Assembly: GCA_041916575.1 (NCBI GenBank)
Contig: JAYRZI010000002.1
Coordinates: 85,117 to 149,116, forward strand
DNA length: 64,000 bases
DNA from: Haliangiales bacterium
Lineage (GTDB): Bacteria > Myxococcota_A > Polyangia > Haliangiales > Haliangiaceae
Direction: 5' to 3'
The translations under genes and the position numbers were made by a program. This document shows, piece after piece, positions 1 through 64,000 of this stretch. Position 1 is the first letter of the stretch. Each line of letters opens with the position of its first letter. The notes below the pieces were generated by a model. That model was not told the DNA's origin, searched no databases, and saw nothing but the letters and a program-made list of their open reading frames with translations.

Positions 1-102
1 GATCGTGCGGTGCTCGCGATCCTGCAGCGTACGCTTGCCGAGTCAGAGAAGCCGTAGAGCTCGCCTGTTGGATGCAGGCCTTCCTCGCTCTTTGACGGGA
101 CC

Positions 103-677
103 CTACGGGCAGGGGCCGCCGGCTTGTGCCCAGGTGCGCATGGCGGCGACGAAGTCGGCGTGGGGCACCGGCACCGGCGTGCGGCCGGGGCCCGGGGTCC
201 AGCCCCAGCGCACCAGCGCATCTTTCTCGACGTGCTCGACGAGCGCGGCCAGGTCGCGGCCGCCGGTGGCCTTGCGATCGCGGAGCTGTAGGCACAGCTC
301 GCGCTCGGTCTTGCCCTCGAACACCATCGGCGTCTCCTCGGGCGGCAAGCCCCAGTGCGGCGCCCCCGGCGGCTGGTTCGGGAGCTCGCCGTTGCGCTCG
401 CGGTGGCAGGTAGAGCAGGGTAGGCCGTTTTTCACGCTGGCGCGGCGGATGTTCTGCGCGTGGGGCAGCCCGCGATCGAACTGCAGCGGCCGGTCGCCGG
501 CGGGATGGCAGTTGCGGCAGCGCGGCGATTGCAGCACGCGGTAGACGGTGCCAAACGCCGCCTTGCCGGCGCGCTCGGCCTCGGAGGGCGCCGGGCTCTG
601 GGCCAGGGTGCGGCCGGATAGCATCGCGAGGGTCAGCGCCGCGAGGGTCAGCGCGAGCGCGGCGAGCAGCGAGGGCC

Positions 678-681
<4 letters not shown>
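103..681 (-). CDS. cytochrome c family protein, third subunit of the molybdo-hydroxylase operon
   Basis: 192 aa with an N-terminal hydrophobic signal sequence and two CxxCH haem-binding motifs (CRNCH, CSTCH). Its ATG overlaps the stop of the upstream large subunit (ATGA). Confidence 0.6.
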
Positions 682-2935
<2,254 letters not shown>

Positions 2936-2939
<4 letters not shown>

Positions 2940-3424
2940 GGCGTAGGCTCCTTGGGCGCGGCTGCGCCGAGCTGGTCTACCACTCGGTGGATGGCGCGGC
3001 GGATGCGCGGGTAGGTGCCGCAGCGGCACAGGTTGCCGGCCATGACGCTGTCGATATCGTCGTCGGTCGGGCGCGGGTTGGCCTCGAGCAGCGCCACCGC
3101 GGTCATGATCTGGCCGGACTGGCAGTACCCGCACTGCGGCACGTTCTCGGCCAGCCAGCACTGCTGCACCACGTGCAGCGCGTGCTCGCCGCGCCGGCCC
3201 AGGCCCTCGATGGTGGTGACCTTGCGGCCGGCCACGTCGGCCAGCGGATAGACGCACGAGCGCACCGGGTGGCCATCGACGTGCACGGTGCAGGCGCCGC
3301 ACTGAGCCTGGCCGCAGCCGAACTTGGTGCCGGTGAGGCCCAGGTGGTCGCGCAGCACCCAGAGCAGGGGCGTCTCGGGATCGGCGTCGAGCTCGTGCTC
3401 GGCGCCGTTGACGGTGAGCTTCAT
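2936..3424 (-). CDS. (2Fe-2S)-binding small subunit of the molybdo-hydroxylase
   Basis: 162 aa starting [10 protein letters not shown]. It carries the two classic Cys clusters [11 protein letters not shown] and CGYCQSG...CRCGTY. The track ORF extends further upstream in the same frame. Confidence 0.85.
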
Positions 3425-3437
3425 CGCAGAGGTCCTT

Positions 3438-4004
3438 TCACCAGAGGGCGAAGCTGGCGGCGAGGCGCACGCGCAGGCCGGAGAAGTCCTCGGAGCCGGA
3501 GAACGGCACCTGATAAGTGGTCTCCAGATCGAGGATGGCGCTGCGCCGGTGCAGCAGGTAGACACCAGCGCCGCCATCGACGAAGCCGTGGTGCCCAGAG
3601 TGCACCATGCCGCCGAGGTTGGTGGTGAAGTAGGGGATGAGCCAGGCGCGCGCGGCGTTGCGCTCGAAGCTGACCTGGGCGCCGCCGCGGTAGCTGGTGA
3701 GCGTGCCGCGGCCGTCCTCGGTAGAGCGGTACACGCCGACCTCGAAGCGCAGCTTGCCCTGGCTGGGGCCAAAGCTCGGCGAGTTGTCCGACCAGGTGAA
3801 CAGCGCGGCCTCAAGCCCGCCGCCGAGCCAGGTGCCGCCGTCGCCGCGCGGCAGGTACGCGCCGGCGAACGCGGTGGGCAAGAGCAGCGCCGCCCACGGG
3901 CGGCACACCGGGTCATCGGGGGCGGTGACCCGTGGGCAGTCGGCAGCGGCGAGGGTGGGGGCTGCCGCCAGCACGGCGAACAGGCAAGCGACGAACGAGC
4001 GCAT
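3438..4004 (-). CDS. hypothetical secreted protein, possibly an outer-membrane beta-barrel
   Basis: 188 aa with a signal peptide ([21 protein letters not shown]) and a C-terminal aromatic residue (…ASFALW) typical of outer-membrane proteins. Confidence 0.5.
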
Positions 4005-4071
4005 GCTCCTGTCTTAGGGCGGTGGCGGCGATCGCATAAGGACCGAACGCGCCAAAGCGCCGCGTGCGCAC

Positions 4072-5085
4072 TCAGGCGGCGAGCGCCGCCGGGCGCGTCA
4101 CCTGGCGCGCGGTGCGGCCGGTCCAGCGGCGCAGGGCACGACGCAAGGCTCGCTCATCGGAGAGCCCGACGTGCTCGGCGATCTGATCGAGCGAGGAGCC
4201 GGCGTGCAGGAGCGCCACCGCGCGACGGCAGCGCACGTGATCCACCAGCGCGCGGAACGAGGCCTTGCGCTCGGTCAGCCGGCGCTGGAGCGACCGCGGG
4301 CTGGTGGCGAGCTGGCGGGCGACCCTCGTGATGTCGAGGTCCCCTCGATCGAGTAGCTCGGAGATCGCCGCCAGCACATCGGCCAGATCATCGCCGCCCA
4401 GCGCCAGGAGCTCGCGCCGCGCCAGCTCCTCGAGGTCGGCGCGCTCGGCCTCGGACCAGGTGAGCAGAGGCAGCGCGGCGGTGTCGCGATCGATGACGAG
4501 CGAGTTGGTCGGCGCCTCGAAGCGCAGCGGGCAAGCGAAGAAGCGCTCGAGCTCTCGTACGTCGGCGGGGCGCGCGTGCTGGAAGGAGACCTCCACCGGC
4601 GCCACGCAGTGGCCGGTCCATTGCCGCGCTAGCGTGACGTAGTTGGCGATGATCGTCTCGGCCAGCGCGCGCGGCCAGCGCCGTTGCGCCGCCGGCAGCT
4701 CCGAGCCGCCGGGCCAGTCGTGCACCACCACGTGCTCTGGCCGCCGCACCACCGCCACCTCGCCATTTTCCTTGATCAAGCGGTGGTAGCGGGCGCCCAC
4801 GGCCAGCGCCTGATCCACCGTTGGCGCGGTCTGCGCCAGCACCCCGAGCACGCCCAGCGAGCGCGCCGAGATCACGGTCTCCGAGAGGTGCACTCCCAGA
4901 TCGTCATCGCCCAGGGTCTGGGCCGCGGCCGCCCAGATGTTGCGATCGTGGAGCTCGGCCACCCGCTCACCGCTCAGCGCGCGAGCCGGTACCGCCGCCG
5001 GCGCCAGCACGTCATCGCTCGGCACGCCGCGCGCGGCGGCGTAGTCGAGCACCAGGTGGGTCCAGGCCGCAAGGACGGTGGCCAT
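4072..5085 (-). CDS. AraC family transcriptional regulator
   Basis: The C-terminal helix-turn-helix (…[25 protein letters not shown]…) is AraC-like. ATG at 5085, with an alternative GTG at 5091. Confidence 0.75.
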
Positions 5086-5503
5086 GGGCACGCACTATAG
5101 CAGGGACCGCGCGGGTGCCGAGTTTCATCTTGGCAGCGCCCGGCGGCACGTGCGAGCATCGACGGGGTGAGTTCGCTGCACTGGGTGGGCCTACTGGGCC
5201 TGGCGGCTTCGCTGAGCATGTTCTCCACCGTGTTTCGCAGGGTGCGAGCCGAGCTGGTGGCGGCGCGCGACCGCGGGGTGCCAATGGCGGTCGTCGCCAG
5301 CGAGCGGCGACGGGCCATCGCGCCGATCTCGGCTCGGCGTAGCCGCTGGCAGGCGCTGGCGCCGACGCTCCACGCCGGGCTGGTGGCGTCGGCCGCCACC
5401 TCCATCTTCGTGATGGCGCTGTGTCTGATGCTCTGCGTTGCTCTGGTGGTGCGAGGCGGTTGACACGCGCCGGGCGTTCAGCGTTTGCTCGACGCGGCCC
5501 ACG

Positions 5504-7443
<1,940 letters not shown>

Positions 7444-7447
<4 letters not shown>

Positions 7448-9879
7448 GCTCGGTGCCCGCCGACCCGCGGCTGTGGATCTGCGTGCACGGTCACTACTAT
7501 CAACCGCCGCGCGAGAGCCCATGGCTCGACGAGATCGAGCCACAACCCAGCGCGGCGCCGTACCGCGACTGGAACGAGCGCATCACCGCCGAGTGCTATC
7601 GCCCCAACAGCGCGGCGCGCGTGCTCGACGAGCGCGGCCAGATCACGCAGATCTTCGACAACTACCAGCGCACGAGCTGGAACTTCGGCCCGACCCTGCT
7701 CACCTACCTGCAGCGCAACGCGCCGGATGTGCACGACGCCATCGTCGCCGCCGACAAGGCCAGCCGCGAGCGCTTCAGCGGCCACGGCTCGGCCATGGCG
7801 CAGGCGCACAGCCACCTCATCTTGCCGCTGTGCTCGCCGCGCGATCGCCGCACCCAGATCCGCTGGGGCGCCGCCGACTTCGAGCACCGGTTCGGGCGCC
7901 GACCCGAGGGCATGTGGCTGCCGGAGTGCGCGGTGGACGTGCCGACCCTCGAGGCGCTGGCCGACGAGGGCATCGGCTTCACCGTGCTGGCGCCGCGCCA
8001 GGCCCGCGCGTTTCGTCCGCCAGGCGGACAGTGGCAGGAAGGCGCGATCGATACCCGCCGCGGCTACCGCTGCCCGCTGCCCTCAGGGCGCTCGCTGGAC
8101 CTGTACTTCTATGATGGCGCGTTGGCGCAGTCGGTGGCGTTCGAGCACCTGCTGCGCGATGGCCGCGAGCTGGCGCGGCGGCTGGCCGCACTGCCGTCGC
8201 TGCCTGAGGGGGAGCCCTCGCTCTCGCACATCGCCACCGACGGCGAGAGCTACGGCCACCATCACCGCTTCGGCGAGATGGCGCTGGCTGCGGCGCTGGC
8301 CTCGATCGAGGCCGATCCTCGCCTGCGCCTCACCAACTACGCCGAGCTGCGCGCGCTGCACCCGCCGACCTGGGAGGTGCGCATCGTGGAGCCGAGCTCG
8401 TGGAGCTGCTACCACGGGGTCTCGCGCTGGACCGATGATTGCGGCTGCAACACGGGCGCGCCCGGCGTGCACCAGCGTTGGCGCCGTCCGCTGCGCGAGG
8501 CGCTCGACGTGCTGCGCGACAAGGTGCACGCCACCATCGAGCGCCTCGGCGCGGCGGTGTTCCTCGATCCATGGCGCGCCCGCGATGCCTACATCGCGGT
8601 GCTGCTCGGCGAAGGCTCGGCCAGCGCGCGCGCCGCGTTCTTCGCCTCCGAGCTGCGGCCCGAGGTGGCGAACGAGCCGGAGGTGCAGGGCCGAGCGTTG
8701 TCGATCATGGAGCTGGGCCGCGCGGCCATGCTCATGTACACGAGCTGTGGCTGGTTCTTCGATGACATCAGCGGCATCGAGACCGCGCAGATCCTGCGCT
8801 ACGCCGCGCGTGCGGTGGAGCTGCATCAGCGGCTCACCGGAGAAGATCTGGAGGCCGATCTAGTCGAGCGCCTGGCGCGAGCGCCGGGCAACCACCCCGA
8901 CCGGCCGCAGCTCGTCAGCGGTGCCGCAGTATGGCGTCATCAGGTCGTGAACCATCGCATCGATCTACCGCGCATCGCCCGCCACGTGGCGGTGGCGGCG
9001 GTGGTCACCGAGGAGTCCGAGGTGGTGCCCTACGGCACCCTCTGCGAGGTGGCCTCGCGGCGCGAGCTGCGCGCCGAGAAGGTGCAGCTCGTCAGCGGCA
9101 CCATCCGCCTGCGCGCGCGCTGGCTCGACGAGGGCTTCGAGATGAGCTTCGCCTGCCTGCGCCGCGGTAGCGAGGTGGTGGGCCGGCTCGGCTCTGCCGA
9201 GTCGCTGCACGCGCTGGTGCGCGAGCTCGGGCGCTGGCTCGACCGCCCGGATGCGGCGCTGGCCATGATGTCGGCGCACGCCGGCGCGGAGCTGGAGCTC
9301 GGGTGCCTCTTGCCGCTGGCCACGCGCTGGGTGGAGGAGGTGTTCGCGGCGCCGCTCGAGGATCTCGAGCGTACGGTGGACGAGCTCTACGAGCGGCACC
9401 TGGCGCTGGCGCAGTGGCTGGTCAAGCAGCAGGTGCCCTCGCCCGAGGCGCTGGCCCAGGTCATGCGGCTGGCGCTGCGTCGGCGCCTGGTCACGGCGCT
9501 GGCGGCCGAGCCGGTGGACGCGGCCACCGCCGAGAGTTGCCTCGATCTGGCCGGCCAGCTCGGCGTGTCGCTCGATACCCCGGCCATCGCGCTGGCGGCC
9601 TCGCGCGGGTTGGCGCGCGCGATCGAGGCTGCGGGGCGGGCTCGCGGCGAGCCCGCGCTGGTCGCGGAGTCGCTGGAGCGGGCGGCGCGCATCGCCGACA
9701 CCGTGGCGCGCATGCGCAGCCCGGTGGACTTGTGGCGGGCGCAGAACCTGGTGTTCCAGCTCGTGCACGGCGCGCAGCCATCGGCTGCGACCCAGGATAC
9801 GGCGCACAGCGAGCTGTGGCTCGCGCGGCTGGCTAGCTCTCTCGGCGTGGCGTTGCCCAAGGGCCGTCGTGGCGCTTGA
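7444..9879 (+). CDS. glycoside hydrolase family 57 protein with a C-terminal DUF3536-like extension
   Basis: N-terminus WICVHGHYYQPPRE and HLILPLCSPRD are typical of GH57 alpha-glucan enzymes. It is 811 aa. Its ATG overlaps the glgB stop (ATGA), suggesting translational coupling. Confidence 0.8.
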
Positions 9880-10819
9880 TCGGCAGCGCCTGGCCGGGCG
9901 CGACTCCGGCGGCGTGGAGGCGGAGGCGAGCGAGCCGACCGCGCCGCGCGCGCCCGCCGACCTGGCGGCCGACACGCGGGTGTCGTCGCTCGGCGAGAGC
10001 CGCTATCAGGCCCACCTCCCCGATTCGTGGGACTACCTCTTTCCCTCTGGCGGAGTGGTGCACACGGCGGCGCTGCGCGCGGCGGTCGCGGAGCTCGGCG
10101 ACGAGTCGCTGGCGCTGTGCTCGACCACGGCCACGTTTTGCTCGCCGGTGGCAGCCGGGCCCCTCGAGCTGGTGGTGCAGGTGCTCCGGCGCGGCGTGGC
10201 CACCGCGCAGCTCTCGATCGATGTGCGCAACCCCGGCTCCGAGCTCGGCGCCCGGGTCACCGCCACCTTTGCGCGCGAGCGCTCGGGCCCGGATGTTCGG
10301 GGCGCAGCCATGCCGGCCGTGCGCTCGGTCGCCGACGCGCTGCCCACCGACAGGCCTCCGCCGCCGGTGCACTATCGCTTCTACGATCAGCTCGACTGCA
10401 AGATCGCCTTGGGCGAGCGCTCGTGGGTCGAGGGGCGTGACGAGCAGGCCGGCCGGCCTGCGCGCTACGCGCGCTGGTTTCGCTACCGCGTGCCGCAGCG
10501 CACCGCCGGTGGTCGGCTCGATCGGCTGGCGCTGCCGCCGGTGCTCGATACCATGCCTACCGCGCTCGCCCGCGCCATCGGCCCGGGGAGCTATCGCTTC
10601 TATGCTCCTTCGCTCGATCTCACCGCGCACTTCGTCGACGATACCGAGCGCGAGTGGCTGTTGCTCGCGGCCTACGTACGACGCGCTCGTGCCGGCGTCG
10701 CGATCGGCGAGATCGAGGCCTGGGACGACACCGGGCGCCTGCTGGCCTACGGCACGCAGGCGATGTACCTCAAGACGATCGCAGGAGAGCCGCCGGTGGT
10801 AGACGCGTCGCGTCGCTGA
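9869..10819 (+). CDS. acyl-CoA thioesterase family protein (TesB-like double hot-dog)
   Basis: 316 aa with a thioesterase-like pattern; the GTG start overlaps the end of the GH57 gene. The start is uncertain. Confidence 0.5.
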   Translation: MALDRQRLAGRDSGGVEAEASEPTAPRAPADLAADTRVSSLGESRYQAHLPDSWDYLFPSGGVVHTAALRAAVAELGDESLALCSTTATFCSPVAAGPLELVVQVLRRGVATAQLSIDVRNPGSELGARVTATFARERSGPDVRGAAMPAVRSVADALPTDRPPPPVHYRFYDQLDCKIALGERSWVEGRDEQAGRPARYARWFRYRVPQRTAGGRLDRLALPPVLDTMPTALARAIGPGSYRFYAPSLDLTAHFVDDTEREWLLLAAYVRRARAGVAIGEIEAWDDTGRLLAYGTQAMYLKTIAGEPPVVDASRR

Positions 10820-10912
10820 GCGTCGGATTGGTCACTGCTGATTGCGTGGGCATATGCCTACATCGCAATCTTGGCGTCGCCGACGGGTGATTCGGTATAG
10901 TCGAATCACTTT

Positions 10913-12379
10913 ATGCGCACGGCAATGCTTGGAATGCTCTTCGCGGTCTGTGGGCTCAGTGGGCTCTGGGCCTGCGGCGACAACCTCGCGGGGCAGCTCC
11001 CCGATGGCGGTTTGCCTGACGGTGGCGGCACAGGCGACGGCGGCTGCGACGCGGTCTGCTCGGCGGTGCACGTCGCCAAGGGCGGAAATGATGGCGCTGC
11101 GGGCAGCAAGCAAGCGCCGGTGGCCACCATCGCGCGCGGCATCGAGCTGGCGAAGGCGGCCAGTCCACCGCGGCTGGTGATCATCAAAGCGGGCATCTAC
11201 GACGAGCAGGTGCAGATGGTCTCTGGTGTGTCCATTCAAGGTGGCTTCGACGAGTCGTGGAAGCCCAGCGAGACGGTGAAGACCGAGCTGGTGGCGGCGC
11301 CGCCGGTGGTCTCGTTCACCGATATCGCGGCGCCGACCAATCTCAGCTTCGTCGTGGTGCGCGCCAAGGACGTGGTAGCGCCGGGTGCGTCATCGGTGGC
11401 GATCGCGCTGCGCAACGCCAAGATGATCGAGTTGGTGAACGTGGACGTGCGCGCCGGTGCGGCCGGCGCGGGCACGCCGGGCACAGACGGCGCCTCGGGT
11501 GCCAACGGTGGCGCCGGGGGCATCGGTAACCCGGGTTGTGAGGATTCGGGAGTCGGGTGTGACAGCTGCAATCGGCCCTCGGGCGGCGATCGAGGAATTT
11601 CTCCATGTGGTCTCAACGGCGGCATCGGCGGGCAGCCCGGGCGCGACAGCGATGGCGGGTTCTCCGGTGAGCCAGGGGACGGAGGTGCCTTCGGTGGGGC
11701 CGGCGCGCCAGGTGAGAGCCAGGATGGCTCGCCGGGAGATCCAGGCGGGGATGGGTTTCTCGGCTCGTCTGGCGGCGGCGGTCGCGCGTTCGGCTCGTTC
11801 GTCGGCCTGGCGTACGTGCCGGCGCCCGGTACCGGCGGTGGCAATGGCTTTCCTGGCGGTGGCGGTGGTGGCGGCGGTGGTGGCGGTGGCGGGACCTCCG
11901 GCTGCAACTCGTTTGGGTCCTCTGGCGGCGGCGGCGGCGGTGGCGGCTGCGGCGGCGCCGGTGGTGGGCCAGGCGGCGGCGGCGGTGGCGCGTTCGGCAT
12001 CGTGGCGCAGGACTCGCAGCTCTCGATCCGCGCCTCGATGGTGAGCGGTGGTCGCGGTGGCGCAGGTGGGCGCGGTGGGGCAGGTGGTGGCGGTGGCCTG
12101 GGTGGTGATGGTGGCGCGGGAGGCCCCTACGGCGGCAGCGGCGAGCAAGATGATGGCGGCGATGGCGCGGCCGGCGGCCGCGGCGGCAACGGCGGCAACG
12201 GCGGCGCGGGTGGCGGCGGCGGCGGTGGTCCGGCAGCGGCCATCGTGTGCCTTGGCTCGACCACCGCCGTGATCCCGCAGACCACGCTCATGCCGGGCAC
12301 GGCAGGCGCCGGCGGCGTTGGTGCGGTCCCGGGATCCAACGGCATGGCCGTCCCCGCGATCGACTGCAGCTTCTTCTAG
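10913..12379 (+). CDS. lipoprotein with an N-terminal DUF1565-like beta-helix domain and a Gly-rich C-terminal half
   Basis: Lipobox [38 protein letters not shown] resembles DUF1565 pectin-lyase-fold proteins. Residues from about 230 to 470 are poly-Gly low complexity built on GGC/GGT codon repeats. Confidence 0.65.
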
Positions 12380-12384
12380 CCAAC

Positions 12385-12626
<242 letters not shown>

Positions 12627-12677
12627 CGCGTTCTTCCGCGCCGCCCCGGTTGGCACCCGCCCGTCGCCGCGCGTACC

Positions 12678-14063
<1,386 letters not shown>

Positions 14064-14152
14064 GCTGCCAGCGGCTCGCAGCAAGGGAGGCGCCGCTGCG
14101 CGCGAGCAGCGTTGCCGCCCATGGCCGGGCCCGGCGCGTTGCGACGCGGCCG

Positions 14153-14821
14153 CTAGAACGTCACGCCAAGCCGCAGGTAGCCGTTGGTCGTGCTCTCCCG
14201 CCCGTCGTAGCGTGCGTCCGAATCCTCGAGGAGGGCAACCCCGAACGCCGCCGCCAAGTGGGCGCGTTCTCCCAGCAGCCAGTGCCAGCCAAAGAGCAGC
14301 GTGGGCCCCTTGAGTCGGCGCTGCCTCGGGGCGTCGGCGCCTCCGAGCGCATCGAACTCCAAGTCGGACATGAACGGGGTCCCGCGGGTGCGCCGCAGCG
14401 AAACTCCTGGCTCGATGAACGGCCCCTCGAAGGCTCGCACCAGGTACAGCGGCAAGGTCAGCTCGGCTTCGTAGCTCTCGTAGCCGGTCTCCCACGAGAA
14501 CACGGTGCCATCGACGCGCAGCGCGCTGTGCTCGCCGAGCGCCAACCAGGCCGAGGCGCCATAGGTCTCCATGAGCCAGCCGATCGGGTTGACCCCGATG
14601 GCGCCGCTGGGGCGGCGCACCGCCTTCTTCTTTCGGCTCACGGCGCGCGCGGGAGCCGCGGCCGGCGGCTTGAAGGGCGGCGGCGTCGCTACCATCGGAA
14701 CGGCCGCTGGCGCTGGCACGATGGTGATCACGACCGGGCCAGGAGGGACCGTCAACACGACCTCGGTGGGGGCAGCTGCAGCCACGGTGGTCAGCGCACA
14801 AAGAAGGACGAGCGGCTTCAT
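14153..14821 (-). CDS. hypothetical secreted protein, possibly outer-membrane associated
   Basis: Start taken at [19 protein letters not shown], a signal peptide. There is a Pro/Ala-rich linker and the C-terminus ends …YLRLGVTF with a terminal Phe. Confidence 0.5.
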
Positions 14822-14974
14822 GCCCGGGGGCAAATTGCACCTGGCGTGCCGGCCTGGGCCCGGCAAAACCGCGCTGCGTTGCGAGGCATTGGGGAAACCG
14901 CGACTGCCCTGTCGTGGTTTGGGCGCCCAGCCCGCCGGCTCAGGCCGCCGTGGCTCGCATACCCAAGGCTCGGC

Positions 14975-15406
14975 TCAGGCCGCCGTGGCGCGCGGAGCCT
15001 CGAACCCAGGCTGGGCAGGCGCGGCTGGGGCCGTCGATGGGCAGCGCGCCACGAACCACACCGCGTACGCCATCAACGCGGCGGTGGTGGCGGTGATCCA
15101 CCACGCCGGCTGGCGCACGGCGATCATGTAGAGGAAGCTGACCGCCATCGAGCTCCATGCGATCGCCTTGGCGCGGCGCGACACCACGCGGTGCGCCTTC
15201 CAGGCGCGTAGCGACGGGCCAAACGTACGGTGCGAGAGCAACCAGTGCTCGAGGCGCTGCGAGCTCTGTGAGAAGCCCCATAGCGCCAGCAGCATGAACG
15301 GTGTGGTCGGCAAGATCGGCAGGAACGCGCCGAGGATGCCGAGCGCGAAGAACAGCCAGCCCAGACTCCAGTACATCCAGCGAACTGGTGCGAGCGCCAT
15401 GGCCAT
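14975..15406 (-). CDS. YbaN/DUF454 family inner-membrane protein
   Basis: 143 aa. LGILGAFLPILPTTPFMLLALWGFSQSSQR matches the DUF454 pattern. Confidence 0.7.
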   Translation of the reverse strand: MAMALAPVRWMYWSLGWLFFALGILGAFLPILPTTPFMLLALWGFSQSSQRLEHWLLSHRTFGPSLRAWKAHRVVSRRAKAIAWSSMAVSFLYMIAVRQPAWWITATTAALMAYAVWFVARCPSTAPAAPAQPGFEAPRATAA

Positions 15407-15539
15407 CGAAGCATAGCATCGACCGATTGCACCCGGGAAAAAGGCCGGGCCGCCTAGATTTGCGGGTCGGATGACGAGCTTAGCTAGCGGGGCGGTCGCA
15501 GCGACATCCTTGCCGCCGCCTCACGGGCGCTTCGATGCC

Positions 15540-16136
15540 CTACGTGCGCCTTCGCCGGCCGAGCAGCGCGGCCAGCGCCAGCAACCCCGCGAACGCAGCG
15601 CGCCCTGGGCCTTGGGCGCTGCAGCCACCGCTGTCTCGAGGAGCCTCGAACTTCACCAGCATGGGCTCGCTGAGGTTGCCGTTGAGGTCCACCGCACGCA
15701 CCGCGAGATCCAGGTCCTGGGGGGGAGCGTCGGCGTCATAGGTGGAGATCAGCGAGTCATCGGAGGCGCTGTTGGCCAGCGCCGTGTACCTCGGCATGGC
15801 CAACCACGTGGGCAAGCTGCCGCCATCGGCCAGGGTGACCACGTAGCCGAGCTTGTCTTGCGGGGTCCGGTCATCGCTGGCGGTCACGACCAGTGTGACG
15901 CGCCCCAGGTCTCCGCACGACGACGAGGACGAGAGGTCTGGCGGCGTCACTGCGATGGAGACCGCGGTCAAGATCGGCGCGACGGCATCGCCGCGCTGCA
16001 GGACATCGAGCTCGTGCCGAACGAATCCGGGGAAAGAGCAGGCCTCCGCTCGGTCGGGCAGCGCCAGAAAGGAGGCAGTCGATAGCAGCGCGAGCGTGAA
16101 CCCTCGGGTGACATGAGAGGCTCGAAGAGCGGACAT
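15540..16136 (-). CDS. secreted protein with a MYXO-CTERM-like C-terminal sorting motif
   Basis: Start at MSALRASHV…, with a signal peptide. The C-terminus reads …SGGCSAQGPGRAAFAGLLALAALLGRRRRT: a GC motif, a hydrophobic stretch and a poly-Arg tail, as in the Myxococcales MYXO-CTERM. Confidence 0.6.
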   Translation of the reverse strand: MSALRASHVTRGFTLALLSTASFLALPDRAEACSFPGFVRHELDVLQRGDAVAPILTAVSIAVTPPDLSSSSSCGDLGRVTLVVTASDDRTPQDKLGYVVTLADGGSLPTWLAMPRYTALANSASDDSLISTYDADAPPQDLDLAVRAVDLNGNLSEPMLVKFEAPRDSGGCSAQGPGRAAFAGLLALAALLGRRRRT

Positions 16137-16197
16137 AGGCCCCATAGTGTCATCGCCGTGGTGCCCGTGCAAAGAAGCATCGGATCGGCGGTTGGCC

Positions 16198-16530
16198 TCA
16201 GCGCTTTCGGTCAGGGCGCTTGCGCACCACCGCCACCTCTACCTCGCCTTCGTCTGCGATGAGCCTGGCGCGACAGGCCAGGCGCACCTTGGTCAGGTGG
16301 TAGAGGTTACCCAGGTGGCGCAGCTCCTCATCGGTGTACGGCGCCAGCAACTCGGCGCCGCGCAGCACCTTGACCCGACACAGGCCGCACGTGCCCTTGC
16401 CCACACAAGCGGTATCGATGCCAGCGCCGGCGAGCGCGCCTGCGTCGAAAACCGTGGCGCCCTCGCGGGCCTGCACCTCGGTGGCGCTGGCGCCTTCGGT
16501 GGCGGCGGCAAACAGCACCTTCACGGCCAT
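16198..16530 (-). CDS. 2Fe-2S ferredoxin
   Basis: 110 aa starting MAVKVLFAA…. A Cys cluster [12 protein letters not shown]…C is present. It overlaps the end of the glycosylase gene by 10 nt. Confidence 0.7.
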
Positions 16531-17126
16531 GCGCTCACCGGGGCCGGGCGCGATACGCTCGGGTGGGCGCGCCAGGCAAAGCGCAGCGGCGCGCCGGCCC
16601 AGGCCCCGGCATAGGCCACCCCGACCCGCGGGCCCACCACCAGCGGTGGCGCGCTCGCGCTTGCCGGCGGCGGCTCGACGGAGATGGCGCAGCCGCGGGC
16701 CGTCAGATCCAGGCCGCTGTGCCGTCGATGGAGCGCCAGCGCCGCGGTCAGCTTGCCCGGGCCGCGGGCGATGGCCGGGTCCTCGGGCAGGCCGCGCACG
16801 GGCGCGGCGCCTCGGATGAGTACGGCGGCCGGACTGCCCGCGGCCTGCGCGACGATGTTGAACATCTCGTGGGTACCGTAGCAGAGGTAGACGTAGGCGT
16901 GTCCGGCTGGGCCGAACATCGGCGCGGTGCGCGCGGTCGCGCCGAAGCGCGCGTGGCTGGCCAGATCCTCGGCGCCGAAGTAGGCCTCCGTCTCCACGAT
17001 CAGAGCGGCGCGGCCGCGGTGCACCAGCGTGCAGCCGATGAGCGCGCGCGCGACCTCGTCGGCCGGCCGTTCGAAGAATGCGCGTGGCAGGCGCTCGGCA
17101 GCTCGGCGGCGACCGCCCACGTTCAC
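16521..17126 (-). CDS. DNA-3-methyladenine glycosylase (Mpg/AAG family)
   Basis: [23 protein letters not shown]…[20 protein letters not shown]…[18 protein letters not shown] matches the Mpg family. The start is probably a GTG near 17126; the Arg-rich upstream part of the ORF is not counted as coding. Confidence 0.7.
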
Positions 17127-18022
17127 TCCTCCGCGGCGGGCAGGGCCGGCGCGGAGGCGCTCTCTCCCAGCAGGTGCTCGCGATCGATGGCGGACAGCAC
17201 CGAGGCCACCCGGCCATCGGCTTCGAGTGCGGCCAAGAGGCCGGCGGTGGCAGCGCGATACTCGTCCTGCGAGAGCAGGCCCTGGAGCAGCCGAAAGCGC
17301 AGAAAGACGAACGCGGTCTGCGTGATGTCGGCCAGGCAGTAGTTCTGGATCGCCGCGAGCTGCCCGGCCCGGTAGAGGCCCTCGACCTGCGAGCCATCCA
17401 CCCCGACCTTGCCCGGCAGCCCGCACAGCCGCGCCACCGCATCGAGGCTGCCGGAGCGAGTGGCGCCGTGGTCGGCGAGCCAGTCGCACAGATCGAGGTG
17501 GCCCTCTTCGCTATAGCGGTAACGCACCCCGCGCCCTCTGTAGTACCAGGCCAGCGGCACGCCGTGGCACAGCGAGCGCAGCGCGATCACCGGCAGGTCG
17601 AAGGTGCGGCCGTTGTAGGTGACGAGCACCGGGTGAGCGCGGCCCACGAAGCGCGAGAACTCGACCAGGAGCTCGCGCTCCTCGCGATCGTCTTGCACCG
17701 CATCGGGCAGGCGCGAGCTCTTGGTGGTGAGGTTGCCGACCACGCCGAGGCGGCGAAGCTGGTAGTTGGCATCCAGCCACAGGCAGCCGATGACGATGAT
17801 GCGGTGCGCCCAGCTCGGCGGAAACGGTGGCTCCACGCCGTGCGGCAGCTCGGGACGGGTCCACCGGCTGGCGTCGGGGATGGTCTCGATGTCCAGGACC
17901 AGGTACTCCGGTTTGGCGCTCGACACGGCGCGCGCACGGTAGGCCGCCGGTCTGACGTGTGGCGGCGGTGACCGCGGCCGCCGCCGGCGCCGCGAGATCG
18001 TCCGCGCTGGCCGGATCCTCAT
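17123..18022 (-). CDS. predicted 3'-5' exonuclease (RNase H-like, PolB exonuclease-domain family)
   Basis: [11 protein letters not shown]… and …[11 protein letters not shown]…[16 protein letters not shown] resemble the DNA_pol_B_exo2 / COG3298 family. Start uncertain; ATG at 18022 was chosen. Confidence 0.55.
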
Positions 18023-18101
18023 CTCGTAGGCGTGCGGAATCTCACGAGATGTTCTCGCGATTCTCCGTTGCTCGCGCGGCGAATCTGACAATACTTGCGC
18101 T

Positions 18102-19724
18102 ATGCAACCCCGCCTCGGGCTCACCCTCCTGCGCGCTGTCGCAACACTGGCGGTGTTCACCTGCGTGCTCATCGCCGGAACCCGAGCAGCTCGCGCGCAG
18201 CAGTGCCGGGTGATCGAGCTGCACTTCACGCCCGCCGCCGAGCTGCAGATCGTCGCCTGGATCGAGGACGCGCAGGGCGCCTACGTCGACACTACGTACA
18301 TCACCAACGGGGTTGGGCTGTACGGGCTGGGCAACCGGCCGGGCATCATCGAGTTCAACTCCGGGCCGCGCTGGCCTTACGGCCGCCGCGAGACCACCTT
18401 CCCGGTGTGGGCTCATCGCCACGGCCAGAGCTTCCCGGCGGTGGTGTTCCAGAACCTCGATGACAACCTGCAGGCCGAGCGCGATCTGAGCCACCCATTC
18501 AACGAATCCTCGGTGGACACCTTCTACTGCCGGCCGCTGCGCTCCGACGAGGCGGCCTGGGATACCGGCACCTGCGCCTCCACCCCGTACACCGACAAGG
18601 GGCAGCTCTCGAACACTCGTACCAGCCTGTACCCGCCGCGCTCCGATCTGAAGAAGCTCGGGCCCGATCACTCGTCGGTGGAGATGTACCGGGAGCTCAA
18701 CCCGTTCGATTCCGTCTCGCGCGCCACGCCGGCGGTCGATCAGCCGGCGCGCCTGAGCTGGTCGATCCCGCCAGGGCTGGCGCCGGGGAACTATGTGCTG
18801 TGGCTCGAGGTGGCCCAGGAGTTCGATCACAACGCCACCTACAGCGCCGAGGCGCGGCCCGCGCCGGTGGTCGCCTACGGCGAGTACGGCGAGCCGTATC
18901 GCGGCCAGCCTTCGATCGTCTACCGGGTGCCGTTTTCGCTCGGAGACACCGCGGTCACCACGCGCGTGGCCGAGTACTTCGGGTACGGCGATCCCGATGG
19001 CGCTGATGGGCTGGTGAGCCCCCCCGATGCCACGATCACTACCGGCAAGCCGGCCTCGGGCGCGTCGCGCCTAGCGCTGGTCCCGGAGGCCGGCGGCTAT
19101 CGCGTCAAGGTGGTGGCTCGCCCCGAGGAGGACAACGTGGCGCCAGGCTCGCCGATCGGCGCCGCGGTGACCTCTGCCAACGGCACCTCGCTGACCCTGG
19201 TGTTCGATGCCCCCGGCGACGACGGCATGTTCGGCCAGGTCACCGAGTACGAGCTGCGCATTCGCGCCAACGAGCCCATCACCGAGGACAACTTCGCGAG
19301 CTCGATGCCGGTGTCGGTGATGGTGGAGCCCGACGAGCCCGGCCAGCAGCAAACGGTGACGGTCACCGGCCTCTTGCCACAGACCCGCTACTACATCGGC
19401 CTGCGCGCCTATGACGATTGCCGCAACGCCAGCCCGCTGGTGACGGTGGAGGCCGAGACCACGGGACGCCAGCCCGGGGAGGTCGACGCTTGCTTCGTGG
19501 CCACCGCGGCCTATGGAAGCAAGCTCGCCAACGAGGTGGAGCTCTTGCGCCACTTCCGCGATGCGCTGCTCGCCAAGAGCGTGCTGGGGCAGCTCGCGAT
19601 CTCGGCGTACTACACGTTCGGCCCGTCGTTGGCCGGTGTGGTGGGCGAGTCGGAGCTGCTGCGCGAGACCGCGCGCGCCGCGCTCGAGCCGGTGGTACGC
19701 CAGGTCGGGCTGCTGCACGAGTAG
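18102..19724 (+). CDS. secreted protein with a fibronectin-III-like region and a conserved C-terminal [10 protein letters not shown] module
   Basis: Signal peptide [32 protein letters not shown]. An Fn3-like segment (…[16 protein letters not shown]…[18 protein letters not shown]…) is present. The C-terminus reads [27 protein letters not shown]…. Confidence 0.6.
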
Positions 19725-19746
19725 CGAAGCCGTCGTCGCTACCCGC

Positions 19747-20292
19747 TCACAAGCTCGAGGGCATCACCGCGATCTTGCCGGTGAGGGTCGCGCGCAGGGT
19801 GTCCTTGTTGGCGCCGCAGGTGCGCTCGATCGAGACCTCGCCGGCGAAGTCGAGCGCGAAGCCGGCCGGGTCGCGGCCGGCGCTGCACACGCCGCTGGCA
19901 GTGACGGTGCCGCTGGGCACCGAGCCGCGGAGCTGGCGGTAGCTGCACGTGCTGTCGCTGCCGAACACGTCCACCACCTGGACCTCGGTGCCCAGCGCGC
20001 GCGAGCCTTCGAGCAGATCGGGGCGCGGGACGCAGAACGTGACGAAGGCCTGGTCGTTGCCGGCGGTGGTGCCGGACAGGGTGAGGCTAATGACCCCTGC
20101 CGGCGCCGCCGGATCGGGACAGTCGTTGTTGGGGCGGGCGCGCAGGTCCTGGTAGCGCAGCGACAGGCCGGTGGCCGCGACCTCCAGATCGCCGGCCGGG
20201 GCCCCGCCCGAGCCACAATCTTCCTCGGTGGAGCAGCCGGCTCCGAGCGCGCCGGTCACGGCGATGGCGAGGCACAAGGGCGAACGCGACAT
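19747..20292 (-). CDS. hypothetical lipoprotein
   Basis: 181 aa with lipobox LGAGCS; Cys-rich; no recognisable domain. Confidence 0.55.
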   Translation of the reverse strand: MSRSPLCLAIAVTGALGAGCSTEEDCGSGGAPAGDLEVAATGLSLRYQDLRARPNNDCPDPAAPAGVISLTLSGTTAGNDQAFVTFCVPRPDLLEGSRALGTEVQVVDVFGSDSTCSYRQLRGSVPSGTVTASGVCSAGRDPAGFALDFAGEVSIERTCGANKDTLRATLTGKIAVMPSSL

Positions 20293-20311
20293 GGCGGCCT
20301 TTCGATTTTCC

Positions 20312-21391
20312 TCAGTAGGTGAATGGGATGGTCAGCGCCACCTGCGCGGAGATGGCGTTGCCAAAGCGGTTGTTCTGATCGACGTATTGCAGCAGCAGCT
20401 CGCCGCGCGACTGGCCCAGGCGCCCGTCGAGCCCTAGCACCTCGCCCAGCACGGCCAGCTTGGCCTCCAGCGTGTGCGAGGTGAAGCTGACGAGCTTCTC
20501 GTCATCGGAGAAATAGTCATCGGTGGGTTGGTAGCTGCGCTTGATGAAATCGGCGCGCCGTTGCCAGTGGAAGCGGTAGCGCAGGGAGGCCTCGATCTCT
20601 TCGCTGCCCACGACTTTTATCAGCCGCGCCTCGGGCGTGTGGGCCAGGACGCCCCAGGAGTCGGTGTAGAAGCGGTAGGTTGCGATCAGCGTGGTGGCCA
20701 GGGCCGGCGAGTACAGCTTGCCGCTGGCGGCCAGCGCGTGGCGGGTCCGGGTCTCCGGGTGGCGCTCGGCGATGAGCTGGCCGTCGGCCAGGACCGTGCG
20801 GTACGGGTTCTGTTGGAAGCCGCGCAGGTGGACCAAATCGTAGCCGGCGGAGATCAGCGCGTTGGGCGAGAGCACCTGCGCCACCGAGGCCGAGGACAAG
20901 AGCGTGCGCAGCGTGCCCTCGATGAGCTGGGAGAACGGCCCCTGTGCGCCCGCGTTGGTGACCTTGTCGGTGCCGGCGCCGCCGCCCAACCCGAGCACGG
21001 TGTTGTCCTCGGCAAGCGCGACCTCCGCAGCCAATCCGGCGTACAGAGAGCTGTAGTCCGGCTCCTCGGAGATCCGCGCATCGCCGCGCAGCGCGCCCCA
21101 GGACAGCTCGTGTGCGTACCCAGCGCCGGCCTCGTAGCGGCTCTCGGTGAACGCCGTGTCGGCCGCGCCCGAGGACGCAGAGGCCGAGGTGATGGCATCG
21201 ACCAGCACGTGACCGCTGGCGGTACCGTGGTCGCCGACCTGAAAGGTGCCATCGAGCATGGGCTGGACCACCCGGGTCGAGCGCTCCTTGTAATAGGCAC
21301 CGCGCAGGGTCAGCTCTCCATCGGCCGCGGCTGGCCCGGACCCGAAGGCCAGCGCCAGCGTGGCCGCCGCGAGGAGGTGGCTCAGTTGCAT
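20312..21391 (-). CDS. DUF3570 family outer-membrane beta-barrel protein
   Basis: Start at MQLSHLLAAATLALAFGSGPAAA (signal peptide). The sequence is rich in alternating beta-strand pattern and ends …ALTIPFTY. Confidence 0.65.
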   Translation of the reverse strand: MQLSHLLAAATLALAFGSGPAAADGELTLRGAYYKERSTRVVQPMLDGTFQVGDHGTASGHVLVDAITSASASSGAADTAFTESRYEAGAGYAHELSWGALRGDARISEEPDYSSLYAGLAAEVALAEDNTVLGLGGGAGTDKVTNAGAQGPFSQLIEGTLRTLLSSASVAQVLSPNALISAGYDLVHLRGFQQNPYRTVLADGQLIAERHPETRTRHALAASGKLYSPALATTLIATYRFYTDSWGVLAHTPEARLIKVVGSEEIEASLRYRFHWQRRADFIKRSYQPTDDYFSDDEKLVSFTSHTLEAKLAVLGEVLGLDGRLGQSRGELLLQYVDQNNRFGNAISAQVALTIPFTY

Positions 21392-21600
21392 CCGCATCCT
21401 CCGCCCGGCTGGCCGGTGCCGCCGTCTGCGCCCTCGCGCGAGCCGGTCTGGTGTTGGCCAAACCGCACCTCGCCGCGGTCGCGATCCACAGTCATGGACC
21501 GTCGAGCGAGGTTCTCGCGTTGGTGCGGGCGCACGACGAGGCAGGCGCCCTGGCTCAGGGCCACCGTCAGCACGAGGAGCGTTGGGGAGAGGCTTCTCAC
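21382..21600 (-). CDS. DUF4266 family small lipoprotein
   Basis: 72 aa from a GTG start: …LLVLTVALSQGACLVVRPHQRENLARRSMTV…GGGCGCN. The terminal GGGCGCN and VxPxxRExLA are hallmarks of DUF4266. It overlaps the start of the DUF3570 gene. Confidence 0.55.
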   Translation of the reverse strand: MRSLSPTLLVLTVALSQGACLVVRPHQRENLARRSMTVDRDRGEVRFGQHQTGSREGADGGTGQPGGGCGCN

Positions 21601-21773
21601 AGCGCGGGCACCATAGCACCGCTGGCCGCCCGCCTCGATGCGCGCGGGCGGCGGCGTGATCTGGTGCGCGGTGCGGCCGACCTGCCCGCTTTGATACGAA
21701 CGGCGCGCAGGGTCATCGCCCTTTGTGTTGGTCTTTGGTACAAGCCCGTGGCAGAACCTTCGTGGAGCCCCCC

Positions 21774-23405
21774 ATGCGACTAGTTGGACCAGCATCGATA
21801 GCGCTGCTCGCTTCCCTCGCGGCCTGCGGCGCGCCGCAGACCACGACGCCTCCTCCGAATGGGGGACCCACGCCGACTGGCCCGACAGCGCCGGCCGGCG
21901 ACGTCACCGTGGACCTGCCGAAGGTCGAGCTGCGCGGCGGTACCTACAAGCCGGAGGCGCTGGGGCTGCCCCTGATGCCGTTCGCCGAGCCCAAGCGCAA
22001 GACCACCCTCGACAAGGCGCGCCAGGAGCTGGCCAAGGCCAAGGAGCAAGAGGAGAAAGAGGCGCGCGCTCAGATCCTCGCGACCATGCTGTTTCGCGCC
22101 TCGCGTACCGAGCCGGCCGACAAGGCCAAGGCGTTGCTCGAGGAGGCCCGCAACGGTCTGCGCTCGTCGGTGACCGGCGCCACCCAGACCCCGGACCTCA
22201 ACACCCTGCGCATGCTCGGCGCCTACGAGTTCCTGGTGGGCGACATGGTCGGCTCCGCCGAGGCGTGGGGCAAGCTGGTCGCCGCCTATCCCCAGGACAA
22301 GGAAGTCGATAGCTTCCGCACCTGGCAGGCCTACTGTTTGCTGCAAGGCGGCAAGAGCGCCGAGGCCACTGAGGTGCTCAAGGCGGTCGTTCCATCCGTC
22401 AAGGCGCCCGAGCTGGCGTATGTGACGGCGTGGGCGCGCTTTCGCTCCGGAGACAACCCTGGCGCTTGGCAGGCGATGCGCGCCGCCACCATCGGCTGGC
22501 CCGACAAGACCAAGGCCACCGAGCTCGAGCGCGACATGATCCTGCTATCGGCGCGCACCGGCGCCGCGGTCGCCGAGATTCAGCTCGTGGCCAAGGCCTT
22601 CGTGGGCAAGGAGCCGTCGCTCCAGTATCAGCTCCTCTACGGCATCAGCCAGGCGCTCACCGCCTCGGGCCGCTACCAGGATGCAGTGGCCATGATGGAC
22701 GCGGCGCTCCTCGCTGGTGGCGCCATGGTGGCGCCGCAGGATCCGCCCAAGCTGCGGTTCCAGCAGTCGGAGCTCACGCTGCGCTTCGATGATCCGATCA
22801 CCGGCGCGCGCTTCGGCAAGCAGGCGGTGTCGGCGCTCGACACCTGCGGCGCCGCTTGTACCGATCGAGCCGACGTTCTGGCCGCGGTGCTACGTGTGGC
22901 CACCTTCTTCCACTCGATCTTCGGCACCAGCCACGATCAGCGCTACTACTCGCCGGCGCGCGAGCTCTACGACGCGGTGCTGGCGGCCTCCGATGCTACG
23001 CGCAAGCCCGAGGTGCAAAAGCTCATCGAGCAGATCGACAAGACCCGCAAGGCCATTCGTCCGGGCGGTGGTGTGCACGACAAGGATCTGATCGCGGCGC
23101 TGTTGCGCCTGCACGATCAGGAAGTGCTGGCTTGCTACGAGAACGCCATGGTGACTCAGGGGGCCTCGTTCGAGGGGCCGCTGTCGCTGGTCCTCGAGTT
23201 TGACGTCACCGGCGCTGCTACTGGCGTCACCTCCACCCCGCCGGCCGGTGAGTCCGCGGTGGCGGCGGTTGCGAAGTGCTCCGCCGAGCGCGCCAAGCAG
23301 TGGCGTCTGCCGGCGCGCGGCAAGGCCGGCGTGTCGCGAGTGACGATGAATTACAGCCTCGCGCTTTCCGCGCCGGCGGCTGCGGCCGCAGCCGGCGTAA
23401 AGTAG
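21774..23405 (+). CDS. lipoprotein with TPR-like helical repeats and an AgmX/PglI-like C-terminal domain
   Basis: Start MRLVGPASIALLASLAACG (lipobox). The C-terminus …HDQEVLACYENAMVTQGASFEGPLSLVLEFDVTG…CSAERAKQWRLPARGKAGVSRVTMNY resembles the myxobacterial AgmX/PglI C-terminal domain. Confidence 0.55.
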   Translation: MRLVGPASIALLASLAACGAPQTTTPPPNGGPTPTGPTAPAGDVTVDLPKVELRGGTYKPEALGLPLMPFAEPKRKTTLDKARQELAKAKEQEEKEARAQILATMLFRASRTEPADKAKALLEEARNGLRSSVTGATQTPDLNTLRMLGAYEFLVGDMVGSAEAWGKLVAAYPQDKEVDSFRTWQAYCLLQGGKSAEATEVLKAVVPSVKAPELAYVTAWARFRSGDNPGAWQAMRAATIGWPDKTKATELERDMILLSARTGAAVAEIQLVAKAFVGKEPSLQYQLLYGISQALTASGRYQDAVAMMDAALLAGGAMVAPQDPPKLRFQQSELTLRFDDPITGARFGKQAVSALDTCGAACTDRADVLAAVLRVATFFHSIFGTSHDQRYYSPARELYDAVLAASDATRKPEVQKLIEQIDKTRKAIRPGGGVHDKDLIAALLRLHDQEVLACYENAMVTQGASFEGPLSLVLEFDVTGAATGVTSTPPAGESAVAAVAKCSAERAKQWRLPARGKAGVSRVTMNYSLALSAPAAAAAAGVK

Positions 23406-23632
23406 CGCGACGGATTTCGGGGCGGGCGGGCCGACGGCCGATTCCGATGCGGAGGCCGGGGCCGATGTCCGGATCCGAGCTCGAAGGGGCGCGGCTGCGA
23501 TCGAGCCCGAGGCCGTTGCGCGGCCGACGCTGAGCCCGATTCTGCTGCCGAGACGGCGCGGCCGATGCGGAGCCCGATGCTGGTCGAGTCAGGCGGCGAG
23601 GGCGGGGAGTCCCAAGCCCGCGGCTTGCGGCG

Positions 23633-25048
23633 CTAGTGCTTTCGAGGGACCGCGCGCGAGGGCTCGGCTCGCCGGCGGCGTGGTCGACGCACGCCGCGCT
23701 TCTGTGCGGGAGGAAGGTGCGCGGCTACATACCGTCGGGCCAACGTGGCGCGGTGCTCCTGCTCGAGCTCTGCGCCGAGCGCGCCGCTGCGCTCGCTGGC
23801 CTCGAGAAACGCGGCGAGCGAGCGCGCGCACTGCTGGTGGTCGCCGAGGCGATGGTGGGCGGCGGCGAGATTCCAGTGGTGCATGGCCCACCGGGGTTCG
23901 CCGCTCGCAGCGCGCTCCAGCAGCGGCACCGCGGCCTGCACTTCATCGGTGGCCATCAGGCACAATCCAAGCGCGGCCACGGCGTCGACCTGCTCGGGCG
24001 CTGCAGCGACGCAGGCCATGGCGAGCTCCTTGGCCTGGGCTACCTCGCCGGCTGCCAGCAGGTCCACGGCGCGGCCCACCGCGGTGGCCAGCGATTCGCG
24101 GCGTGAGCGCTGCTCCACGTGCACCTCGTGGAGTCCGAGCAGATCACGGCCCAGATAGTACGAGGGTGGCAGGCCGCCCGGCCGGCTCGCCGCCCCTCGG
24201 ACGGCGGCGGCGCACAGCGACCGCGCGTGCGCGGCGTCGCGGCTCGTTTGGTGGTAGCCGTCTCGCAGCAGCCCGCGTACCAGCGCACGGGAAGCGGTCG
24301 GGCTCGATGAGTCGTACTCGCAGCGCGCGAGCTGCCCTGCCGCGTCGAGCTCGAGCATCAGGTGGCGTCCGTCCTTGGAGCTGGCGACCACGCAGGTGCC
24401 GCTGCCGGGACGATCGAGCACAGTCACCTCGACTGCGCCCGGACCACGCGGCACCGCCGTCGGTCGGGCGAGCTCGTGGCTGGCGCACAAGCGGCGAACC
24501 TCGCTGCGCAGCTCGCTGTCCAGGTCGAGGCGGGCGCCGAGCTCGCGGGCCAGCCAGCCAGCCTTGACAGGCTCGGTCACCGCGATCCGCTCGAGCAGAC
24601 CCAGCAGCTCGCCGGCCTCGAGCCGCTCCATCATCAGCGCCGCCGCCGCCGCCACATCGGCTGCGCTCGAGAGCTGCAGCGCCACTGCGCGGGCGCTTTG
24701 CTCCTCGACTTGTCGCGGATCGTGAAACGACGTGGCGGGCAGTGGAGAGCCGAGCCGTTCGAGCGCCAGCAACGCGGCGGTCTTGATGCGATCGCAAGCG
24801 CCCTCCATCGAGGCAGTGAGGTGGGCCACGGCCCGCGGCTCGGCCTCGGGCTGGGCGGCCACCAGCTCGCACAACAAGTTGCGTGCCAGCGCCGCGCGTG
24901 CCGGCGCCGAAGAGAGCGCCTCGCGGCCCAGCAGCGGCACCGCGGTGGCTCCGACGTGCGCCAGCGCATGGCGGGCACCCTCGCCGTCGAGGTCCGCGAG
25001 GTGTCGCGCCAGACGCTGCAAGTCCGCGAAGACGCCTGCCCGGTCCAT
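23633..25048 (-). CDS. hypothetical protein with C-terminal TPR repeats
   Basis: Start taken at MDRAGVFADLQRLARHL…; the C-terminal third has TPR-like helices. No other recognisable domain. Confidence 0.45.
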   Translation of the reverse strand: MDRAGVFADLQRLARHLADLDGEGARHALAHVGATAVPLLGREALSSAPARAALARNLLCELVAAQPEAEPRAVAHLTASMEGACDRIKTAALLALERLGSPLPATSFHDPRQVEEQSARAVALQLSSAADVAAAAALMMERLEAGELLGLLERIAVTEPVKAGWLARELGARLDLDSELRSEVRRLCASHELARPTAVPRGPGAVEVTVLDRPGSGTCVVASSKDGRHLMLELDAAGQLARCEYDSSSPTASRALVRGLLRDGYHQTSRDAAHARSLCAAAVRGAASRPGGLPPSYYLGRDLLGLHEVHVEQRSRRESLATAVGRAVDLLAAGEVAQAKELAMACVAAAPEQVDAVAALGLCLMATDEVQAAVPLLERAASGEPRWAMHHWNLAAAHHRLGDHQQCARSLAAFLEASERSGALGAELEQEHRATLARRYVAAHLPPAQKRGVRRPRRRRAEPSRAVPRKH

Positions 25049-25341
25049 TCGTTTCGCTACATTGGGAAATGTATCAGGCGAAGTCAACTGCGCGCCCGCA
25101 TCCGTTTGCGGCCGAGATCGCAAGGCCAGTCACTCAACTGCGGGGCGGCGATGCCGCGGTGGCGACCAGGTCTGTCACATGGCAGGTTCAAACCAGGCCT
25201 TCGCGCGTTCCCATGCTCACCCTGAGACGAAGGTGGGCAAGCGTGAGGAAATCGGTCTACAATGGAAAAACGCTTGGTGGCCCAATGCCGCCAGACGTCT
25301 CGAGCACCGGGCATCGCGGGCTCGTGCTCGGGAGTTGCCAA

Positions 25342-27228
25342 ATGGCCAAGACGGATCCCTCAGCTTCGCCGGATAGTGACGCGTCATTCGATGCGCAGCG
25401 CACGCACGTCCAAGAGACGAACCGCTCGGCTGCCGACGAGCCGACGCGGCTCGTGGATGCCGGCGCCTCGGGCAAGCGGATGGCTCGCGACCTCGATGAC
25501 AACTGGGCCCTGAGCGCTTCGATGTCGGTTCCGAGGGTGACTGGAGTCACCGACTCGGTGATCGACCCGATGCATGATCCCGAGGGGCCCACCGTACCGT
25601 CGCCTGCCGCGCCTGGGGCGATGCTCGAGGCCCCCACCGTGGCCGCGGCACCGCGCAAGCCGCTGACCCGCGCCGAGCTGCGGCTGCTCGGGGGCAAGAC
25701 CATCCAGGGCGTCGGGCCGGCGATCGGGCAGCGTCGGAGCCCGGTCGCGGAAGGTGCCGGCGCCGAGGTCTCGGCCACCGCGCTGCACGACCAGTCGGAT
25801 GTGCGCTTCTCGCGCCCCGGCGCGCCGATGTACCTCGATGATCGCCCCGGCGTGCTGCGCATGTCGACGGACACCTCCGAGGTCTCGGTGCCTGAGATCG
25901 ATGCGGGCACCAGCGCGACGACCGTGCTGCCGAGCAAGCGCGCCGCTTCACCCTACGAGGGCTCCGAGTCGTACCGCGATCCTCACGATGACTCCGGGAT
26001 CGGTGAGCTGGCCGAGCCGCCGCCTCCGGTGGACGCTCCCGTGCTGCAGAGCGATACCCTCGATCAGGAGCTGCCACCAGAGGCGGTGCCGGCACCGGGC
26101 AGCCCCGGCATGTCGCCGCCGCTGGTCGGTCACGCGCTGGCCGGTGCGCCGCCGCCAGGGCTCAAGGGGCCCACCGCCGTGTCGCCGGCGATCGCGCTCT
26201 CGGCGCGCCGCGGCCACCCGGAGTTGATCGGCGAGTCCAGCCAGCGTAGCGAGCGCGACTGGTTCGAGCCTAGCGGTGGCGTGCCGATGCCCGCCCATCC
26301 CGATCACTCCTTCACCGCAGGGGCGCGCAAGGCCTCGCGGTTGACCCTGCCGCTCCTGGTGTTCGCAGCGCTATCGGCGGTGGTGTTTGCCGGCGCGTAC
26401 GTCTATTCGCGCGGTCGCAGCACCACCCCGGCAGCGACCGTCACCTCCGCCGCGCTCGAGCCCGAGGCCTCGGCCGGGCTCGTCGACATCCGCTTTGATT
26501 CCCAGCCGCAAGGAGCCAACGTCGTGCTCGTCGATCGCGAGCACGACTCGACCTCCGTCGTCGGCACCACCCCGGTGCGGGTCGCCATCGATTCGCGGGG
26601 CAAGTACGACGCCATCTTCACGCTCTCTGGCCACCCGCCCCGCCTCCTGGCGGTGAGCCCCAGCGCTCCGCACCTGGTCGCAGATTTCTCCATCAGCGAT
26701 CCTGCCGCGGTGTCTGCTGCCGCGGCGCGCGCGCCGACCGGCGTGGCCGTGACCGAGCCAGAGCGCCATTCGGCCACCAACCCGGACGCCGCTTCGGCGG
26801 TCGAGCCGGCCACCGAGCCCGTCGCCGTGACCACGGGAGGCGCAAGCCCGACACCGGAGACGGTCGCCGAGGTCTCGAAGCCCGAGGCGCTCAAGGACAA
26901 GAACAGCAAGCGCACGGGTAAGCGGCCGCGCACCAAGGGCTCCACCGATCTCGACGAGGATGAGGATGAAGGCCCGGTTCGGGGGGTGGACCCTTCCGCG
27001 CTGGGACGGCTCACCATTTCCACCAAGCCGCCGTGCCAGGTGCTGGTCAATGGCAAGGCTCACGGCACCACGCCCTTGCGGGAGCTCGAGCTGCCGGCCG
27101 GCATCTACAAGATCACCGTGGTCAACAAAGAGAGCTCGATCAACGAGACCATCGCGGTGCGCGTCACGGCCGGCAAAGAGACCAAGTTCGTTCAGGACTA
27201 CACGTCGTCGGGCGCCACCGAGCCGTAG
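25342..27228 (+). CDS. PEGA domain-containing membrane protein
   Basis: ATG at 25342 (MAKTDPSASP…) with GGAG 8 nt upstream. One TM helix (LTLPLLVFAALSAVVFAGAYVY). Two PEGA-like modules: …DIRFDSQPQGANVVLVD…TTPVRVAID… and …GRLTISTKPPCQVLVNGKAHGTTPLRELELPAGIYKITVVN…. Confidence 0.6.
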   Translation: MAKTDPSASPDSDASFDAQRTHVQETNRSAADEPTRLVDAGASGKRMARDLDDNWALSASMSVPRVTGVTDSVIDPMHDPEGPTVPSPAAPGAMLEAPTVAAAPRKPLTRAELRLLGGKTIQGVGPAIGQRRSPVAEGAGAEVSATALHDQSDVRFSRPGAPMYLDDRPGVLRMSTDTSEVSVPEIDAGTSATTVLPSKRAASPYEGSESYRDPHDDSGIGELAEPPPPVDAPVLQSDTLDQELPPEAVPAPGSPGMSPPLVGHALAGAPPPGLKGPTAVSPAIALSARRGHPELIGESSQRSERDWFEPSGGVPMPAHPDHSFTAGARKASRLTLPLLVFAALSAVVFAGAYVYSRGRSTTPAATVTSAALEPEASAGLVDIRFDSQPQGANVVLVDREHDSTSVVGTTPVRVAIDSRGKYDAIFTLSGHPPRLLAVSPSAPHLVADFSISDPAAVSAAAARAPTGVAVTEPERHSATNPDAASAVEPATEPVAVTTGGASPTPETVAEVSKPEALKDKNSKRTGKRPRTKGSTDLDEDEDEGPVRGVDPSALGRLTISTKPPCQVLVNGKAHGTTPLRELELPAGIYKITVVNKESSINETIAVRVTAGKETKFVQDYTSSGATEP

Positions 27229-27287
27229 GCAGGCGATCTTCCTCCAGCGCGCTCGCTGCGGCCGCGCCGCGAGCGTAAGGTCACCGG

Positions 27288-28052
27288 ATGTGGCCCGCGC
27301 TCGTGCCGACGCTCGCGCTCCTTGGCACCGGCGTGGTCGTTGGCTGGGTGAACACCTTGGCAGGGGCGGGCGGCCTGCTCGCGTTTCCGGCGCTGCTGCT
27401 GGCCGGGCTCGATGCTCACACCGCCAACGGGACGTTGCGGGTGGCGATCCTCGCGCAGTGCCTAGTAGGGGTCACCGCTTTTCGCCGCGCCGGGCGCCTG
27501 CCGCTGGCGCCTCTTCGCTCGGTCTTGCCGCTGGTCGTGGCCGGCGCGGCCGCCGGCTCTTGGGTCGCAACTTCCTTGGCCGTTGGAACCCTCGCCGTGA
27601 TCGAGCTGGTGGTGCTGTGTGTGGTGGCGTTCAGCTTGCTGGTGCGCCAGAGCTGGCTCGTGCCCGAGCACGATGAAGAGCCACGTGCGCTGTCGTGGGG
27701 GACGGCGCTAGGGCTCCTGGGCACCGGCTTCTATGGCGGCGTGGTCCAGGCGGGCGTCGGCCTGCTGCTGGTCGCGGTGCTGTGCGGAGGCATGCGCTTC
27801 GATCTGGTGCGAGGCAACGCCATCAAGCTGGCGGTGACCTTGTCCTTCAACGTGGTCAGCCTGGCCATCTTCCTTGGCGCGGGGCAGGTCGAGTGGCGCC
27901 GTGGTGCCCTGCTGGCGGGCGGCAGCGTGGTCGGCGCCTTGATCGCCGTGCGCTTCGCCGTGCGGCGCGGCCAGGAGGCGATCCGCTGGGTCATCATCAT
28001 CGCCGTGCTAGCGGCGGTGGCGGTCTTGGTGAGCCGGCAGCTCGGGAGCTAG
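27288..28052 (+). CDS. TSUP family (TauE/SafE) membrane transporter
   Basis: 254 aa, polytopic, Gly-rich TM segments with the internal repeat typical of TSUP permeases. Confidence 0.8.
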   Translation: MWPALVPTLALLGTGVVVGWVNTLAGAGGLLAFPALLLAGLDAHTANGTLRVAILAQCLVGVTAFRRAGRLPLAPLRSVLPLVVAGAAAGSWVATSLAVGTLAVIELVVLCVVAFSLLVRQSWLVPEHDEEPRALSWGTALGLLGTGFYGGVVQAGVGLLLVAVLCGGMRFDLVRGNAIKLAVTLSFNVVSLAIFLGAGQVEWRRGALLAGGSVVGALIAVRFAVRRGQEAIRWVIIIAVLAAVAVLVSRQLGS

Positions 28053-28065
28053 TTCCTAGTCCGAG

Positions 28066-28461
28066 CTAGCCCGCGACCTGGCGCGTCCAATCGGGCAGGT
28101 TGTAGTAGTTGGTCACTCGCGCGATGCGGCCGTCCCGCAGCTCGAAGAACGCGCCTACAGCCAGCCGGTACGGCTGACCGTGCGCCGGCGGCAGCCCTTC
28201 GTCGGTTTGCAAGTAGCTGCCTTCGATCACGAACTCGGCGGCGGCGCGGTCGCCGGCGCACATGACCACGAGATCGACCACGCGCTCGCGGTAGTGGTGA
28301 TCCATGCGAGCCAAGAAGGCGGTGAACGCCTCCTTGCCGCGCTCCCTCGCTCCCTGGTTGATGTCGTGGATGACATCTTCGGTGAGGAGCGCGAGCATGC
28401 CGGCATAGTCGCGCCGGTTGAAGGCATCGTAGTAGCGCTCGATGAGCTCTTGGGACGACAT
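28066..28461 (-). CDS. nuclear transport factor 2 family protein (SnoaL / ketosteroid-isomerase-like)
   Basis: 131 aa; …LIERYYDAFNRRDYAGMLALLTEDVIHD… is the NTF2-like fold signature. Confidence 0.7.
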   Translation of the reverse strand: MSSQELIERYYDAFNRRDYAGMLALLTEDVIHDINQGARERGKEAFTAFLARMDHHYRERVVDLVVMCAGDRAAAEFVIEGSYLQTDEGLPPAHGQPYRLAVGAFFELRDGRIARVTNYYNLPDWTRQVAG

Positions 28462-28524
28462 GCCGCCACCTTACTCGACGCGGCTCACGAAGGGAGTTGC
28501 GGCCCTCGCGAAAGCGCCGCCGAG

Positions 28525-28776
28525 CTACGGCGCGGCGGAGGTGGGAACTGGAGAAACTCTGCCCGGCGTCATGAGGTTGCGCGCGTCTTCTCGGTCGTCG
28601 CGAGCCTGGTCGGGCGTACGACACACCTCGCGCTCGATGTTGCTGCCGAGCGGGCGCTCCTTGTGGCAGCCGGCACCATCATTGGAGGTTGGGGTCGTGT
28701 TCTCGCCGGCAGGCACCGGCGCACCACAACCCACGGCCCAGAGCAAGAAGAGACCAACTAGTAGAGCTCGCGTCAT
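28525..28776 (-). CDS. small lipoprotein, paralog 1 of a tandem trio
   Basis: 83 aa from MTRALLVGLFLLWAVGCG (lipobox), with conserved …GAGCHKERPLGSNIEREVCRTPDQARDDREDARNLM…. The upstream part of the track ORF is not counted. Confidence 0.5.
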   Translation of the reverse strand: MTRALLVGLFLLWAVGCGAPVPAGENTTPTSNDGAGCHKERPLGSNIEREVCRTPDQARDDREDARNLMTPGRVSPVPTSAAP

Positions 28777-28831
28777 CGATTGCACCTTGGTTGCTGGCGC
28801 ACGACCGTGCGCTATCTCTAGTTTACACCGG

Positions 28832-29116
28832 CTAGTTGACACCGGGCATGCGGCCTGGCTCGGGCAGTGGTACCCGACTCGGGCGCATGAGATCGCGAGC
28901 CTCCTCCCGATCGCGGTGGACTTGGTCTGGGGTGCGGCACACCTCGCGCGAGATGTTGCTCCCCACCGGTCGCTCGGTATGACAACCGGCCCCGTCGTCG
29001 CCGAGACCGCTCTGCTGGGCGGCCGGCGCGGCGGGCTCGCTCGAATGTGCCCCACAGCCGGCTAGGATCGAGAAACCACTGATGACCAACGACCAGGCAA
29101 GCTCCACTCTCCGCAT
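28832..29116 (-). CDS. small lipoprotein, paralog 2
   Basis: 94 aa; lipobox ILAGCG; …GAGCHTERPVGSNISREVCRTPDQVHRDREEARDLM… shares the motif with paralogs 1 and 3. Confidence 0.5.
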   Translation of the reverse strand: MRRVELAWSLVISGFSILAGCGAHSSEPAAPAAQQSGLGDDGAGCHTERPVGSNISREVCRTPDQVHRDREEARDLMRPSRVPLPEPGRMPGVN

Positions 29117-29223
29117 CTCATGTCGGTATCACGGTCTCAGGACAGGCTGTGTGGCCTCATCGATTGCAGGCGATGGCCGGGTGAGCGATGGACACCGCAC
29201 CAGCGACACCTGGCCGTCGAGGA

Positions 29224-29493
29224 TCATCGGCCGCCAGCAGCGCCGACCGGTCGGTCGGGCAGCTTGGGGACCGGGCGGTTGACGAACTCGCGCGACTTCT
29301 GGCGCTCTTCGAACATCTGGTCCTCGGTGCGACAGACCGTGCGGCCGATGTGGCTACCCGTTGGATATTCCTGATGGCAATACATGGTGTCGCCATCGTC
29401 GTTCTTCATCGTGAAGGTCTCTTTTCCACGCGACCCCGTGTTGCCACAGCCGACGATTGCCAGGAAAAGAACACCGATAGTCACGCTCCGCAT
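29224..29493 (-). CDS. small lipoprotein, paralog 3
   Basis: 89 aa from MRSVTIGVLFLAIVGCGN; …CHQEYPTGSHIGRTVCRTEDQMFEERQKSREFV…. The 523-aa track ORF is mostly antisense artefact. Confidence 0.5.
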   Translation of the reverse strand: MRSVTIGVLFLAIVGCGNTGSRGKETFTMKNDDGDTMYCHQEYPTGSHIGRTVCRTEDQMFEERQKSREFVNRPVPKLPDRPVGAAGGR

Positions 29494-29607
29494 GGAGCGA
29501 CTGTAGCAAGCTGGTGCTCCATCGGTGCGACAAAAACGCCGGGACCGGGTGGGCCATGACGCGGTGTGCTTGCCGGCCCGGCAGCGTTTGCGCCAGACTG
29601 ACCGGCC

Positions 29608-32076
29608 GTGACGACGCCACTCGCCAAAGCCATGGCCGACCTCGGCTGGCCCCACCTGATCGAGCACTGGGCCAAGCGCTGCGCCACCCGTCGCGGGCAG
29701 GAGCGCGTCGTCTCCGCGCCGCTGTTCGACGAAGTGGAGGAGGCACGGGCTCGTGCAGCCGAGATCACCGAGGCGCGGCTCTTGCTCGCCGATGACGCTG
29801 CGCTGCCGGTGGCAGGGGTGGAGGCAGTGGCCGGCGCCATCGAGCGCGTGCGCAAGGCCGCCGCGCTGGAGGCCGCCGAGCTGGTCGCCGTTGCCCGCAC
29901 CGGACGCGCCCTCGGGCGGCTGCGCGAGCACTTGAAGGGCCACAGCACCTTGGCGCCGCGGCTGTGGCAGCGCGCCGCAGAGCTGGCCGATGTCAGCCAC
30001 GTCAGCCTGCCCATCCTGGAGGCCTTCGACACCGAGGGCCGCCTCGTCGATCACGCCAGCGACGAGCTGGGCCCGCTGCGCCGCGCGTTGGCGGCGATCA
30101 AGATGCAGCTCGAGAAGCGCATGAAGGGCCTGCTCGAGGACGAGCGCTATGCGCCCTACCTGCAGGACACGTACTACACGCAGCGCGAGGACCGCTACGT
30201 GTTGCCGGTGCGCACCGATGGCAAGGGCTTCGTGCGCGGCATCGTTCATGGCACGTCGCAGAGCGGCCAGACCTTGTTCATCGAGCCCGATGAGATCATC
30301 GAGCTCAACAACAAGATGAAGCTCGCCGAGTGCGACGTGGCCGATGAGGAGCGGCGCATCCTCGTTCGCTTCTCGGGGTGGGTGGCGGAGGAGGCCGAGG
30401 CCTTCGCGCAGGGGCTCGCCATCGCCGAGCTCCTCGATGTGATCGCGGCGGCGGCGCAGCTCGCCGAGGATCTGGTGGCGGCAGAGCCGGTGTTCGCCGA
30501 CGAGCCGCGGGTTGGGCTCTTGCACGTTCGCCATCCGCTGATGCTGCTGGCGCAGCGCCGCTGTGTCGCCAACGATGTCACCGTCGCCGCTGGCGCGACG
30601 TTGGTCATCTCGGGGCCCAACGCCGGCGGCAAGACGGTGGCGCTCAAGAGCGTGGGGCTCTGCGCCTTGATGGCGCGCGCGGGGTTGCACTTGCCGGCAG
30701 AGGGCGGCAGCGCCATCGGCTGGTTCACCGAGGTGCGCACCGACATCGGCGATGCGCAGAGCCTCGAGCAGAACCTGTCCACGTTCTCGGGCCACATGCT
30801 CAACGTGCGCGATCTCCTAGCGAGCTGCGGCCCGGGCTCGCTGGTGCTCATCGACGAAATCGCGGTGGGCACCGATCCCGATCAAGGGGCCGCGTTGGCG
30901 CAGGCGGTACTCGAGGCGCTAGCCGAGCGCGGCGTCACCGGCATGGTGACCACTCACTACGAGCGGCTCAAGGCCCTCGGCGCTACCGATCCGCGCTTCG
31001 CCAACGCCTCGGTGGGCTTCGATCTCGCGCGCCTCGAGCCCACCTTCAAGCTGCACCTGGGCATCCCGGGGAGCTCGGGCGCGCTGGCGGTCGCGCGCCG
31101 CATGGGCGTCTCCGCGGCGGTGGTGGACCGCGCCACCGCGCTGCTCGGCGGTCTCGGCGCCAAGGTCGAAGATCTGCTCGCCAACGTGCTCGAGCAACAG
31201 CGGCGCCTCGAGAGCGAGCGCGCGGCGCTGCTCGAGGAGCTCGAGTCCGCCGAGGCGGACCGCCTGGCGGCTCGGGCCCAGCGCGAGCGTCTGCGCGCCC
31301 GACACGAGCGCGAGGCGCGCGCCGCCCACGGCGAGGCGGTGGCGGCGCTGCGGGTGACGCGGCGAGAGATCGAGGAGATCCGCCGCCAGCTCAAGGTGAA
31401 GCTGGCCGAGGCCGAGGGCTCGCCCGAGCGGATGCGCGACGAGCTGCGCGAGGCGCAGAAGCTGCTCGCGGCCTCGGCCCAAGACGTGGCGCGCCTCGAG
31501 CCGCCGCGGCCCAAGCTGCCGGGGCGCGCCGCCAAGCGCGACGAGCTGGTGGCAGGGGCGCTGGTGATCGTGCCGCGGCTCGGCCGCGCCGAGCTCGCTG
31601 CCACGCCGGCGCCGGATGCCGACACCGTGGAGGTGCGCCTGGGCCCCATGCGCGCGTTCGTGCCGGTGTCCGACGTGCTCATCGACACCCACCGCACGGC
31701 GGCGCGCGCGGCGCGCGGACGCGGCGAAGAGGTAGCGCTGGGTCCGCTCGCGGTCCCAGGCGCGCCGCCGCCGACCGCCAAGGTGCAGCTCGTGGACGGC
31801 GCGGTCGACGGCAAGATGTCGGCGCGAACCCCCGAGCGCACCATCGACGTGCGCGGCATGAGGGCCGACGAAGCCGTGGCCGCGCTCGATCGCTTCATCG
31901 ACGAGAGCCTGCTCGCCGAACGCGACGGCGCCTTCGTCATCCACGGCCACGGCACCGGCGCGCTCAAGAACGCCGTGCGCCAGCACGTCAAAGGCCACAA
32001 GGCGATCTCGCGCTTTCGGCCTGGCGAGGCCAGCGAGGGCGGCGACGGCGTGACAGTGCTGGTCCTGGCCGGCTAG
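29608..32076 (+). CDS. mutS2: endonuclease MutS2 (MutS domains III to V plus a C-terminal Smr domain)
   Basis: Walker A GPNAGGKT, then …LIDEIAVGTDP…, a coiled-coil region, and a C-terminal Smr (…TIDVRGMRADEAVAALDRFIDESLLAERDGAFVIHGHGTGALK…). Start is 29608 or 29632. Confidence 0.85.
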   Translation: MTTPLAKAMADLGWPHLIEHWAKRCATRRGQERVVSAPLFDEVEEARARAAEITEARLLLADDAALPVAGVEAVAGAIERVRKAAALEAAELVAVARTGRALGRLREHLKGHSTLAPRLWQRAAELADVSHVSLPILEAFDTEGRLVDHASDELGPLRRALAAIKMQLEKRMKGLLEDERYAPYLQDTYYTQREDRYVLPVRTDGKGFVRGIVHGTSQSGQTLFIEPDEIIELNNKMKLAECDVADEERRILVRFSGWVAEEAEAFAQGLAIAELLDVIAAAAQLAEDLVAAEPVFADEPRVGLLHVRHPLMLLAQRRCVANDVTVAAGATLVISGPNAGGKTVALKSVGLCALMARAGLHLPAEGGSAIGWFTEVRTDIGDAQSLEQNLSTFSGHMLNVRDLLASCGPGSLVLIDEIAVGTDPDQGAALAQAVLEALAERGVTGMVTTHYERLKALGATDPRFANASVGFDLARLEPTFKLHLGIPGSSGALAVARRMGVSAAVVDRATALLGGLGAKVEDLLANVLEQQRRLESERAALLEELESAEADRLAARAQRERLRARHEREARAAHGEAVAALRVTRREIEEIRRQLKVKLAEAEGSPERMRDELREAQKLLAASAQDVARLEPPRPKLPGRAAKRDELVAGALVIVPRLGRAELAATPAPDADTVEVRLGPMRAFVPVSDVLIDTHRTAARAARGRGEEVALGPLAVPGAPPPTAKVQLVDGAVDGKMSARTPERTIDVRGMRADEAVAALDRFIDESLLAERDGAFVIHGHGTGALKNAVRQHVKGHKAISRFRPGEASEGGDGVTVLVLAG

Positions 32077-32272
32077 CCGCTCAGCTCTTGCCGAAGAGGC
32101 GGGTCCAGAAGCCTCCGCCCGTGCCGCTCGAGGACTTGCCCTCGGCGCGGCACTGACATCGCTGGCCAGGCGGCACGTCGGCTAGCACCTGCTCGACATG
32201 AGCACCGCAGCCGGCGAATGAAGGACGACCACAAGTGGAGCAATCGATGCGTCTACACATGGGGAAAGCCTC

Positions 32273-32656
32273 TCACATTCCTCGCTGGGCGGCTTGCCCT
32301 GCGCGCATCGGGCTCGCGGAGCGCTTCACTTCGTTCATGTCGAGCGCGCGCACCTTGCGCACCAGCTCGTCAAGCGCCGGCCCCGGTAGCACGCCTGCTT
32401 GCTTGGCCAGCAGCACGCCGTCGCGGAACACCAGCAACGAGGGAATTGCCTGAATGGAGAACGCCGCCGCCAGTGCTTGCTCGGTCTCGGTGTTCACCTT
32501 GCCGAACACCACGTCGGGATGGCGCGCCGCCGCCGCCTCGAACACCGGCGCGAACGCGCGGCACGGGCCACACCACGACGCCCAGAAATCGAGCAGGACG
32601 ATGCCCTTCTCGACGGTGGAGTGAAAGTTCTTCGCAGTCACGGTTTGTGCGGGCAT
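32273..32656 (-). CDS. thioredoxin
   Basis: WCGPC active site. ATG at 32656 is preceded by GGAGGA with a 4-nt spacer. Confidence 0.8.
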   Translation of the reverse strand: MPAQTVTAKNFHSTVEKGIVLLDFWASWCGPCRAFAPVFEAAAARHPDVVFGKVNTETEQALAAAFSIQAIPSLLVFRDGVLLAKQAGVLPGPALDELVRKVRALDMNEVKRSASPMRAGQAAQRGM

Positions 32657-32809
32657 GACATCCTCCAAGGATCTCGTATCGCGAGAGCCACCGGCGCCTG
32701 GAAGGATTCATCCCGGCGTTGCGATGTTGCAGTTTCTGGTAAGCACGCTCGCGGTCCCTGGCAAGCGCCGCGTCGGGCGCGGCGAGTTGTCGCGCTGCCC
32801 GAGCTGCGC

Positions 32810-33685
32810 TTAGTCCGCCGGCGGGAGCTGGCCGTTTTTGGCCACGGGAACCATCAAGTGCGTGGCCTCTTGGAGCACCACCTGGACCTGCGGCAAGTTG
32901 CCAAACAGCGGATTGAGATGGCGCAGCATCAGGTTCACCGGCGCGATCCATACGCTCTGGGTGGCCTGGAACTTCTCCAGGTCGGTCCAGCGCAGGATGT
33001 TGAGCACCGCTTGCGGGATCGCCTGGTTGTTCTTGCGGACCGGCACGCAGAGCTGACGAGCCTGCGGTCCGAGCGCCATCTGATGTGCAGGGATGTTGGT
33101 GAGCTGCGGGTTGAGCTGGTGGAGCGTCAGCGAGAAGTTCGGGTGCTGTGCGGGCTGGGTGTCCCAGCACTCGAGATCGAGGTAGCGCACGAACTGCGAG
33201 ACATTGTCCGGTGGCAGCACGTTGTTCTTGGCCACCGGCACGCAGAGCTGCGCGGGCCGAGTGAGCGCGACAGGGTGCTGCGGCAAGCCGGCCAGCACCG
33301 GGTTTAGGTGCGTGAGCGTGAGCGGCACCGGGTTGGCGAGCGGCTGCGCCTCCAGGCGGTAGCACGCGAAGTCGACGTGACGGACGAAGGGCAGCGCCGT
33401 CGCGCTCGGCCCGCTCTGGTTCTTGCGCACGGGCACGCAAGTCTGCTGGAGCTCGCGCACGATCACCTGATGCGCGGGCAGTCCCAGCCCGACCAACACG
33501 GGGTTTAGATGGGTCAGGGTCAGGTTCACGTTCAGGGCCGGCCCCGGGGTGCGGTAGCACTCGAGGTCGAGCCCCGACACCAGGTCTTGCGGCGTGGGCA
33601 AGGCCTGCGCCTGGGCGGTGGAGTGAGCGAAGAGGGCGCCCGCAGCAGAGAGCAGCGCGGGGAGGAGAACACGTCGGAGGTTCAT
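32810..33685 (-). CDS. secreted protein made of four tandem roughly 70-aa repeats
   Basis: Signal peptide MNLRRVLLPALLSAAGALFAHSTAQA. Four units of the form LDLECYRT…LTLTHLNPVL…QLCVPV(R/A)KN, each with two Cys. No known domain recognised. Confidence 0.55.
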   Translation of the reverse strand: MNLRRVLLPALLSAAGALFAHSTAQAQALPTPQDLVSGLDLECYRTPGPALNVNLTLTHLNPVLVGLGLPAHQVIVRELQQTCVPVRKNQSGPSATALPFVRHVDFACYRLEAQPLANPVPLTLTHLNPVLAGLPQHPVALTRPAQLCVPVAKNNVLPPDNVSQFVRYLDLECWDTQPAQHPNFSLTLHQLNPQLTNIPAHQMALGPQARQLCVPVRKNNQAIPQAVLNILRWTDLEKFQATQSVWIAPVNLMLRHLNPLFGNLPQVQVVLQEATHLMVPVAKNGQLPPAD

Positions 33686-33841
33686 GACAGGGCCTTTCTG
33701 CGATTGCGCGAAGCCACAAGTGCACGCCGCGAGCCAGCCGCCGAGTCGCGGGCGCACGCGCACTTGCGCGCCCTCGGTGGCGGTGGCGTGGCGATGCGTG
33801 CTTCGGCTGCATGCCGATTCGGCAGGAGGCTGTCGAAATGG

Positions 33842-33859
33842 CTAGACCGAATGGTCTAG
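33842..33859. promoter_or_regulatory. inverted repeat CTAGACC-GAAT-GGTCTAG, candidate TetR-type operator
   Basis: Perfect 7-bp arms seen directly about 30 bp upstream of the TetR-family gene start at 33888, in a locally AT-richer stretch. Confidence 0.35.
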
Positions 33860-33887
33860 TCAATGATAGAAGCCCCTCTCCCACCTC

Positions 33888-34556
33888 ATGCGCCCCACCA
33901 GCCCCCCCAGGCGCTCAGCCTCCGAGCTGCGCGCCGGCGATCGCGCGTCGGCGCGGCCGAACGCCGAGGGCCACACCCGCGCTCGCTTGCTCGAGGCGGC
34001 GCTGCTGCTGTTTCGCCAGCGCGGCTTCCACGGCGTCGCGGTCAGCGATGTGCTGCAGGCCGCCGGAGCTCCCAAGGGCTGCCTCTATCATCATTTTCCC
34101 GGTGGCAAGGAGCAGATGGCGGTGGCGGTGATCGAGGAGGTCGCGGCGCAGGTGGTGGCGCTCCTGGCGGCCGAGCCCAAGACGACGACAGCGGCGCAGG
34201 CGCTGGCTCGCTTCGGCGACCGGCTGCAGCGCTGGATGCAGAGTACCTCTCGCGCTCCGGGCTCTGGCGCGTGCGCGCTCATCGCCTCGTTCGCGGCCGA
34301 GGGCGAGACCGCACCCGCGGTGGCGGCGGCGGCCAAGGCCGCGTATCAACAGATCGCCGGAGTCCTGTCACGGCGGCTGCAGTCCGAGGGGCTCGATGAG
34401 CCGCGCGCGCAGCGCACCGCGCTGCTGGTGATCTCCACCATCGAAGGCGCCGGCCTGGTGAGCCAGGCCCTCGGTGACGCCTCGTTGTTCACCGCCGCGC
34501 TCGAGCGCGCGGTGGCGCTTTGCGAAGTCACTCCCAAGCCAGAGGTAGCATCATGA
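33888..34556 (+). CDS. TetR/AcrR family transcriptional regulator
   Basis: N-terminal helix-turn-helix …RARLLEAALLLFRQRGFHGVAVSDVLQAAGAPKGCLYHHFPGGKEQM…. Confidence 0.8.
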   Translation: MRPTSPPRRSASELRAGDRASARPNAEGHTRARLLEAALLLFRQRGFHGVAVSDVLQAAGAPKGCLYHHFPGGKEQMAVAVIEEVAAQVVALLAAEPKTTTAAQALARFGDRLQRWMQSTSRAPGSGACALIASFAAEGETAPAVAAAAKAAYQQIAGVLSRRLQSEGLDEPRAQRTALLVISTIEGAGLVSQALGDASLFTAALERAVALCEVTPKPEVAS

Positions 34557-35026
34557 GTCGAGCTGCGATCGAGAGCTTTTATGCCGCATTCTCGCGGCTA
34601 GATGGCGCGGCGATGAAGGCCGCCTACGCCGACAGCGCCACCTTCCGCGATGAGGTGTTCACGCTGGCCGGGCGAGACCAGATCGGGGGCATGTGGATGA
34701 TGCTCACCGAGGCCATCCGCAGCAAGGGCCAGGACGCCTGGCGGCTCGAGGTCAGCGCCGTCACCGACAGCTCCGCGCACTGGGAGCCGCACTATCGCTT
34801 CAGCGCCACCGGCCGGCTGGTCCACAACGTCATCGATGCGCGCTTCCGGTTCGATGCCGAGGGCAAGATCGTCGAGCACGTCGATTCGTTTCCGTTCTGG
34901 CGCTGGGCGCGGCAGGCGCTGGGGCCAAGCGGCCTGCTCTTGGGCTGGACTCCGCTTTTGCGCAACAAGGTGCGTGCCACCGCGGCCAAGAACTTGGCCA
35001 CCTTCCTGGCCAAGCAGGCCCCTTAG
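34553..35026 (+). CDS. nuclear transport factor 2 family protein (SnoaL-like)
   Basis: Start MSRAAIESFYAAFSRLDGAAMKAAYADSATFRDEVF; it overlaps the TetR stop (ATGA). Confidence 0.65.
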   Translation: MSRAAIESFYAAFSRLDGAAMKAAYADSATFRDEVFTLAGRDQIGGMWMMLTEAIRSKGQDAWRLEVSAVTDSSAHWEPHYRFSATGRLVHNVIDARFRFDAEGKIVEHVDSFPFWRWARQALGPSGLLLGWTPLLRNKVRATAAKNLATFLAKQAP

Positions 35027-35065
35027 CCAGCGTGCGACGTTTCGCGTCGGCGATTCGCGAGGCGA

Positions 35066-35503
35066 GTGGTTGTCCGGAGCGGCTCGGGGCGGCACCATGG
35101 TGCGGTGACAGAGCCCGCAACGCCGTTTTCTTTGCTTGGGGGCGCCGAGCGCGTGCGCGCGCTGGTGGAGCGCTTCTACGACACGATGGAAGAGCGCGAG
35201 CCCGCGCTGGCCGCGCTGCACCACCTCGATGAGGGAGGCCGGATCCCTCGCGCCTTTCGCGATCGCTTCGCGCTGTTCCTCATCGGCTGGCTCGGCGGCC
35301 CGCAAGAGTACATCGAGCGCCATGGTCACCCGCGCCTGCGAATGCGCCACGCGCGCGTCGTGGTGGACGTGGCCATGCGCGACGCCTGGCTGCGCAGCAT
35401 GACGGCGGCCATGGATGGCGAGGGTCTCGCGGGGCCCGTGCGCGAGTTCCTCGATCGGCGCTTCGCCGAGGTGGCGGACTTTCTGCGCAACGTGGCCGAG
35501 TAG
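35066..35503 (+). CDS. group 2 truncated haemoglobin (GlbO-like)
   Basis: …FSLLGGAERVRALVERFYDTM…RFALFLIGWLGGPQEY…H…MRDAWLRSM… is the trHbO pattern. GTG start at 35066 or 35105. Confidence 0.7.
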   Translation: MVVRSGSGRHHGAVTEPATPFSLLGGAERVRALVERFYDTMEEREPALAALHHLDEGGRIPRAFRDRFALFLIGWLGGPQEYIERHGHPRLRMRHARVVVDVAMRDAWLRSMTAAMDGEGLAGPVREFLDRRFAEVADFLRNVAE

Positions 35504-35526
35504 CCGGAAGCGGGCGGCGCAGCCGG

Positions 35527-36534
35527 TCAGGGCCTGGCCTTGGCAGGGCGTGGCTCGAGCTGTAGCGACAGGTCCAAGGTGCCCAGGTCCTCGGTGATGG
35601 TGTCGCTGGCGCTGCCATCGGCGAGGCGCAGCCGCTGGTGTCGCCGCGCCTCGAGGTCGAGCCGGCCCACCGGCAGCGGCGCATCGAGGCGCACGGTCAC
35701 CTCCCCGGTGACGGCGCGAAAGAGGGCGACCAGCTCGAGCGCGGCGCCGGCTGGAAGGTCGGCGATGGACAGTCGCTGCGCGTCGCCGATCCGGCGCACG
35801 TCCACCGCCAGGCGCAAGCTTTGGCCGGTGCGAGCGACCAGGCGGTAGCGCGCGACCTGCTCGACCTCCGCCGCGCCTTGTTGCAGCCGGCTGATGACGG
35901 TCCAGCGCGCGCCAGGGCCCACCGCGGCCTCCGGCAACGGGACCACGGAGCCGAGCAGGCGCTGCGCCAGCTCGTCGCGGTGAGCTTGCGCCTGGGCTTC
36001 GTCGGGAAAGCTCAACGCGCCGAGCGTGCCGCGCGCGTCTATCGCTACCAGCGCGCGCCGGCCTTCGAGGAGCGCCCGCCAGCGTGCCACGTACGGTGCG
36101 GCGCCTTCGCCCTCGATCTGGACGGCCTCGCCGCGCCAGACCAGCGTGCCTGCCTCGGCGCCGGGCTCCATCGTGAAGCGCTCGGTGATCGCGGGCACGT
36201 CGATGGCGGGAGGGATCGTGGTCGGCGCGAAGGTCCGCGCACGCAGCGCGGCGCGGGCCTGGTAATGGATGGCCGACGGCGTGGGAGCGTAGCGCAGCGT
36301 GGTGCGCGGAGGCCGGCCAGCGCTCTCGAGCGTGAAGGCCAAGCGGGTGGGAAGCGCTAGCGCTGGCGCGGTTGGCGGCGCCGCTGAGGCCTTGAGCTCC
36401 ACCGCGGCGGCCGGCCCCGCGTCGGGCGCGGTACGTGCTGCGGACGCCGGCTCGGTGCGCTCGGCCGCGCTCGAGCAGGCGAGCAGGGCCAGGGCCCAGA
36501 GCCCGTGGCGTAAGCCTCGCAGGCGGCCGTTCAT
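35527..36534 (-). CDS. hypothetical lipoprotein
   Basis: Lipobox LALLACSS; Ala/Pro-rich; no recognisable domain. Confidence 0.5.
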   Translation of the reverse strand: MNGRLRGLRHGLWALALLACSSAAERTEPASAARTAPDAGPAAAVELKASAAPPTAPALALPTRLAFTLESAGRPPRTTLRYAPTPSAIHYQARAALRARTFAPTTIPPAIDVPAITERFTMEPGAEAGTLVWRGEAVQIEGEGAAPYVARWRALLEGRRALVAIDARGTLGALSFPDEAQAQAHRDELAQRLLGSVVPLPEAAVGPGARWTVISRLQQGAAEVEQVARYRLVARTGQSLRLAVDVRRIGDAQRLSIADLPAGAALELVALFRAVTGEVTVRLDAPLPVGRLDLEARRHQRLRLADGSASDTITEDLGTLDLSLQLEPRPAKARP

Positions 36535-36630
36535 GGGTCATCAGTTCGACCGATCGGCGCGGCTCGACAGGGCTTGGGCGCCGGGGCGCCGGTTCTCATC
36601 GCCGATTTCGAAGGTGCGGATGGCCGCGGG

Positions 36631-37908
36631 CTAACGGCGCCGCGAAGCGGGCGCCGCGCGGTGGGCGATGAAGGAGAACGTCAAGTAGTGCCAGGTGTTG
36701 ACCGCCTTGATCGGCGGTAGGTCGAGCGCGCCGCTGATGGCCTGGATGCAGCGCTCGGCCTGCGTCAGCGCCGCCGGCGACGGCTCGCCAAAGGCGACGT
36801 CCTGCGAGACCACCACGCCGGGAGCCGGCGGTGCCGAGCGGATGGCGCCATCGGCGGCGGGGCCGGTCTTGCTGCGCGTGATCCGCACCGTGAACGCCAC
36901 CTGCGGTAGATCCTTGGCGCACTCGACGAGCTTGGGCAGGGCCTTCTTGATGGCCGCGCGCGCATCTTCGAGAGCCAGCGGCGCCGGCCCGGAGCGCCCC
37001 ACATCGGCGGGAAAGTCGGTCTGCTCCAGCTCTTCGACGTGCTCGTGCGCGCGTCGCGACCAGAGGCGGCCCTCGGGCAGGTCTGCGGCGGCGCGAAAGT
37101 AGGCCAGCGCCAGCTCGGGCCGGCTGATGCCAGAGAATCCCAGCCCCAAGAGGTAGAGCTCCTCGGCTTTGGAGACGAAGGGCATGGCCGGGCTGGTGAG
37201 CTGCCGCAGGTAGCGATCGAGCACGGCCGCGCGAGCGATGGCCTCCGCTGCTTGCGAGCTCTGGCGCGCGCGGTCATGAGCAAGCGCGCTGAGCCAGAGC
37301 GTCAGCGCCGACTCACTGCCTGCCTGCGCCGACGCGGCCAACGCTTCTAGCCCTTCGCGGAGCTTGCCCATGGCGATGCGGGTCTCTCCCAGGCGCAACC
37401 ACTCCTGCACGCCGGGGGTGCGCGACACCGCGCGGTCGAGCGCCAGCTCGGCTTCCGCCAGCCGACCAGCGCGAGCGAGACACACCCCGAGCCCTAGCGC
37501 AGGGTTGTCGCTGTAGCGCAGCTCGCGCTCGCCCCCGAAGCGTGGATCTAGCTCGAGGGTCTTGCCGAGATCTGCGGCGCACTCGGACCAGCGCTGGAGC
37601 TGCTCGTGCGCCAGCGCGCGCAAGAAATAGGCGGCGGGCTCGTCAGGGCGTAGCTCGATGGCCTCGTTGATCTTGCGAACCGCGTTGCCGAGATCGCTCG
37701 GCGTGCGACCTGCGATCAGCCGCTTGGCTTCGCTCAAGAGACGCGCTTGTGGTGCGCGCCCGGGGGAGATGGCTTGTTCCCACAGCTCGGAGCGCTCTTC
37801 TTGCTGGCGGTCCTCATCGACCGCCGGGGCAGGATAACGCGCCGACTGGGCCGCTGCGCCTCTGGGCAGGAGCGCCAGCGCGATCGCGACGACCACGGCT
37901 CGCTTCAT
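36631..37908 (-). CDS. secreted TPR repeat protein
   Basis: Start MKRAVVVAIALALLPRGAAAQ (signal peptide), followed by several TPR-like helical pairs. It overlaps the stop of the upstream TPR gene. Confidence 0.6.
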   Translation of the reverse strand: MKRAVVVAIALALLPRGAAAQSARYPAPAVDEDRQQEERSELWEQAISPGRAPQARLLSEAKRLIAGRTPSDLGNAVRKINEAIELRPDEPAAYFLRALAHEQLQRWSECAADLGKTLELDPRFGGERELRYSDNPALGLGVCLARAGRLAEAELALDRAVSRTPGVQEWLRLGETRIAMGKLREGLEALAASAQAGSESALTLWLSALAHDRARQSSQAAEAIARAAVLDRYLRQLTSPAMPFVSKAEELYLLGLGFSGISRPELALAYFRAAADLPEGRLWSRRAHEHVEELEQTDFPADVGRSGPAPLALEDARAAIKKALPKLVECAKDLPQVAFTVRITRSKTGPAADGAIRSAPPAPGVVVSQDVAFGEPSPAALTQAERCIQAISGALDLPPIKAVNTWHYLTFSFIAHRAAPASRRR

Positions 37909-38897
37909 CGAGGCCCTGCCTTGGCAAGCGCGGCGCGGTGGGCGCGCGAGCGCGCCGCGAACTGCGGATGCGCGCCGCTGTTCTCGAACTGGAGATACGC
38001 GGCCGTGGCGGCGGTGCGGTCGCCGCGTGCCTCGGCGATGAGGCCACGATAGTAGTGGACCTCTCCGGCCGGTACGTAGAACGTGAAGCCGCGGGCCACG
38101 TCGGCTTCCCACATCGAGATGGCGTCCTCGCTCAGCTCGCGCACCAGCGCACGCGCCTCGAGGCTGCGCTCGTCGCGGTCGAGCGCGACGGCGAGCCCGA
38201 GCACCAGGCTGGTGCTCGCCACGGTGCGCTGCGCCAGGCGGTAGGTGGCGATCGCGGTCTCGAGATCGCCCAGCATCATGTACACCTCAGCGAGGTTGCC
38301 GTAGGTCTGCTCCCAGTTGTAGCGGAGCGCGGCGTTGCGATCGATGATCGCTCGGTAGTCGGCGGCGGCGCCTTCCAGAAAGCGCCGGCTGGCCGCGCCG
38401 GTGACGGTGCCGGCGAGCCGGGTTCGCAGGATGGCGCGCTCGCTCAAGAGCGCCCCCAAGCGAGGATCCTGCGGGGCTCGTTCTTCGAAGGCCTCCAGCG
38501 CCTCCACCACCTCGCCTGCGACGGCGGCATCGAAGACGCAGGTCGAGCACTCGAGCTGAGCCAGGTAGCCGACCACCGCCCGGTAGTAGTGCGGATCCGG
38601 GGCCTCGGGGCGGGCCTGGGCGGCGCGCGCGAAGGCGCGCAGGGACTCTTGTAGGGTTTGGGTACGTCGGCTCGCCGACAGGGGTACGCCGGTGGCGTCG
38701 TTCGATTCATCGAGGACGGTGCGCGCGTGCTCGAGGCCGAGCTGGAGATCGAGCTGGTAGCGCTCTTGCCGGGCGACTCCCTCGCGATCGGCCGTCGCTT
38801 GCTCCCACACCGTGGGCTCGGCGCGCCCGGCACTCGCGGCGCACACCCATGCAGCGGCGACGGCGAGGCGCACGAGACGAAGAGGAGGGCGTGGCAT
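37905..38897 (-). CDS. secreted TPR repeat protein
   Basis: Start MPRPPLRLVRLAVAAAWVCAASAGRA, then TPR-like repeats. The longer track ORF upstream is Arg-rich artefact. Confidence 0.55.
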   Translation of the reverse strand: MPRPPLRLVRLAVAAAWVCAASAGRAEPTVWEQATADREGVARQERYQLDLQLGLEHARTVLDESNDATGVPLSASRRTQTLQESLRAFARAAQARPEAPDPHYYRAVVGYLAQLECSTCVFDAAVAGEVVEALEAFEERAPQDPRLGALLSERAILRTRLAGTVTGAASRRFLEGAAADYRAIIDRNAALRYNWEQTYGNLAEVYMMLGDLETAIATYRLAQRTVASTSLVLGLAVALDRDERSLEARALVRELSEDAISMWEADVARGFTFYVPAGEVHYYRGLIAEARGDRTAATAAYLQFENSGAHPQFAARSRAHRAALAKAGPR

Positions 38898-39080
38898 GGG
38901 GCGTGGCTCAGTATGCGCCGGGCCCCGGAGCCTGGCCACCTCCACGACGCAGCAGCCAAGTGGGGGGCTGTCGTCCCCACCTTGGGGGCTTCTCCGGCCG
39001 CCAGCGAGCGATCCCAGACGCCGTAATAAGAAGTTAGCCCTGCTTGTGTTTGGCCCGCAATTTGCGTTACGGAGTTCGCC

Positions 39081-39938
39081 GTGTATGACGATTTGGGGAT
39101 AGAGGACGAGCCTTTGCAGTGCGCCCGCGAGCTTTATCGCGCCGGGCAGTACGCGGGCGTGGTGGCAGTGTGCACCCAGGCGCTCGAGCTCGCGCCCATG
39201 GAGCCGGCGCTCTTGCTCGAGCGCGCTTGCGCCTGGATCGCGTTGTGGCGACCCGATCAAGCGTACGCGGATCTGCACGAGGTGCTGCTGGTGGAGCCCT
39301 CGTGTGTGCGCGCCTACCGCGTGCTCGGGCAGCTCTTGTTGCAGGGGGGCAAGCTCGCCGGCGCCCGCGATGCCTTTCGACGCGCGCTGTCGCTGGATCC
39401 CCAAGATGAGGCGGTGCGCGCGGCGCTGGAAGCGGTGGACACCCGCCTGGCCGAGGTGGCGCGCGGCAAGTCCGAGGCCGCGCCGCGCCGGCCGAGCGCC
39501 TCGCAGCTCACTCGACCGACCGAGCCAACGCGCGCACATCGCCACATCGCGACCTCGCCCAACGGGGTTCCGATCTCGACGCTCACCACCCTCATCCGGC
39601 GCGCGCCCTCGGCAGCGCCGGCGCAGGTGTCGCCCACGCACCGCCGCCAGAGCAGCGAGGCGGTGCCGGTGGTCAGAGGGCGAGACAAGACCGCGCCGCA
39701 TCGCACGGTCCTCGCTGGTCGCTCTCGAGCGGGGACTGCGGTCCACGCGGCGAACGGCCCGACCGGCTCGCTCGGCTCGCTCGTTCGTGCACCAACGGCG
39801 CCGATCGCGCACGTGCCGAGCGCGCCGATCCCGCGCGCCATCACCGCGCCGCACGTGCGCTTGTCCACTCAGCCCGTGGTGCGAGCAGCCACCCAGCCCT
39901 CGGGGGACCTGCTCGGCTTGTCTGACAGCATCGAATAG
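39081..39938 (+). CDS. TPR repeat protein with a low-complexity C-terminal tail
   Basis: GTG start with GGAG 10 nt upstream. N-terminal TPRs (…ACAWIALWRPDQAYADLHEVLLVEPSCVRAYRVLGQLLLQGGKLAGARDAFRRALSLDP…), then a Pro/Ala/Ser-rich tail. Confidence 0.55.
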   Translation: MYDDLGIEDEPLQCARELYRAGQYAGVVAVCTQALELAPMEPALLLERACAWIALWRPDQAYADLHEVLLVEPSCVRAYRVLGQLLLQGGKLAGARDAFRRALSLDPQDEAVRAALEAVDTRLAEVARGKSEAAPRRPSASQLTRPTEPTRAHRHIATSPNGVPISTLTTLIRRAPSAAPAQVSPTHRRQSSEAVPVVRGRDKTAPHRTVLAGRSRAGTAVHAANGPTGSLGSLVRAPTAPIAHVPSAPIPRAITAPHVRLSTQPVVRAATQPSGDLLGLSDSIE

Positions 39939-40027
39939 GCGAAACGATCGCAGGCGTGATCGCGCTCACTGCGCATCGGCGGAGCCGATCACCGGGCGGC
40001 CCCGTGCGCTGAGATATAGTGTGCGGC

Positions 40028-41419
40028 ATGTCGGCCGCGCGTCCGCGGGGATCGTCTGGGGGCCGGCGCCTTTCGTGCCTGGCTTTCGCGCTCGCGCTCG
40101 CCGCTGTGCCGGGCGAGCCGGCGGCACAGTCGCTGTCGCTCGATGCCATTGCGGCGCGGACGGTGGCGCGCGCCGGCGCCGGCCTGCTCTCGGACGACCT
40201 GGGGGGGGCCTGGGCCCATAACCCCGCGGCCGCATCGCGTCGCAGCGGCCCGCGTGCGCTCGTCGGCGTGACCCTGGTCGACGGCGATCTCGAGCTGTCG
40301 CCTTTCACCGAGGAGCCCGCCCCGGTGATGATCAGCCGCGCTGGAGTGGCGCGGGCGCCGGTAGCGGCGATCGCGCTGTCCTGGGGCGACACCACGGTCG
40401 GGGTGACCTTTCTGTCGGCTCAGCGAGTGGCCCGACGGTTCGAGGGGCCGCCGCCGCCGTTGCCCGAGGAGGACGTGCAGCGCGACTTCAGCATGCGCTA
40501 CGCCGGCCTGTCTGGGGCGCTGCGGCGCGAGTTGGTGATGGCGGGGGTGTCGCGTCGGGTGGGGCGTCAGCTCGCGCTCGGGCTCTCGGTGGGGGCGGCG
40601 CGAGTGGCGCTTCGCGAGAACCGCCACGTCTGGGGCGGTCTCGAGCCGCGAGATGTTCCTGGCGATTCGAGCCGCGATGTCGAGCTGCTCACCCGCGGCG
40701 TGGCGCTCGGCGTGCCGATGGCCACCGCCGGGGTGGTGTTCGTGCCGGAGGAAGGCCCGCTCGAGCTGGCGGCTGCGGTGTCCTATGTCGGGGCCTCCAC
40801 TGTCGAGGGAGTCGTGGTCACCGCACCGGCGGACATCAACAGCCCCGAGGTGGTGAGCAATGGCGTGGCTACGTTGGCGCTGCCCGCCTCCTGGGTGGTG
40901 CGCACCGCTGCGCGCTGGGCCTCTGCGCGCTGGAGCTTGGAGCTCACCGGGCAGCTCGAGCTGTGGCCGGCCTCGGCGCGGGAGCTGGCCTGGCGGCTGC
41001 CAGATACCACGTTCATCGACGCCGGTGGCGCTACCGCCTCGCTGCGCCGGCTCCCCTCGCAGCTCTCGCTTCGCTCGAATGCCTCGCTGCGCGCGGCGGT
41101 CGATCGCGAGGTGATCGATGGCCTGCTCTGGCTGGTGGGCGGGGTTGGCTGGTCGCCGGTGGGGACGTCGCGGCCGCGCTTGGCGCCGGGCTTCGGCGAC
41201 CTGCCGGGCCTGACCCTAGCGGCTGGCGTCGAGGCCTCGGCCGGAGGGGTCACCGTGGCCTTCGGCGTGTCCCGGCTGTGGGCGCTGCCGCAGAACGTTC
41301 GCCATTCGCTGCGCCGCTTGGACAGCCCGTTTCCCGAAGGGGATCAGCCAACCGGCTTCGCGCGCTATGTCGCCTCCACCCAGATGGTGGGGTTCTCCAT
41401 CGAGCTCGAGCAGCTTTGA
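40028..41419 (+). CDS. hypothetical outer-membrane beta-barrel protein
   Basis: Signal peptide (…LSCLAFALALAAVPGEPAAQS), alternating amphipathic strands, and a C-terminus …MVGFSIELEQL. An AT-rich GATATAGT lies just upstream. Confidence 0.5.
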   Translation: MSAARPRGSSGGRRLSCLAFALALAAVPGEPAAQSLSLDAIAARTVARAGAGLLSDDLGGAWAHNPAAASRRSGPRALVGVTLVDGDLELSPFTEEPAPVMISRAGVARAPVAAIALSWGDTTVGVTFLSAQRVARRFEGPPPPLPEEDVQRDFSMRYAGLSGALRRELVMAGVSRRVGRQLALGLSVGAARVALRENRHVWGGLEPRDVPGDSSRDVELLTRGVALGVPMATAGVVFVPEEGPLELAAAVSYVGASTVEGVVVTAPADINSPEVVSNGVATLALPASWVVRTAARWASARWSLELTGQLELWPASARELAWRLPDTTFIDAGGATASLRRLPSQLSLRSNASLRAAVDREVIDGLLWLVGGVGWSPVGTSRPRLAPGFGDLPGLTLAAGVEASAGGVTVAFGVSRLWALPQNVRHSLRRLDSPFPEGDQPTGFARYVASTQMVGFSIELEQL

Positions 41420-41441
41420 TCGCCGCGCGGCGCGGGCGCTG

Positions 41442-41876
41442 CTACGTGCCCTTGGCGAGCTTCTTGGGCGCGCCCTTCTTGGCCGGGGGATCATCGAAGG
41501 CGTCATCGAGCTCGATGAAGCCACCCCAGAGCCCGCCGATGGCGGCGCCCAGGATCGGCGGCCACGCTGGCAGCGACCGGGTCTCGCCCAGGAGGGTCAG
41601 CTCCACGCCGCTGCCCACCTTGCGCGCCAGCGCGTACAGGCCGATGGCGACCCCGGCGCCGAAGATGGCCTTTAGCACCGACGCAAACGAGGTGGCGTTC
41701 TTGTCAGCGATGAGCGCCCAGATCGGGCGGCCCACCACCAGGCCGACGATCGCGCCGATCACGCCATACACGACCCAGAGAAACCAAGGCGCGGAGTAGC
41801 CCAAGGCATACGCGCCGTAGCCGAGTGCGCCGCCGAGCAGCGCGCCCTTGAGGATGCCGATGAGAAGCTTGAGCAA
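41442..41876 (-). CDS. small Gly-rich integral membrane protein
   Basis: 144 aa with three or four hydrophobic helices. The only available start is TTG. No domain recognised. Confidence 0.4.
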   Translation of the reverse strand: MLKLLIGILKGALLGGALGYGAYALGYSAPWFLWVVYGVIGAIVGLVVGRPIWALIADKNATSFASVLKAIFGAGVAIGLYALARKVGSGVELTLLGETRSLPAWPPILGAAIGGLWGGFIELDDAFDDPPAKKGAPKKLAKGT

Positions 41877-41956
41877 CGTGACCCCCTTGTGCCTTCAAGC
41901 ATGACTAGCAGTGGGCGCCGGGGCAAGCCGCAAACGGCTCCTCAGCCACGTCATCG

Positions 41957-43411
41957 TCACATCGTGGCGCCGACCGCGCCGGCGCCATCGGCGCCATTCG
42001 TCGCGGGCCCGCCGGCGACCGGCATCCGCTGCGGTACCGGCGCCGACTCGAGGAGCGCGCCGAGGCGGGTGGCCTCAGCGCGAAAGGCCTCGCGATGCTG
42101 GCGCGGTACGCCGGGCCGGCGCGTCGGCGCGAGCTTGCTCGGATCGACGAAGGCACCGTTCTTCTTCACGCCGAAATGAAGGTGCGGCCCGGTGGAGAGC
42201 CCGGTGGTCCCCACGTAGCCGATGACGGTCTTGGCGTCGATGTGCTGGCCCACCTTCTGTCCTGCGGCGAACTTGGAGAGGTGCATGTAGACCGTGTCGA
42301 GCCCGCTGTCGTGGCGCAAGATCACCATGTTGCCGGCGCCACCGGCAAAACTGCGCGAGATGATCTTGCCTGGGGCCGCGGCCCAGACAGGGGTCCCGGT
42401 AGGCGCGGCATAGTCGATACCGAGATGGGCGCGAACGGTGTGTAGCACCGGGTGCATCCGCCGCCTGTCGAAGCCGGAGGACATGCGCGCGAACTTCAGA
42501 GGAGTCTTGAGGAACGTCTTCTCCGCAGACTCGCCGTTGGCATCGAAGTAGCGGCCGCGCTCGCTGCCCGGCCCCACGAAATAGAAGGTGCGGAAGCGCC
42601 CGGCCTTGCCCGCGTACTCAGCGGCGAGGATGCGCCGGTACCCGAGAAATTCCTGGTCTTTGTATTCCTTCTCCACCACTACGCGGAAGGTGTCGCCATC
42701 GTGGGTGTCGTTGTAGAAGTCCAGATCGTAGGCGAACACGTCGACGAAGAACGCGACCAGCGAGGAGTCCTCCCCGGCCGCCTTGATCGCCGCGTAGAGC
42801 GAGCTATCGATGCTGCCAGAGACCTGCTTGACCTCGACCCGGGTCTGGGCCTGATCGGTGGAGCCCACCAGCTTGCCTTCGCCATCGCGGCGCGCGCGCA
42901 CCGTCGAGATCTTGGAGATCACCAGCTCGAACGCCTCCACCGAGCCCGCGGCGTTGCGCTCGAGCCGAAACTTCTGGCCCGCGCGGATGGTCTTGAAATC
43001 GAGAACCCCGTGCAGCGCGCGGATGAGCTCGTCCGACTGTGCGCCCGTGAGCCCCTGGCGCTTGAGCAGGCGGCCCAAGCTGTCGCCATTGCCCACCGTG
43101 CCCTCGATCACAGGCCGCGCGAGCCCCTCGGCTTCTGCTGCTGCCCGCTGCTCGAGCCCCGCGAGCGGCCCTGACGGCCCTTGGGACTGGGCGTCGAGCG
43201 CGGTCGGAGTGCCCGGCACCATGGCCGGCGGCGCCTCGGTCGCCCGCTTCTTGACCGCCGCTAGCGACGTGTCCTTGTTCCAGACGAACACATAGAGATT
43301 GACCAGCACCAGCGCGGCCAAGAGCAGGGCGACCCACAAGCCGTTACGGCTGCGGGGCGCCGGCCCAAGCTCGGGCAATGCCTTTTTTTTGCGCGCGGTG
43401 CGACGAGTCAT
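41957..43411 (-). CDS. M23 family metallopeptidase with a LysM-like motif
   Basis: N-terminal TM helix; GDSLGRLLKRQGL is LysM-like. The C-terminal M23 domain has HLGIDYAAPTGTPVWAAAPG…GNMVILRHDSGLDTVYMHLS…HLHFGV. Confidence 0.8.
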   Translation of the reverse strand: MTRRTARKKKALPELGPAPRSRNGLWVALLLAALVLVNLYVFVWNKDTSLAAVKKRATEAPPAMVPGTPTALDAQSQGPSGPLAGLEQRAAAEAEGLARPVIEGTVGNGDSLGRLLKRQGLTGAQSDELIRALHGVLDFKTIRAGQKFRLERNAAGSVEAFELVISKISTVRARRDGEGKLVGSTDQAQTRVEVKQVSGSIDSSLYAAIKAAGEDSSLVAFFVDVFAYDLDFYNDTHDGDTFRVVVEKEYKDQEFLGYRRILAAEYAGKAGRFRTFYFVGPGSERGRYFDANGESAEKTFLKTPLKFARMSSGFDRRRMHPVLHTVRAHLGIDYAAPTGTPVWAAAPGKIISRSFAGGAGNMVILRHDSGLDTVYMHLSKFAAGQKVGQHIDAKTVIGYVGTTGLSTGPHLHFGVKKNGAFVDPSKLAPTRRPGVPRQHREAFRAEATRLGALLESAPVPQRMPVAGGPATNGADGAGAVGATM

Positions 43412-43734
43412 GAGGATGGCAGCGGAACGTTCTCATACCACGGCGATCGGGCAAAGGACCACAATCCGGCGCCAGCGCCGGCCAAGGAGCCACGGTGCCT
43501 CCCATTTCAGTCCAGATGCCAGCGCAGTTCGCGGAGTTGGAGCCGACCTTGCCGCTCCCCAACCTCGGCGCGCCAGGCTCGTTTTTGCCGGCGCCGGCGG
43601 CCCAGCGGAGAGCCTCGCGAGATCTCGGCGCGAGCTTGCCACCTCGTGAGCAACTGGACCTTTTTGCGCAGTCGGGGCAGGCTGCGCCCGCAGCGCCGGC
43701 CGTCCGGCCGGCGCCCGAAGTCGAGATTCGTACC

Positions 43735-46224
<2,490 letters not shown>

Positions 46225-46233
46225 GGGAGCTAG

Positions 46234-48192
<1,959 letters not shown>

Positions 48193-48247
48193 TCGCTTGC
48201 TTCCTTCCTGATGCAGCCCGCGCCGGAAGATGCCGGGCCATGGCTCG

Positions 48248-48625
48248 CTAGCCGGGGAGGACTTGCAGCAGGAGCGGCGTGTACTTGGTCATGAGCGCGC
48301 GCGCAAATCCCAGCGTGCCCTGACGGCTCAGCGCCAGCCCGAGGTAGTGGTTGCGCCCGATCATGCGGATGAGGATATACGCGTTGGTCGTGGTGATGAG
48401 GATGTCCTCCGTGGAGTTGGCACCCACGCCGAGGAGATCCAGCGCGCGAGAGTTGGACTTCACCACCTCCGCGAAGCTCGCCGAGGCCATCGACGAATCG
48501 AAGTTCGGATCGATGGAACCTCCGGCAATCGACATGCCTGAATCGATCTCCACCAGGTCAGTGGAGATGAAGTGAGGGACCTCGGCGCGAAACCGATTGA
48601 TGACATCGAAGACGGTAGTGGACAT
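48248..48625 (-). CDS. Roadblock/LC7 domain protein
   Basis: 125 aa. The pattern FISTDLVEIDSGMSIAGGS…DSSMASASFAEVVKSNSRALDLLG…EDILITTTNAYILIRMIG…LGLALSRQGTLGFAR aligns by eye with the MglB/Roadblock fold. Gene GC is visibly lower than its surroundings. Confidence 0.6.
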   Translation of the reverse strand: MSTTVFDVINRFRAEVPHFISTDLVEIDSGMSIAGGSIDPNFDSSMASASFAEVVKSNSRALDLLGVGANSTEDILITTTNAYILIRMIGRNHYLGLALSRQGTLGFARALMTKYTPLLLQVLPG

Positions 48626-48696
48626 TGGCTACTTCCAGGGAAATGATGGCTCGGAGAGAGAGAGCGAACATAGCGCGAACCCAGCGCCAGGAGTCT

Positions 48697-49266
48697 CTAT
48701 CGTGTGGATTCTGTATCCACTCCTTTTCGGAGTACTCGACGCACCTGAGAGCACGTTGCACGTGAGAGTGGCTCTTCTCCCACTACACCCACCACGAGTC
48801 GACCAGCAGCAGTGTCCACTCGGATCACTTGTAGGAAACGGCTATCCGAGAGCTCGATGACCGTGCTGCGCTCGGCAGGAAGCGGGGTGCTGCGAAACGC
48901 TGCTTCTTCATTGTGAAGGACCGACGCAACCGCCTCGGCATAGGCCTCTGCGGCGTTGCGGTTGGCCAAGATCAGTCCATCGGCGTCGGCGACGAAGGCT
49001 GCCACCGCGGCAGCGCCACGGCTGAGCCAGGTCACGAACGCCTCGATGCGCTGCTGGAGCGAGGCGCCCTCTCGTCCGAAAATCTCGCGCAGGGCGTCTT
49101 CATCGCTGCCCAGCCCGCGAGGTTCTGGCGCAATCGCTGGTGCGGGGGACGGCTCGAAGCCGTCGCTCGGAAAGCGGATCGGCGGCAGCACAGTGACCGC
49201 CGTGGCGATCGCGCTGCCCCGCTTGCGAGGAGGGGCATCGTAGTCGATGCCGACACCCGCCAGCAT
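48697..49266 (-). CDS. hypothetical protein with a C-terminal Roadblock/LC7-like domain
   Basis: Start taken at MLAGVGIDYD…. A Pro-rich N-terminal half, then …GAAAVAAFVADADGLILANRN…AEAVASVL…VIELSDSRFLQVIRVDTAAGRLVVGVVG… which is Roadblock-like. Start uncertain; an alternative ATG at 49314 is possible. Confidence 0.4.
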   Translation of the reverse strand: MLAGVGIDYDAPPRKRGSAIATAVTVLPPIRFPSDGFEPSPAPAIAPEPRGLGSDEDALREIFGREGASLQQRIEAFVTWLSRGAAAVAAFVADADGLILANRNAAEAYAEAVASVLHNEEAAFRSTPLPAERSTVIELSDSRFLQVIRVDTAAGRLVVGVVGEEPLSRATCSQVRRVLRKGVDTESTR

Positions 49267-49285
49267 CGTGGAGAGAGTTGCGGGA

Positions 49286-50119
49286 TCAGGCAAAAAGGGA
49301 GAGAGGTTCTTCATCTCGCTCGCTTTCAGTGAGGGGATGCGGATCCATCTTGCGCCGGAGCTCCTGAGCCAGCCTGTCGAAGAGCGCGGCGATGGGAGTA
49401 GCTTTCTTGGAGAGCAGGCCGACTGGGACGCCCTGGGCAGAGGCCTCGAGGAAGATGGGATCTCTTGGCACCACCGTGTCGAAGACACTGTCCTCGGGGA
49501 GCTTGGACCACACCTCGCTCGCGACCGCCGAGGAGGTCTTGTTGCGGAGCTGAACCATGGTCAGCACCACCCCGGCGAGCTGCGCGCGGTTGCCTTCGCG
49601 GCGCAGCGCTGCCAGCATCTCGAGGAGCTGCGGAAACGAGCGCAGGGCGATCGGCTCGGCCTGGAGCGCATTGATCACCCAGTCGCAGACCCGCAGCGCG
49701 CCGAGCGTGATGCCGCCGAAGCCCGCGGGGGTATCGAGCAGCAGCACGTCGTAGCCCGCAGCCTCGGCGGCGCGCCGCAGACGCGTCAGCTCGGCGCCAT
49801 TGGCCAGGTGCATGGCGAGGCCGTGCGCGTCCTCGGTGGCGACGGGGCCGATGGGTAAGAGGGACAACCCGGGGAGCCGGGTATGCACGACCACCTGCTC
49901 GAGCGGTGCGCCCTGGCCGACGAACCCGGCCAGGCCCACGCCGCGAGCCTCGCGATCTTGGCCCGAGCGGCTGCGCAGGGATAGCCCGATGGCGCCCTGC
50001 GGGTCGGTGTCCACGAGCAGCACGCGATCGCCCGTGCTCGCGAGGGCATACGCTAGGTGCAGCGCGACGGTGGTCTTGCCCACGCCGCCTTTCTGCGACG
50101 CCACACACACGCACTTCAT
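49286..50119 (-). CDS. ParA/MinD-like P-loop ATPase
   Basis: Starts MKCVCVASQKGGVGKTTVALHLAYALA, the deviant Walker A KGGxGKT, then …VLLVDTDPQG… and …DVLLLDTPAGF…. Its ATG overlaps the stop of the upstream gene (ATGA). Confidence 0.8.
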   Translation of the reverse strand: MKCVCVASQKGGVGKTTVALHLAYALASTGDRVLLVDTDPQGAIGLSLRSRSGQDREARGVGLAGFVGQGAPLEQVVVHTRLPGLSLLPIGPVATEDAHGLAMHLANGAELTRLRRAAEAAGYDVLLLDTPAGFGGITLGALRVCDWVINALQAEPIALRSFPQLLEMLAALRREGNRAQLAGVVLTMVQLRNKTSSAVASEVWSKLPEDSVFDTVVPRDPIFLEASAQGVPVGLLSKKATPIAALFDRLAQELRRKMDPHPLTESERDEEPLSLFA

Positions 50120-51366
50120 CGCTGATCCTTTCGATCGCTGTTGCCGGCCGCGAGCCGCTGCTGGAGACGCTCCAGCGTGCGCCGCGCGGTGGGCTCGTCC
50201 GGGCACTCTTGCACGCAGAGCTGGAGCAGCTCTTTGGCACGCGCATCGTGCCCTTGCAGGTGCGCGCGCACCGCCTCTGCGACGTGCGCCGCATAGCGCG
50301 ACGGCCTCGGCTGTTCCACAGCCGGTGGCGGAGGCGCAGGCTTGTTTTCGGCGCGCGTCGGCGGCGGTAGGGTGCCAATCGGTAGCGTCTTGCTGCGCAC
50401 CTCGCTCACCGGCAGGTGCACCGCGCCGCCCGCTGGGGCCGGCGGGGCAGCCGCCGCGGGGGCCGCGGTCATCGGCGCGACGACCGCGGCTTCCTTTAGC
50501 ACCGGCGAGGGCTCCGGTGTCGGCGGCGGCACCAGCTTGAGCGTCGGGGTTGGCCGCGGCTCGGAGGCCGGCGGGCTGGACGCGCGGGGGGAGCGGTCCG
50601 CTCGGTCCAGCGCGCCGAGCCTCTTCTGTTCTCTTGGCTCTTGGGGCTCCGTGTGATCTGCCGGCGGCCTCAGCACGATCACCCGGCGGCGGCAAAGCTG
50701 CGCCAGCGCCCGGTGCGCTTGCAGCGCGCCGAGCCCGCAGCTCTGCAGGACGTCCTCGAGCGCGACGATGCCATCGATGAGCGGCACCAGCTCGCGCTCG
50801 TCTTCGGTGAGCGGCAGCTCCTCGATCAAGGCTTCGTCATAGGCCAGCGCGGGAATCTGGCTTAGGTCTCCAAGCTCGGTGCGATACTCCTTCAACAGGC
50901 GCTGCTTCACCACGCTGATGCTGCGTGAGATCGATGGATCGCGAGGCGCTTCGCCATGTGCGGTGTAGAGCAGCGCCAGCGCTTCCTCGAACTTGCGCTC
51001 GCGGATGAGCTCGACGGTGAGGGTCGACAGGGACTCCAGCGAGAGCGGCTCATCGGCCGTGCTCGCTCGCCCGCGGTCCTCTCTTCTCCCAGCGGACCGG
51101 TCGTCTTTGGTGCTGACTCTACCGACCGCGGGCCGCGCTGAGGTCGGTGGCGTCGCTGTGGCGCCGGGCTCAGCTCCTGACTCGCCGGGCTCCGGTGATG
51201 CACCAGCGGCTTCGAGGTACTCGAGCGCCAGATGATGCCCGGGCGACAGGTACAGAACTTCGCGCCAGCACTGAATGGCTTCGGCGACGAGCTGCCGGCC
51301 GTAGTAGTCCAAGCCCCTCTCGAGAAGCTCGTCTAGCCTTTGCCAATCGTTCATGGTGGGCTGCAT
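50116..51366 (-). CDS. hypothetical protein with N-terminal TPR-like helices and a Pro-rich C-terminal half
   Basis: Start MQPTMNDWQRLDELLERGLDYYGRQLVAEAIQCWREVLYLSPGHHLALEYLE. The C-terminus is Pro/Ala low complexity (…PRPTPTLKLVPPPTPEPSP…KPAPPPPAVEQP…). Translationally coupled to the ParA-like gene. Confidence 0.5.
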   Translation of the reverse strand: MQPTMNDWQRLDELLERGLDYYGRQLVAEAIQCWREVLYLSPGHHLALEYLEAAGASPEPGESGAEPGATATPPTSARPAVGRVSTKDDRSAGRREDRGRASTADEPLSLESLSTLTVELIRERKFEEALALLYTAHGEAPRDPSISRSISVVKQRLLKEYRTELGDLSQIPALAYDEALIEELPLTEDERELVPLIDGIVALEDVLQSCGLGALQAHRALAQLCRRRVIVLRPPADHTEPQEPREQKRLGALDRADRSPRASSPPASEPRPTPTLKLVPPPTPEPSPVLKEAAVVAPMTAAPAAAAPPAPAGGAVHLPVSEVRSKTLPIGTLPPPTRAENKPAPPPPAVEQPRPSRYAAHVAEAVRAHLQGHDARAKELLQLCVQECPDEPTARRTLERLQQRLAAGNSDRKDQR

Positions 51367-51764
51367 GGCATACGTCTTTTTCGGACGGTACTGCTGCGTT
51401 CCAGCGCGACGGGCTCCTTCGAAGTGCCCGGATGAGCCGCTCGCGGACGGCCCCGCCATCACACTCCAAAATTGCGTTGCCGTAAAGTGAAGAGATGATT
51501 TTGTCGCTGGGCAGTAGTGGTTTCTCGATCTGCGTCACTGCCTCTCTCAGCGGTCACGCAGCGTCGGATACCCACGTTGGCGCACCGAGGAGGAGATAGC
51601 CTCGGCATCGGTCTTGGTGGGAAGGTAAATTGTTCCGTACGCGCGAACGCCAATTCTGCGAAGCACGTCGGGGGAGAGCCGCATTGATGGATGATCGATC
51701 ACGATTGGTTGCGTGAGCGTGTCCTACAGCCACACTCGCGCGCTCACATATGGGCTGCGAACAC

Positions 51765-52772
51765 TTACGGTTGCTGGGGCGATGGATCGGTCAATGCGTC
51801 CGAATCCGACGCGCTCGAGTGGGCTGGCGCGGGCGCTGCGTTCGTGTTCGACGCAGGGTGGGCGTCTTCGCTGGTTTCCTTGGCTGGCTCGTTACCAATC
51901 GGTTCAGGGCCATCAGGAGCATCGCCGATCGGAGCGGGGGCAGGCTGTGCGACTTCCGGAGTGGAGGGCAGCGGTAGGCCAGCTTCCTGCGTGGCTGCGC
52001 GAAACGCCGCGGTCGAGAGCAGTCCGTCGCGGCGCAGCAGCGTGAGCAGCTTGGCTACCTTGCGCTGCATGGCGGCGCTGCGCCGGCGCGGCGTGCGCAC
52101 GAACGGATTGGGGAGCGCGACCGCCAGCCGTGCCGCCTGCACCGCGGTCAGCTTGCTCGCCGATCTGCCGAACCAGTGGCGCGCGGCAGCCTCTGCGCCG
52201 AACACTCCATCGCCCCACTCCGCCACGTTGAGGTACAGCTCGAGGATGCGCTGCTTGTCGAGCGCTTGCTCGAGGCGCGCGGTGATGAGCAGCTCTCGCA
52301 CTTTGCGCACTACGCTACGTGAGGGAGAGAGATAGAGGTTCTTGGCGAGCTGCTGCGTGATGGTGCTGCCGCCGATCGCCATCGTGCCGCGCTGGTAGTT
52401 GGATTCCACGGCGTTTTCGATGGCGCGCCAGTCCACCCCCTCGTGCTCGTAGAAGCGCGCGTCCTCGGCGTGGACCACGGCTGCGCGCAGCAGTGGGGAG
52501 ATTTGGTCGAGGCGGCGCCATTGCCACTGCAGGCGCAACGCGCGGCGCTGCTCTGCGGCCTGCTGGCGTCGGAGCTCGATGAAGGCGGTGGTGCTCGGGT
52601 TCTTGCGGGCCAGCGGTTCGGGGTCTGGGATCGAGGCCCAAAGCAGGGTCAGTGCGAGCGCGCCGAGCACCAGCGCGGCCTCGGCAGCGGCGGCGAGGGC
52701 CGCCAGCGCGCGGCGTGGGCGGCGTTTGGACGGGACCGGACGAGGGGCCGTGGCGGCGCGGCGAGACGCCAT
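51765..52772 (-). CDS. mtgA: monofunctional biosynthetic peptidoglycan transglycosylase
   Basis: GT51 motifs: …AVVHAEDARFYEHEGVDWRAI…GGSTITQQLAKNLYLS…RKVRELLITARLEQAL…RILELYLNVAEWG…. An N-terminal TM helix and a Pro-rich C-terminal tail. Confidence 0.8.
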   Translation of the reverse strand: MASRRAATAPRPVPSKRRPRRALAALAAAAEAALVLGALALTLLWASIPDPEPLARKNPSTTAFIELRRQQAAEQRRALRLQWQWRRLDQISPLLRAAVVHAEDARFYEHEGVDWRAIENAVESNYQRGTMAIGGSTITQQLAKNLYLSPSRSVVRKVRELLITARLEQALDKQRILELYLNVAEWGDGVFGAEAAARHWFGRSASKLTAVQAARLAVALPNPFVRTPRRRSAAMQRKVAKLLTLLRRDGLLSTAAFRAATQEAGLPLPSTPEVAQPAPAPIGDAPDGPEPIGNEPAKETSEDAHPASNTNAAPAPAHSSASDSDALTDPSPQQP

Positions 52773-52773
52773 G

Positions 52774-53525
52774 TCAGGCCTTGGGGAGCGGAGCCTGGCC
52801 ATCGCTGCCAAACACGGCCGCGACCGTGAGCGAGCGCGCCTGCGCGAAGGCTCGCTTGGCTGCTGCGTCATCGCCGCGCCCGGCCTCGGCTCGCCCCACG
52901 GTGTGCAGGGCCAGGGCGCGCTGCGCGGGGCCCAGGCGCACGTGCCGCGTCAGCGGGGTGAGCTTCGCGATGGCTTCAGCGGGCTCGCCGGCGGCCAGCA
53001 GCAGGCGGCCCTCGGTGAGCTGGGCCGGCAGGCTGCCGCCGGGGCCCAGCGCCGCGGCGCGCGGACGGATGTCCGCTTCGAACAGGGTGTGGGCCTCCGC
53101 GGTGCGCCCCAGCTCGCACAGCGCGCCGACGCGCAGGCAAGCGGCCGCCAGGCGCCACGAGGCTTTGCCTCCGCGCGCCAGCTCGCCGGTGCGCGCGGCC
53201 TCCGCATCTTCGGCGCAGCGAGTCCAGTCGCCCGCGAGCTCGTGGGCCATGGCGCGGTACACCAAGAACGGCGCCTGTCGGCCTTTGCCGCGGCGCGCGA
53301 GCTGTACCTCGATCAAGCGGTGCGCCAGCGCCGCGTCGCCGATCGCGAGCGCGCGGGTGATCTCGGCGTGAAAAGACATCTCTCGAAACAGCGCCCACAT
53401 CACCAGCACCATCGCCAGGCCCACCATGGCGGCGAGCGAGCCGGCCATGGACGCCTCGCTCGACCACACCAGCACGAGGAAGAGCACGGTCATGGCCGCC
53501 GGCACCGGCCAGCTCGTGAGCGCCT

Positions 53526-53529
<4 letters not shown>
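52774..53529 (-). CDS. hypothetical membrane protein with TPR-like C-terminal region
   Basis: Start MKALTSWPVPAAMTVLFLVLVW…; two TM helices followed by helical repeats. Confidence 0.45.
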
Positions 53530-54863
<1,334 letters not shown>

Positions 54864-54963
54864 AGCGATGTGGCTCTCTTACCCTTGGCGCCCCCGGTTG
54901 GCTACTGTTTTGCGTGCGGCTCGGCCGCGCACCAGCGCGCGGTGTGCCAGGCGCGGGCGCGGA

Positions 54964-56742
54964 TCACTCGGGGACCGGGCGCAGGCCTGGGGCGCCATCG
55001 CACTTCACCGGCCGGCGGCCCGGTAGCGCCAGGCGCGGGTGCTTGGGATCGTAGAGGGTGGCCGGATCGAGCCGCTTCTGCCGCTGCGCGCGCAGCACCG
55101 CGGCGAACGCCTCGCGCATGATGACGTCGGTCGACTCTACCTGCTCGAGGGCGATGCCCAGCGAGGCCAGCGCGCCATCGCCGCCCGAGGCGAGGAAGTC
55201 GCTGGTGACCAGGGTGTAGCGGGCTTGCGGGTTCACCGGCTTGCCGGCGATGCGCAGGTCGAGCGCCAGGCCACCGCCCTGGCAGCTCGCCACGATGCGC
55301 AAGCCGCCCCAGGAGGTGTGGGCCCCGGCGCTGGCGACCTGCCGGGTCACGAGCTGGCGGATCTGCTGGCCGGTGAGGGTGAGGAACACGAAGCGATTGT
55401 CGAACGGCATCGCCTCGAAGAGCTGGCCGTAGGTGATCTCGCCGGCCGGTACGTCGGAGCGCAGGCCGCCGCCGTTGGTCATCGCGACCTGGGCACGCGG
55501 GTTGGCGGCCAGCATCATGTCGGTGAACCAGTTGCCGAGCGCGGACTCACGCTCGTATTCGCGGCGGATGGGCGCGGTGGCGGTCACCGTCAGCTTCTCT
55601 TCGCGGCGCGCGCGCGTGCGCTCCCAGGCGCCGGAGACGAGCTGGTCGAGGGCGGTGTCGCGAGTCACCGGCTTGCCCTCGTAGTCGCCAGGGGCGCAGC
55701 GCTCGGTCGGCACCGGCGCGTTGTCGGGGCCGGGCGGGCACAGCTCGCGTGGCGGATGGATGCGCGCGCTGGTGACCTTGCCGCTGGCGTCGACCTGCAA
55801 GTCGACGCGGCCGAAGGCGCGGCCGTTGGCGTACGACTCGATGATAGGCACGCCGTTGACCCGGTGGGCCACCGCGCGGTGGGTGTGGCCGGCGACGATG
55901 ACATCCACGGTGCCGGGCGGCAGCGCGTTGGCCAGCACGAAGGCCTCCTCGGAGGCATCGCACGAGGAGTGATCGTCGGGGTTGGACAGGTCCGAGCACT
56001 TGCCGCCGAGGTGAGCGGCCACCGCGATCACGGTGGCGCCCAGCGCGCGCAACCGGCGCGCCTCGGCGATGGTGGACGCGGCCGGCTCGGTCATCTTGAG
56101 GCCTACGAAGTTGGCCGGCATGGTGGTGCGCGGCGTCGACTCGGTCGACAGGCCGATGACGCCGATCTTGATCCCGGCCACCTCGGTCAAGGTGGAGGTC
56201 TTGACGTTTTTCCACGTCACCGGCGCGCCGGTCTTCTCGTCGAGGATGTTGGCGGTGAGCAGCGGGAACGCGGCCTCGGCGGCGCGCGCCTTGAGTGCCC
56301 CCCAGCGATCCTCGGCGGGGCTCTGCGCCACCACTGCCGGGCCGACCGGGCCGAAATCGAACTCGTGGTTGCCGACCGCGGCGCCGGCGTAGCCGAGCAG
56401 GTTGTAGGCCGCGACCACGTCGGCGCCCTCGGCCACGTTGGACTCGAGGGTGCCCTGGAACAGGTCGCCGCCATCGAGCAGGAGCACCCCGCCGCCATCC
56501 GCGGCGCGAGCGGCGCGCAGGTTGGCGAGGTAGCCGCCGAGGATCGGCAGCCGCGGCAGCGCGCCGTGCAGGTCGTTGGTGCCGACGATGGAGAGCGTCA
56601 GCGGCGCCCGTGGCGCGGCTGGCTGGGGCGGTGCAGGCGGCACGCCCTGGCCCGGCGGGCCAGGGGGAATGGGCGCCTGGATCGGCGCGCCGCAGGACAA
56701 GAGCGCCACCGAGAGGGTGGCGGCGACGAGAGAGCGCAGCAT
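54964..56742 (-). CDS. bifunctional metallophosphatase/5'-nucleotidase lipoprotein
   Basis: Lipobox LLSCG. Calcineurin-like motifs (…[10 protein letters not shown]…, …GGDLFQG…, …GNHEFD…, …VAGHTH…) and a C-terminal 5'-nucleotidase domain. Confidence 0.75.
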
Positions 56743-56820
56743 GGGCGCTACTCTACCTCAAGGGCGCGCGCGCGGTGTCAAGCGTGCGCCAGACCCACGA
56801 GCCTGGCGCGTCGGCGCGAG

Positions 56821-57252
56821 CTAGCGCGTCAGCGTCGACAGCTCGGCGGCCGAGAAGAAGAACGCGATCTCCTCCTTGGCGGTCTCGGGGGCATCCGAGC
56901 CGTGCACGGCGTTGCGCTCGATGTTGGTGGCGAACTCCTTGCGGATGGTGCCTTCGGCCGCCTTCTCGGGGTTGGTCGCGCCCATCACCTCGCGGTTCTT
57001 GGCGATCGCGCCTTCGCCTTCGAGCACCTGCACCACCACCGGGCCCTCGGTCATGAACTTGACGAGGTCGTTGTAGAACGGGCGCTCTTTGTGGACCGCA
57101 TAGAAGGCCTTGGCCTGCGCCTCGGTGAGGCGCATCATGCGCGAGGCGACGACGCGGAGGCCGGCGGCCTCGAGCTTGGAGATGACACCGCCGATGCAGT
57201 TCTTGGCGACGGCGTCCGGCTTGATGATGGAGAAAGTGCGTTCGATGGCCAT
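56821..57252 (-). CDS. ndk: nucleoside-diphosphate kinase
   Basis: Start [15 protein letters not shown]…, with …NAVHGSD…. 143 aa; the upstream extension in the track is not coding. Confidence 0.9.
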
Positions 57253-57487
57253 GGGAAGCTCCGACGGAAAATAGGGCCGCGAGGCGGCGGCGCGGAATCT
57301 AGACGATCTGACCTGGCCTTTCAACCCGAGGGCAGCGGAGTGACCGCGCCAGCGGCGCACCGGTCCGGCCCTTGCTCGATAGGTGCATTTTGCGCGTTGG
57401 CTTTCGCCGCAAAGGCGCCGAATCCGCGCTCGGTTTGTGGTAAGCCCCAACCCCCCCGGGCCGTTCCCGGGCCCTTGGGAGCCCGCG

Positions 57488-59550
<2,063 letters not shown>

Positions 59551-59695
59551 GGGGCGGAGCTGGGCTGGGGCCGCTTGGGAGCGTCGAGAGCTGCCGCGCG
59601 CTGACGCTGCGGAAGTCCTCGTTTGCAAAACGAAAGTGGCGCGCGCCGAGGGCCGTGCGGTACCGTGCCCGCACGACCTTTCTTGGCGGGTGCCC

Positions 59696-60934
59696 ATGCT
59701 CACTCAGCTCTCGTTTCAGAACTATCGCACCTTCGAGCGGCCGGAGACGGTAGACCTTCGCCCGCTGACCGTGCTCATCGGGCGCAACAGCTCGGGTAAG
59801 AGCGCGATCGCCAGGTTACCCCTCTTGCTCGAGCGTGGCCTGTCGGGCAACGCCGAGGTGCCGTTGGCGCTCGAATTCGATGGTCACGACTTCGGCGCTT
59901 CGTTCGCGGATCTGGTGACCAACCGGCTGACCACCCGCGGGATCACGCTAGGGGTAAAAGGGCGCAGTGATGAGCACGACACGCCGTTCGAGTTGCGGGT
60001 CACCGTTGGGTACTGGCCCGAGTATCAGCTCCAGGCCATTCGCCAGTATCGATACTACTGGGAAGGCCAAGTCCGCTATGATCTCGAGTGGGATGGCGCC
60101 AGCGATCCCAACCAGCAGATGCTCTACCGTGATCACAAAAGCGGTCAGGTGCAGGAGCTCTCCTTCGCTGGCTTGATGCCGATCTTTACCAACATGATGG
60201 AGAGGGTCGATTTTCCGGTGGTTCGCTACCTCGGGCCGTTCCGCGACGCGCCGGCACGCGACGAGCGGATTCCGGAGGGCTCGACGTTCGAGGTCGGTCC
60301 ACGCGGTGGCAATGCCGCGCGGGTGCTGGCCAGCGACTGGATTCGTCGCGGGGGCAAGGTCCTGCAGCAGGTAGGGCAGTGGTACCGCGAACATCTGGGC
60401 GGGTGGCAGCTCGATCTGGAGCGCGATGGGCAGCGGTTTGCGGTGGTGCTGCGTTCGCCGCATGAACAGAGCGTCACGGTGAACCTGCGCGATGCAGGCG
60501 TCGGCCTCAGTCAGGTACTCCCCGTCGTCGTGCAGCATGAGCTGGACCGCGCCGGCGTTGCTCACGATCTCCTCCCCGGTGTGTCGACGCTCAACATCAT
60601 CGAGCAGCCGGAGCTGCATCTGCATCCCGGCGCTCATGGCGCGCTGGCAGACCTATACCTCGAGGCGATCGGTCGCGATGCCGGCCAGTTTCTCATCGAG
60701 ACTCACTCTGAGAACTTCCTCCTGCGCATCCGGCGCCGCATCGCAGAAGGGACCTTCTCGGCCGACGACGTTGCGCTCTACTGGGTCAACGACGATCTCG
60801 CCGCGACGCCGCGGGTTCGTCGCATCCACATCGATTCTCAGGGTGAGGTCGACTTTTGGCCGCGCGGCGTGTTCTCCGAGGATCTAGAGGAGGTCAAGGC
60901 CATTCGAGCGGCGCAGCGAGGGCGCGCGCCGTGA
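59696..60934 (+). CDS. ABC-type AAA family ATPase with a DUF3696-like C-terminal region (COG4938-like; OLD/AriA-like architecture)
   Basis: N-terminus [36 protein letters not shown] (Walker A). C-terminal …[26 protein letters not shown]…[21 protein letters not shown]…DDVALYWV gives an ABC D-loop/Walker B and an H-loop ETHS. Mostly α-helical between the two halves. Confidence 0.7.
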
Positions 60935-61911
60935 AGGTATCGCTCGATGTCTCGGTGACCGCCCGACCTGAGGAGCATGGCCACGATCTCGATGCGATCG
61001 TAAGGCGCTGCGAACTCGGGCAACACACTTGGCAGATCGACGACCTCGACGAGCTCCTCGCCTCGGAGTGGATGAAAGGCAAGGCCGCTTGGGACAAACA
61101 AGCTCGCTACGCAGAGAAGGTCTTCACGGACCTCATCTATGCGCCGCGGCGAACGGGGCTCTGGCTGTTGGTGACACAGGCCCCAGCTCCCGTTGGCTCC
61201 TCTACTCAGCGCTACTGTGTGCCCAAAGAGGCCCGGACGATCCTCGAAGAGCCCGCCTATCTGGTCGTCGAGAACAAGGGTTCCGATGGAGCGTTCTTGC
61301 GCGCTATCGCGCGTGTCTACTCTCGTGAGCGGGTCGTGCACGCGCTGGATCAGGGTTGGCTCGAGCCTGCGTCTGGCGGCGGCGGTGGTGAAGTGAAGAA
61401 GGAGGTACTACGCCTTCTCGGATCGCCGAACCCCGTTGCGCCCTGGAGGGTCATGGCCGTGCTCGATAGCGACCGGCTGATACCAGGGACGCTTCCCGAC
61501 AAGGTGAGCAAGCTGCAGCAAGAGCTGATGGGCTTGGGCGTCGCCGTGTGGGTACTCTTCAAACGCGAGATCGAGAACTACCTTCCGTACTCGCTGCTCG
61601 ATTCGCCGAGACGACACGAGGTCTACGTTTCTTTCATGCAATTGACGCGAGAACAACAGGACCACTACGACATGAAGGAGGGGTTTACGAAGAAGAAGGG
61701 CGCACAGGGCGTCGAAGTTCCTGCCGAGCAGGACCACCTCTTCAAGCAGGTCAGCGACTGGCATCGGACTCGGCTGCGCCGTGGTTTTGGCGACGACATT
61801 GGAAGCCGCTTCGGTCAGGCTTCGCTGGACCGCGAGGAGCTCGACACCGTATGCTCCTCCAACCCCGGGGAGCTAGAGCGCCTCCTCGATGCTCTCGAAT
61901 CGATCCTCTGA
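60931..61911 (+). CDS. Toprim-like (OLD / DUF4435 / DUF4276-like) putative nuclease
   Basis: GTG start overlaps the ATPase stop (GTGA). …AYLVVENKGSDGAFL… (Toprim Glu), about 60 aa, …VMAVLDSDRLIPG… (DxD), then …LFKREIENYLPYSLL…. Call made from motifs only. Confidence 0.45.
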   Translation: MKVSLDVSVTARPEEHGHDLDAIVRRCELGQHTWQIDDLDELLASEWMKGKAAWDKQARYAEKVFTDLIYAPRRTGLWLLVTQAPAPVGSSTQRYCVPKEARTILEEPAYLVVENKGSDGAFLRAIARVYSRERVVHALDQGWLEPASGGGGGEVKKEVLRLLGSPNPVAPWRVMAVLDSDRLIPGTLPDKVSKLQQELMGLGVAVWVLFKREIENYLPYSLLDSPRRHEVYVSFMQLTREQQDHYDMKEGFTKKKGAQGVEVPAEQDHLFKQVSDWHRTRLRRGFGDDIGSRFGQASLDREELDTVCSSNPGELERLLDALESIL

Positions 61912-61915
61912 GCCC

Positions 61916-63583
61916 ATGGCACAAGAATCTTCTGCCCCTGCCTTTGTCGTCAAGCCCGAGGTAGTCTTCCTCGAAGAGCTGTTCGAGGAGATCAAGCAAG
62001 GCAAGCTGCGCAGCCCGCGGTTCCAGCGTCCCTTCATCTGGGACGCCGAGGCCATGCGCAAGCTGTTCGAGAGCGTGGTGAAGGGCTATCCGATCGGCAG
62101 CCTACTCATTTGGGATCCTGGAGAGTATTACGAGTGCTTGCCTCACTTCGGGCCGATTGGACAAGAAGAGCCTGCCCGCGATCGCAAGGATCTGGCCTAC
62201 GTGCTGGACGGTCAGCACCGGCTGGCCACGCTCTATGGCGCGACTCATGTAGTTGGTGAACCGCCGGAGCAGTCCGAACTCAGGCGTTGGTGGATGTGGT
62301 ACGACCTCGACGAAGAGGAGTTCACTCATGCTCCGCGAGGCCACGTGGGGCCACATCATCTGCCGCTGCGCAGCATCTTGGGCACCACGGACTTCTTGCA
62401 ATTCTGCAGTCGGCTACTGAAGGAGCGGACTCGCGATGGCCAGGTGCTGGTCGGCCGCGCCGAGCGGCTGGCGCGCCTGATTCGTGGCTTCAAAGTGCCG
62501 GTGGTTCGAATTCGTGGTGGAGCGCTGGAGGACGCCAGCGAGATCTTCTCCCGGCTCAACTCATCTGGCAAGCCGATGGCCGCCGATCAACTCGTCTCGG
62601 CGTTGACCTATCGCGAAGGGCCGGGGGCCTTCGATCTGGCGGCGCGCATCAGCGAGATCTTGACCCAGCTCGGCGAGTTCCATTTTGCAGGAGTGGAGCG
62701 CTCTGCGGTGCTCCGTACTCTCGCGGGCACCGCCGGGATTCGCATTCACAGTAAACCGGGGACGCAGGTCGCGAACTTCTTGTTCAGCGAGAAGTTCACC
62801 CCCGCGAGTCGTGAAGAGCTGGTGGGAAAGACGCGCGATGGACTGGTGGCGGCGGCGCGGTGGCTATCGGTACGTTGTGGAGTGAAGTGCGATCACTTGC
62901 TGCCGTATGCCATGCAGCTCGTGCTGCTCTCGCAGTTCTGGTATCGACGTGCTCCCAGCGCCCACGAAGAGCAGGTGCTGCGCCGCTGGTTCTTCGCCAC
63001 CTCGTTCACCGGCTGGTTCGCCGGCGGCAACACCAAGCAGATCAATGATGATCTCGCGGATATGGGCCGCTTCGCGGAACATGGGCAGCAGAGCTTCCCG
63101 GTCTTCGATGAGCGAGCCAAACCGTTTCCTGAGCGCTTCGACTTGCGCGCGGCACGCGTGCGCGCGTTCCTTCTGGCGACGTTGATCCCGGCGCAGCCGT
63201 TGTATCGAGCGAGCCAGCCGGTAGACCTCGTGCCGATCTTCACCGATGACGATGCGGCGGTGGTGCCCAAGGTGTTCTCTCGACGCGAGGGCTCCGTCGC
63301 TGCCAGCTCACCGGCCAATCGAATCCTGTTGCCCAACCGTGATGGCAAAGGCGCGCGCCAGCAGCTCCTGGATTTGTCTGCAGACGAACAAGAAGTCGTG
63401 CTTCGCAGCCACTGCATCAATGACCTGGCTTTTCGCGCCCTGGAAGACGACGACCTGGAGGCGTTCGTGGCCGCCCGCACCATCTTCCTCATGGCCAGGG
63501 AGCGAGAGCTCTTTGCCGAGCTGCAGCTCGCGTTTCCGGATCGCGACGCCGAGGAGGCGGTGCCAGACGCCGGTGGCGGCTGA
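61916..63583 (+). CDS. DUF262 (ParB/Srx-like, GmrSD N-terminal type) domain protein
   Basis: …FQRPFIWDAEAMRKLFESVVKGYPIGSLLIW… and …YVLDGQHRLATL… are the DUF262 signatures. 555 aa. The C-terminal part shows no obvious H-N-H (DUF1524) motif. Starts 5 nt after the previous stop. Confidence 0.65.
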   Translation: MAQESSAPAFVVKPEVVFLEELFEEIKQGKLRSPRFQRPFIWDAEAMRKLFESVVKGYPIGSLLIWDPGEYYECLPHFGPIGQEEPARDRKDLAYVLDGQHRLATLYGATHVVGEPPEQSELRRWWMWYDLDEEEFTHAPRGHVGPHHLPLRSILGTTDFLQFCSRLLKERTRDGQVLVGRAERLARLIRGFKVPVVRIRGGALEDASEIFSRLNSSGKPMAADQLVSALTYREGPGAFDLAARISEILTQLGEFHFAGVERSAVLRTLAGTAGIRIHSKPGTQVANFLFSEKFTPASREELVGKTRDGLVAAARWLSVRCGVKCDHLLPYAMQLVLLSQFWYRRAPSAHEEQVLRRWFFATSFTGWFAGGNTKQINDDLADMGRFAEHGQQSFPVFDERAKPFPERFDLRAARVRAFLLATLIPAQPLYRASQPVDLVPIFTDDDAAVVPKVFSRREGSVAASSPANRILLPNRDGKGARQQLLDLSADEQEVVLRSHCINDLAFRALEDDDLEAFVAARTIFLMARERELFAELQLAFPDRDAEEAVPDAGGG

Positions 63584-64000
63584 TCTGACAGAAAGCCGGT
63601 GGCTGTGTTCATTGGCCCGCCAACCTGTCGCTGCTGTCCGAAGCGGGGACCGACGCCAACGTCACGGCTGCTGGAGCAGCGGATCGAGAAGCATCTTCTC
63701 CAGGGGCCGCTGCTGTGACGCCGCATTTCTCCACTGTTGTTCAGTCCCTCTCGAAGAGTTTGCGTCCACGTTTCGGCAGAGTCCTGGCAGGTGACATACC
63801 CCTCCGAGGCCTGGTCTTCTGGATCGAGGACGGCGTGCGCTCGGTAGCCCTTCCGGAAGAGGAGCTGAAGGCAGGTGTTCCAGACATTGGGGTGGCTGCT
63901 GAGCGTGGGCATGTTGCCTTGCCTTCCTTCATCCATAGTCTCCTTGCGAGGCGAGCGCCCGCAATCGCGCGTGGCGTGCGCGGCGTCACGTGGGGAGAGC

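Follow-up and report, generated by a model that had tools for sequence, protein, structure and literature searches.

A four-gene operon of a Haliangiales bacterium joining a ParA/MinD-class ATPase to two predicted Roadblock-fold proteins

The cluster described here is located within a 64-kb stretch of DNA (the window, meaning everything that was analysed) and consists of four co-directional genes on the minus strand, with reading frames where a first-pass annotation had placed them. The genes and the features discussed below are as follows.

51367-51764, no strand assigned: presumed operon promoter region, a 398-nt intergenic gap between the transglycosylase gene and p1
50116-51366, minus strand: gene 1, p1 (416 aa), TPR/Pro-rich protein
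49286-50119, minus strand: gene 2, p2 (277 aa), ParA/MinD-class P-loop ATPase
49286-49314, minus strand: p2/p3 overlap of 29 nt, read directly from the sequence in two frames
48697-49314, minus strand: gene 3, p3 (205 aa), N-terminal peptide, linker and predicted Roadblock fold
49255-49314, minus strand: p3 residues 1-20, N-terminal peptide conserved in the alignment of homologues
49111-49254, minus strand: p3 residues 21-68, variable Pro/Ala-rich linker, predicted to be disordered from pLDDT and the alignment
48697-49110, minus strand: p3 residues 69-205 and stop codon, domain with a predicted Roadblock fold
48248-48625, minus strand: gene 4, p4 (125 aa), predicted single-domain Roadblock fold of a PATAN-associated, MglC-like type

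The first two genes share the ATGA at 50116-50119, which holds the p1 stop and the ParA start, in line with the translational coupling proposed earlier. The next junction is tighter: p3 starts at 49314, 29 nt within the ParA gene (stop codon 49286-49288), and the overlap takes in the end of ParA (nine codons and the stop) together with the beginning of p3 (9-10 codons). The NCBI start of p3 (P0050, 189 aa) gives a shorter product and removes the conserved N-terminal peptide. The p1 ATG at 51366 is backed by homologues in loci L008 and L011, which align from residue 1. Upstream of it the intergenic gap extends to the stop of the transglycosylase gene (51765); a sigma-70 consensus scan of this gap returned no minus-strand site, and a scan for promoter and terminator consensus sequences had no match on the coding strand. 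Within about 8 kb the cluster is flanked by housekeeping genes (parC, parE, M23 peptidase, transglycosylase, DAHP synthase, 5'-nucleotidase and NDK), and no integrase, transposase or mobile-element genes were found around it; the setting is a chromosomal, housekeeping one. As PADLOC gave just generic P-loop matches, confined to ParA, a defence-system reading was rejected.

p2 is the deviant-Walker-A ParA/MinD ATPase recognised in the first-pass annotation. Its residues 10-17 read KGGVGKTT, including the N-terminal signature lysine, and it passes the Pfam cut-offs for AAA_31 (87.7 bits, cut-off 27), CbiA (77.2, cut-off 25.4), CBP_BcsQ (64.9, cut-off 21.3) and ParA (44.2, cut-off 27.1). All NCBIfam equivalog models remain far below their cut-offs (ParA_partition 87.5 vs 180, minD_bact 47.7 vs 212.9), and the closest solved structures are those of Soj/ParA (1wcv, E=1e-28). 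The C-terminus is acidic and contains proline (...ERDEEPLSLFA); a tail of the form D-[DEG]-[GE]-P-x-x-[LF]-[LFV]-[AD] is found in 119 of the 120 best ParA homologues. Judged by sequence, p2 appears to represent a distinct ParA subfamily with its own conserved C-terminal tail. Among the best ParA homologues, no named match belongs to Myxococcus or a close relative of it; this may be why the system has escaped notice.

Assignment of p2 as a ParABS partition ATPase was rejected on the low equivalog score, the Roadblock fold of the downstream proteins and the lack of a detected DNA-binding domain; MinD was rejected on its own low equivalog score, the absence of MinC/MinE neighbours and the acidic tail at the C-terminus. 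PomX-, PomY-, MinC-, MinE- or ParB-like neighbours were found neither in the cluster nor in its flanks, and no coiled-coil or HEAT partner of the PomXYZ type was seen in the cluster. The comparison with PomZ made in the first-pass annotation therefore stands as an analogy only, because PomX- and PomY-like partners are absent.

Neither Pfam nor NCBIfam gave a usable match for p3 or p4, so fold prediction was needed. On p3, Pfam PF03259 (Robl_LC7) scored 11.6 bits (E=0.24) against a gathering score of 23 bits, and p4 had no match at E<=1 in Pfam (PF03259 included) or NCBIfam. The C-terminal domain of p3 and the whole of p4 are nevertheless both predicted to adopt the alpha-beta-beta-alpha-beta-beta-beta fold of solved Roadblock proteins. 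This agrees with the earlier impression of a Roadblock-like C-terminus in p3, while the description of p4 as a canonical Roadblock/LC7 protein cannot be kept at the sequence level.

In p3, the best structural match of the modelled domain is MglB and the next best is GAF. The domain is preceded by the peptide MKNLSPFLPDPATLSTMLAG (residues 1-20), in which conservation across the homologue alignment (A2) reaches at least 90% at M1, K2, L4-D10, T13 and L14. Its first 7-10 codons are also read as the conserved ParA tail, so that selection on one frame or the other could account for their conservation; the part free of the overlap runs from about residue 10 to residue 20. Homologues from Acidobacteriota, Haliangium-type genomes and Sandaracinaceae carry a motif of the type S-[WPF]-[ILF]-x-[PD]...L..L[LF], which was also seen in many sampled members of the wider family. 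The first 25 residues contain one Lys/Arg here and one to five in relatives. Residues 25-64 have pLDDT <50, and the linker varies widely in length and sequence among homologues, apart from an IRFP motif.

The AF2 model of p4 (pLDDT 92.2, pTM 0.85) has MglB structures 6izw/6hjm as its top Foldseek matches (E=1.7e-9, TM 0.86), with MglC ranking lower (TM 0.67). When solved structures are compared by sequence, the p4 family profile comes closest to MglC (7ct3), and the match is a weak one (E=7.5e-4, 22.7 bits, about 90 residues). Together with the Roadblock annotation of p4 homologues at JGI, the predicted fold and this weak profile match identify p4 as a probable member of the Roadblock family. 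Identity of p4 to its counterparts is 97% in locus L010 and 93-97% in the three closest loci; for the other 20 species-representative loci the range is 49-70%. Binding of MglC to MglB requires its F25, D26 and I28, the FDI surface (PMC4719450). p4 has D28, S29 and M31 at these positions (family consensus x-S-G-M/L) in an alignment extended by register, F25 and D26 falling just outside the aligned p4/MglC block. We refrained from calling p4 an orthologue of MglC, given the weak similarity, the FDI surface that is not kept and a gene that is not an orphan. Recent tandem duplication of p3 and p4 was considered as well; profile-profile comparison of the two families detected no similarity (E=0.3), and the idea was therefore dropped.

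p1 is composed of TPR-like helices at both termini, a helical middle domain and a Pro/Ala-rich linker of about 100 aa. Its TPR matches are below the Pfam threshold, and Pfam detected nothing else in it, including DUF4388/PATAN. It weakly resembles PATAN-type proteins in their non-PATAN part only, and is homologous to the protein encoded upstream of ParA in L004, L008, L011 and the Sandaracinaceae locus L035 (E=5e-24).

Both Myxococcota and Acidobacteriota show the order ParA, peptide/linker/Roadblock protein, small Roadblock protein, with all three genes present in Kofleriaceae-type Myxococcota and in Thermoanaerobaculia/Acidobacteriota. Where loci contain the ParA gene or its 3' end, the p3 Roadblock profile matches the gene that immediately follows it in 17 of them (L004, L005, L008, L010, L011, L018, L020, L022, L024, L025, L026, L028-L030 and L033-L035). 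An overlap in which the start of the p3-type gene precedes the ParA stop by 20-29 nt was seen in 17 loci, which represent two phyla. The profile also matches the post-ParA gene in L036 and L037 and the gene just before p4 in L009 and L012, whose contigs end before ParA; elsewhere in the loci it has no match. One ParA, identical to the protein of Haliangium ochraceum DSM 14365, is followed by p3-like, second Roadblock and V4R genes, as is the ParA of a Sandaracinaceae genome. The conserved synteny and overlapping junction show that the arrangement is not a chance neighbourhood. The view that a ParA with two Roadblock proteins and no GTPase is unusual also holds, given the predicted folds, the order kept across phyla and the literature: full-text searches found no link of Roadblock proteins to ParA/MinD ATPases, no named operon and no such combination linked with PATAN or V4R proteins, and a search for PATAN with Roadblock returned only unrelated uses of the word "roadblock".

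The cluster had earlier been described as low in GC, with many A/T-ending codons across 48.2-49.4 kb, which raises the question of a recently acquired foreign island, or of a chance neighbourhood of genes that share no function. There is a GC dip at about 48.2-49.1 kb with the window minimum (0.578) at 48501, and the GC3 of p3 is 0.67 (0.62 in the C-terminal domain) vs 0.85-0.92 in its neighbours. Among the four genes, however, p3 is the only one with truly A/T-richer third positions. p1 (0.695) and ParA (0.687) are at the window mean (0.695, sd 0.038), and p4, with a normal GC3 of 0.83, owes its low GC to codon positions 1 and 2; it is low in GC in every lineage compared because of its amino-acid composition. 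A second dip (0.58-0.61) is located in the intergenic region upstream of p1. The low-GC description thus fits p3 and the dip but not the cluster as a whole, and the implied foreignness is not upheld: mobile-element genes are lacking, in L008, too, genes for DAHP synthase and transglycosylase are found upstream of the cluster, and PADLOC points to nothing beyond the P-loop. Since different phyla share both the order of the genes and their overlaps, this explanation is largely refuted and we regard it as very improbable.

Related operons show which parts of the system can be exchanged. The L038 gene that follows ParA retains the linker and the N-terminal peptide, with GAF domains in place of the Roadblock domain; this sequence comparison points to the peptide and linker as the putative ParA-linked part of p3. 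In other relatives the operons include PATAN, receiver and H-NOX/V4R sensor proteins. The p4-type Roadblock is fused to DUF4388 in Thermoanaerobaculia (in L018, DUF4388 E=1.7e-10) and to REC+DUF4388 in Aminicenantes (REC+DUF4388+Roadblock in L032), and in Myxococcota it adjoins DUF4388+TPR (as in L016) or REC+DUF4388 proteins. MglB homologues associated with PATAN (PatA N-terminal, DUF4388) have been noted in genome-context surveys (Makarova et al. 2006, cited in PMC4316618), and the fusions agree with this. However, PATAN is linked there with MglB/MglA, a ParA ATPase is not mentioned, and Pfam and tblastn find no PATAN in our window. tblastn of the window also detected no V4R, HNOB, GTPase, extended second Roadblock or ~100-aa accessory proteins, and the window therefore carries a reduced version of a wider system. 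The signalling-type sensor genes of relatives are absent from it.

Roadblock-fold proteins normally regulate small GTPases, and a GTPase partner has to be considered for p3 and p4. Probing the 64-kb window by tblastn with approximate MglA and MglB sequences gave a best E=2.6, and no GTPase gene was found in the flanks of the ParA-type loci; the earlier statement that none is nearby is in line with this. The Roadblock pair could still serve an MglA-type GTPase module encoded elsewhere, with p4 acting like MglC or MglB and ParA being co-expressed or downstream and not regulated by the pair. Such a role would suit the sequence affinity of p4 to MglC, and M. xanthus MglC is itself an orphan MglB paralogue acting from an unlinked locus (PMC4719450). 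The operons of L016 and L021 encode an MglA-like GTPase, a DUF4388+TPR protein, a Robl_LC7 protein and, in last place, a p4 homologue with 57-64% identity; these two are the only p4 homologues seen coupled to an MglA-like GTPase gene. Operons built around either kind of NTPase are therefore served by the same Roadblock protein. p4-type proteins occur alone or beside a GTPase in 11 of the 23 species-representative loci, about half of them thus being without ParA, and p4 may act mainly on something besides ParA. On the other hand, p3 was seen in no position but immediately behind this ParA subfamily, its start overlapping, in two phyla, a GTPase was found neither in the window nor in the flanks of the ParA-type loci, and the MglC residues F25, D26 and I28 are not kept in p4 as aligned by register. 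We consider service to an unlinked GTPase unlikely, though it is the most probable of the alternatives.

The cluster shares several features with the MglA/MglB system of M. xanthus (with MglC and RomR): Roadblock genes lie beside the NTPase that they are thought to regulate, the predicted structures of p3 and p4 match MglB best, the p4 profile matches MglC, and operons with an MglA-like GTPase contain close homologues of p4. MglB and MglC with RomR are also an example of two different Roadblock proteins acting together (PMC4719450). Unlike there, the NTPase here is of the ParA/MinD class, a different P-loop class which dimerises on ATP, and not a Ras-like GTPase; no GTPase lies near the cluster, Robl_LC7 is below the cut-off for both p3 and p4, and MglB and MglC lack the N-terminal peptide and linker of p3.

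These additional parts of p3 resemble activators of ParA/MinD proteins, which are modular and have a short N-terminal peptide, followed by an Ala/Pro-rich region in PomX (PMC7993993). In partner types such as ParB, MinE, ParG and PomX the activating peptide is N-terminal and positively charged (PMC7993993). As in those systems, a deviant Walker A ATPase has an adjacent partner gene, and p3, like PomX, combines an extreme N-terminal peptide, an unstructured Pro/Ala-rich stretch and a structured domain, in p3 a putatively self-associating one (PMC7993993). The layout of peptide and flexible linker is thus that of activating partners of other ParA/MinD proteins. The differences are that the p3 peptide is hydrophobic/aromatic with acidic residues or Pro and not Lys/Arg-rich, which speaks against the analogy with ParB, MinE, ParG and PomX, that Roadblock (or GAF, as in L038) is absent among the partner types and further candidates of PMC7993993, and that a second Roadblock protein is added. 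The same small-adaptor layout, in which a linker joins the peptide to a dimeric domain and which type Ib partition systems and PomX also have, together with the closeness of p2 to Soj/ParA among solved structures, would also allow ordinary DNA or cargo partition, in which ParA is the motor, p3 a non-canonical ParB-like adaptor and the Roadblock domains serve for dimerisation only. We find this improbable: Pfam and NCBIfam detected no HTH, RHH or other DNA-binding domain in p1, p3 or p4, ParA_partition scores less than half its cut-off, the setting is chromosomal and free of mobile-element genes, and the accessory genes of relatives encode signalling proteins (PATAN, REC, HNOB/V4R).

From the gene structure, predicted folds, conserved linkage and domain swaps we infer, with about even confidence for and against, that the operon encodes a spatial switch built on a ParA/MinD-class ATPase with the two Roadblock proteins as its dedicated partners or regulators. 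MglB, MglC, LAMTOR and the Rag C-terminal domains form Roadblock heterodimers or dimers of dimers. ParA would form an ATP-dependent dimer, as is usual in its family, and p3 and p4 would assemble into a Roadblock platform of one of these two types. p3 might reach ParA through its conserved N-terminal peptide on the flexible Pro/Ala linker, and docking of the platform would set the nucleotide state or location of ParA. p1 may be a scaffold or cargo adaptor, and the output is likely to be spatial and to concern the polarity of the cell, the control of its motility or the placement of a structure. More tentatively, and with somewhat less than even confidence, we propose that the Roadblock proteins are cognate regulators of the ATPase, serving as docking platform and as activator or inhibitor of ATP hydrolysis, and that the NTPase was swapped within a conserved cassette of the Roadblock pair, PATAN/TPR and H-NOX/V4R proteins.

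A Roadblock/longin-type platform for an NTPase with sensor input, made from several genes or subunits, is also found in the conservons (CvnA-D) of actinobacteria and in Ragulator-Rag and TRAPP of eukaryotes. The V4R fold family is linked with the TRAPP subunit TRAPPC3/Bet3, and some relatives of our operon add a V4R-type protein. Those systems, however, act on Ras-superfamily GTPases, the window is without V4R/HNOB, and the resemblance is one of parts lists; apart from the fold, no relationship was found at the sequence level.

Bacteria achieve positioning and polarity mainly by two toolkits, ParA/MinD ATPases on the one hand and Roadblock/small-GTPase pairs on the other, which have been treated as separate. 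An operon joining both provides a candidate new class of ParA partner protein, and the occurrence of one Roadblock protein with either ParA or an MglA-like GTPase constitutes a natural experiment on the reuse of a regulator between unrelated NTPases. Spatial control may also be coupled in this way to PATAN response regulators and to sensors of gases or small molecules (H-NOX, V4R). As the locus of the cultured Haliangium ochraceum DSM 14365, with its identical ParA, carries the system, these ideas are experimentally testable. If true, the proposal would define a new type of ParA partner and an ATPase-based counterpart of MglA/MglB and Rag/Ragulator, and the old idea that Roadblock proteins regulate NTPases in general would come to cover a second P-loop class.

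The first-pass annotation had described four co-directional genes on the minus strand, the first two of them coupled by ATGA, and the ORF coordinates bear this out:

50116-51366, minus strand: p1, 416 aa, putative TPR protein
49286-50119, minus strand: p2, 277 aa, ParA-type ATPase
48697-49314, minus strand: p3, 205 aa, N-terminal peptide, linker and predicted Roadblock domain
48248-48625, minus strand: p4, 125 aa, single-domain protein of predicted Roadblock fold

The p1 stop and the ParA start share the ATGA, p3 begins 29 nt within the ParA gene, and a 71-nt gap separates p3 from p4, which ends 55 nt from the convergent parE. A 398-nt intergenic region of low GC lies upstream of p1. The flanking genes are of housekeeping type (parC- and parE-type topoisomerase genes, M23 peptidase, transglycosylase, TPR protein, class II DAHP synthase, 5'-nucleotidase and NDK), and the closest genomes are those of metagenome-assembled Kofleriaceae-type Myxococcota. 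The parC-type ORF (43495-46224, plus strand) carries an 18-nt tandem repeat (43778-43871, 5.2 copies, 98% match) coding for (GSSGSG)n within an N-terminal extension of ~160 aa ahead of the DNA_topoisoIV domain. The transglycosylase gene (51765-52871) and the TPR-like gene upstream of it (52774-53664), each taken as its longest ORF, overlap by 98 nt (52774-52871), and one of the two starts has probably been mis-set by the longest-ORF rule.

ParA has a deviant Walker A motif (KGGVGKT) and clears the Pfam models AAA_31, CbiA, BcsQ and ParA; its nearest solved structures are Soj/ParA. The structural match would fit a plain partition system, but no DNA-binding partner was detected, and we consider this explanation improbable. 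ParA scores far under the cut-offs of all NCBIfam equivalogs, ParA_partition, BcsQ and MinD among them, and so fails the equivalog tests that define partition ParA, MinD and BcsQ.

Pfam and NCBIfam searches with p4 gave no match, although JGI labels its homologues Roadblock/LC7/MglB. In the PDB, a profile of 30 p4 homologues matched MglC alone (E=7.5e-4). The AF2 model of p4 (pLDDT 92) is closest to MglB among solved structures (TM 0.86, E=1.7e-9); archaeal Roadblock proteins, LAMTOR and others rank next. p3 is tripartite: its N-terminal peptide is conserved (MKxLSPFLPDxxTL...), the Pro/Ala-rich linker that follows is predicted to be disordered and varies in length, and the C-terminal domain spans ~135 aa. 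According to its model (pLDDT 82-88 for most blocks of ten residues, 61-63 for residues 121-150), this domain has Roadblock topology; the second-ranked structural match is GAF. No sequence similarity was detectable between the p3 and p4 families, and both proteins miss the Pfam Robl_LC7 threshold. The earlier claim of two Roadblock proteins thus stands for the predicted folds, but p4, lacking any Pfam match, can hardly be called canonical. In p1, weak TPR signals mark the two ends, with a helical domain in the middle and a Pro/Ala-rich linker of ~100 aa.

A lower-GC cluster, with a drop in GC and codon bias across 48.2-49.4 kb, had also been proposed, and this holds in part. Against a window GC of 0.695 (sd 0.038, 500-nt windows), the lowest value, 0.578, is indeed found at 48501, but p1 (0.695) and p2 (0.687) are average. 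p4 has a GC of 0.608 owing to codon positions 1 and 2, its GC3 being 0.83, and its homologues are GC-poor in all lineages. Among the four genes GC3 is unusual only in p3 (0.67 overall, 0.62 in the C-terminal domain); the p3 orthologues of the relative loci L010 and L011 have 0.87-0.89, a high GC3 lost in the window. The dip is real yet local and marks no island. No mobile-element genes were found around the cluster, and in the relative locus L008 DAHP synthase and transglycosylase genes likewise lie upstream of it. That the cluster is a foreign island or a chance neighbourhood, as the dip might suggest, is contradicted by synteny and seems very improbable. Elsewhere, three consecutive plus-strand genes at 59636-63583 (GC3 0.73-0.78, GC 0.62-0.65) lie below the rest of the window, and from 59.7 to 62.4 kb several 500-nt windows have GC < 0.61.

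To survey conservation, 38 fetched loci were searched by tblastn and with profiles. All four genes, p1-ParA-p3-p4, occur together in L004, L005, L008, L011 and L033, L033 being the window's own DNA; for L010 the searches detected p1 only as its C-terminal part, and nine Thermoanaerobaculia/Acidobacteriota loci have ParA-p3-p4 without p1. A Haliangium-type contig, whose ParA is identical to the Haliangium ochraceum DSM 14365 protein, a Sandaracinaceae locus and two further assemblies combine ParA with a p3-like gene, a gene for a second, C-terminally extended Roadblock protein and one for a V4R-like protein of ~416 aa. A ~100-aa protein is seen only in the first two of these four, each of which carries one further accessory: a REC+PatA_N response regulator in the Haliangium-type contig and a p1-like TPR protein in the Sandaracinaceae locus. 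The start of the gene following ParA precedes the ParA stop by 20-29 nt in 17 loci. Among the 120 best ParA homologues (46-96% identical), 119 have the C-terminal tail D-[DEG]-[GE]-P-x-x-[LF]-[LFV]-[AD]; 791 homologues have E<=1e-30. At E<=1e-3 among 1.84 billion proteins, the p3 family comprises 284 representatives (50% identity), and the N-terminal motif occurs in many of the members sampled. Across the fetched loci the p3 domain profile matches only the gene directly 3' of ParA or, where a contig breaks off short of ParA (two cases), the gene immediately preceding p4. Between the window and L010, identity is 97% for p4, 79% for ParA and 70% for the p3 Roadblock domain, so that p3 is the fastest-evolving gene and rates are very unequal within one operon (48248-50119).

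In the relative locus L038 (6001-8353) the ParA belongs to the same subfamily, and the gene overlapping its 3' end encodes a 524-aa protein with a p3-type N-terminal motif (MKGRSTSWFDRDELKALF), a Pro/Ala linker and two GAF domains, but no Roadblock. Since GAF here replaces Roadblock behind the same peptide and linker, peptide and linker appear to travel with ParA while the globular domain is exchangeable. A DDE transposase gene adjoins this pair.

ParA is missing from 11 of the 23 species-representative loci with p4-type proteins. Two loci have an operon of shared composition:

L016 4893-7375: MglA-like GTPase, DUF4388+TPR protein, ~120-aa helical protein, Robl_LC7 protein, p4 homologue last
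L021 4836-7384: same gene order

The GTPase matches Pfam Arf (E=2e-8), and the Robl_LC7 protein is above the Pfam cut-off. L016 is recorded as 'uncultured Enterobacteriaceae'; this operon type was otherwise seen here only in Myxococcota-labelled assemblies, so the labelling is possibly mistaken. Fusion of p4 to DUF4388 (PATAN) is frequent in Thermoanaerobaculia, where an H-NOX (HNOB) protein (E=1e-33) comes next; the HNOB gene is directly 3' of p4 in both versions checked (L018 7416-7955, L022 7371-8015, E about 1e-33), and homologues are present in the Thermoanaerobaculia/Acidobacteriota loci L020, L024, L025, L026, L028 and L030. H-NOX proteins are usually described beside kinases or cyclases. 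The Aminicenantes locus L032, in which no ParA was found, encodes a 373-aa fusion of receiver, DUF4388/PATAN and p4-type Roadblock domains (6257-7378), a second p4 paralogue 1.2 kb downstream (8554-8946) and an HNOB homologue. Two p4 paralogues 2.5-3.5 kb apart are found in Polyangiaceae (L001/L014 3324-8390, L017 4167-7402), with no ParA or GTPase detected near them; additional small ORFs are present in L001, among them one of 146 aa that weakly matches Robl_LC7. These fusions and neighbours identify p4 as a PATAN-associated Roadblock protein, which pairs with a second Roadblock protein in operons of either a Ras-like GTPase or this ParA.

As the main alternative, p3 and p4 could act for an MglA module encoded elsewhere, in the manner of MglC. 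As the first-pass annotation had claimed of GTPase genes, no linked mglA was found by tblastn of the 64-kb window with an approximate MglA probe. Unlike MglC, p4 lacks the FDI surface, in an alignment extended by register. We regard this alternative as possible but unlikely.

We favour, at about even confidence, a spatial switch in which ATP-bound ParA dimers would be engaged by a p3/p4 Roadblock platform. Contact would be made through the p3 N-terminal peptide on its flexible linker, presumably affecting hydrolysis, and p1 may act as a scaffold. Known ParA/MinD activating proteins have the same peptide-on-linker layout (PMC7993993). Gene coupling, predicted folds, linkage across loci and the exchanges of domains are observed, whereas every contact, the influence on hydrolysis and the output are inferred. 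Three points weaken the switch reading: the p3 peptide is not Lys/Arg-rich, the codons of its first residues overlap those of the conserved ParA tail, and p4 occurs also without ParA.

The proposed system would work like MglA/MglB and like a ParA with its activating partner, but belongs to neither. Genome-context surveys of MglA/MglB note PATAN neighbours and do not mention ParA (PMC4316618), and no Roadblock-ParA/MinD ATPase link was found in the full-text literature searched, whose coverage of journals is incomplete. Within that coverage, and given the conserved gene order across loci, the module is as unusual as first suggested. The window version is reduced, sensor genes being absent by tblastn of its 64 kb. 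Overall, ParA and paired Roadblock proteins form a genuine and conserved combination, apparently not described before, of two familiar toolkits, whose output may be a spatial switch for polarity, motility or positioning.

Follow-up and report, generated by a model that had tools for sequence, protein, structure and literature searches.

Three adjacent genes downstream of sucCD in a Haliangiales bacterium probably form an accessory, mobile PDC-M55 module directed against phages (or against other mobile elements), in which a sensor, an ATPase and a nuclease would cooperate as they do in Menshen and PARIS. The cassette occupies positions 59696-63583 of the window, by which we mean the whole 64,000-nt stretch of DNA that was analysed (GCA_041916575.1 JAYRZI010000002.1:85117-149116). 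A first-pass annotation of this DNA had not recognised the ATPase, Toprim and DUF262 combination as a named system. The elements of that interpretation hold, but the combination is already catalogued as the candidate PDC-M55 and Menshen shares the logic of its components. The cassette is an accessory defence candidate of an already catalogued family, and so a plausible defence system but not a new kind.

Gene organization and family assignment

The three genes, the features within them, sucCD and the DNA between sucD and g1 are given on the + strand. The first gene, g1 (59696-60934; 412 aa), begins with ATG at 59696, ends with TGA at 60932-60934 and encodes an NsnB-type ABC ATPase (PDC-M55A). 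The second, g2 (60931-61911; 326 aa), begins with GTG at 60931, ends with TGA at 61909-61911 and encodes a putative effector (PDC-M55B). The third, g3 (61916-63583; 555 aa), runs from an ATG at 61916 to a stop codon at 63581-63583 and encodes a DUF262 (ParB-like NTPase) protein (PDC-M55C). The GTG start of g2 overlaps the stop of g1 by 4 nt (GTGA) and a gap of 4 nt (gccc) separates g2 from g3; the ORF coordinates thus agree with the earlier description of three tightly packed genes on one strand, with sucCD directly upstream. The same 4-nt overlap between g1 and g2 was found in 19 of 30 loci, and the two genes are apparently translationally coupled. The order g1-g2-g3 recurred without exception in the 34 related loci from other genomes, as far as the contigs extend. 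ORFs in high-GC loci were chosen with a GC3 filter.

The family assignment is based on full-length matches in PADLOC-DB: g1 matched PDC-M55A (1.4e-122; residues 2-410 of 412), g2 matched PDC-M55B (2.9e-51; residues 1-326, the full length) and g3 matched PDC-M55C (4.9e-128; residues 10-547 of 555). The window genes are adjacent, on the same strand and in the order A>>B>>C, as in the definition of the PDC-M55 cassette, from which we found no structural difference; the window cassette is a divergent Myxococcota member. PDC-M55 was listed by Payne et al. (2024, bioRxiv 10.1101/2024.01.29.577857) as the 'candidate' cassette FAM_00005>>FAM_02935>>FAM_00004, with '47' recorded against it in the supplementary table, and is among 145 phage defence candidates that were proposed computationally by 'guilt by embedding'. 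In the searchable literature we found no mention of PDC-M55 outside that supplement and no report of an activity test, and some other PDC candidates, such as PDC-M63, failed when they were tested. Phage defence by the triad, if confirmed, would turn one of these 145 PADLOC candidates into a validated system.

Predicted properties of the three proteins

In Pfam, g1 matched AAA_15 (1e-17), AAA_21 (1e-8) and, at its C-terminus, DUF3696 (1.8e-5; 25.3 bits with a cut-off of 22). In PADLOC-DB, residues 1-396 were aligned to positions 1-335 of 345 in NsnB (1.1e-41) and residues 136-407 matched HEC-03 (2.7e-39; the model is labelled HEC-03B and is evidently that of the ATPase), while the match to AriA was partial (6e-20) and scored 70.3 bits compared with 141.7 bits for NsnB. 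These matches place g1 among ABC ATPases of the OLD/NsnB type that end in DUF3696; an ABC-type ATPase with a DUF3696-like C-terminus had been supposed. In its Walker A motif, G29-R-N-S-S-G-K-S36 (59780-59803), the residues G29, N31, G34, K35 and S36 do not vary among 31 homologues. In the Walker B region, L-N-I-I-E303-Q-P-E-L-H-L-H-P311 (60590-60628), a Glu replaces the usual Asp, and the alignment columns show Q, E or H as the next residue across the family. That residue is Gln in the window protein, and this could make ATP hydrolysis slow or absent. The same kind of departure in Walker B has been described for NsnB (PMC12065111), accompanied there by GxG for SGG and an Arg for the Q-loop Gln. 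The C-terminal DUF3696 helix (residues 356-394; 60761-60877) retains W388, P389 and F393 and is, by analogy with the AlphaFold 3 models of NsnB-NsnC in PMC12065111, the predicted docking site of the effector.

The second protein belongs to a family of 2025 cluster representatives and gave an AF2 model with a pLDDT of 89.6. According to the predicted secondary structure of this model, it begins with an alpha/beta domain (residues 1-104; 60931-61242), which is followed by an OLD-type Toprim core (residues 105-210) and a helical region (residues 211-326; 61243-61908 for the two together). No other part of the system is conserved as little as the N-terminal domain, whose mean column identity is 0.185 compared with 0.30 in the rest of g2; in homologues from prophage and plasmid, the match to the PDC-M55B model does not begin until about residue 90. 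This domain may be an adaptor, with a putative PIN-like fold.

The rest of the protein carries a putative two-metal site composed of E114 (61270-61272), D119, D179-S-D181 (61465-61473), E215 within KREIENYL (61561-61584) and K249. All six acidic and basic residues (E114, D119, D179, D181, E215 and K249) are conserved and follow one another as in the two-metal site of BpOLD, and E114, D179-S-D181 and K211-REIENYL-218 vary little or not at all among 67 family members. The Toprim signature (E...DxD) and KREIENYL motif that had been read from the sequence are therefore present and conserved, and the best fold match of g2 is an OLD-family Toprim, with OLD ahead of AriB. In the proposed comparison by Foldseek, run against the PDB, nothing reached E<=0.001, and the AriB chain of PARIS came first at E 0.02. 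Profile searches returned little. There was no match for g2 in Pfam, where the 67 family members gave scattered chance matches only; neither g2 nor these 67 relatives matched DUF4435, and g2 matched neither DUF4276 nor RloB; NCBIfam returned nothing for g2, and the family profile found nothing meaningful among all PDB sequences. On the evidence of the modelled fold and the conserved catalytic residues, we predict that g2 is a putative OLD-type Toprim nuclease.

The earlier identification of g3 as a DUF262 protein stands, with a GmrSD_N/DUF262 match in Pfam (4e-23) and intact motifs. The domain covers residues 19-230 (61970-62605) and contains F36-Q-R-P-F-I-W42, D98-G-Q-H-R102 (62207-62221) and F211-x3-N215, which are retained in both sets of homologues (30 and 43 sequences) and agree with DUF262 motifs I-III of PMC12065111. 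It is followed by a helical C-terminal region (residues 236-555; 62621-63580) without a recognisable nuclease active site, in which R414, N468, R469, H499, R521 and E529 are conserved. No match to the DUF1524 model of Pfam was obtained for g3 at E<=1. We considered whether the C-terminus, 'DLVPIF...PANRILLPNRDGKG', might be a degenerate and still active DUF1524 His-Me finger, and rejected this, as neither the 30 nor the 43 homologues share a histidine where the His-Me motif would require one. N468, R469 and H499 could conceivably belong to a strongly altered site. With no DUF1524 domain and no conserved catalytic histidine in g3, it would fall to g2 to provide any nuclease activity.

Comparison with known defence systems

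Menshen (NsnABC; Millman et al. 2022; Li et al. 2025, PMC12065111) has the same logic of components. With NsnB, g1 shares the DUF3696 tail and the unusual motifs, namely Glu for the Walker B Asp, the GxG signature and Arg for the Q-loop Gln. As in NsnA, the DUF262 domain of g3 is followed by a helical part in which no nuclease was recognised; in NsnA this part is the DNA-binding domain ParBDB, and that of g3 may be similar. Like NsnC, g2 combines a hypervariable N-terminal domain with a predicted C-terminal nuclease; the N-terminal domain of NsnC is an inactive PIN-like (inPIN) domain, and that of g2 may be PIN-like as well. However, the genes stand in the order B-C-A instead of A-B-C, in the window as in the 34 loci where the contig allows it to be seen, and a search by the rule of Li et al., in which NsnA is followed by NsnB, would probably miss this arrangement. 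Some Menshen systems use effectors with a Toprim fold, including DUF4276 and RloB (PMC12065111), whereas the effector here is of the OLD type and matches neither of these. In length, g3 exceeds the NsnA model by about 170 residues, and the window protein is only weakly similar to that model (2.4e-7; residues 17-61 only); in its homologues on plasmid and prophage, residues 11-348 align with positions 46-333 of 385 in the same model at about 1e-11.

In OLD and GajA, a single polypeptide combines the ATPase and the Toprim, whereas in the cassette each has its own gene and g2 carries a further domain at its N-terminus; the putative catalytic set of Toprim Glu, DxD and helical-domain Glu/Lys is found in g2 as well. 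Gabija and class 2 OLD systems have a helicase partner of the UvrD/GajB type, which is not adjacent here, its place being taken by the DUF262 gene. The ATPase model of HEC-03 matches g1, and the partner of that ATPase is an effector with a PIN-type domain (Payne et al. 2024). However, HEC-03 is a validated two-gene system that has an active VapC-like PIN effector and neither Toprim nor DUF262.

Taken further, these comparisons lead to a more specific reading, which we put forward tentatively and consider not quite as probable as its opposite. PDC-M55 would be both a functional anti-phage system and a distinct branch of a Menshen superfamily with permuted gene order, in which a fast-evolving adaptor tethers a split-off OLD-type Toprim nuclease to an NsnB-type ATPase and a long GmrSD-like DUF262 protein, having lost its nuclease, acts as the DNA sensor. 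OLD/Gabija (fused), PARIS (split) and Menshen (with the DUF262 sensor added) would then join one modular family. Independently of this reading, if the triad does protect against phage, an OLD-type Toprim nuclease can be placed under the control of Menshen-type sensing, with a DUF262 protein and an NsnB-type ATPase, and several families of ABC-ATPase defence proteins become connected.

Possible mechanism and alternatives

We infer a defence function, a role for each protein and the substrate of the nuclease as follows. The ATPase would oligomerise, and its DUF3696 helix would hold the variable N-terminal domain of g2, keeping the OLD-type two-metal Toprim nuclease inactive. The g3 protein, a ParB-like DUF262 NTPase with a helical and probably DNA-binding C-terminal region, would sense invading, possibly modified, DNA. 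This would alter the nucleotide state of g1, and g2 would be released or activated. The nuclease may then cut DNA, as OLD and GajA do, or tRNA or other RNA, as AriB does, so that phage replication would be blocked or the infection aborted.

It is also conceivable, though in our view unlikely, that the cassette works by type IV-like restriction. In that case g3 would recognise modified or foreign DNA in the manner of GmrSD, BrxU and SspE and recruit g1 and g2 to degrade it, with no sequestration and release and no toxicity to the host. The GmrSD_N domain of g3 is shared with those enzymes, but the DUF1524 His-Me nuclease and a conserved catalytic histidine are not. Against direct recruitment, the Menshen models predicted no complex of NsnA with NsnB or with NsnC (PMC12065111), and a hypervariable N-terminal domain in g2 fits the interface of an arms race better than a fixed recruitment module.

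Abortive infection of the PARIS kind appears still less probable. Here g1 and g2 would detect a protein of the phage, for example a DNA mimic that counters restriction, g2 would be released to cleave tRNA, and g3 would be accessory or independent. PARIS (AriA-AriB) has two genes and no DUF262 partner, whereas three genes are conserved here. Wherever the contig allows, g3 is present in all loci but one, and it therefore looks integral to the system. In addition, AriB is a DUF4435 protein, and g2 has no such match and resembles OLD more than AriB, while g1 resembles NsnB far more than AriA, scoring twice as high on the former. The release of an OLD-type nuclease after sensing by g3 remains the reading that we prefer.

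Mobility and the site downstream of sucD

Upstream of the cassette lie sucC (57488-58669) and sucD (58666-59550), which are 92-97% identical to homologues from Kofleriaceae and other Myxococcota MAGs. The normal arrangement at the site, of which sucD is the upstream edge, is ndk directly after sucD. We compared the site in relatives whose sucD is 92-97% identical to that of the window. It is empty, with sucD followed by ndk, in three of them (L044, L045, L047), and the triad is present in the window and in three others (L001, L042, L043). L041, fully syntenic with the window in all other respects, has a HEC-01A-like ATPase pair there, and L046 and L048 have an unrelated gene pair. Housekeeping-like synteny with sucCD in all relatives is thus not what we observed. 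Compared with L001, sucC and sucD are 92-93% identical, whereas g1, g2 and g3 are 59%, 43% and 68% identical, a divergence 3-8 times that of the flanks. This position is a chromosomal hotspot in Kofleriaceae-like Myxococcota, where different ABC-ATPase cassettes replace each other, and it could be used to find further cargo.

Outside these genomes, the triad was found in Gammaproteobacteria, Acidobacteriota, Actinomycetota, Bacteroidota and Desulfobacterales in addition to Myxococcota. One copy, from Leclercia, is on the conjugative IncFII plasmid pYUSHP29-2 with an integrase adjoining it. Another is in a P2-like prophage, with a gpA-like gene on one side and a portal gene on the other; this interval, gpA-gpQ, is the documented old/tin defence hotspot of such prophages. 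There was no match to the triad among INPHARED phages, nor in near and distant DNA searches of 5,426 complete E. coli genomes with prophage and plasmid copies. The window copy has no integrase, no meaningful direct or inverted repeats flanking the cassette and no tRNA within 14 kb. Based on its distribution, we consider that the cassette is accessory and horizontally mobile. The enterobacterial copy on the conjugative plasmid, the copy in the P2 old/tin hotspot and the specific catalytic residues provide testable material.

A non-defence role, either in housekeeping DNA maintenance (a ParB-like protein, an SMC-like ATPase and a Toprim linked to sucCD) or as a selfish addiction or toxin-antitoxin-type module, would suit a window copy that sits amid housekeeping genes without mobility genes, is sucCD-linked in four relatives, has moved together with sucCD in an inversion and is built of ParB, SMC-like and Toprim folds that serve chromosome biology too, but the housekeeping form conflicts with the empty or differently occupied sites of close relatives, the excess divergence, the patchy phyletic spread and the carriage on plasmid and in a prophage hotspot. 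An addiction role could agree with these data, but we regard the non-defence idea as a whole as very improbable. Across 25 genome neighbourhoods, the neighbours were mostly housekeeping genes with few defence genes. Among 140 neighbouring ORFs there were 3 other ABC-ATPase defence proteins, 2 Eco57I/MmeI-type methylases and 2 matches to mad2, a component of another defence system, which are too sparse for us to claim enrichment in defence islands.

Between sucD and g1 there are 145 nt (59551-59695) with a hairpin at 59654-59675. No sigma-70-like promoter was found in this region, terminator-like sites including the hairpin were no more frequent than expected by chance, the RNA fold of the leader was no better than that of shuffled sequences (z 0.12), and the leader had no match in Rfam. 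The cassette has a GC content of 61-64%, with a window mean of 69.5%, and its GC3 of 74-78% compares with 90-95% in sucCD, which bears out the earlier remark that its codon and GC usage is less extreme than that of the flanks. The DNA beyond 63583 had also been described as lower in GC; this is true of the 417-nt tail of the window (63% GC), but the ORF that starts there has 71% GC overall.

Family assignment and organization of the cassette

The three genes that follow sucD in the window, encoding an ABC ATPase (g1), a Toprim-type protein (g2) and a DUF262 protein (g3), form a new and divergent member of PDC-M55, an already catalogued family of candidate phage defence systems, and they have a Menshen-like design. 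They match PDC-M55A, PDC-M55B and PDC-M55C of PADLOC-DB v2 over their full lengths (1.4e-122, 2.9e-51 and 4.9e-128, respectively), so the three-way combination, which the first-pass annotation did not know as a named system, is already on record. In the supplementary table of Payne et al. 2024 (bioRxiv 10.1101/2024.01.29.577857), the cassette CAS_00179 (FAM_00005>>FAM_02935>>FAM_00004) is marked 'Assign as candidate PDC-M55', with the number 47 beside the entry; PDC-M55 was otherwise unmentioned in the literature that we searched. Among the other PDC candidates, PDC-M05 protected against phages and PDC-M63 did not. The explicit connection between PDC-M55 and Menshen is a contribution of the present analysis.

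The genes are tightly packed on the plus strand immediately behind sucD (58666-59550, plus), which itself directly follows sucC (57488-58669, plus). The GTG start of g2 (60931-61911, 326 aa) shares the tetranucleotide GTGA with the stop of g1 (59696-60934, 412 aa), and g3 (61916-63583, 555 aa) begins after a gap of 4 nt, an arrangement that agrees with the first-pass annotation. Base composition sets the cassette apart from its surroundings, as had also been noticed from the sequence alone: its G+C content is 61-64%, compared to a mean of 69.5% in the window, and its GC3 is 74-78%, compared to 90-95% in sucCD and 83-84% in the next genes downstream. Antisense ORFs over g1-g3 (59948-63936, up to 347 aa; one of them at 62893-63936, minus strand) were rejected as typical artefacts of high-GC DNA. 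A GC-rich hairpin of 7 pairs at 59654-59675, followed by ACCTTTCTTG, lies 20 nt 5' of the g1 start codon. As a terminator-like element it was at chance level by scan statistics, and the RNA fold of the whole leader upstream of g1 was not better than that of shuffled sequence.

The three proteins

As the first-pass annotation had proposed, g1 is an ABC ATPase with a DUF3696-like C-terminus, matching AAA_15 (1e-17), AAA_21 (1e-8) and DUF3696 (25.3 bits, with a Pfam cut-off of 22 bits). Of the characterised proteins in PADLOC-DB, NsnB of Menshen (1.1e-41, full length) and the ATPase of HEC-03 (2.7e-39) come closest to it; AriA (6e-20) and GajA/Old are well behind. Walker A (GxNxxGKS) and the H-loop (ETHS) do not vary among 31 homologues, the Walker B aspartate is replaced by glutamate in every sequence, the signature reads DxGxG, and two invariant arginines occupy the Q-loop position. 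The residue after the Walker B glutamate is Q, E or H across the family and Q (residue 304) in the window. The same departures in Walker B, signature and Q-loop were described for NsnB by Li et al. (PMC12065111).

No match to g2 was found in Pfam, NCBIfam or PDB sequences, nor did sequence searches with 67 family members or with the family profile return one. The family is nevertheless large: among 1.84 billion cluster representatives, the profile recovered 2025 members, of which 727 scored E<=1e-30, and nearly all of the best 150 of the 2025 are 310-345 aa long. In the family alignment E114, D119, D179 and E215 are invariant and D181 and K249 almost so, and these residues match the order of the two-metal site of BpOLD (E400, E404, D455, D457, E508, K562). 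The E...DxD Toprim signature read earlier from the sequence is borne out, and we assign to this protein without a Pfam match a putative OLD-type Toprim active site, an assignment contributed by the present analysis. The AlphaFold2 model was confident (pLDDT 89.6, pTM 0.85); Foldseek of g2 returned no significant match. The first 104 residues make up an alpha/beta domain of their own, in which conservation is lowest (column identity 0.185, compared to 0.30 in the remainder). Within this otherwise hypervariable domain, His32 (61024-61026), which belongs to a GQH/GRHxW motif, does not vary among 67 family members.

The DUF262 (GmrSD N-terminal) identity of g3 was likewise confirmed, by the Pfam domain (DUF262/GmrSD_N, 4e-23) and by all three motifs of this domain, FQRPFIW, DGQHR and FxxxN. 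The Pfam search found no DUF1524 in g3, and its homologues have no conserved histidine at the position needed by a His-Me finger. An alternative role for the cassette is direct restriction of a type IV-like kind.

Comparison with Menshen and proposed function

In Menshen (NsnABC), NsnA, a ParB-DUF262 protein with a helical DNA-binding domain, is the sensor; NsnB, an OLD-ABC ATPase with DUF3696, is the transducer; and NsnC joins a hypervariable inactive-PIN domain to a nuclease, which has a Toprim fold in some systems (Li et al., PMC12065111). The DUF3696 helices of NsnB are predicted to clamp the N-terminal domain of NsnC (Li et al., PMC12065111). The triad shares this parts list, and g3 homologues from a prophage and a plasmid align to the NsnA model across about 340 residues. 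The g2 homologues from the same two elements match PDC-M55B from about residue 90 onwards and not before, an unmatched N-terminus that echoes the polymorphism of NsnC. However, the order of the triad is B-C-A at every locus, its effector is an OLD-type Toprim protein instead of the DUF4276 or RloB of Menshen, g3 exceeds the NsnA model in length by about 170 residues, and the N-terminal alpha/beta domain of g2 is only possibly PIN-like. Because of these differences in gene order, effector, g3 length and g2 N-terminus, we file the cassette under PDC-M55, Menshen-like in its working, and not as a member of Menshen.

The best-supported reading is a defence module of sensor, ATPase and nuclease, in which g3 would sense DNA, g1 would relay the signal and hold g2 in check, and g2 would cut nucleic acid. 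Our data show the folds, the conserved catalytic residues, the constant association of the genes with apparent translational coupling, and their accessory, mobile behaviour. That the module defends, what each protein does in it, how g1 docks on g2 and what the nuclease cuts are inferred from the analogous Menshen, PARIS, OLD and GmrSD-family proteins. In a PARIS-like alternative, a protein would be sensed and tRNA cleaved.

An accessory site behind sucD

When genomes were scanned with the g2 family, 34 loci emerged, in Myxococcota, Gammaproteobacteria (Thiomargarita, Marithrix, Veronia and Shewanella), Acidobacteriota, Micromonospora, Arcicella and Desulfobacterales. Wherever the contig permits, g1 lies directly 5' and g3 directly 3' of g2; the sole exception, locus L031, has no DUF262 gene. 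The 4-nt overlap of g1 and g2 recurs in 19 of 30 loci, which suggests translational coupling. In the variant locus L031 (6439-11236), g1 is accompanied by a 468-aa g2-like protein, and a Schlafen AlbA_2/HATPase_c_4 protein is encoded about 800 nt downstream.

The first-pass annotation had named synteny of the three genes with sucCD across all related genomes as a refuting condition, and we checked this at the site in genomes with a sucD 92-97% identical to that of the window. In three of them it is empty, with ndk 66-78 nt after sucD (L044 7253-7329, L045 7886-7950 and L047 7886-7950). The triad occupies it in L001, L042 and L043, as well as in the window (59551-63583), and L046 (8036-10586) and L048 (5502-8052) carry an unrelated pair, a 449-aa protein without a Pfam match and an RCC1/WD40-like protein. 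Locus L041 and the window share synteny on either side of the site (5'-nucleotidase 74%, ndk 90%, sucC 92%, sucD 96%, downstream ORF 40% and radical SAM gene 62% identity), and the place of the triad is taken by a HEC-01A-like ABC ATPase (1.5e-37), together with a protein of 201 aa (7959-9888). The cassette is therefore not a fixed companion of sucCD in related genomes, three sites being empty and three holding other cargo, and we regard the site after sucD, where ndk is usually next, as a variable-cargo hotspot of Kofleriaceae-like genomes.

Where the triad is shared, it evolves far faster than its flanks: between the window and L001, identity is 92-93% for sucC/sucD and 59%, 43% and 68% for g1, g2 and g3. 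Other close relatives of g3, 66-68% identical, stand in unrelated genomic contexts. In the window, the block of ndk and 5'-nucleotidase (54003-57254, minus strand) precedes sucC, and in L001 (10778-14173, plus strand) it comes after g3, so the sucC-sucD-triad unit is inverted relative to this flank.

The triad also travels. In Leclercia adecarboxylata it is found beside a tyrosine recombinase on a conjugative IncFII plasmid, pYUSHP29-2, at 57383-61106 of NZ_CP087282.1, with the proteins WP_230431586, WP_230431587 and WP_172693805. On the IMG/VR contig L049 it belongs to a P2-like prophage (prophage copy UViG_2884592472_000002), where a gpA-like replication gene (phrog_91, 9e-280) stands on one side of it and the portal/terminase/scaffold genes on the other. 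The interval from gpA to portal is a hotspot of P2 in which old and tin reside and in which PARIS was found. The evidence from hotspot, plasmid and P2 locus is a further contribution of the present analysis. Marks of mobility were absent from the window copy, and the genomic neighbours of the triad loci are mostly housekeeping genes. A non-defence or addiction role is a further alternative; we consider the operon genuine, accessory and well conserved, and a credible candidate for defence.

A 389-aa ORF beginning at 63715 passes the window end (64000) and continues to position 5832 of locus L035. It had no match in Pfam or PADLOC; a 40% identical homologue is at the matching position in L041, and in both places the next gene, on the minus strand, encodes a B12-binding radical SAM protein. 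Directly after the triad in L043 (12214-14888) are genes for a YukD-like ubiquitin-fold protein, a ThiF-type E1 (PADLOC E1-E2 5e-19, BilD 3e-7) and a JAB peptidase, possibly a ubiquitin-type defence system of the Bil kind. Three copies show signs of being decayed or variant: g2 of L043 (9321-10250) is annotated as 130 aa only, with a full tblastn alignment; g2 of L028 (7710-8692) has 271 aa, with a gap of 167 nt after it; and g3 of L018 (8717-10789) has 690 aa. In the ENA contig L036, a full-length g1 homologue (5751-7004, 60% identity by tblastn) has no gene in the source annotation, probably owing to a gene-calling gap or assembly indels and not to loss.
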